Shown piece by piece: positions 1-38,135 of a stretch of DNA of 38,135 nt; position 1 is the first letter of the stretch; every line of letters starts with the position of its first letter. This DNA is from Methanobacteriota archaeon (lineage in GTDB: Archaea > Methanobacteriota > Methanobacteria > Methanobacteriales > Methanobacteriaceae). The notes under the pieces were generated by a model that saw only the letters and a program-made list of their open reading frames with translations, ran no database searches and was not told the origin of the DNA. The translations under genes and the position numbers were made by a program. The stretch is from positions 1 to 38,135 of the forward strand of contig JAEYQZ010000028.1 in assembly GCA_023409695.1 (NCBI GenBank). The letters run 5' to 3'.

Positions 1-1
1 G

Positions 2-208
2 AATATACCTGGATCTCTTGGTATTCGCGAGGCTGTAATGATTGCCCTTTTCCTGCCGGTAGGTGTTTCTCCGGATATAGTTCTTGCAGTGGCCTTGTTA
101 GATCGTGTGGTGAGTTACGTTATTCCAACGTCTATTGGAGCTTTTTCAACCTTTTACTATGGTAAAAAATATAGGGAAAAAAAAGAAAATTCAAAAGTTC
201 AAGCTTGA
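2..208 (+). CDS. C-terminal part of a UPF0104 / lysylphosphatidylglycerol-synthase TM (flippase-like) membrane protein, truncated by window edge
   Basis: Manual translation from base 2: NIPGSLGIREAVMIALFLPVGVSPDIVLAVALLDRVVSYVIPTSIG...VQA*. PGxLGxRE and 'A.LL.R..SY' motifs are typical of this family; TGA at 206-208. Confidence 0.75.
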   Translation, partial: NIPGSLGIREAVMIALFLPVGVSPDIVLAVALLDRVVSYVIPTSIGAFSTFYYGKKYREKKENSKVQA

Positions 209-481
209 TAGTTCATATTAATTAGTTTATGATTTAAATAATTTTTTTGAGATTATTATCTTTTAGATTCCTTTATTTTCAATGATTGCGTATTTAAGAT
301 TAAAATAGAATCAGTGATTTATATTACCAAATGTAATTTTTAGTTTAAAGATTAAATACTGGATTTAATAATTCAAAAGGATTATATTAAAGATTAACAC
401 TTATTATTTAAAAATATCGAAATCTTTATATATAACTTCAACACATTATAATATTATATAAAATTATCGGTTGATGATATA

Positions 482-757
482 CTGAAAAAATTGGGAATTA
501 TCTCGCACATCTCCAACAAAGGCAAAATTATATTAAGATCTGATCAAACACCTGGTTTTGGACTACCTGTTTTTACTGCAGATAAAAAAAGAATTGGAAC
601 TGTTCATGATGTCTTTGGACCTACAAAAAAACCGTATATTTCAGTTAAACTTTATGCAAAAAATACTGAAAATTATGAAGATCGAGTTGGAGAGAGCTTG
701 TATGTATCATCAAAACCTATAAAAAAATGGGGGCGAAAAAAACGAAAGAAAAGATGA
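482..757 (+). CDS. gar1: H/ACA RNP component Gar1/Naf1 family protein
   Basis: [19 protein letters not shown] motif; upstream of tfb as in many archaea. ORF track starts at TTG 491; CTG 482 gives MKKLGII (start uncertain). Confidence 0.85.
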
Positions 758-1689
758 AATACGACGTTTCAGAAATTGAAAAGGTCGAGACAAGATGCCC
801 AGAATGCGATTCTGATAAACTCATTAATGATCACGAACGTGGGGAAATAGTATGCGGTGCGTGTGGTCTGGTTATCGATGATAATTTAGTTGATATGGGA
901 CCAGAATGGAGAGCATTTGACCATGAGCAAAGGGATAAAAGGACAAGAGTAGGTGCTCCAATAACTTACACCATCCACGATAAAGGTCTAAGTACCATGA
1001 TCGATTGGAGGAACAAGGACATCTATGGTAGGGATATTCCTGCTAGAAACCGTGCTCAATGGTACCGTTTAAGAAAATGGCAGAGAAAAATAAGGATCTC
1101 TGGTGCCACAGAAAGAAACCTTGCGTTTGCTTTGAGTGAACTTGATAGGGACTCTTCAAGACTTGGTTTGCCTAGAAGTGTGAGAGAAGCAGCTTCAGTT
1201 GATTACAGGAGCGCTGTTGAAAACAAACTCATAAGAGGGCGAAGTATAGAAGGTGTAGTTGCAGCATCATTATATGCAGCATGCAGACGTTGTAACGTTC
1301 CAAGGACTCTTGATGAGATTGCAGAAGTTTCTAGAGTAAGCAAAAAAGAAGTTGGAAGAACTTACAGGTTCTTAACACGTGAACTTAATATAAAATTACC
1401 ACCAACATCTCCAGTTGACTACGTACCAAGGTTTGCAAGTGAATTAAGCTTATCTGGTGAAGTACAATCCAAAGCTATTGAAATAATTGAAAAAGCAATG
1501 GAAAAAGGTCTTACATCTGGTAGGGGACCAACAGGAGTTGCAGCAGCAGCTTTATACATTGCATCTGTACTTCTCGGTGAGAGAAAAACTCAAAGGGATG
1601 TTGCAGACATCGCGGGTGTAACTGAAGTAACTATCCGTAACAGATACAAAGAGCTTACAGAACAGCTCGATATGGGTGTAACTTTATAG
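754..1689 (+). CDS. tfb: Transcription initiation factor IIB (TFB)
   Basis: Zn ribbon CPEC...CGAC, GPEWRAF B-reader, two cyclin repeats, [16 protein letters not shown] 754 overlaps the gar1 stop (ATGA); alternative ATG at 727. Confidence 0.97.
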
Positions 1690-1695
1690 TTACAC
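1676..1695 (+). terminator. 8-bp hairpin over the tfb stop codon, possible 3'-end structure
   Basis: GTGTAACT-ttat-AGTTACAC perfect inverted repeat; T-rich tract further downstream; convergent gene follows. Confidence 0.35.
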
Positions 1696-1846
1696 TACTT
1701 ACTTCAATTAAAGTTCTATTTTTAAATATTTGAATAAAAACAAGGTAGTATGTGCAACAAACTATTACCTGATTTATTTTTATTAAAAAAGTTTTTATTA
1801 ACTAAATTATCAGTAACTAATTAAAATTTAAAAAATAAGAGGAATT

Positions 1847-2047
1847 TTAAAATCCTAGATTTCCTCTAAACATGTATAATATATAAACTATTACAATTAC
1901 TGCAAAGATTAGATAAAATGTTCTTCGAGTTTTAGCTACTTTTTTAGTTCTTTCTAAATATTTATTTTCACATTTAGGTGAGCAAAATCTTTCTTCTGCA
2001 GGAATTGATATTCCGCATACTGGACAGTGTTTGTGTGGTTTTGTCAT
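1847..2047 (-). CDS. DUF2116 family Zn-ribbon membrane protein
   Basis: PHKHCPVCG...FCSPKC followed by one C-terminal TM helix; ATG 2047 preceded by GAGGT RBS. Confidence 0.85.
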   Translation of the reverse strand: MTKPHKHCPVCGISIPAEERFCSPKCENKYLERTKKVAKTRRTFYLIFAVIVIVYILYMFRGNLGF

Positions 2048-2246
2048 GTTATCGACCTCAAATTTTAATTGTAAATGATTTAAAATTGAACTTTTAATCA
2101 AAAGTTTAAAAATTATGTATCCTTTATCTAACCATCTTAACTAGTATAAAAAAAAATGATATTTGGAATACTTATGATACACATATGTCATTCATATTTA
2201 TAAAGACTACGATGAATTATGAAAAATTAAATGATGGACTGAATTT

Positions 2247-2921
2247 TTAATTATGAATAATTGTAGTCCCTATCTCACTGGTAACCGCTTTTTGAATATT
2301 TTCAGCATTTGTTCCGTTAACAATTCTGGTCTTTATCTTTGATCGTTTGATTATGTCTATTGCAGTGCTGTCAAAGAATTCGTAGGTGCCAGCTTTAGTC
2401 TCTTTACTGCTTAAAATAGACATCATTTCTATAGGGGTGATTTTTTCAAACATTTTGGCATCTTCATGCTTATTTGGATCTTTATCGTATAATCCATCTA
2501 CTGATGTAGCGTTTATTAAAAGATCAGCATTCACAAATTCTGCAAGGATACTGCTAACGGCATCTGTACTGTGGGCTGGTTCAGTTCCACCCATAACCAC
2601 AATTTTACCAGATACTGAAAATTCCATTGCTTCATGGAAATTTTTAGCTACTTTAGGATATGCATCTTCACCGAGCGCAAGTATTAGAAGTTTGGCATTT
2701 AATCTTGTAACATCAATTCCTATATCATCACATGCTGCTTCAGAAACTCCAAGATCCCTTGCAATTCCAATGTATTCACGAGCGGGCTTTCCACCACCAA
2801 CTACAACAAATAATCTATGTTCATTATTCATACTTCTTAAAATATTAGCATAATCTTTAAATTTTTCATGGTTATTCTCTTTAATTATTATAGATCCGCC
2901 TACTGCAACCACAATTTTCAT
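2247..2921 (-). CDS. pyrH: Uridylate kinase (archaeal type)
   Basis: [25 protein letters not shown] and VDGLYDKDP motifs of amino-acid-kinase family UMP kinases. Confidence 0.95.
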
Positions 2922-2989
2922 ATTATCATCACCATATTAACTGTCGTGAAACTTAAATAAATATAATTCTCTATTATGAAATAGAATTA

Positions 2990-3254
2990 GTAAGGTTTTA
3001 ATTATATTATTGAAGATATAATATAAAATAGATAGCTTATTATTTTAAATTATAATGATATAATGAATTAATTTACTCGTAAGGTTTTAATTATATAATT
3101 GGAGATATAATAGCTTATGTTTTGATATTCTAAATTGTGTTGATATAATGAATTAATTTACTAGTAAGGTTTTAATTATATAATTGGAGATATAATATAC
3201 TAAACTCATGTTCTGATATTCTAAATTATGTTGATATAATGAATTAATTTACTA
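2990..3254. repeat. Three imperfect tandem copies of an ~85-91 bp unit between divergent pyrH and prf1
   Basis: Units start GTAAGGTTTTAATTATA at 2990, 3079 and 3164; each ends GATATAATGAATTAATTTACT. Confidence 0.92.
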
Positions 3255-3279
3255 TTACTATTATTAAGGAGTGATTTTT

Positions 3280-4509
3280 TTGGCTGAAGTATCATCAAAA
3301 GAGTTATACGAGTTTAAAAGAACCATTGAAGAACTCGCAGATAAAAAAGGAAGGGGAACAGAACTTGTATCAGTTTATATCCCCCCAGATAAACAAGTTA
3401 GTGATGTAGTAAAGCACATGAGAGAAGAATTAAGTCAAAGTGCTAACATTAAGAGTAAACAAACAAAAAAGAATGTACAGTCTGCAATTGAGGTAATCGT
3501 GCAGAAATTGAAATTATTCCCAAAACCTCCCGAACATGGGCTGCTTCTTTTTGTTGGAATGATCCCTAAAGGCGGTCCTGGTACTGAAAAAATGGAAACT
3601 TACGTTTTTGAGCCGCCAGAAGTTATACAGACTTACACATATCACTGTAATTCTGAATTTTATCTGGAACCGCTTCAGAATATGTTGGATGTAAAAGAAA
3701 CATATGGTCTTGCGGTACTGGACAGAAAAGAAGCTACAATTGCTGTCTTACGCGGTAAACGAATTGATATTGTTAAAACATTAACTAGTGGTGTTCCCGG
3801 TAAGCACAAAGCAGGTGGACAATCTCAGCGAAGGTTTGATCGTTTAATTGACCTTGCAGCTCATGAATTCTTAAAAAGAATAGGACACCATATTAATGAT
3901 GCTTTCTTACCAATTCCTGATTTAAAAGGAGTAGTATTAGGTGGGCCTGGTCATACCAAGGAAGAGTTCCTTGAAGGGGATTATATGCATTACGAAATTA
4001 AAAATAAGGTCATAACCACTGTAGATACATCTTATACTGGTGAATTTGGTATAAGAGAAGTCATTGACAAGTCCATGGATGTTTTAAATGAAATGGATAT
4101 AATGCGTGAGAAAAAACTTGTACAGAGGTTTTTAAAGGAACTCATAAATGAAGATGGACTTGCATCTTATGGAGAAAAAGATGTAAGACGAAATCTTGAA
4201 ATGGGCGCAGTTGAAGTCCTTCTTCTATCTGAAGATGTTAGTTACAAGCGTGAAACATGTGAATGTCCTGCATGTGCATATACAGAAGGAAAAACCATTA
4301 AAAAATCTGAAGAAATAGGAAATGAACAGTGTCCACAATGTGGAGAAATAATGAAGGTTGTTGGATCAAGGGACATTATCGACGAGTTTGTTGATATGGC
4401 TGAAGAAGTCGGATCTGATATCGAGATTATTTCAACAGAAACAGAAGAGGGAATGCAGTTGTTACGTGCATTTGGTGGTATTGCTGGAATACTCAGGTAC
4501 AGAACATAG
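3280..4509 (+). CDS. prf1: Peptide chain release factor aRF1
   Basis: NIKS, YHC and GGQS motifs; C-terminal Cys-rich Zn-ribbon insert. TTG 3280 follows GGAGTGA RBS (track start GTG 3271 lies inside the RBS). Confidence 0.97.
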
Positions 4510-4618
4510 GATCTGTACCTCTATTTTTTTTATTAATTTAAAAAGTAGCTCAATAAAGCTATAATTTCTATTTTTTAAAAATAATTTAGAAAAAGAATTA
4601 AAAATTAAAGATTAGATT

Positions 4619-5218
4619 TTATCCTAACCTGCTTACACGAATCAAAGATTTTACAGGAACGCCTTCAATTTCGTCTATTCCTTTTTTATCGATTAAAACA
4701 GCCGCACAAAGTGGATTTGCCCCAAGATCGTTTAAGATATTTATTGCTTCATTTACTGTTCTTCCGCTTGTTATAACGTCATCCACAATTACAACTTTTT
4801 TACCTTCAACCGATGCAAAGTTGCTGCTTATTGCTCCTCGTGCATCTTCCTCTTTTCTGTGTTTTATAGGGTGAAATACAGTTATATCTGCGTCTATTAG
4901 TTCTGCCATCATGGTTGCAAATGGTACTCCACTTACAGTTATACCTACTACTACTTCAACATCACCATATTCTAAAGCTAAATCAGCCATGGCTGCAGAT
5001 ACATGCATCATTCTAGTAGAGCTACTACCTAAATTCTTCCAGTTTATTGCGAAATCAACTGGAGCTTTTTGGGCCCCTTCTTCCATCTTTTTACCAGTTA
5101 CCTGTAAAATAAGCCATCTGGCGGTGTCTTTAGAGACATTAAGTTCATCTGCTATTTCTCCGGTGGTAAAGCCTCTGTTTCTTAGTTCATAAGCCCTTTT
5201 TATAAGCTCTTCATTCAT
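4619..5218 (-). CDS. gfcR: PyrE-like HTH-PRTase transcriptional regulator GfcR
   Basis: N-terminal HTH ([14 protein letters not shown]) plus PRPP-binding [13 protein letters not shown] motif. Confidence 0.85.
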
Positions 5219-5494
5219 AAAAACACGTCCAATTTAATTGAGGATTATTATATATAATATCTATACCTAATTTTTAGGATATTGCAATATAAGTTTTTAT
5301 CTGTTACTAAACAGACATTATACAATGATTTGATTTTTAAGAAATAAAAATATATGGGAATTCATAATAATTTCTGTCATCTACGAAGTTTTTATAAAAT
5401 TAGATATATAACAATTTAAATCTTAATTATCTAAAAATAAAAGTTTAAAGGCCGAAAAACTTTTAGTTTATCGACATTTTTAAAGTATACGGTT

Positions 5495-6448
5495 TTAATA
5501 ATCATTTATTTCAACAGGAAGAGTATCTTTTGCAGATTTCATGGCTGCAGTTACAACTTTAAGTGCGTATATCCCATCTTTACCAGTAATCTTAGGTTCT
5601 TCACCGTTATCCACTGCATTTAAAAATGAACTTAATTCTTCCCTTAAAGGTTCTTTGTACTCTATATCCACATTCTGAGTGGATTTTCCGTATACATGAA
5701 CTGTTTGATCAATATAATCTATGGAAATTATCCCGTCTACACCAGTTACTTCTAATTTCCTTTTTTTGTATGGTGTAAGCCAGTTTACTTCAAGCATACC
5801 AATAATACCATTTTTAAAACTGCTCATTATTTCTGCATGGTCTTCATATTCACATTTTTCAAGTCTGCTTCCCATATTAGCATATATTCTGGATATGGGG
5901 CTGTCAAAAAGGTGATACATTATGTCCACGTCGTGTATTGCAAGGTCTATTATAACTCCAACATCTTTAATTCGTGGAGGAAACGGACCTACTCTTTTTG
6001 CAGATGCAGATACAACTTCTCCAATAACATCGTCTTTTATAAGTTCTTTTGCCTTTCCTACAGCGGGGTTAAATCGTTCAACGTGACCGGTTGCAAGTTT
6101 AACTCCTTCATCTTTTGCAGCTTGTACCATTGCTTCTGCTTCTCTTAAGGTAAATGCTATTGGTTTTTCTACCAGTACATGTTTACCATGCTCTATTGCG
6201 TCCATAACAACATTGAAATGATGAGTAGTAGGAACACATACACTAACCGCGTCTATTTCAGGCATTTTAAGAATATCCATATAATCTACAAATCCTTTTG
6301 TACCATATTGGTTAGCAACCTCCGCTGATTTTTCTCTCATAAGATCAGATATAGCCAAGAGATTGGCATTTTCAAGTTCAGAATATACTCTGGCGTGGTG
6401 AATTCCCATAGCTCCTACACCAATTACGCCCACATTTACCTTATTCAC
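5495..6448 (-). CDS. Gfo/Idh/MocA oxidoreductase, WbpB-like (possible UDP-GlcNAc(A) 3-dehydrogenase)
   Basis: GVGAMG Rossmann motif, EKP, GHVERFNPA, DLAIHD; GTG start overlaps hemC stop (GTGA). Confidence 0.85.
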   Translation of the reverse strand: MNKVNVGVIGVGAMGIHHARVYSELENANLLAISDLMREKSAEVANQYGTKGFVDYMDILKMPEIDAVSVCVPTTHHFNVVMDAIEHGKHVLVEKPIAFTLREAEAMVQAAKDEGVKLATGHVERFNPAVGKAKELIKDDVIGEVVSASAKRVGPFPPRIKDVGVIIDLAIHDVDIMYHLFDSPISRIYANMGSRLEKCEYEDHAEIMSSFKNGIIGMLEVNWLTPYKKRKLEVTGVDGIISIDYIDQTVHVYGKSTQNVDIEYKEPLREELSSFLNAVDNGEEPKITGKDGIYALKVVTAAMKSAKDTLPVEINDY

Positions 6449-7314
6449 ACATAATCCTCCATTATTTTTGCAACATCTTTACCTAATTTTTCTGCGTCGT
6501 TTATTGATCCGCTTAATTTAGCTTCAGACAGTACATTACCTTCTTTTGTTAATAAAATACCGTAAACATCTAATTTATTGCCATCTGCCTTTGCAGATAC
6601 TCCAAGCGGCCATTGACAGCCTACTCCAAGTTCTGCAAGCACAGCTTTTTCAGCTGCTACTTCTTGTACTGAATTAAAATGATTTAATTTTTCTAAAGTT
6701 TTTCTAACACTGCTGTCATGCCTTGCAACTACAGCTAGTGCTCCCTGCCCTGCTGCAGGGGTGAAATAGTCTACTGGAAATACTTCTTGGATATGATGAG
6801 CTAGACCAAGTCTATTAAGACCAGCTTCTGCCATTATTGTAGCATCATATTCTCCATTTATCACTTTTTTAACCCGTGTATCTATATTTCCACGTATTGG
6901 TTTTATATTCAAGTTTTTACCATGATAATTACAGAAAGCTTCCCTTCTCAGGCTGCTTGTTCCAATAGATGCTCCTTCTGGAAGTTCATCCCATTTATAT
7001 GAAGATATCAGCACTTCATTTGGGGACTCTCTTTCAGGGACTGCTACTATCTCAAGGTCACCTGCAAGTTCTGTGGGAAGGTCTTTTAAACTGTGTACTG
7101 CAAAATCAACGTCTTCTTCCAGAACTGCTTTGTCCAGTTCCTTGGTGAATATACCTTTTACATCAATGGAATAAAGTTGAGAATCAGTGATTTTATCTCC
7201 GGTAGTTTTAATTATTTCCATATCTATTTCTTCGTTTATTATTTTAGATAATTGACTGATTATACTTTTCGTTTGAGTCACTGCTAAATTGCTTCCCCGG
7301 GTGCCAACTTTCAA
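6445..7314 (-). CDS. hemC: Hydroxymethylbilane synthase (porphobilinogen deaminase)
   Basis: GTRGSNLA, AVHSLKDLP, GTSSLRR, RGNIDTR, cofactor Cys in LGVGCQWP; TTG start after GGAGAGG. Confidence 0.97.
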   Translation of the reverse strand: MKVGTRGSNLAVTQTKSIISQLSKIINEEIDMEIIKTTGDKITDSQLYSIDVKGIFTKELDKAVLEEDVDFAVHSLKDLPTELAGDLEIVAVPERESPNEVLISSYKWDELPEGASIGTSSLRREAFCNYHGKNLNIKPIRGNIDTRVKKVINGEYDATIMAEAGLNRLGLAHHIQEVFPVDYFTPAAGQGALAVVARHDSSVRKTLEKLNHFNSVQEVAAEKAVLAELGVGCQWPLGVSAKADGNKLDVYGILLTKEGNVLSEAKLSGSINDAEKLGKDVAKIMEDYV

Positions 7315-7352
7315 AGAATCCTCTCCAAATTATTTAATAAACTAAAAAACTC

Positions 7353-7636
7353 TTCAAAAATCGATAGATTTTCGAATGCCGCCGAAAAATCGCAGATTTT
7401 TCGGGCTGCAAAATTAAAAATTTTGCAAGCTGTCAAACATTCATGTTTGATGTTTACGAAATCATCAAAAATCGAAGATTTTTGTGAGATAAGAAATGCT
7501 ATGCATTTCTTATATTTTTAATTTCGTAACAGCAAAATTCGTAGAATGTTTGCATGCATGTAAAAAATCGCAGATTTTTTACTGTTGCGAATTACAAATT
7601 CGCAAACATCAAAAAAATGAATTTTTTTGAATGTTT
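7353..7636. repeat. Array of ten short palindromes (core AAAATC-GNA-GATTTT and variants) with nested outer stems
   Basis: Hairpins at 7353-7376, 7382-7404, 7407-7427, 7433-7450, 7466-7484, 7489-7513, 7532-7553, 7560-7582, 7585-7605 and 7609-7630. Confidence 0.9.
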
Positions 7637-7720
7637 TAATATAGCTTTTCCTCTGAACTCCATATTGAATGTTCATCAATGACCTTTAAAAATATTTTTG
7701 TGAATAATTTCACATTTAGA

Positions 7721-7767
7721 TCATAACTTTATAAGAATTGTCATAACATCATAACTTTATAAGATTG
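7721..7767. promoter_or_regulatory. Direct repeat TCATAACTTTATAAGA x2 just downstream of a minus-strand TATA-like box, upstream of hemC
   Basis: Copies at 7721-7736 and 7749-7764 with a partial TCATAAC between; TTATATA on the minus strand at ~7785-7792. Confidence 0.45.
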
Positions 7768-7842
7768 ATTTATTGGTCTTTAGGTATATAATTTAAGATT
7801 TATCCCAGATCTTTATGTAATTTCAAAATTCTCTTATTTAAA

Positions 7843-9180
7843 TTATCTTCGGGCAATATCTGAAAAATTGGATCTGTATATCAAAAGAATCATTTTAGAA
7901 TCCATTTGGACGGCTTCATCAATAGCATTATTAAAGTCAGTATACTTATATTTTCGTTTTATCATGTTTGTGATGTTTTTACCGAGTTCATCAACCAATA
8001 TAAGCTGAATTTTAGGATCCATGTCATTAAAAAACCTTGCAGTGGCCTCTTCATCTATCTCTTCACAGGTTACTCCATATTTGCCCCCAAAGATGACGGA
8101 TGGACTTTCTAGATCTTGAATCATTTTAACTGATTTTTTAATGGCCGTAACATTGATTCCAGGATTAATTTCCTCTATAATTTTACTTCTTTTGTAGCTT
8201 CTTATGGATGTCCGCCCATCGATCCCTTTAAAGTTTTTTAATCCTTTTCTAATTTGATTAATAGGAATTTTTAAAATCAAAGCAGCACATACAGCTCCGA
8301 GAACGTTGTTTAAATGGTGTTCTGCGGGTGCAAAAGTTGAAACAACAAATGAAGTATTTATAATAGTTCCATCTATGGTTTTAAGGCCATTAACTTCCAC
8401 GTTAAAAGATGTTTTGTCAAGCCCAAATTTTAAGTTAGATGCATAGACATTTGCGCCCTTATTAATGTCAAATGTAACTGTATTTTTGTTAAAATTGAGA
8501 TAAAACTGATTGTATGAATCAAAATCGCATGCAACTACCTTACTTTTAAATATTTGGGATTTGGCCTGACTTGCAGTTTTTCCTTTAGATGCTATGGTAT
8601 AATTTTCAGCTATATTGGTAAGTATACCTGCATCTGCAAGTCCTGTTCCTCCAAGAGAGGTTTCGAATATACAAATTCCAATATTTTTATAATCTTTAGC
8701 TAATTGCCATGTTTCAATGATGCTTGCAGGAGTTATGCTTATATTTTTTTTTAAGAGGGTGCTTGTACCGTTTTCTACAACTTCAACCCCTAAGCTGCTT
8801 AAAATTAATGGATTTAAATCGTTAAATATTTCCTTGAGCATTTTTACAGTGCTGGTCTTTCCTTTTACTCCCGTAACTTCAATTACAGGAACATTAATCT
8901 GGTCTTTCATCAGAAATTTAACTGCTTCGTGGTGGGTCATATCGACTTTTGAGTCAATTTTACAGTGTACTGGGGCAATGATTAAAAAATCATTATTATT
9001 TGCCTCATCCAGAAACGATTTTTCAACAAATTTTATCCTTTTTTTTTCTAAAGAGAGTTTTTCATCTAGAGAAAGCGTGTTGTAAATGTCTAATGCAAAA
9101 ACTTTAAAATCATCTAATTTTGAAAATTCTGAAGCTATTAATTTGCCTCCATGTGTCATGTCAACGATTAATGCATTCAT
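7843..9180 (-). CDS. cfbE: Coenzyme F430 synthetase (MurD/MurF-like ligase)
   Basis: N-terminal DMTHGG, P-loop EVTGVKGKTST, FETSLGGTG, EEINPGIN and TCEEID motifs characteristic of CfbE. Confidence 0.9.
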   Translation of the reverse strand: MNALIVDMTHGGKLIASEFSKLDDFKVFALDIYNTLSLDEKLSLEKKRIKFVEKSFLDEANNNDFLIIAPVHCKIDSKVDMTHHEAVKFLMKDQINVPVIEVTGVKGKTSTVKMLKEIFNDLNPLILSSLGVEVVENGTSTLLKKNISITPASIIETWQLAKDYKNIGICIFETSLGGTGLADAGILTNIAENYTIASKGKTASQAKSQIFKSKVVACDFDSYNQFYLNFNKNTVTFDINKGANVYASNLKFGLDKTSFNVEVNGLKTIDGTIINTSFVVSTFAPAEHHLNNVLGAVCAALILKIPINQIRKGLKNFKGIDGRTSIRSYKRSKIIEEINPGINVTAIKKSVKMIQDLESPSVIFGGKYGVTCEEIDEEATARFFNDMDPKIQLILVDELGKNITNMIKRKYKYTDFNNAIDEAVQMDSKMILLIYRSNFSDIARR

Positions 9181-9226
9181 TGGTTATATGCTCCTGTGAA
9201 TTCGCTAAAAATAAAAAAGAATTAAG

Positions 9227-10072
9227 TTATTCTAGTCCTATTCCGCCTTTTATGAGCTTTTCCCTCACTTTTTTATAGAACTCTTTGGTTAACCTTACAA
9301 AATAAGCATGCTGGTCTGATTTTTTAAATATAACCTCTTCCATGTAGTTGATTTCTTCTTCAACCTGTCCATCTATAACTGCTATGGCTTTTTTACCTTC
9401 TCTAAGCAGCTTTACACTTATTATACTTTCTCCAGATACTACTGTAGGACGCGAGCCAAGTTTAAATGGACATATGGGAACTATTATAAATGCATTTACA
9501 CGAGGATCAACAATAGGACCTCCTGCAGACATTGCATATGCAGTAGAACCACTTGGAGTTGCAATTATAAGTCCATCGGCCCGTAACTCTTCAACAATTT
9601 CATCGTCAACTCTTATTTCAAGATGGAGCATTTTTGCGGGTCTTCTAGTCATTAAAACAACTTCATTTAACGCCGGTGCCAGATCCTTGTTGTGCCATAC
9701 TTCAAGACGAGTACGTTCTTCAATGAAATAATTACCATTTAAAACTTCTTTAAGGGCATGGAATGACTCTTCAGGACCTATTTCTGTTAGAAAACCAACT
9801 GTACCCATATTTATCCCAAATATAGGGATATTTTTTCCATCTATAAAACTCTGGGTTCTTAAAATTGTCCCATCGCCCCCAATGGCAATGATAATATCTA
9901 CATCCATGTCATGGATTTCTCTGGCAGAATCATGGTATTTATCAAGCTTCTTTACAAGGGCAGTATCTAAAAAAACTTCTACTCCTTTCTTAATTAAAAA
10001 ATCAGTTAATTCATCTGTAAGTTCAATGGCTTTATGAATATCAAGGCGTGCCGCAATTCCTATGCGCATCAT
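9227..10072 (-). CDS. nadK: NAD kinase
   Basis: GGDGTIL, ALNE, DGLIIATPSGSTAYAMSAGGP motifs. Confidence 0.95.
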   Translation of the reverse strand: MMRIGIAARLDIHKAIELTDELTDFLIKKGVEVFLDTALVKKLDKYHDSAREIHDMDVDIIIAIGGDGTILRTQSFIDGKNIPIFGINMGTVGFLTEIGPEESFHALKEVLNGNYFIEERTRLEVWHNKDLAPALNEVVLMTRRPAKMLHLEIRVDDEIVEELRADGLIIATPSGSTAYAMSAGGPIVDPRVNAFIIVPICPFKLGSRPTVVSGESIISVKLLREGKKAIAVIDGQVEEEINYMEEVIFKKSDQHAYFVRLTKEFYKKVREKLIKGGIGLE

Positions 10073-10905
10073 AAAACCTCCGTAATATTTGTTATATCTT
10101 TATGAATGTTTGAATTACATGCTGCAATTAAAGATGTCCTTTCTGTTACTTTCAATTTATTATCCAAGCTTTTTCCATGCTCATTGGTAACTGTCCCTCC
10201 AGCCTCTTCAACTATGAGTTTAGCTGCGGCAATATCTACTACTCTTAAATTTCCTCGGATATCTAAAAAAGCATCGTAAGTGCCATCAGCAACATAACAC
10301 AGTTCAGTGGCAACAGAACCAAGCAGCCTAATTCTTCTTACAGTTTTACATATTTCATTCATTTTGTTCATTGCCCCTCGGACATAGGCCCCTATTAAAG
10401 AATCAGTAATATCTTCCTTTGATGATGGAACTGCAGCTGTACCATTTAAACTAGCTCCTTTTCCCTTGATTGCTTCATAAATGTCTCCAGTTGCAAGATT
10501 TTTAACAAAACCAATTTCAATATCCTGCAGTGTGAGTGATTTCAATGATTTAATGGATGAATCTGCTATGGCAATTGATATTCCATAAAAGGGGATATTT
10601 TTAAGGGCATTAATGGTCCCATCCAGGGGATCAACTACAAAAACAACTTCGGATGGTCCTTCTCCAATTTTAAATTCACCTATTTCTTCGCTTATAAGAG
10701 TCACAGATTTTCCAGTATTTTCTAAAATTTCTATAACTTTTTCTTCTGCAACGACATCGATCATTTTGGTGGGGGTACCGTCGGCACCCATTTTCACTGT
10801 TTCGCCGGATTTCTCTCTACCTACAAGCGGAGAAACGGCTTCATCTACTTCTGTTATTATTCGATATGAAACTGCCCTCCAAAATTCAATATCTTCTTTT
10901 TTCAT
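10069..10905 (-). CDS. Inositol monophosphatase / FBPase-type phosphatase (possible NADP(H) phosphatase)
   Basis: MGADGTPT, SEE, VDPLDGT and DIAAA motifs; ATG 10905 preferred over track start 10926; stop overlaps nadK start (ATGA). Confidence 0.9.
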   Translation of the reverse strand: MKKEDIEFWRAVSYRIITEVDEAVSPLVGREKSGETVKMGADGTPTKMIDVVAEEKVIEILENTGKSVTLISEEIGEFKIGEGPSEVVFVVDPLDGTINALKNIPFYGISIAIADSSIKSLKSLTLQDIEIGFVKNLATGDIYEAIKGKGASLNGTAAVPSSKEDITDSLIGAYVRGAMNKMNEICKTVRRIRLLGSVATELCYVADGTYDAFLDIRGNLRVVDIAAAKLIVEEAGGTVTNEHGKSLDNKLKVTERTSLIAACNSNIHKDITNITEVL

Positions 10906-10909
10906 GATT

Positions 10910-11353
10910 TTACCCCAAATAAACAATTGAAGAAATTACTGAGCCTTCATTTTCCACCACATGACTTTTTTCCTCAACGATTATTTCGTTTATCTTCATT
11001 TTTCTTATTTCCATCATCTGTTCTGCCATAAAGACCGCATATTTTTTTACTTCTTCTGGATCTTCGTTTACAGCTGAGTGCTCAACAACACAGCCAAAAT
11101 CATCCGATGTCGCGACTGCTATTACAGCAGTAATCACATCTCCTTTTTTATCTGATGTTGCATGGGCTAAAACACAGTTTATCATGTCTCCTGCTGTGAG
11201 TTCCGGGAGTTCTACAAATTGAGAACCTGCGGGGAGAATACTGGATACTTTTATTAAATTTACGTCTCCTATTCCTGCATCTAACAGGGCATTATCAAAT
11301 GCATTGAGTTTACTTGGGCCTTCTGCTTTTCCTGATGTTATTGCTACTTTCAT
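10910..11353 (-). CDS. pdaD: Pyruvoyl-dependent arginine decarboxylase
   Basis: [26 protein letters not shown] with Ser-Ser autocleavage site; ATG 11353. Confidence 0.93.
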
Positions 11354-11519
11354 TGTTATCACTTAATAGATTTAAATATTGAAAAAGATATAGTTAACTT
11401 TAATAGATAATAAAACATTTATTGTGCAAAAATTATACGTTAATTAGATGCAATGTCAAATAATTTAACTTGAGCATTTAAAAATCTGTTTTATGGATAC
11501 AGATCATTATTTGCACAAA

Positions 11520-11598
11520 TTCAAATCATGATCATTGATATTAATCTATTCATGATCATGTGATTTGAAATCCTTTCGAAATCATTGATTTTCGAAAG
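11520..11598. repeat. Two adjacent inverted repeats in the divergent pdaD/aIF5A intergenic region
   Basis: TTCAAATCATGATCATTGA...TCATGATCATGTGATTTGAA (imperfect, ~11520-11569) and CTTTCGAAATC-att-GATTTTCGAAAG (11573-11598). Confidence 0.6.
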
Positions 11599-11875
11599 TT
11601 TTTGAACATTATCTATAAAACTTTTATATACATACACAAATAAAATATCTTTTAGATTTAATTAAAGAGCTAAATTTGGTAAGTCTTAGACATATTAATT
11701 TCATGTTTAAATAATTGTTATAGTGAAGAATGTATTTTTATATTGGGTGATAGATTTTAATAATATTATCTAATTATGGAAAATTATAATTCCAGATGTT
11801 TGGAGTAACAAGCATTTGTTATCGCTATAAATTTCATAAGTTCTTTAATATTAATTTAATTTGGAGGTAAATAAC

Positions 11876-12265
11876 ATGTCAAAGAAGGTTGTAGAAGTAA
11901 AAACCTTAAAAGTAGGTAAATATGTCATATTAGATGGTGAAGCATCAAAAATCAAAAGTATCCAGACATCATCCCCTGGAAAACACGGGGCTGCAAAAGC
12001 AAGAGTAGAAGCTGTCGGTATATTCGATAACCAGAAAAGAAGCCTTGTAAAACCTGTAGATGCTAAATGTGACGTGCCTATGATCGATAAAAGGGTAGCT
12101 CAGGTTCTTGCTCTAATGGGAAAAGAAGTTCAACTCATGGACATTGAAAGTTACGAAACTTTTGAATTACCTATTCCTGACGAACTTAAAGATGATATAG
12201 TTGAAGGTGTAGAAGTTGACTATATTGAAGCTTTAGGTAAACAAAAAATCATGAGGGTTAAATAA
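11876..12265 (+). CDS. eif5a: Translation factor aIF5A
   Basis: [10 protein letters not shown] with the (deoxy)hypusine Lys; ATG 11876 after GGAGGT RBS. Confidence 0.97.
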
Positions 12266-12335
12266 TTGAGTTAATTTCAATTATTCTCTTTTTTTTAAAT
12301 ATATTTTAATTATTACACATTTAATAGATGATAAA

Positions 12336-13205
12336 ATGCTTTTTTATACAGAAAACCCCTTACAATTTGCTTTTTCGAAGTTATGGGGTGATGATGAATC
12401 AGCAGATGATACTAAAAAATTTGGTTTTATAGGCATTCCTTTTGATAGCACTTCAACCTACAAACCCGGTTCAAGATTTGGTCCAAGGGCAGTTCGTGAA
12501 GCCTCTTATAATTTTGAAAGATATAATATAATTTTAGATAAAAATTTAGATGCATCTCTTTTTGATTTTGGCGATATCGAAGTAATTCAAGGTAATTTTG
12601 AAAAAACATCTTCAATTATAGAATTCACGGTTAAAGAACTTTTAGATAAAGATATCATTCCAGTGGCTGTAGGTGGAGAACATACGATAAGTTCTGGAAT
12701 ATTGAAAGCTCTTGATGTTGAAAATACCACTATTGTCCATTTTGATGCCCATATGGATTTAAGAGATGAATATATGGGTGAAAAATATTCACATGCGACT
12801 GTAATGCGCAGGATATTTGATTTGAATCCAAAAGACATGATTCAAATTGGTATAAGGTCCTGCTCGGAGGATGAAATGTCTTTTGCAAAGGAAAACAAGA
12901 TAACCTATTTCACGCCCCATGAAGTTAATAAAAACATAGAACTGGTTAAAAATACAATAAAGAACATTGAAGGGCCATTATATGTAACTGCGGATATTGA
13001 TGTGCTTGATCCGGCTTATGCTCCTGGTGTTGGTACTCCATCTCCATGTGGATTGAATCCATTCCAACTGGAAAGCTTGATCCATTGTTTAAAAGACAAA
13101 GAAGTCATTGGATTTGATTTAGTAGAAGTTTCATCAACTGAAATTGGGGATATAACATCTATAAATGGTGCAAAAGTTATCTATGATTTTCTAGCTGTCC
13201 AATGA
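12336..13205 (+). CDS. speB: Agmatinase (arginase family)
   Basis: GGEHTIS, FDAHMD and DIDVLDP metal-binding motifs. Confidence 0.93.
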   Translation: MLFYTENPLQFAFSKLWGDDESADDTKKFGFIGIPFDSTSTYKPGSRFGPRAVREASYNFERYNIILDKNLDASLFDFGDIEVIQGNFEKTSSIIEFTVKELLDKDIIPVAVGGEHTISSGILKALDVENTTIVHFDAHMDLRDEYMGEKYSHATVMRRIFDLNPKDMIQIGIRSCSEDEMSFAKENKITYFTPHEVNKNIELVKNTIKNIEGPLYVTADIDVLDPAYAPGVGTPSPCGLNPFQLESLIHCLKDKEVIGFDLVEVSSTEIGDITSINGAKVIYDFLAVQ

Positions 13206-13618
13206 ATTAATTTTGGTGTAATCTTAATTTGACCATAAATCATATGGATTTTCAGATGTTTTAGACAGTATTTTTCTATTTGATCTTTTATTTTCACTAT
13301 AATTGCCTTAATTTAAACTTTCATAGTAATTTTTAATTAAAAATGGCGTGAAAGTGCCATTTATTATCAATAATTGCTTCACATTTCTTTTATTTTCATT
13401 TTCATCTTGATCGTTTTTTTAAATCCTCTCAAAATTTATATACCATAATTTAGTAATAGATAGTCACATAAGAATTCTGGAGATAAAAAGTTTAAATCCA
13501 TTTAAAAAGAAATCTTATGATGTTTTGTATACTTAAATGCCAATAAGTATGCTAAGTTAAATTTAATTAATATTTTAAAGATTATTTCTTTACTTTAGAC
13601 TAAATTGGAGATGTTATT

Positions 13619-14854
13619 ATGGATACAAGAGAAGTTAAACTTTCAGGTCATATAATAGATTCATTAACACTCCCAAAGACCCTTGATCTTATAATGGATA
13701 TGGGCGGGGACTTTGAGATTCTCGATGTTAACATAGGTAAACAGAAAAAAGATGTAAGTCATGCTAAAATACGAGTTATAGGAGATAATGAATCTCATTT
13801 AGGCGAAATTCTCGATGAATTAAGTGAAATAGGGGCAGTTATTTCTGAAATTAAGGAAATTGAACTTGTTCCATCTAAGAAGGATAAGACTCTCCCTGAT
13901 GATTTTTATTCAACCACAAATCATCCAACATCTGTAAGGTATGCTGGAGAATGGATCGAGGTTGAAGATATTGAAATGGATTGTATGATTGTAATTGATC
14001 CAGAAAGTAAACGCGCGTTATGTAAGCCGATAGGGCGAATCGAAGAGGGAGACTTAGTGGCCGTTGGAAGAGAAGGTATCAAAGTGGAACCTCCTGAAAG
14101 GCCAAGGGGTAAAAAAGGAGTCTTTGAATTCATGTCAAGTGAAGCATCTTCCGAAAAGCCGGTAAGATCCATAGTTAAAAACATAGCATCTGAAATCAGG
14201 GAAATTAAGAAAAGAAATGGAAAAATAGCTATAGTAGCAGGTCCTGCAATAGTACACACTGGATCAGCCCCAATTTTAGCCAGGATGATAAGAGAAGGGA
14301 TTATAGATGTATTATTTGCTGGAAATGCCCTTGCAACACACGATATTGAAAATGATCTCTATGGAACCTCCCTTGGAATATGCACAAGAAGTGGTGAAGC
14401 CGTTGTTAGGGGACACAGGCACCATATTTATGCAATCAATGAAATTAATAAAGCTGGTTCAATAAAAGATGCTGTTGAGAAGGGTGTACTGAAAAGCGGA
14501 ATCATGTATGAATGTGTTAAAAATGACGCACCTTTCGTACTTGCAGGTTCAATCAGAGATGACGGGCCACTTCCAGATGTTATAACTGACGTTATTCAAG
14601 CTCAGGATGAAATGCGTAAATATGCACAGGATGTTGACATGGTAATCATGATTGCAACCATGCTCCACTCCATAGCAGTTGGTAATATACTCCCATCTTA
14701 TGTAAAAAGCATATGTGTGGATATAAACCCTGCAACAGTCACAAAACTTGCAGATAGGGGAAGTGCACAGGTTGTGGGCGTTGTGACTGATGTCGGGGCA
14801 TTCTTGCCTATCCTTTACGAAAGTTTAGAAGGTTTAGATTGTATTAAAGATTAA
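13619..14854 (+). CDS. TIGR00300 family protein (LOR/SDH-domain, ArgZ-C-like ornithine cyclodeaminase candidate)
   Basis: [48 protein letters not shown] and KLADRGS motifs. Confidence 0.85.
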
Positions 14855-14970
14855 TAATTAAAAAATAAATTCTGTACCTGTAAAAAGGGTACTTATCTTT
14901 TTGTTTTAAGTGGAGAATGCATAGTTACAGGTTTAATTTTTTAAACCTTCAAAATTACAATATTAACATT

Positions 14971-15420
14971 TTAAACGTTTTCAAATGATTCAATTATGTT
15001 ATTCACCTTTTCTTCAAGTATTTCAACGATCCTTGAATCAGCACCAAATGGTTCAGTGTAGATAATTTCACCATCGAAATCAATTCTTTCACTTTCATCA
15101 AAATTATGGATTTTTGATGGTCTTTTTGTATCGCTTAAGCGGAGAACGTATTCAATATCCTGTTTTGTATGGATTCCATGTGCTATAAATGCAGGTACAA
15201 CGACTATTTTCTTTACCTGCCTTTTTTTAAGGGTATCAACTGCAGCTGCTATTGAAGGTTCTGCTATGTTCATAAATCCTACTTCAACAGGATATTCTGA
15301 ATCTTTTTTGTATCCTTCTGCCAGTTTATAGAGGACTTCTTGCCCATAGGGTAAACTACTTCCATGTCCAACAAGTAAGATGCCTATTTCATTATCTTTT
15401 GAATCTAGATTTAGATGCAT
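14971..15420 (-). CDS. CbiXS / CfbA-like sirohydrochlorin chelatase
   Basis: LLVGHGS, VEVGFMN, AFIAHGIHTKQDI, YTEPFGAD motifs; ATG 15420 after AAGTGA; lacks a His-rich loop. Confidence 0.85.
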   Translation of the reverse strand: MHLNLDSKDNEIGILLVGHGSSLPYGQEVLYKLAEGYKKDSEYPVEVGFMNIAEPSIAAAVDTLKKRQVKKIVVVPAFIAHGIHTKQDIEYVLRLSDTKRPSKIHNFDESERIDFDGEIIYTEPFGADSRIVEILEEKVNNIIESFENV

Positions 15421-15953
15421 ATTATCACTTCTATTACATATTTTTTTCAATATCTAAATTTATTTTAGGTTTAACGGGTTATTTTCGTATTTTTTGAGTT
15501 ATAATGAACTTTAACATTTGTTTGCATGTTCATTCCTTAAATGGGAAATCAATATTTTACATCATAACTCATTTTAGATACTTATTAACAATATTATAAT
15601 AGTCATCATCGTATTTAAAGACATGTTCAAGCTTATTTGACTATATATAAAATTAATTTGACTTATTTTGATCTTTAAACATATATTAAATCTTTTTTGA
15701 TTAAAAATAAAGTTAATTTGAATAATTTAATTATTTGAAGCTTTTAAATTTTTAATTGAAATCCATTTTTTAACAAAAAATAAACTGAAAGGGTATAAAA
15801 ATTATGAAAATTTCCCGAAATTGAGTATATCTAAAAAAATATTCAACCACGTTTTTTAAATAATTTTAAGCAAATTTTGGAGTACTTAATACCTCTGTTT
15901 AAATAAAGAATAAACTGAATTTAAAAAATAAAGAAAGATATTTTAGTTAAATA

Positions 15954-18335
15954 TCAATTTTGGCCTTTCACTTTAAGATCAGAGTAATTCATAGTGGGAG
16001 TATGTTCCGTATCTTCATAAACAGCATCATTCTTATTTTTAATTCCTATTCTCAGTGCATTAAGGATAACGGCAAGTGTTAAACCAACGTCTCCAAGGGT
16101 AACTGCTACCCATAACGAGACAAATCCAAATACTGCAAGTGCTGCAAGTGCTACTTGAATTAAAAGGGCTGCTGAAACGTTTTGTTTAACTACAGACATT
16201 GTTTTTCTACTTAAGTCAATGAGGTAATTGATTTTTGAGATGTCGTCCTGCATTAATGCTATATCTGCTGTTTCTATTGCTACATCAGATCCTGCAGCAC
16301 CCATAGCGATACCTACATTGGCTCTTGCAAGTGCTGGAGCGTCGTTTACACCATCACCGATCATTGCAACACATTCTCCTTTATCAAGTAGTTTATCAAC
16401 TATTTTGACTTTATCTTCAGGTAAAAGGCCGCTGTAATATTCATCAATTCCTATTTTGGCGGATACAGCTTTTGCAGTGCCTTCATTATCACCAGTAAGC
16501 ATGACAGTTTTAATATTTCTTTCTTTAAGTCCGGCAATGGTACTTTTTGAAAGGTCTCTTATTTTATCCATTAACCCTATTACAGCAAGTATGTGTTCAT
16601 CATTTCCAAGAATTACAGCGGTTTTACCATCATTTTGAAATTTGTTTATTAATTCTTCAGGAAACTCTGGATCACCTTTAAAAAGACTTTTTTTACCAAT
16701 ATGGAACATTTTATCATCTATTATGCCTTTAATACCGTTTCCAGTAATTGATTCAAAGTCTTTAACTTCTTTAAAGTCCATATTTGATTCTTCAACATAG
16801 TTTATAATTGCTTCTGCAAGGGGATGTTTAGATCTGGATTCCAGTGAACCTGCTATTTGAAGAATTTCATTTTTAGAGTAATTATTTAATGGTATAACAT
16901 CTGTGACTTCTAATTTTCCTTCTGTAAGGGTTCCAGTTTTATCGAAGACAATAGTACTGATATTTTTGATTTCTTCAACATATTTGGAACCTTTAATCAG
17001 TACACCATTTCTTGTACTTGCAGTTACCCCTGAGACCATAGCTACAGGAGTAGATAGTAAAAATGCGCATGGGCATGAAATTACCAGAAGAACCAGTGCT
17101 CTGTATATCCATGTGTATAACGGTTGTCCAAATATGAGTGGAGGTACTACTGCTATTGCAGCTGCAATCAAAACTACTGCAGGGGTGTAATATTTTGCAA
17201 ACCTTTCAATAAAAGCTTCAGTACTGGATTTTTTCTTCTGTGACTCTTTTACAAGCTTTATAATCTTTGAAAGTACTGTTTCATCTGATTTTTTAGTTAC
17301 TTTAACCTCTAAATATCCTTCTTCATTTAAAGTAGCTGCAAAAACATTGTCTCCTTCAATTTTAGTGACAGGTATGCTTTCTCCAGTAATTGCTGCCTGG
17401 TTTACTGCAGATACTCCATTAATCACTATCCCGTCTAATGAAATTTTCTCACCAGGTCTTACAACAAGAATGTCATTCACTTTTACATCATTTACATCTA
17501 ATTCAACGTTTTTACCGTTTATTTTAACAGTAGCAGTGTCTGGAACTAATTTTAAGAGGCTTTTTATGGATTTACGTGCTCTATTTCCAGCATAATCTTC
17601 TAAAAACTCTGCTATATAGAACAGGAATATTATTACAGCTCCTTCTGCACCGGATCCTATTGCAAAGGAAACAGTGACTGCTATGGTCATTAAAAGATTC
17701 ATGCTGAAATTACCTTTTAAAAGGCCCATAATTCCGCTTTTAATTATTTCATACCCGGACATTGCTATAACTGCTAAAAATATGATTTCAGATACTATTT
17801 CTTGACCTGTAACGTAATTGAAATACAATCCGATAGGCAGTAGTATAGCTGATGTAAGCATAACGAAAAGATTTTTTCTGGTCCATAAAGACTCTCTTTC
17901 TTCGAGTAATCCTTCATTGCAGCCGCATCCACATCCATGACTGGTACTTTCTAATTCACAAGTATCTTCCTGAGTTGAATCTTCACATCCGCAACCACAG
18001 GAGTCCTCTGTTTCTATTTCACAGGTATTATCTTCTTCGCCGTGGGCTGAATGTTCATCACAGTCACAATGGTGCTCTGAGTGACTTGTAATATGATTTT
18101 CTTCTTTTTCAGTTGAGTCTTCGTTGCAACCGCAGCCGCATGAATCTCCTGATTCTTCATCTCCACATATTGATCCTTTATTATTGTGGGCATGATTGTC
18201 ATCACAGTCATGGTGATTCATTTCTTTTATCTGGCAGGTATCCTGTTTTTCTTTGTTTTCAGTTGAATTATCACTGCAGGATTCATTTGATCTGTAATCT
18301 TCGGTTTTACAGGAAGTTATTTCTTTATTTTCCAT
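15954..18335 (-). CDS. Heavy-metal P1B-type ATPase (P1B-2, Zn/Cd/Pb; CadA/ZntA-like) with Cys/His-rich N-terminus
   Basis: [27 protein letters not shown]; Lys (KQN) and Asp-x-Gly (GDVG) in the last TM helices; ATG 18335 after GGAGA. Confidence 0.93.
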
Positions 18336-18379
18336 GTTTAAATCTCCATTTGAATACACTTGATCTTACAAACATATCA

Positions 18380-18403
18380 TCATATGAATTGATGTTCATA
18401 TGA
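18380..18403. promoter_or_regulatory. ArsR/SmtB-type operator of the ATPase gene
   Basis: Perfect TCATATGAA-N6-TTCATATGA, matching the SmtB/CzrA TGAA-N6-TTCA core, immediately downstream of a minus-strand TATATATA (18405-18412). Confidence 0.85.
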
Positions 18404-18658
18404 GTATATATATTTTATGCTTTAAAATTTTAAAATAAAAAAAGTAGATATGCAATTTTATAATAGTTTAAAACTAATTTCAATGATTTTATTTATTTTT
18501 GAGCTTTAATATTCCTTTTTATATTCATGAATTAAGATTTATGCATGAATTTTGAGTATAACTATATTTAACTCTTTAAATCAAAATAAACATTTAAAAT
18601 AATTTATAAAATAAAATTAATTATTAATAAAATTGAGAATTTATTTAAAAAAGATAGT

Positions 18659-19018
18659 TTACAGTTTTTCTCGGGTATGTTCCACACCAAGCTCGATCAT
18701 TGAGACAACATGGTCATCTGCAAGAAAATAATAAGCCATTTTACCTTCTCTTCTGAATTTGACCAGATTTTTAGTTCTTAAAACTCGAAGCTGATGTGAA
18801 ATAGCTGATTGGCTCATATCAAGTACTGCAGCTAAATCGCAAACACATAAATCCTTTTTAGATAATGCATACAAAATTTTAAGTCTGGTTGAATCCCCAA
18901 ATATCTTAAAATTATCAGATACTTCAAAAAGAAGTTCGTCTTCAAGCATCTGAGACTTTATTTCTTTAACATTATCTTCGTGCACACATACAATTTCACA
19001 TGTATCTTTCTCTTCCAT
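18659..19018 (-). CDS. ArsR/SmtB family metal-sensing repressor (CadC/ZiaR-like)
   Basis: N-terminal CEIVCVH, alpha3 [23 protein letters not shown], alpha5 DDHV...EHTRE. Confidence 0.93.
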
Positions 19019-19269
19019 ATGAATAAATGGTCCTATTTATCCTATAAAATTTTGGATTTTAGTGCGCACAGATAGCTTTTCAATAATTTAAACATGCTTT
19101 GATGGTGCAGTAGCGTTCCTTCTACAATTAGGCTAAAATCAGATTGATTTATTTATAATCGCCAGTACTTTATTGGATATATTCATAAAAACAGGATATA
19201 TTTATGTTTTTAGATTTTAAAAATTATAAAATTCTTTAATTTTAGATTTCTCAAAAATAACTGGTTCAT

Positions 19270-19555
19270 TGATTATTCTTTAATAAGGAGGCGGGGATCT
19301 GGATAATTCCAGATCCCTTAAATTGGCTTTTTTGGAGGATAAATATGTATGGTAGACCTATTTAACGTGTAGTACATGTTTGACCCTAAATATGATTTTA
19401 AGCTAGTTTTTTGGCAGAAGAAGGCCTAAAACCATATTTAATGTTTAAATTGCTTAGAAAACATGGTTTTAAGATGTACATTTGAGCTGAGGATGACTCA
19501 AAACCATATTTTCATAACTTCCATATTTTTAGGCGAACCTAAATAATGTAAAGTT
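19270..19555 (-). ncRNA. Candidate structured small RNA with twin 17-bp stems and anti-SD motifs (ends approximate)
   Basis: Stems 19387-19403/19424-19440 and 19457-19473/19497-19513, all mismatches G-U on the minus strand; perfect 10-bp stem 19294-19317; upstream TATA; only very short ORFs (<=12 codons) seen from the nearby ATGs. Confidence 0.5.
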
Positions 19556-19604
19556 AGGTATACTTAAATTCTTCATTGTATATAAAGTTTTAGGCTTTCC
19601 TAAA
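19528..19604 (-). promoter_or_regulatory. TATA box flanked by three TTTAGG-N4-CCTAAA palindromes (DtxR/MntR-family-like operator)
   Basis: TTTAGGcgaaCCTAAA 19528-19543, TTAGGtataCTTAA 19554-19567, TTTAGGctttCCTAAA 19589-19604; TTTATATA on minus strand 19586-19579. Confidence 0.75.
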
Positions 19605-19666
19605 AATTAGTGAATTATTTTGAAACATTCGATTAAAATAATTCAAAAATAAAAATCAATTCAATT

Positions 19667-20470
19667 TTAAATGAATTTTATGTGGACGATTCGATTACCA
19701 AACCTGTCTTTAAAGGTTGGAATTAGCGACAGCCATCGTATTATTTTCCATCTATCTTTATGGTAGTCAAAGTAATGCCAATCTTCAATAAATTCAATTC
19801 CATCGTTCAGTTTTTCAATTTCTTTTCCTTTTTTGATTCCCCACTGGAGTCTGGCTTCTATCTGATACTGATCCTTGATAATATCCTGCTTCTGGTTTTG
19901 TTTTACCAGTGATGCAGGTGTGGTCTCAAGAAGCATTTCAACCTCCTTAAATGCAGCGGCTAATTTACTCATTATGTCTTTAACTTCCTGTTCTGTGAGA
20001 TACATGAATATTCCCTCTGCAATTATCATAACATGTTCATTTGCATTGATATCATCTATCCATGAGTAGTCAAATACAGATTTGGCGATCATTTTATGTC
20101 TTTCACTTTCCTGAAAGAATTGCTTTCGAATACTGATTACTTCAGGTAAATCCAGGTCATACCAAATAATTCTGCCATTATCCGCCCTTAAAAAACGAGT
20201 ATCAAGGCCACACCCAATATTGATGATGGTGGCATCTTGATATTTATCAATAAAAGATTTTACTGCTCTATCTAAAATTTCAGTTCGAACAGCAACACTG
20301 ACCAGTGTTGGCTCTTGATTCTTAAATTTGGAAAAGTCATATTCAATTTGGTCCATTATCTCTATGGCTTTTTCATCTTTAATAATGGGATTATCATTTT
20401 TTGTTTCTGTTGCCCGGGCCCACAGGGGAACCAGCAATGTTTCAGGCACGCCTTTTAATTTTTGCTCCAT
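19667..20470 (-). CDS. Class I SAM-dependent methyltransferase (LCM/TcmP family)
   Basis: ETLLVPLWARA, NIGCGLDTR, WYDLDLPEVI, IAEGIFMYL motifs. Confidence 0.88.
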   Translation of the reverse strand: MEQKLKGVPETLLVPLWARATETKNDNPIIKDEKAIEIMDQIEYDFSKFKNQEPTLVSVAVRTEILDRAVKSFIDKYQDATIINIGCGLDTRFLRADNGRIIWYDLDLPEVISIRKQFFQESERHKMIAKSVFDYSWIDDINANEHVMIIAEGIFMYLTEQEVKDIMSKLAAAFKEVEMLLETTPASLVKQNQKQDIIKDQYQIEARLQWGIKKGKEIEKLNDGIEFIEDWHYFDYHKDRWKIIRWLSLIPTFKDRFGNRIVHIKFI

Positions 20471-20580
20471 GTTTTAGCACCACTGGATATTCGAGATGTA
20501 ATAGTTAGTATCTAGTTTATATAATGTGTTTCTATCTAATTTGATCAATAATTTATAAAATTATAAACAAAAGTAATACT

Positions 20581-21648
20581 ATGGAAGGAGTACAAATTTT
20601 AGGTGCGGGTCCTGCGGGGTTATCTGCAGCCATAAATCTGGCTCGATCTGGCTATAATGTAGATATTTTTGAAAAGAGTGCAGATGTGGGCTCAAGATTC
20701 CACGGAGACTTCCAGGGGCTTGAAAACTGGTCTGATAAAGAAGATGTTCTTAATTTATTTAAAAGTATGAATATTGATATTAATTTTAAATATAATCCAT
20801 TTTTAGAACTTAAAATCTTTAATGAATCTAAAATATGGAATTTTAAATGTAAAAGACCTGCATTTTATCTTGTTAAAAGGGGATCAAAAGAAAAAACTTT
20901 AGACACTGCTTTAAAAAATCAAGCCTTGGATTTGGGAGTAAATATTCATTTTAACGAAACAATTCCTGAAAATAAAGCTGATATTATCGCAACTGGGCCT
21001 ATAAAAGATAAAATTTATGCTGCAGCAAAGGGCATTACCTTTAAAACTTCATTCCAAAATACTGCAGTTGGCCTTGTTAATAATAATACTGCTTTAAATG
21101 GTTATTCCTACCTTTTAATTGCAGATGGACAGGGTTGCATGGCCACTGTTTTATTCAATAAGTTTAACAACATCAGTTCTTATTTTAAACAAACAGAAAG
21201 AATTTTTAATGATAAATTTGATTTGAATTTGAAAGAAGTGGGTAATATGGGTGGTGTAGGAGGTTTCTCCAGTGAAAATGTTTTTAAACGTGGTAAAAGG
21301 TTATATGTGGGGGAAGCTGCAGGTCTGCAGGACTTTTTATGGGGATTTGGGATTAAAAGCGCTGTGACATCAGGATACCTTGCTGCAAAAAGTATAATTG
21401 ATGGAAAAGATTACCAAAAATGTGCAGAAGGATTTTTCAATGACAAATTGAGGGCAGGTATGGTCAACCGTTATTTATGGGAAAGATTTTGTTTTTTAGA
21501 TTACTCATTTATAGTAAACAGGATTCACAAAGCAGATGATCATCTTAAATTCCTTAATTACTTTTATAACTCTAATTTTATTCATAAAATGATTTATCCA
21601 TTTGCTAAAGGATATTTGAATAAAAAATATGAGATTTTAAGAATCTAA
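20581..21648 (+). CDS. NAD(P)/FAD-dependent oxidoreductase, geranylgeranyl-reductase-like
   Basis: GAGPAGLSAA FAD motif; VGEAAGLQDFLWGFGI second FAD motif. Confidence 0.75.
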   Translation: MEGVQILGAGPAGLSAAINLARSGYNVDIFEKSADVGSRFHGDFQGLENWSDKEDVLNLFKSMNIDINFKYNPFLELKIFNESKIWNFKCKRPAFYLVKRGSKEKTLDTALKNQALDLGVNIHFNETIPENKADIIATGPIKDKIYAAAKGITFKTSFQNTAVGLVNNNTALNGYSYLLIADGQGCMATVLFNKFNNISSYFKQTERIFNDKFDLNLKEVGNMGGVGGFSSENVFKRGKRLYVGEAAGLQDFLWGFGIKSAVTSGYLAAKSIIDGKDYQKCAEGFFNDKLRAGMVNRYLWERFCFLDYSFIVNRIHKADDHLKFLNYFYNSNFIHKMIYPFAKGYLNKKYEILRI

Positions 21649-21734
21649 CTTTTTTAAACATAAATAAAAATACAGTTAAATAATTTATGAATGTTAAATT
21701 AGATTAACAATCAATTTTTCAAGGAGTGTTATCC

Positions 21735-23342
21735 ATGATCAGAGGCAATTTAGTTAATCCGTTTACTGAAGAGATCTACCCTGCAGAAATAGAAGTGCAT
21801 GATGGAATGATAGAATGCGTGAGGCAAATTGAAGGTAACTTTAACCAGTATATTTTACCTGGATTTATCGATGCACATATACATATCGAAAGTTCAATGC
21901 TCACGCCTTCAAGGTTTGCAGAAGCAGTTGTACCACATGGAACAACATCTGTTGTATCAGATCCCCATGAAATTGCCAATGTTCTTGGAATCCCTGGAAT
22001 AAAATATATGATTGAAGATGCATCAACTGTTCCTCTTAATGTGTTTTTTACAGCCCCTTCATGTGTTCCTGCAACGCCGTTTGAAACTTCAGGTGCTGTA
22101 ATTGGCTCAAAAGAGATTGATGAACTCCTTAAATATGAAGAAATGGTTGCACTTGGAGAAATGATGAATTTTCCAGGGGTTTTATCAGGTGATCCTGAGG
22201 TTATGGCCAAAATTGCAGCCGCAAAAAATCATGGAAAGCCTGTAGATGGACATGCGCCTCTTTTAAGTGGAAATGACCTTTGTAAGTATATTGCAGCAGG
22301 GATTTCAACTGATCATGAATGCACATTGAAAGAGGAAGCAATTGAAAAAAGAAAGCTTGGAATGAAAGTGATGCTGAGACAGGGCTCGTCTGCAAAAAAT
22401 CTAGCAGATTTAATAGGTGCGGGCGGTGATTTCATAATATCTGATGATAAACATCCGGAAGATCTCTTAAAAGGGCATGTTAATTTAATGCTGAAGGAAG
22501 CTGTTGAACTGGGAGAAGATCCAGTTAAAGTAGTTAAGATGGTAACTGTTAATCCTGCAGCTCATTATGGCTTAAATACTGGATTAATTGCTCCTGGAAA
22601 ATCTGCAGATATGGTTGTAGTCGATGATCTTACAAATTTCAAAGTAAAAGAAGTTTATATAGATGGAAATATTGTTGCACGTGAAGGGAAAGCACTATTT
22701 TCTGTTAATCCAGTTGAACTTGAAAGTACATTTAAAATAAGTTCTAAAGAACCTGCAGATTTTGAAATTTCATCTTCCAAAGGAGAAGAAAAAGTAAGGG
22801 TAATTGATGTACTTGAGGGGCAGCTGCTTACTGAAGAATCTGAAGCAGTACTGTCTGTTGCAGAGGGTAAAATAGAGCCAGATGTGGAAAATGATATCTT
22901 AAAGATAGCAGTTCTTGAAAGATACGGCCATAACAAAATGACAAATGCATTTGTACATGGATTTGGACTTAAAAATGGGGCAATTGCATCAAGCGTGGCC
23001 CATGATTCACATAATATCATTACAGTTGGAACAAATAGTCAGGACATGGCAGACGCCGTTAACAATCTTGTTAAAAATAACGGCGGGCTTGTAACTGCAT
23101 CTAAGGGGTGTATCCATTCCTTAAAACTTCCAATAGGTGGATTGATGAGTACAAAGTCTGCGGAAGAAGTGGCTTTTAAACTTGAAGTTTTACATAATGC
23201 TACGGCTGATATGGGTTGTAAACTGGCTTCTCCTTTTATGACCCTGTCATTTTTAGCCCTTCTTGTAATCCCTAAACTAAAAATAAGTGATATGGGACTA
23301 TTTGATGTCGAAAAATTTGATTTTGTGGATGTTGTAAAGTGA
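21735..23342 (+). CDS. ade: Adenine deaminase
   Basis: [43 protein letters not shown] 21735 after GGAGTG (track start GTG 21726). Confidence 0.95.
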
Positions 23343-23355
23343 ATTTGGTGATCTC

Positions 23356-24234
23356 ATGAAAGTTATACCGCTTGCCTTTGAGAGTATGGGCGTAAGGTCC
23401 ATGGCTACATTTGTTGAAACTGACCAGAAAATAATTATAGACCCTGGAACATCTATAGCTCCTAAAAGATTTGGATATCCTCCATGGAAAGATGAATTTG
23501 ACGCTTTATATGAGACTAGAGCTAGAATTAAAGAGTATGCCAAAAAATCAGACATTATGACTATAAGCCATTACCATCATGACCATTATACTCCATTTGA
23601 ACTTGGAAAATTTCTTGATTCATCTCCAAAGGCTGCAGAGGAGCTTTATCAAGGAAAAAAGCTGTTTATTAAACACCCTACTTCTCAAATCAATAAAAGC
23701 CAGCAAAAACGAGCTTCTGATTTTTTAAAGAATTTAAAAAATTTAGACTGTGAAGTATCATATGCAGATGGTAAATCATTTGAAGTGGGAGATACATCTA
23801 TTAAATTTTCAAATCCACTTCCTCATGGTTCACAAGGGAGTAAATTAGGTTATGTAGTGGCTGTAACCATAAGGTGGAATGGAAAAAGCTTTATGCATGC
23901 ATCTGATGTTCAAGGGCCTATTTATGGGGAAGCAAAGCAGGTTATTCTTGAAGAAAAGCCAGATATGCTGATATTAAGCGGGCCTCCTGTTTATCTTACG
24001 GGGTATGCTGTTGAAAGAGAAGATATTGAAAAAGCTCGAATCAATCTAATCGAAATAGCAGAGCAAATACCTGAGGTGGTAGTGGACCATCACCTTTTAA
24101 GGAGTACAAGATATCTTAATTTTATAAAGTCGGTGGAGAAAGAATCTGGCAGTAAAATAAGAGTAGCATCTCAAATAATCGATAAGGAACCTGATTTATT
24201 AGAGGCAAGGCGAAAGCAATTTTATAGGGCCTAA
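23356..24234 (+). CDS. UPF0282 family MBL-fold metallo-hydrolase
   Basis: [37 protein letters not shown] motifs. Confidence 0.85.
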
Positions 24235-24464
24235 ATTTATTAAGAGCGTCTGGTTATTCATTTAAAATTTTTAAAATATGATAACTGTTAAATCACACAT
24301 AATTCATATTATGTGGGCTTAATGGCCTTAAAAAAGCAAAATTCTGTTTTTATAATAAAAAAACTTATATTGTAATAAAAGTAAATATGACCATCTTATT
24401 ACGGGATAATGCCATTATAGGACTATAGTTCAAATTATAATCTTGAATATTTAAGGATGATAAG

Positions 24465-25745
24465 ATGGATGCTAAGTACGTTAACGTTCTTTTAATAGAG
24501 GATAATCTTACAGACACAGCTTTAATACGAGAAATGTTAAAGGAAGTACGAAAACCTATATTTAAGTTACACAATACTCGTTGCCTTGAAGATGGATTAA
24601 ATCATATAGAAGAAAAGGGGACAGATGTACTCTTACTGGATTTAAACTTGCCGGATAGTTTTGGCTTTGATACGTTTCTGAAAGCTAAAGAAAGGGCACC
24701 CCAGATTCCTATCGTTATATTGAGTGCATTTGATGATGAAGACATTGCGATTAATGCAGTTAAAGGTGAGGCACAGGATTATTTAATTAAAGGAAAAGTT
24801 GACAGCAGCCTTCTTGCACGATCTATATCATATGCTATTGAACGCAAAGTAATTGAAGGCGAATTAATAAGGCACCGAGATCATCTTGAGGAAATGGTTC
24901 AAGAAAGAACTATTGAACTTCAAGCTGCAAACGAGCGGCTTCAAAACGAGATAGAAGAACGTAAAAGGGCTGAAGAAGAGATTAAAACATCACTTGAGGA
25001 AAAAAATATACTCCTTGAAGAGATACATAATCGAGTTGAAAATAATTTACAGACAATCTCAAATCTTATGGGGCTTGAATATACTCAACTCAATGATAAA
25101 GAACCTATTGAGATTTATCAAGAAAGCCAAAACCGTGTTAAAGCGATAGCTTTAATTCATGAGACTCTTTCCAGATCTGAAGACTTTGCAATAATTGACT
25201 TTGGTAGATATGCTCATGATTTAATTAATCACCTGTTTAAGTCATATGCCGTTGATAAAAATATAGATGCAAATATAAAGATGGATGGGATTCTGCTGGA
25301 TATAGACACTGCTGTTCCATGTGGCTTAATTTTAAATGAACTTGTCACCAATTCTATTAAACATGCTTTCCCATCATCATATCATGAATGCCATGAACTC
25401 TTAAAAGATGCGTTTACACGACCATCAGATGAAAATCAAAAGTTTATAAATGATCAAGTTAGATATGGTGCAATAGGTGGCCTTAAATTTGCAAAAGACT
25501 CTATTAAAGATCAAAATGAGTTGATTGGAGAAATAAACATTACATTTACATTGGATGATGGTAATTTCATTCTAAAAGTTAGTGATAATGGAATCGGTTT
25601 ACCTGATGATGTTGATTTCAGATATGCGGAAACTACGGGGATGCAACTGGTAAATACACTTGTAAGACAGCTTGATGGTCTCATTGATCTTGAAATAGAT
25701 AGCGGTTGCAAATTTAAAATTACCTTTAGGGAATTCAGCGTATAA
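24465..25745 (+). CDS. Hybrid REC + HisKA_2 + HATPase signal transduction protein with degenerate H-box
   Basis: REC (IEDN, LLDLNLPD, DYLIK), coiled coil, EIHNRVENNLQ, NELVTNSIKHAF, VSDNGIG. Confidence 0.9.
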   Translation: MDAKYVNVLLIEDNLTDTALIREMLKEVRKPIFKLHNTRCLEDGLNHIEEKGTDVLLLDLNLPDSFGFDTFLKAKERAPQIPIVILSAFDDEDIAINAVKGEAQDYLIKGKVDSSLLARSISYAIERKVIEGELIRHRDHLEEMVQERTIELQAANERLQNEIEERKRAEEEIKTSLEEKNILLEEIHNRVENNLQTISNLMGLEYTQLNDKEPIEIYQESQNRVKAIALIHETLSRSEDFAIIDFGRYAHDLINHLFKSYAVDKNIDANIKMDGILLDIDTAVPCGLILNELVTNSIKHAFPSSYHECHELLKDAFTRPSDENQKFINDQVRYGAIGGLKFAKDSIKDQNELIGEINITFTLDDGNFILKVSDNGIGLPDDVDFRYAETTGMQLVNTLVRQLDGLIDLEIDSGCKFKITFREFSV

Positions 25746-25764
25746 ATAAATTTTAAAAAATTCA

Positions 25765-26382
25765 TTATTGATTTTCAACGTATTTTAAAATGTTTTGCAT
25801 TGCTTTTTTATGATCTAAGCTTCCTACACGGTTTACAGTCCTTGACATTTCATGAATTCTTTCTAAATATTCTTTTGCAGTATTTTCGTCTACTATTTTA
25901 ATCCTTGTTGAATAAACAAGTGATTCTATTATGGCAAAAATAGCCCTGTTTAACGGTTCAACGCCCTCTTTTTTAATTACAATTTTATCTACATTCGCTT
26001 TTATAATGGTCATCTTAGATTTACTGATATTATCTTCTTTTTCAATTTCTTTAATGCTGGTTACACTTGCAGTAAAAAAGGCATCTGTATTTTTAATGTA
26101 AAAATCGTCACCATATTTTTTAAAATAATCAGAAGAAATATCTCCTATAGTACATCCAACAAAAACTAGAGGATCTTTTAATAGATTTACGACAAATTTA
26201 GAATTAGCTTTTATATTTTCAAGAGTATGGGTCCCCTCAAAAAGATTCAACACGATTTCATTTTTATTTTTGCAGATAACTCCTATGGGGGCTGCATTTG
26301 GCGTTTCTTTCCCATTTTGAGTGGTTATAATTGTTTCATAGAGTAATCCCTTTTTCATTCCAAGAGATTCAAGATCTTGCAT
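25765..26382 (-). CDS. DUF447 family protein (flavin-reductase-like split barrel)
   Basis: YETIITT, PNAAPIGV, GTHTLENI, NRAIFAIIESLVYSTR motifs. Confidence 0.82.
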   Translation of the reverse strand: MQDLESLGMKKGLLYETIITTQNGKETPNAAPIGVICKNKNEIVLNLFEGTHTLENIKANSKFVVNLLKDPLVFVGCTIGDISSDYFKKYGDDFYIKNTDAFFTASVTSIKEIEKEDNISKSKMTIIKANVDKIVIKKEGVEPLNRAIFAIIESLVYSTRIKIVDENTAKEYLERIHEMSRTVNRVGSLDHKKAMQNILKYVENQ

Positions 26383-26623
26383 ACATTCACCTGCTAATTT
26401 AGTTAAACTTATGTCATTTGATTTCTTTAGTACTGTTAATAAATTATGTGGTGAAGAATCTATTTTTAAGTTAGACTGGTTATAACTGATTATTTAAATT
26501 TAATATTATAAAAACAGGATTTAAATTAAAAAGTAGCATGTTTAATAAATTAATCGTATATTAAATCTAAAATAAACTATTTTATTTAATTAAATAAATA
26601 GAAAAGAGGTAAATTGTCTTAAT

Positions 26624-26776
26624 TTATCCGTATCTGTCTCTGCCTTTTAAAAAGATATACACGATAAAGGCTATGACAAGTATAATGATTATTGGTAGCA
26701 AGAACCATAGTATCTTGAGTAAAATTACTGCAACTATAATAGCTATTATTATATATATAATATCTCTAAACTCCAT
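26624..26776 (-). CDS. Small (50 aa) two-TM membrane protein
   Basis: MEFRDIIYIIIAIIVAVILLKILWFLLPIIIILVIAFIVYIFLKGRDRYG; ATG 26776 after AGGA; the longer track ORF would overlap guaAA. Confidence 0.7.
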   Translation of the reverse strand: MEFRDIIYIIIAIIVAVILLKILWFLLPIIIILVIAFIVYIFLKGRDRYG

Positions 26777-26863
26777 ATATCCTAATTGTATTTTAATATA
26801 TTTATACATTTTCATGTTTACATGACTTAATTTACTAATAAAACAATATTTGGGAGATATATA

Positions 26864-27433
26864 ATGAAAATACTTGTTATAAATAATCATGGACAATACA
26901 ATCACAGAATTCATAGAACATTACATTATTTAAAGATTCCTTCAGAATTAATTCCAAATTCAACGTCTATTGATGAAATAAATGAAAAAGAACCTGTAGG
27001 CCTTATATTAGGAGGGGGACCCTCTATAGAAAGAGCTGGAAATTGCTTTGACTATGTTAAAGAATTGGATTACCCTATTTTGGGGATTTGTCTTGGCCAC
27101 CAGATCATAGCAAAAGCTTATGGTGGAGAAGTAGGATCTGCAGGAATGGAAAGCTATGCAAAAATTGAAATAACCATAAAAGAAGAGAATGATATCTTTA
27201 AGGGACTTGGAAATACCATGAAAGTCTGGACATCCCACAAAGATGAGGTTACAACATTACCTGAAGGTTTTAAACTGCTTGCAACCTCCCCAATTTGCGA
27301 AATTGAAGCAATGAAGCATGAAACTAAACCGTTATATGGTATACAATTCCACCCGGAGGTTCATCATACTGAAAACGGGCCTAAACTACTGGAAAATTTC
27401 TATGAATTTTGTAAGAATTACTCCGGTCAATAA
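26864..27433 (+). CDS. guaAA: GMP synthase subunit A (glutamine amidotransferase)
   Basis: GICLGHQ nucleophile, [23 protein letters not shown]-terminus. Confidence 0.95.
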
Positions 27434-27478
27434 AAATAAGTTAATTAATTTTTAGATTTTAAAAATAAAATTAGAAAA

Positions 27479-27500
27479 TTAGTGCCATTTAAGGCGCTAA
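27479..27500. terminator. Hairpin between convergent guaAA and the oxidoreductase gene
   Basis: TTAGTGCC-atttaa-GGCGCTAA (one G-U), with T/A tracts nearby. Confidence 0.35.
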
Positions 27501-27504
27501 ATAC

Positions 27505-29115
27505 TTACTTTTCTTCATGATACTCTTCTTCGGTATTTATACACCAGAGATTATCCTTGGAAGTGACTCCTTTTATAATATTATCAACTGCAGTCATTGC
27601 GGTAAGCATAGAGTGGTCCATATTGTTATATCTATGCATTCCATTCCTTCCAATTAAAAATAGGTTCTCAAACTTATTTGTGAAGTCCTTAACGGTGTCA
27701 AACTGGTCATAAGTTCCAAAGTAGGCCGGATAAGTTTTTTGAACTCGTATTACTACGTTGTCAAGTACATCTTTTTTATCAATGATATCAATTTTCGCGA
27801 GTTCATCTATGGCAAATTTTGAGAAATCCTCATCACTCATGGTCCAGTATTCATCTCCTTCATCACAGAAGTATTCAAGACCAATCCATGTTTTAGAATC
27901 ATCATTTACCAGATATGGACTCCAGTTATTGAATATTTGAAGCCTACCAATTTTAACGTCACGTTCCTGTATATAAATCCAGTTATCAGGGACAACGTTG
28001 TTGATGGTCCTTTGGTTAGTTTCATTTTTTATTTTAAGTTCATTTAGAAGTAATCCTACTGTAATAAAGTCACGGTATATCAATCCGTTTGCAACATCTT
28101 GAACATTTTGAGGTACATTTTCTGTAGCACTAATTAAATCTTTAACTGGCATTGTTGAGAAGAAATAATCTCCTTCTACTGATTTTATTTCACCGGTTTT
28201 AGCATCTTTAATTTTAATTTGCTTTACTCCATTACCATCATGTTCAATTTCAACAGCTTCCTGATTGAAGTGTATTTCGCCGCCGTTTTCAGTGATAATT
28301 CTTGCTACTTCTTCCCATATTTGTCCGGGTCCATATTTAGGGTACATAAATTGCCCTATCAAGCTTGTTTCTACGTTTTTCTGCTCTATGGAATCGTTTT
28401 TTGAAAATCCGCTTTTTAATGCATGGGTGATAACTTTAGTTATGGATAACCCTTTTACCCTTTGGGCTCCAAAATCAGGTGCAATCTCACTGCAGGAAAC
28501 TCCCCATAGTTTTATATTGTAATCATCAAAAAAAGTGCCGTAAAGTTCTTTACCAAACCTGTTGATATAAAAGTCTTCAAGAGTATTTTCTTCTTTAATG
28601 GGAGATATGACAGTTTTAGCATAACTTAAGCCTATTTTAGTCATTCTTAAGGCGCCTAAATTTTTAATGGTATTAGAATTTAATTTAATAGGATAATCAA
28701 AAAATTTTCTAAGGAAATAAATCCTTGAGAGGCGCCCTCGGTTAAGCATTAATTTATCTTCTTTTTCAGGATCCGGTGCTGCAATTTTTTTAGCTTCTTC
28801 TTGCCCTATTTCTCTTCTTAAGCAGTCTTTATGTAATGGAACTTCTCTTCCAAGGGCTAAATCGTCCTTTGCAGGCGCCCCTTGTAGAGGCATGATATTC
28901 TGCCACCATTTCATGACCCGATCATTTTTTGAGAAAAATCTGTGACCGCCTATGTCTATATGATTGCCCTTATATTCAACGGTTTTTGAGATTCCTCCAA
29001 TATCTTCGCTTTTTTCATAGATAATTGGTTTGATATCAGTTTTATCGAGTAATTCATAAGCTGCAGTTAATCCTGCAGGTCCTGCTCCTATTATAATCGC
29101 TGTTTTTTGACTCAT
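27505..29115 (-). CDS. FAD-dependent oxidoreductase, UDP-galactopyranose-mutase/HemY-like (PRK07208-like)
   Basis: [43 protein letters not shown] motifs. Confidence 0.85.
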
Positions 29116-29178
29116 ATCGGTACTCCTTGCCTAAACGCTTGTTATTAGATTATTATCGATGTTTTTACTAAGCATCGC

Positions 29179-29430
29179 TTTTAGTATATTAACTATTTTT
29201 TTATAATTGCAATTTTTGACTAATATTACTTGTGTATCTTTTATAAATAATGTTGATTTGCAAAAACTTTTAGTATATTAATTGTAGTTTTTAATTGATA
29301 AGGATTAGTGTATCCTTATAAATAAGGTTAATTCATTGCAGAAATTTTTAGTATATTAATTGTAGTTTTTAATTGATAAGGATAAGGTGTATCCTTATTT
29401 AAATAATGCTAATTTCCTTGCAAAAAAGTT
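29179..29430. repeat. Three imperfect tandem copies (78-89 bp period) between gtrA and the oxidoreductase; last copy includes the gtrA 3' end
   Basis: TTTTAGTATATTAA at 29179, 29268 and 29346; 38 bp identical at 29268-29305 and 29346-29383. Confidence 0.9.
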
Positions 29431-29871
29431 CCAGAATAATACTAAAGCAGCTGTGACAACATTTGCCACATAAAAGCCTATATTATGACTTGAATTGTAT
29501 AAATGAACATTGTAGAAAATTTGATAAAAACCCACGAAATCTACAAAGAACCACATAAATATTTCAGTTAAGATCATTCCTATAACGCCAATAACTGCAA
29601 AAATCATGAATTCTGACCACATATTGTCAAGTGTATGTTTGTTAAAGACCCAGTTGATACTCAAAGCATAGTTAGCTATTAATCCTAAAATAAATGCCAT
29701 TGGCGTAGCAATAAGATAATTAATATTGATGTTTGTAAATATCATAAATGCTGCAAATTGCACTAAAAATGCAGCTCCCCCAACGAACATGTAACGGAAG
29801 AACTGAATATGTGTTCTATCGGTCTGATTTTTTAGTAATTTGTCTATAATAGTATCTTCTATATCTGTCAT
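29395..29871 (-). CDS. GtrA family lipid-linked sugar flippase
   Basis: QFFRYMFVGG, NYALSINWVF, WNFFARKLALF; four TM helices. Confidence 0.9.
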   Translation of the reverse strand: MTDIEDTIIDKLLKNQTDRTHIQFFRYMFVGGAAFLVQFAAFMIFTNININYLIATPMAFILGLIANYALSINWVFNKHTLDNMWSEFMIFAVIGVIGMILTEIFMWFFVDFVGFYQIFYNVHLYNSSHNIGFYVANVVTAALVLFWNFFARKLALFK

Positions 29872-30194
29872 TTAATATCTCCATCTAAAATAAGTAAGAT
29901 AATTATAAGTATGTATTATATTATTCTAAATTTTATTCTGTATAAATCTTTGCTATTTAGTTCCATTTGTCCTGCATATAAAATATTCATTTTAACATTC
30001 GTTATATTTTTCTATTTTTTATAAGAGCGCTTTATTTATTGATTTTTGTGAATAATAATTACTTATAATAAATACTCAACTGGCAGATTATTGGAGTATA
30101 TGAAATCAGGTTATTTATTAAAAATTAGAATATTTGAGGAATGATATTTTTAATTAAAACAAAATTTAAGCTTTAGTAGGTTAACTAATTATAT

Positions 30195-31631
30195 TTAGAT
30201 GTAATAATCAAATATAAATATCGAAAGTGTAATTGACAGGAAAATAACAACATATGCAATTAAAATTAAATTCAAGTTATCACGAATAATTTTAACAACT
30301 GATTTATCTTTAATAACCAGTTTACTGTCTATTTTTTCATAATAATTATCAAAATCTCTTATTTTATATAGCAATAGGAAGAGAAGTGGGAATATGGGAA
30401 TGAAATATCTTCCTTGAATTCCATCTATGACATTCTGTCCAACAGGAGTCCATGTGATATACACAAGGGCACAGGCAGTAATGGCGTTAAGGATGAAAGT
30501 CGCTGCCGAGATTAATTTTTGGTTTCTTGTTATATTTATCCTACCTTTATCCAGTAAAGCTACAGGAATTATTGTAATTAAATAAAAACCTAACCACCAT
30601 GTAGGTAATGGGATATCCAGCCAGAAATTACCTACAAATAAAAATTGATAGGATAAGCCGCGGCTAATAAATGTATTTATCAGTAAGTATGGGAATCTCA
30701 AAGGATCTCCTAGAAGGTAGGCGATTTGGCCCGAAATAGATACTTGTGGTATAATAGGGGCATAAAGCCCGTTAACAATAAGATTCCAGATACCTACAGC
30801 TGCGACTACGATTAAAAATAAAGATCCTGTTACTAAAATCCTGTTTTTCCTGCTTCCAAATTTTCGTGCAGGAATAAGGAAGATCAAAAATAACAGTAGA
30901 ACATAATTACTTTTTGCAAGTCCAACCAGCAGGAGAAGTATACCTAAAATATAAACTTCTTTGATACCTATTTTCTTTTTATTATCATCGAATGCATATT
31001 TAAATAAAATTGCAATGATTAAAAAGGATATTCCCAGCAAAAAGCTGTCTGCGGAAAGTGACGCTGCTTCAAAAATCGTCATTGGAAGCAGTGCTAACAT
31101 AAAGAAAACCCATTTGTGGATAGGAGTTATTTTAATTGCTAAATATGTAAGAAAGACCCATACCAGCATGTTTGCTAATCTTCCAATGTACAGAAGTACC
31201 AAAGGGGCCAAATTAAACAGTTTACCCAGGTCTATGGCAAATGCAGATACCAAATATGGCACGGGAGAATAAGTAATTACTGCAATTCGGGAGATGTCTT
31301 CGAAGACCATGTTTTTGCTGTTAAACGGTGTGTGCAGAAGCGGTGTCAAATTTGTTTTGTTGTCTCTGTTTTGAAGAAAGGTGTACCATTCTTGATTAAC
31401 TGTATCTGATGTAACTTTCACGCTTTCGGGAACGTAAACTCCTGAGAGGTTGCCTAATTTTTCGGGTACTATGTGTCCTTCGCTTACATATAGTGACCTG
31501 TAGAAGTGTTCATATTCATCGGGAACTTGAAAAGCAGGAGTTGCAAGAAGGAAGCCTAACCCGTAGATTAATCCTATAATAAGAAATGCCGTTTGAGGGT
31601 TGATATCTCTGAAATTATTCATCATTGACAC
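30195..31631 (-). CDS. DUF2142 family polytopic membrane protein (putative GT-C glycosyltransferase)
   Basis: TPAFQVPDEYEHF (DE motif after TM1), YSPVPY, ASLSADS, GIQGRYFIP; multiple TM helices. Confidence 0.85.
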   Translation of the reverse strand: MSMMNNFRDINPQTAFLIIGLIYGLGFLLATPAFQVPDEYEHFYRSLYVSEGHIVPEKLGNLSGVYVPESVKVTSDTVNQEWYTFLQNRDNKTNLTPLLHTPFNSKNMVFEDISRIAVITYSPVPYLVSAFAIDLGKLFNLAPLVLLYIGRLANMLVWVFLTYLAIKITPIHKWVFFMLALLPMTIFEAASLSADSFLLGISFLIIAILFKYAFDDNKKKIGIKEVYILGILLLLVGLAKSNYVLLLFLIFLIPARKFGSRKNRILVTGSLFLIVVAAVGIWNLIVNGLYAPIIPQVSISGQIAYLLGDPLRFPYLLINTFISRGLSYQFLFVGNFWLDIPLPTWWLGFYLITIIPVALLDKGRINITRNQKLISAATFILNAITACALVYITWTPVGQNVIDGIQGRYFIPIFPLLFLLLYKIRDFDNYYEKIDSKLVIKDKSVVKIIRDNLNLILIAYVVIFLSITLSIFIFDYYI

Positions 31632-31752
31632 AGACTCGGAATTATTTTTTATTTAGATATGGAATTATCAAAAAATCGAGATTGATATATTTCCATGTTA
31701 ACCAATAAAAAGTTATTCTATTAACTCTCTAAAATATTTTTAGTGATACTGA

Positions 31753-32277
31753 TTAGGAACTGGAATTCATGAATTTAAATTTTTCAGGGTTTGCAGAGAT
31801 AATTTTATTTTCATTACTTTTATAAACTGAGATATCTTCTTTTAATTGATTTATGTGAGGATATAGATCAACAGGATTAACTTTTTCCTGCCCCTGATTT
31901 AGATCATTGTTTTTCTCTTGATTTAGATATATTTCAAAATCCAGTAATTTGGATGTAGTTTGTAACATAAGGATATCATTATTGATATAATCTTTATAAA
32001 TACTATTTGTATGGGCTAACGCGTTATTGTCTGCCTCTAGGGCTTTTAATATTTCATTTGAGCTCTTTTGGAGCATTATAACTGCGTTTGCATAATCATT
32101 TTTGTTCTCATAAACGCTTGCCTGCGCTGAATAATTATTAGCAGCTGTTTTATGAGTTAAGGATGTTTGTAAATATTCCTGAGTTTTTGAAAGGTTGTAC
32201 TGTTCATATCCGTAGTACCCACCTAATCCTATTACAATGATTAGTATAACAGTTAAAATTTTATATTTTTGGTTCAA
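31753..32277 (-). CDS. Hypothetical membrane-anchored/secreted helical protein
   Basis: TTG start after GAGGGA; basic N-terminus plus hydrophobic helix, then Asn/Gln-rich helical domain. Confidence 0.7.
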   Translation of the reverse strand: MNQKYKILTVILIIVIGLGGYYGYEQYNLSKTQEYLQTSLTHKTAANNYSAQASVYENKNDYANAVIMLQKSSNEILKALEADNNALAHTNSIYKDYINNDILMLQTTSKLLDFEIYLNQEKNNDLNQGQEKVNPVDLYPHINQLKEDISVYKSNENKIISANPEKFKFMNSSS

Positions 32278-32626
32278 AAAATCCCTCTATCTCTATAAAA
32301 ATCCAGTGCAACACTTTGATTAGTTTTTATGGCAATAATTATTTATAACTATATTGGCCCAGTTGTTATTAATATCAAAAACTAAAGAATTATAAAGAGC
32401 AATTATTTGAGAATATGCAGATTATAAAAATTTCAATCGTTAACTATATTTTAAAAACATGTTTAATATTAAGTTCAATAAATCAAAAAATTTAAACAAT
32501 ATTTTAAGATATTATTCGGGTTAATATGATTTAATTAAATTTCGACAAGAAGATAGTTTATAATATAAATTGAAACATATTGTCTATCTTCCAATATTTG
32601 AATTACAAATAATGCAGGTGTTATTT

Positions 32627-33598
32627 ATGAGTTCATCTAATGATAATAAAAAAGAATCGTTAATTAAGCTGGCTACAAATATTATGGGCCATAACCAATC
32701 TTTAGAAAGCTTTAATAAAGGTTTAGAACTTGTTGATGAAGCATTAGAATTGGATCCAGATTATGCTTTAGCATGGAATCTTAAAGGCAATGTGCTTATA
32801 GGGATGGCCGATCTTGAAGAGGGAATTAAATGTTTAGATAAGGCTATAGAATTAGACCCTAAATTAGCAGCTCCTTGGTACAGTAAAGCACTGGTTTATC
32901 AAAAGTTAGGTAACTATGAAGAAGCAATTGATTACTATGATAAATCTCTGGATTTAGGCTTTAAAAACTTTGAAAATCGCTATGTAGATATACACTTTAG
33001 AAAAGGGCTAATTTTAAACCAGATTGGGAGATATGAGGATGCAGTTGAATCATTCGATAAAATCCTGAAAATAAATCCATATAGTTTTGACGCGTTAGTT
33101 AGCAAGAGTTTAGCTCTGGGATTCCTTAATAAATATGATGAAGAGTTAGACTGCTTAGAAAAAGTTTTAGAATTGGATCCTGAAAATCCTATGCTTTGGG
33201 CTAATAAAGGTGCGGTTTTTAATGAACTTGGAAAGTTTGATGAAGCTCTTAAATGCACAGATAAAGCCCTTGAAATTCTTGAAGATAAAGGATTAGGGGT
33301 GCAGAATAAAAATCAAAACAAACAGATCACATGGCATGTCCGAGGAAACAGTTTTCTGGGCCTTAAAAAGTACGATGAATCCGTAAAAAGTTTTGATAAA
33401 TCTTTGAGACTATATTCTGAAGGAGATATGCCTCAAGTGTATATAGATAGTTTAATTGGGAAAGGCAGTGCTCTTGAGGGTCTTAATAAATTTGAAGAAG
33501 CTTTGGAGTGTTACAATAAAGCACTGAAATTGAGTCCTGATTCCGTGGCTGCTAAAAAAGGAAAAGAGGATATTTCAGCGTATAAATCTGAAAAATAA
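32627..33598 (+). CDS. Tetratricopeptide repeat protein
   Basis: About 8 TPR repeats (W..KG..L..LG.YEEA...YDKAL); ATG 32627 after AGGTG RBS. Confidence 0.9.
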   Translation: MSSSNDNKKESLIKLATNIMGHNQSLESFNKGLELVDEALELDPDYALAWNLKGNVLIGMADLEEGIKCLDKAIELDPKLAAPWYSKALVYQKLGNYEEAIDYYDKSLDLGFKNFENRYVDIHFRKGLILNQIGRYEDAVESFDKILKINPYSFDALVSKSLALGFLNKYDEELDCLEKVLELDPENPMLWANKGAVFNELGKFDEALKCTDKALEILEDKGLGVQNKNQNKQITWHVRGNSFLGLKKYDESVKSFDKSLRLYSEGDMPQVYIDSLIGKGSALEGLNKFEEALECYNKALKLSPDSVAAKKGKEDISAYKSEK

Positions 33599-33871
33599 TA
33601 ATAAAATTTTTCTTATATTTCCTGTAATAGATAAAAATTATAAAGATTGATTGGGAATATTAATCTTTAAAGAGTTCAGGAAAGGAACATAGTAATGATA
33701 TTATGATTTATGTTTCCTGAATTAAGTTAAATGGCTTGAAATTATAAAATTTTTAGCCCAACGTTGTATTTGAAAATTTAAAATAATGTAATTGTATAAT
33801 TACGAAATATAACAGCACAAGATAATTTAATTGAATAAATGAAAATTTTAACAGTTTTTAGGTGAAAAAAA

Positions 33872-34798
33872 ATGCTTGATCCATCTGATTTTATAAAGGA
33901 ATCAATTGAAGGAATTAAAAAACAAATAGGAGACGAAAAAGCAATAATAGCTCTCTCTGGGGGGGTAGATAGTTCTGTTGCGTCAGTATTAGTCTCTGAG
34001 GCGATAGGAGATAACCTCCTGGCAGTGTTTGTTGACCACGGCCTTTTACGTGAAGGGGAGGCAGAATACGTTAAAGAAACATTTGAGCCAAGACTCAATT
34101 TTGATTGTATCGATGCAAGTGATGAGTTTTTAAAGGAACTTGAGGGAGTAGAAGACCCTGAGGAAAAACGTAAAATTATAGGTGAAGTTTTTATAAGGGT
34201 CTTTGAAAGAGAGGCAGAAAAAGAAGGTGCTAAATTCTTAGTACAGGGTACAATTGCACCGGACTGGATAGAAAGTGAGGGAAAAATTAAATCCCACCAT
34301 AATGTAGCTTTACCTCATGGGCTAGTTTTAGAACTTGTAGAGCCTATAAGGGAACTTTACAAGGATGAAGTGAGAGTTATAGGAAGTGAAATGGGACTTC
34401 CAGATGAAATAGTTAACAGACAGCCATTCCCAGGCCCTGGACTTGCAGTCCGTGTTGTTGGAAAGTTAACTCCTGAGAAGATAGAAATCTGCAGAAAGGC
34501 TAATGCCATCGTAGAAGAAGAAGTTAAAAAAGAAGGGCTTGACGAAACACTCTGGCAGTACTTCGCAGTTTTAACAGATACTAAAGTTACAGGTGTTAAG
34601 GGAGATATAAGGGACTTTGGATACCTTGTAGTTTTACGTATGGTGGAATCATGGGACGCAATGACAGCCAATGTGCCTGAACTTCCATGGGAAATGATAA
34701 GGACAATTTCAGCACGGATTACTGCTGAAGTTTCTGAAGTAACTCACGTGGCTCTTTCAGTCAGTGATAAACCACCTAGCACTATTGAATTTGCATGA
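33872..34798 (+). CDS. guaAB: GMP synthase subunit B (ATP pyrophosphatase)
   Basis: [11 protein letters not shown]-loop, [27 protein letters not shown]. Confidence 0.96.
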
Positions 34799-34843
34799 TC
34801 TAACTTAATTTATTTTTATTTTTTATTATTTTCAGGTTAAATC

Positions 34844-35284
34844 ATGTCAGAAAGGTTTAAAGAAATAATTACTCAAATTCCATTTGATCACAGTGATTTG
34901 AAGGTAGTTAACAGAAAAGAAAATCAACCTTTATTTGAGGAATTATTTGAGATCTATAAGAGTTCTAGCCCTTTAGAAAAGTCTTCTATAAATGAATTTG
35001 TTCAAAATGATAGAGATTTAAGTTACAAACTTGTTCATTGGATCCCTCCATGTTTAGAATCTGATCCAAAGCGTTATGTAATGTACCGGCTCATTTCAGC
35101 TTCAATCAGGGATGGAAGGCCGGATTTTCGTGATGATCTTCTTGAAATGGTGCATTTATGGGATTTTTTAGAAGAAAAAGGGTTAAATGCCCGGGAAATT
35201 TTTGAAGAAGCTATAAATATTAGTGGTTCTTTCCTTTTTGATCAAATTATGGATCCAAAGCGCAGGGAAGAGTTGAGATTTTAA
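34844..35284 (+). CDS. Hypothetical protein
   Basis: 146 aa ORF with AGGT RBS; no recognised motif. Confidence 0.65.
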   Translation: MSERFKEIITQIPFDHSDLKVVNRKENQPLFEELFEIYKSSSPLEKSSINEFVQNDRDLSYKLVHWIPPCLESDPKRYVMYRLISASIRDGRPDFRDDLLEMVHLWDFLEEKGLNAREIFEEAINISGSFLFDQIMDPKRREELRF

Positions 35285-35431
35285 TAATGGAAATTTTAGT
35301 ATTTGTTCAATAATTGAAGCAATTCTAACACATATTTAGTGTGGAATAACTAAAATATTATCCTTAATTTTTTAATAAATCGGATCATATCTAGTAAAAA
35401 AGGCAGTATTAAAGTTTAGTGCGTGAAATAA

Positions 35432-35911
35432 ATGAAACCAGACGAAATCACTCATGAAACCATGTTTAAAATGATGGTTCAATTCTTGAGGATCACAAAG
35501 AAGTTTAATGAACTGGAGAAGATGTCTATTGATGTTGGAATTGGGGAAAAACTTTATCCTTCTGAGTTTCATGTTATAGTAGCTGTTGGAAGCGGCTATG
35601 AAAATACTGTTACTGGGCTAAGTAAAAGACTTGAAATTACAAAGGGCGCTGTTTCGCAGGTTGTAAATAAACTTCAAGATAAAGGTTTCATAAATAAGGA
35701 ACGAAATAAAGATTATGGAAAGGAAATTATCTTATCTTTAACTGAAAAAGGGCAAAATGCATTTAAAATTCAGGATGATTTCCATAAAAAGATGGAAGAG
35801 GAGTTTATAAACCATTTAGAAATGTTTACTCCTGAACAAATTGACTCTTTTCTCCAGGTTTTACCTAAAATTGAAGAATATATCGATACATTTTTAAAGA
35901 ATAAAAAATAA
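35432..35911 (+). CDS. MarR family transcriptional regulator
   Basis: LYPSEFHVI, TKGAVSQVVNKLQDKGFI, LSLTEKG winged-helix pattern. Confidence 0.92.
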   Translation: MKPDEITHETMFKMMVQFLRITKKFNELEKMSIDVGIGEKLYPSEFHVIVAVGSGYENTVTGLSKRLEITKGAVSQVVNKLQDKGFINKERNKDYGKEIILSLTEKGQNAFKIQDDFHKKMEEEFINHLEMFTPEQIDSFLQVLPKIEEYIDTFLKNKK

Positions 35912-35925
35912 TATTTTTTTCATCA

Positions 35926-35948
35926 AACAGTTTAGCTACTAAACTGTT
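35926..35948. promoter_or_regulatory. Perfect 10-3-10 palindrome, probable MarR operator in front of the GNAT gene
   Basis: AACAGTTTAG-cta-CTAAACTGTT immediately before the GGAGG RBS; related half-site AAGTTTAG at 35412-35419 before marR. Confidence 0.65.
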
Positions 35949-35964
35949 AGGAGGAGATAATATT

Positions 35965-36528
35965 ATGTCCATAAAAACAGCAGTTAAAGATCATTTTTCA
36001 TATAGTCCGATTTCAAGGCATTTAAAGGAACATTTTGCTTATTTGCATGGATTTAATGATATAACATTAACATATCCGGATGAAAATCTTTTAATGAGGA
36101 AATTTGCAGCTCAAGATGTGGATAAATGTACTGAATTGTTTAAAGAAGTGTTTTCTGCATATCCTTGGTACGATAACTGGGTATCTTTTGAGCAGGCAAG
36201 AACCTATTTAACAGAATTAATTGAAAACCCTGTTTTTGAAGGATATGTTGCATATAACGGATTAAATATGGTAGCAGTTTGCTTTGGTCACAAGAGGTCC
36301 TGGTGGATGGGAAAAGAATTTTTCATAGATGAGTTTTATGTGAGAAATGAAAGTCAGGGAAATGGAATTGGAACCAGAATGATGGATTATATTAAAAAAC
36401 AGCTTATTGAAGAAGAATACACACGTTTGGTTTTATTAACCAATAAGGAGATACCTGCTGAGGAATTCTATATTAAAAATGGATTTTACAATAACCCTGA
36501 TAGGACAGTCATGCTTAAAGAGCTTTAA
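35965..36528 (+). CDS. GNAT family N-acetyltransferase
   Basis: FIDEFYV...QGNGIGT acetyl-CoA motif A, AEEFYIKNGF motif B. Confidence 0.88.
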   Translation: MSIKTAVKDHFSYSPISRHLKEHFAYLHGFNDITLTYPDENLLMRKFAAQDVDKCTELFKEVFSAYPWYDNWVSFEQARTYLTELIENPVFEGYVAYNGLNMVAVCFGHKRSWWMGKEFFIDEFYVRNESQGNGIGTRMMDYIKKQLIEEEYTRLVLLTNKEIPAEEFYIKNGFYNNPDRTVMLKEL

Positions 36529-36589
36529 AAAATAAAAAAATAGATTTTACAGGATATAACTTTAAAAAAATGGAAATAAGCTGTTTTTA

Positions 36590-37450
36590 TTAAAATAAAT
36601 CCGGATTTTTGATATTTAAGTTATCTTGGAAAGACATGGCAACTATTGGATTTGCAGCTACTTCAGGTATTCCTAAATCTTTTAAAACCCTCTTACAGAA
36701 TTCCATAGGATCTAAAGAGGGATTCATTTTGTTAATTTTTATAACTGACTCGTGAATGTTTTGAAGATAATCCAGAGCGTCATCCATAATTATGTATACA
36801 TTGTCATCTTTTTGAGGATCGTCCCATGAAGCTAGTAGCGTTTCAATTTTAGGGATGGACTTTAGTTTCTTAATTGAATTTACAGAGGTTTCAATATCCT
36901 CATAAATTGGCAGATCGCCTTTAAGTGGGATAGCATCTCCAGTAATTATAACTCCTTCTTCTTCTATTAAAATAGAAATAGAACCTTTTGAATGGCCAGG
37001 AGTATGGATAACTTTCAATCTAATATTCTCATCTAAATCAAGTACATCTCCATCTTCAAGAATTTTATCAACATCAACAGATCCTTCTACCAGCAAGTGG
37101 AAATTAGGTACAGGCCGTTCTTTTGCCTGTAATTCAACATCTTCAATCCACGGTATTTCACCTGAATGGGCTGCGATTTTACATCCTGATTTTGCCTTTA
37201 TTGACTTAGCTGATCCAATATGATCTGGATGTGAATGTGTTAAAATCATTAAGGAGATATCTTCAGGTTTTAAACCGATTTTCTCCATATAATCAAAGAT
37301 CACACCTTCGGAAGACACTACTCCACTGTCAATTAAGCATACATTTTCACCATGTATAAGATATGAGTAAACGAATCTGTCGAGTACTCCCAATTCCGTC
37401 TTAACCTGAAAAGGAATTTTTATTGCGTGGATTTGTTTTCTAATTTGCAT
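36590..37450 (-). CDS. MBL-fold metallo-hydrolase (glyoxalase II-like)
   Basis: LIDSG, THSHPDHIG, HTPGHS, TGDA; ATG 37450 after GGAG preferred to 37519. Confidence 0.88.
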   Translation of the reverse strand: MQIRKQIHAIKIPFQVKTELGVLDRFVYSYLIHGENVCLIDSGVVSSEGVIFDYMEKIGLKPEDISLMILTHSHPDHIGSAKSIKAKSGCKIAAHSGEIPWIEDVELQAKERPVPNFHLLVEGSVDVDKILEDGDVLDLDENIRLKVIHTPGHSKGSISILIEEEGVIITGDAIPLKGDLPIYEDIETSVNSIKKLKSIPKIETLLASWDDPQKDDNVYIIMDDALDYLQNIHESVIKINKMNPSLDPMEFCKRVLKDLGIPEVAANPIVAMSFQDNLNIKNPDLF

Positions 37451-37520
37451 ATTTTTGACTCCAAAGTGGTCTTTTAATCTATCTTCTGTATTCAATGAGA
37501 GTACATGTTTAAAATTCATT

Positions 37521-38078
37521 CTATTTATATTTTACTGCTGTTTTAATCCATTCCTCTGTGGACATAACTTTACTAAATCTCATGGCCTGTGTAATTAATA
37601 TAGCTTTATGTAGTTCTTCAGCATTAATTTCTCCAGCAGAGTTTGATATATCAAGTGTTCCTGTAGCATCACTTAAAAACTCAACATTAAAATCTAGATG
37701 CATAGCCTGTCTTGCAGTTGTATCGCAGCACATTTGAGTCATATATCCGCTGATTACAAGAGTATCTATATCGTTGTCTTCAAGCCAGGAACCTAGTTCT
37801 GTTCCTGTGAAGCTTCCTGGCAAATTTTTCTCTATGATTTTATCATATTCTCTTTTTAAGACTTCATCATGGATTCTATGTTCATCAGTACCTTTTTTAA
37901 AGGTAGCTGAATCTTTTCCAGGATTGGTATGTTGAATAAGAAGTACTGGAATATTATTTTCATTTGCAAAATCCATAACTTTAATAATATTTCCAAAGCT
38001 GTTTTCTGGATAGGTAACTGGTAATTTACCCGTAAAATATTCATTCTGTACATCTATTATAAGTAGTGCTCTTTTCAT
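37521..38078 (-). CDS. Isochorismatase family cysteine hydrolase
   Basis: [31 protein letters not shown] (Asp-Lys-Cys triad); ATG 38078 after GAGGG. Confidence 0.92.
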
Positions 38079-38135
38079 ATTTTCCCTCATTTTCTAATTT
38101 AATAAATAAAATTTAAAAATAGTATTTTATAGTTA

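Follow-up and report, generated by a model that had tools for sequence, protein, structure and literature searches.

The window, that is, the whole stretch of 38,135 nucleotides analysed here from a member of the Methanobacteriaceae (contig JAEYQZ010000028.1), contains on its minus strand what we read, with moderate confidence, as the gene of a trans-acting small RNA that would be repressed by a metal, probably iron, and that would mask the ribosome-binding sites of the frhA and hdrA mRNAs. The original prediction, made from the letters of the window, had already proposed a metal-repressed sRNA that blocks ribosome-binding sites in trans, and this reading gains support from the non-coding content of the locus, the covariation of its stems, its strand, its autonomy and the boxes that it shares with other genes. 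As a conserved non-coding RNA gene under an operator of apparent DtxR type, the unit would represent the theme of the iron-sparing sRNA in Archaea. The host genome carries frhADGB, an HdrA-family gene, hdrB and fwdB, and belongs to a hydrogenotrophic methanogen.

The locus and its coding content

A 648-bp gap (19019-19666) houses the candidate RNA unit; the three genes around it are all on the minus strand, with a methyltransferase gene upstream and an arsR gene and a P-type ATPase gene downstream (Table 1). The T-runs directly 3' of the methyltransferase stop codon (19669-19667) are likely a terminator that isolates the methyltransferase gene from the RNA unit. On the other side, arsR has a TATA-like element of its own near its start codon. 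That no convincing protein gene follows the TATA box of the unit, as had been noticed at the outset, is borne out by the list of open reading frames: only three of at least 20 aa overlap 19100-19660, the longest of 27 aa, and a small protein was rejected as all three straddle the stems.

The own genome has no second copy of the unit, the next-best match having an E value of 0.009 and the models R1 and R2 matching this locus only, and a dispersed repeat or MITE was rejected on account of this single copy; up to three copies bearing stem-loop 1 (SL1) are found in the relative G021. Scanning Rfam 15 gave three matches, all far under threshold (the best, pntA, with 24.4 bits vs 54, E 0.61), and the unit lies outside every Rfam 15 family, those of RyhB, FsrA and IsrR included. 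A promoter and terminator scan with bacterial models, which is uninformative for an archaeal host, returned no terminators.

Table 1. Features of the RNA locus and its neighbours, in the direction of transcription (positions in the window)
Feature	Positions	Strand	Basis
LCM-type methyltransferase gene, upstream	20470-19667	minus	Pfam LCM methyltransferase match
T-runs (T5, T5, T4), likely terminator	19636-19655	minus	read from sequence
Box A, exact TTTAGG-N4-CCTAAA palindrome TTTAGGCTTTCCTAAA, just upstream of TATA	19589-19604		repeat and motif search
TATA box TTTATATA, AAAAC just before	19579-19586	minus	read from sequence and alignment
Box B TTAGGTATACTTAA, one mismatch to the palindrome	19554-19567		motif search and alignment
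Box C, exact TTTAGG-N4-CCTAAA palindrome TTTAGGCGAACCTAAA	19528-19543		repeat and motif search, alignment
Stem-loop 1 (SL1), 17-bp stem, 23-nt loop UCAUCCUCAGCUCAAAUGUACAU at 19496-19474	19457-19513	minus	fold and covariation
Stem-loop 2 (SL2), 17-bp stem, 20-nt loop 19423-19404 containing UUCUUCUGCCA	19387-19440	minus	fold and covariation
Small hairpin AAAUAGGU/ACAUAUUU (19363-19341), then single-stranded AUCCUCCAAAAAA (19340-19328)	19328-19363	minus	invariant columns
Terminal 10-bp GC-rich hairpin GGGAUCUGGA-AUUA-UCCAGAUCCC	19294-19317	minus	fold and alignment
3' tail: conserved CGCCUCCUUAUU (19293-19282), then UUAUUUUU (19260-19253)	19253-19293	minus	alignment
ArsR-family regulator gene, downstream	19018-18659	minus	
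P-type ATPase gene, downstream of arsR	18359-15954	minus	

A promoter overlapped by palindromic boxes

The TATA box shows little or no variation among the 12 aligned homologues. Judging from the usual distance between TATA box and start, transcription would begin near 19555, a position overlapped by box B, and box C would occupy about +13 to +28 of the predicted RNA. Box A is kept in 9 of the 12 aligned relatives and box B is exact in G017, G004 and G019 in the same 12-sequence alignment. The TATA box had been described as bracketed by three TTTAGG-N4-CCTAAA palindromes; the TATA box and two exact boxes stand, and the third is inexact by one mismatch. With one box ahead of TATA, one across the predicted start and one shortly behind it, the promoter has what appears to be a layout for repression. 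Throughout the own genome we counted six exact boxes, vs 2.75 expected, and 75 sites when one mismatch is allowed; clusters of two or more boxes, again with one mismatch allowed, exist in only two places in 2.63 Mb, namely the RNA locus with its three boxes and C180:5294/5349, where the boxes flank a TATA box.

The gene behind the C180 boxes encodes a 245-aa protein with the Pfam domains Fe_dep_repress, Fe_dep_repr_C and FeoA, and the gene directly behind it is a feoB homologue (33% identity over 686 aa, E 1e-99). Among NCBIfam models the nearest to this repressor is MntR with 115 bits, below the cutoff of that model, and DtxR gives 87 bits. In eight islands of relatives, box pairs precede the RNA unit in all eight and feoA or feoB in six, and a box pair stands ahead of the operon of P-type ATPase and cbiX in four of the eight relatives' loci, a fifth having a single box. 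In G013 a dtxR-like gene is driven by a boxed promoter, and in G008 the promoter regions of feoA and of the RNA share 84% identity. One of the checks proposed with the original prediction, to see whether the same boxes precede feo genes, has thus a positive answer, with dtxR-feoB in the own genome and feoAB in relatives.

The palindrome is common to promoters of metal uptake genes and to the promoter of a DtxR-family repressor gene itself, as would be expected of a DtxR-family operator. Because the boxes are linked to feo genes, iron is favoured and is the most likely signal metal; manganese keeps some plausibility as an alternative, in view of the MntR model to which the repressor comes nearest. 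The boxes resemble the operators of the DtxR/IdeR/MntR family in the palindromic TTAGG/CCTAA arms at the feoAB and repressor-gene promoters, and the repressor of the own genome has the three Pfam domains of that family; the operator differs here in standing additionally before a non-coding RNA gene. Archaeal DtxR regulons are the topic of Leyn and Rodionov (J Bacteriol 2015), a work cited in PMC5397151.

Twin stem-loops and the strand of the RNA

Two inverted repeats with arms of 17 nt each (19387-19403/19424-19440 and 19457-19473/19497-19513; 88% Watson-Crick) make up the twin stems, and in the minus-strand fold SL1 and SL2 are each an unbroken 17-bp stem with two G.U pairs, exactly as these stems had been drawn from the sequence. 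The minus-strand RNA folds with -72.1 kcal/mol (z = -5.7), a value matched by none of 100 shuffles, vs z = -3.5 for the plus strand.

Searching for homologues and for covariation, as the original prediction had suggested, yielded conserved homologues and compensatory stem changes. In alignment A1 (SL1; 22 sequences, 17 pairs) 87.7% of 358 cells are paired, vs 32-51% when the arms are slid, and eight pairs are altered on both sides, the covariation score being attained by 0 of 500 shuffles; in alignment A2 (SL2; 14 sequences, 18 pairs) 86.9% of cells are paired, vs 33-49%, and seven pairs are altered on both sides, which again 0 of 500 shuffles attain, these counts overstating independence as the compared sequences are related. 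The three alignments of SL1, SL2 and the terminal hairpin contain 78 G.U cells vs 23 A.C cells, and it follows from this excess that the RNA strand is the minus strand; this asymmetry and the stronger minus-strand fold support the strand that had been assigned.

SL1 and SL2 are homologous, since models R1 and R2 each match the other hairpin. The same loop core is carried on wholly different stems in G168, G001, G002, G216, G177, G111 and G079, and the stem of genus g31 shows two compensatory pairs; this replacement of the stem around a kept loop core in other genomes is the strongest structural evidence that we have. The loop pattern AGCTCAAATGTRT has 49 matches in 47 of 201 genomes, vs 6 for the reversed control, and of the 33 previously unknown matches that were inspected 10 lie in hairpin loops and 23 do not, most of the latter being in open reading frames. 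Matches in g3, g9, g10 and g14 were rejected as loop motifs as none of them lies in a hairpin loop, and the hairpin-presented motif has been shown only in the genera g1, g29, g31, g17 and g28.

Downstream modules and predicted RNA ends

Behind the twin stems, CCUCCAAAA is unchanged in 13 of 13 aligned sequences, and the alignment holds no covariation for or against the small hairpin next to it. In alignment A3 of the terminal hairpin, 87.4% of cells are paired and one G-C pair is switched to A-U in five sequences. This GC-rich hairpin, together with the CCUCCUU at 19285-19291 and CAUAUUUAUCCUCC at 19334-19347, is found where the original prediction had placed these elements. The 3' hairpin and the oligo-U run are kept across the aligned relatives, and the last element of the 3' tail, UUAUUUUU, is the likeliest site of oligo-U termination. 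The non-coding RNA gene would run on the minus strand from 19555 to about 19253 and measure roughly 300 nt, or approximately 274 nt if the RNA ends at the earlier UUAUU.

Conservation and autonomy of the unit

At E<=0.001 a match to the 648-bp gap is present in 21 of the 41 searched genomes, a count that includes G000, and for the same genus the figure is 18 of 22; within the family, model R1 matches 18 of 151 genomes (G000 included), with 8/13 in g1, 4/12 in g29, 4/12 in g31 and 1/13 in g17. According to the alignment of 12 homologues, the order of the modules is fixed: box A, the TATA box, box B and box C come first, followed by stem-loop 1 and then stem-loop 2, both with nearly invariant loops, then by CAAACAUG and a small hairpin with AUCCUCCAAAA behind it, and, in the 3' part, by the GC-rich hairpin, GACCUCCUUAUU and a T-run. 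MITE-like insertions in five relatives are confined to the linkers, ahead of SL1 or behind SL2. Some copies in G021 lack SL2, genus g31 has three tandem hairpins, and in G013 and G021 a variant of SL1 stands alone in the 5' leaders of genes for secreted proteins.

The downstream neighbour is arsR with the ATPase gene in G000 and G018, a convergent fur in G015, G022 and G009, cbiX in G017, and feoA in G008 and G012, where feoA lies past a complete RNA module and behind a second box pair of its own. With at least four kinds of downstream neighbour the RNA unit is self-contained, and the varied downstream genes, the box pair proper to feoA and the T-runs of the methyltransferase gene argue together that it is neither the leader of one gene nor the remnant of a deleted one. 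A protein gene behind these boxes in relatives had been named as the finding that would speak for such a remnant, and the feoA genes of G008 and G012 do not play this part as they have their own box pair. The own genome is without the fur-katG-feoAB block that separates arsR from the RNA unit in G015, G022 and G009. With a promoter and a terminator that seem to be its own, the unit has the attributes of an independent non-coding transcription unit; a cis-leader or riboswitch would be expected at a fixed place before one gene family and without its own terminator, a description that the unit as a whole does not appear to fit.

Matches to short pieces of the stretch came from only three to four RNA-library runs, as assembled contigs of a relative without strand or ends. 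Runs X18 and X19 touched short AT-rich pieces only, and from X20 came a single contig of low depth. In the one metatranscriptome that was informative, a G022-like relative is represented by contigs over 19328-19383 and 19388-20021, of which the second extends from inside the methyltransferase gene across the promoter as far as SL2. This second contig fits read-through or contaminating DNA as well as it fits an sRNA.

frhA as predicted target of loop 1

We scanned the region from -40 to +25 of the start of each of the 2731 predicted genes of the own genome, energy ranks being given among 2715. The loop-1 consensus is Watson-Crick complementary to frhA over 14 nt, at -8 to +5 or +6, from just past the Shine-Dalgarno sequence across the UUG start codon, and frhA is the only gene of the 2731 start regions with more than 11 nt, the next-best gene having 11. 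The 13-mer in frhA is unique in the genome, the expectation for a given 13-mer being 0.007 in all start regions. This gene (C209:5136; TIGR03295, 616 bits vs a cutoff of 392) is the first of frhADGB. The loop 1 of the window itself forms 11 contiguous pairs with frhA and not 14 (duplex -22.0 kcal/mol, rank 6 of 2715), and a 14-bp helix within a closed 23-nt loop is topologically strained. The match surfaced only in the thermodynamic and consensus scans; a search for long near-perfect complements of four single-stranded segments of the own RNA, with up to four mismatches allowed, returned only self-matches for loop 1.

Among the 28 SL1 copies, 23 are complementary to the start region of frhA over 10-17 nt, with the maximum of 17 in G021, and for 22 of these 23 none of 200 shuffles is as good, G011 having one that is. 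The complement is missing from five copies, G021C5, G013C9 and G013C39, which lie in protein-gene 5' leaders, and G121 and G152. The site in frhA, GATACATTTGAGC, is identical in 48 of the 61 genomes read, including all 17 SL1 carriers among them, eight further SL1 carriers lying outside this set. The original prediction had pointed to pyrimidine-rich loops and to anti-Shine-Dalgarno motifs; the loops are no generic motifs of that kind, their complementarity being specific to the starts of frhA and hdrA.

A nitroreductase gene (C262) with 17 of 18 pairs and rank 2 was rejected as the main target of loop 1, as its site is limited to the closest clade: it is full in G000, G012 and G008, partial in G009 and G015, and absent in the RNA carriers G004 and G011. 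It may at most be a lineage-specific secondary target.

hdrA as predicted target of loop 2 and other candidates

For loop 2 the best match falls on the HdrA-family gene C25:795, where 11 nt (+2 to +12) take in the start codon and codons 2-4. Another seven genes reach 10 nt, and by duplex energy with loop 2 hdrA ranks 38 of 2715. In the 12 genomes where both partners were read, 8 of the cognate pairs of loop 2 and hdrA reach 10-14 nt. A change of C to U in loop 2 of G004 is accompanied by a change of G to A in hdrA. Reading the printed sequences, we also found that in G019, G021 and genus g31 the loop additionally complements the Shine-Dalgarno block of hdrA, and that the first loop of genus g31 forms 10 + 9 bp around a 2x2 internal loop with the hdrA start region. 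The motif TGGCAGAAGAA occurs in 26 of the 41 hdrA start regions read. The start regions of frhA and hdrA are equally conserved in genera that yielded no such RNA, so that this conservation needs no RNA; highly expressed genes frequently keep their start regions.

For the CCUCC stretches we claim neither hdrB (11 nt, rank 156 of 2715), given that 24 genes have at least 10 nt, nor fwdB (10 nt, rank 138 of 2715), given that 9 genes do. A target scan of the start regions of the own genome with the third module (19328-19363) found nothing convincing; its best duplex, with the gene of a 239-aa membrane-like protein (C154, -29.4 kcal/mol), was not adopted, as no link of this protein to iron was found.

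Proposed mechanism and alternative explanations

Frh and HdrA are abundant, each with several iron-sulfur clusters. In the mechanism that we propose, the metal-loaded repressor would sit on the boxes and silence the RNA as long as the metal is plentiful, and the RNA would be made when the metal, most likely Fe(II), is scarce. Loop 1 would then pair with the stretch of frhA from the Shine-Dalgarno sequence to the start codon, frhA being the first gene of the F420-reducing [NiFe] hydrogenase operon frhADGB, and loop 2 with hdrA, encoding subunit A of heterodisulfide reductase, at the start codon and the codons directly after it; the extra CCUCC stretches may contribute contacts with ribosome-binding sites. 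Pairing would block translation initiation for two abundant, iron-sulfur-rich enzymes of hydrogenotrophic methanogenesis, and iron would be spared. Transcription, repression by metal, the choice of iron, target binding and the translational effect are all steps that we infer from sequence.

We consider it unlikely that a real, box-controlled structured RNA acts otherwise than through frhA and hdrA, its loops binding a protein, for example an iron-responsive RNA-binding protein, and the RNA then serving as a decoy or as a stability element in cis. Such a role would account for the module in the 5' leaders of secreted-protein genes (G021_C5, G013_C9, G013_C39, G013_C45, G013_C22) and just 3' of dtxR-like genes (G013_C34, G021_C11b); the stems also retain some sequence (AUAUGGUUUUA) besides pairing, and the third conserved module has no convincing target. 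The loop core, however, is kept when the stem changes fully and is lost in the 5'-leader copies, which indicates that it is dispensable in cis; moreover, in 23 of 28 copies the core has a complement of 10-17 nt in frhA, mostly with 0 of 200 shuffles as good, and loop 2 tracks hdrA in several lineages. Slightly less probable still is that there is no independent sRNA at all, the sequence being instead an extended 3' UTR that belongs to the methyltransferase gene, the 5' leader of arsR and the ATPase gene, or the relic leader of a lost feoAB operon. The metatranscriptome contig that extends from the 3' end of the methyltransferase gene across the promoter as far as SL2 could be taken for such a transcript, feoA does lie downstream in G008 and G012, and the own genome is without the fur-katG-feoAB block present in G015, G022 and G009. 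Yet T-runs stand behind the methyltransferase stop codon, the conserved TATA box and boxes belong to the unit, what lies downstream varies among at least four kinds of gene, one of which is convergent, and past the full module the feoA of G008 and G012 is preceded by another box pair and by a promoter paralogous to that of the unit; arsR has its own TATA-like element near the start codon, and the 3' hairpin with its oligo-U run is conserved.

Very improbable, finally, is a role of the DNA only, as protein-binding inverted repeats or as the relic of a mobile element, without any functional RNA. Boxes are inherently DNA operators, the stems are long inverted repeats, and the modules occur in several genomic contexts, with MITE-like insertions nearby in relatives; against this, the excess of G.U (78) over A.C (23) is relevant only in RNA, the loops are more strictly conserved than the stems, which unrelated pairs replace, and the own genome has a single copy. 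The metal-repressed sRNA that pairs with frhA and hdrA is the reading that we retain. Somewhat more boldly, and with odds that we put a little short of even, the unit may belong to an archaeal family of riboregulators in which exchangeable hairpin heads, antisense to the ribosome-binding-site regions of core methanogenesis enzymes, are wired to a metal sensor of DtxR type.

Relation to known regulatory RNAs

Iron-sparing sRNAs are a textbook bacterial strategy, and RyhB (Fur-repressed, in enterobacteria), FsrA (Bacillus subtilis) and IsrR (Staphylococcus aureus) are iron-sparing RNAs that act by base pairing. For IsrR of Staphylococcus aureus this is described in PMC11257911 and PMC12235713. 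The present unit resembles these RNAs as a stand-alone non-coding gene, in its promoter overlapped by putative operators of a repressor that would also control iron uptake, and in its pyrimidine-rich loops or single strands that are predicted to lie over the ribosome-binding sites of mRNAs of abundant iron enzymes. It differs from them in its archaeal host, in a DtxR-family repressor instead of Fur, in showing no kinship by sequence or by Rfam, in its predicted targets, the methanogenesis enzymes frhA and hdrA, and in the position of its antisense stretches, which are in the large loops of two homologous 17-bp hairpins.

A trans-acting sRNA that masks ribosome-binding sites, sRNA162 of Methanosarcina mazei, is described in PMC3510493. 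The two are alike as methanogen sRNAs with proposed pairing to start regions and separate domains for each target; the present unit belongs to another order of methanogens, and no similarity between the two was detected. sRNA162 and related archaeal sRNAs respond to nitrogen or carbon signals, and we know of no operator of a metal repressor described for RNAs of this type. In the papers covered by a literature search, neither an iron-responsive archaeal sRNA nor any sRNA from this group of methanogens came up; a prior mention of the site, as a transcript or a DtxR site of a relative, may exist elsewhere.

Significance

Hydrogenotrophic methanogens rank among the organisms that depend most on iron-sulfur clusters, and, to our knowledge, little is established about how iron is shared out between Frh, Hdr, Fwd and their other enzymes. 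The locus offers a testable circuit with a sensor (the DtxR homologue), an operator (TTAGG-N4-CCTAA), a riboregulator and two named predicted targets, and gives archaeal RNA biology a conserved sRNA candidate with predicted targets and natural covariation. It also has a bearing on how trace metals control methane formation in digesters, soils and guts. If the family of exchangeable hairpin heads exists as we tentatively suggest, Archaea would have their first described iron-sparing sRNA and would have invented the logic of RyhB independently; further loops in other genera would serve other targets, and iron supply would set the translation of hydrogenase and heterodisulfide reductase and hence the methane-forming capacity of these organisms.

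Start regions of the predicted targets and other candidate pairing sites

Across the family, the start region of frhA, to which loop 1 of the first stem-loop (SL1) of the putative minus-strand sRNA is complementary, is near-invariant, including its UUG start codon (61 genomes read). The start region of hdrA, which is complementary to loop 2 of the second stem-loop (SL2), is also strongly conserved (41 genomes read); some genera start this gene with AUG, others (g29, g17 and g22) apparently with UUG.

The genome that carries the window also has a nitroreductase gene (172 aa), the leader of which, AUUUGAGCUGAAGGUGAU, forms 17 of 18 base pairs with loop 1, in the 5' half of the loop; conservation of this site is confined to the closest clade, complete in G000, G012 and G008 and partial in G009 and G015. 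At L047 of G062 and L048 of G109, both from genus g29, there is a T7-T8 run directly 3' of SL1. About 130 nt further on lies a gene (MVSKVYFTDFRS...) with the ribosome-binding site GCUGAGGGAG, which is complementary to CCUCAGC in the 5' half of loop 1. It may be targeted in cis or in trans in that genus.

Insertions and gene neighbourhood

The RNA gene is split in five relatives by MITE-like insertions ending in terminal hairpins of the GTAAAAAAATCT...GATTTTTTTAC type, and all of these lie in the linkers, either 5' of SL1 or 3' of SL2, with none within the modules.

About 7 kb separates arsR from the RNA unit in G015, G022 and G009 (L028, L029 and L031), as against positions 18659-19666 in the window. 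Besides fur and feoAB, this block contains two small genes and a catalase-peroxidase-like gene of 722 aa; it is absent from both the window and G018. His, Cys, Asp and Glu are abundant in the long N-terminal region of the P-type ATPase encoded downstream of arsR, with CGCGC and HxH repeats, as is typical for heavy-metal binding; the ATPase gene has no boxes (TTAGG-N4-CCTAA palindromes, putative DtxR-family operators) of its own.

Locations of the features described, with contigs (C) where recorded
Feature	Locus	Genome	Position
MITE-like insertion	L031	G009	16205-16463
MITE-like insertion	L032	G012	~9690-9737
MITE-like insertion	L034	G016	~9043-9100
MITE-like insertion	L029	G022	3480-3800
MITE-like insertion	L018	G004	~885-1010
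Second-class hairpin	L080	G001	
Second-class hairpin	L182	G002	
Second-class hairpin	L082	G168	
Second-class hairpin	L157	G216	
Second-class hairpin	L166	G177	
Second-class hairpin	L169	G111	
Second-class hairpin	L261	G079	
Three-hairpin RNA (g31)	L076-L079	G098, G147, G171, G122	
SL1 variant	L057	G021	C5
SL1 variant	L021	G013	C9
SL1 variant	L056	G013	C39
SL1 variant	L084	G013	C45
SL1 variant	L088	G013	C22
SL2 copy directly 3' of dtxR-like gene	L046	G013	C34, 1494-1566
SL2 copy directly 3' of dtxR-like gene	L089	G021	C11, 15128-15193 (genome coordinates)
P-type ATPase		window	15954-18359 (-)
411-aa gene		window	13619-14854
frhA		own genome	C209:5136
hdrA		own genome	C25:795
Nitroreductase gene		own genome	C262:12984

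Hairpins in other genomic contexts

A second class of stand-alone hairpins, with stems ..GGGCAUC../..GAUGCCC.. and the same loop core as SL1 (AGCUCAAAUGUAUC), is found at seven unrelated loci; at the five scanned by script, there is no exact box within about 160 nt upstream. In genus g31, the RNA is made of three hairpins, the third with loop UCUCCCCUUAAAUCCUCUUUAUUC, and is convergent to a gene of 411 aa, which likewise borders the island in the window.

Hairpin copies are also attached to protein genes. A variant of SL1 with loop UCAUCUUAAUGUAAG, lacking the frhA complement, occurs at five loci of G021 and G013, where it lies in the 5' leader of genes encoding secreted, repeat-rich proteins, preceded by a boxed promoter in G021 C5 and G013 C9. 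Two dtxR-like genes have a copy of SL2 directly 3', and the one in G013 C34 has boxes upstream. In G013 C34 and G021 C11, the anti-hdrA head may be part of the 3' end of the repressor mRNA.
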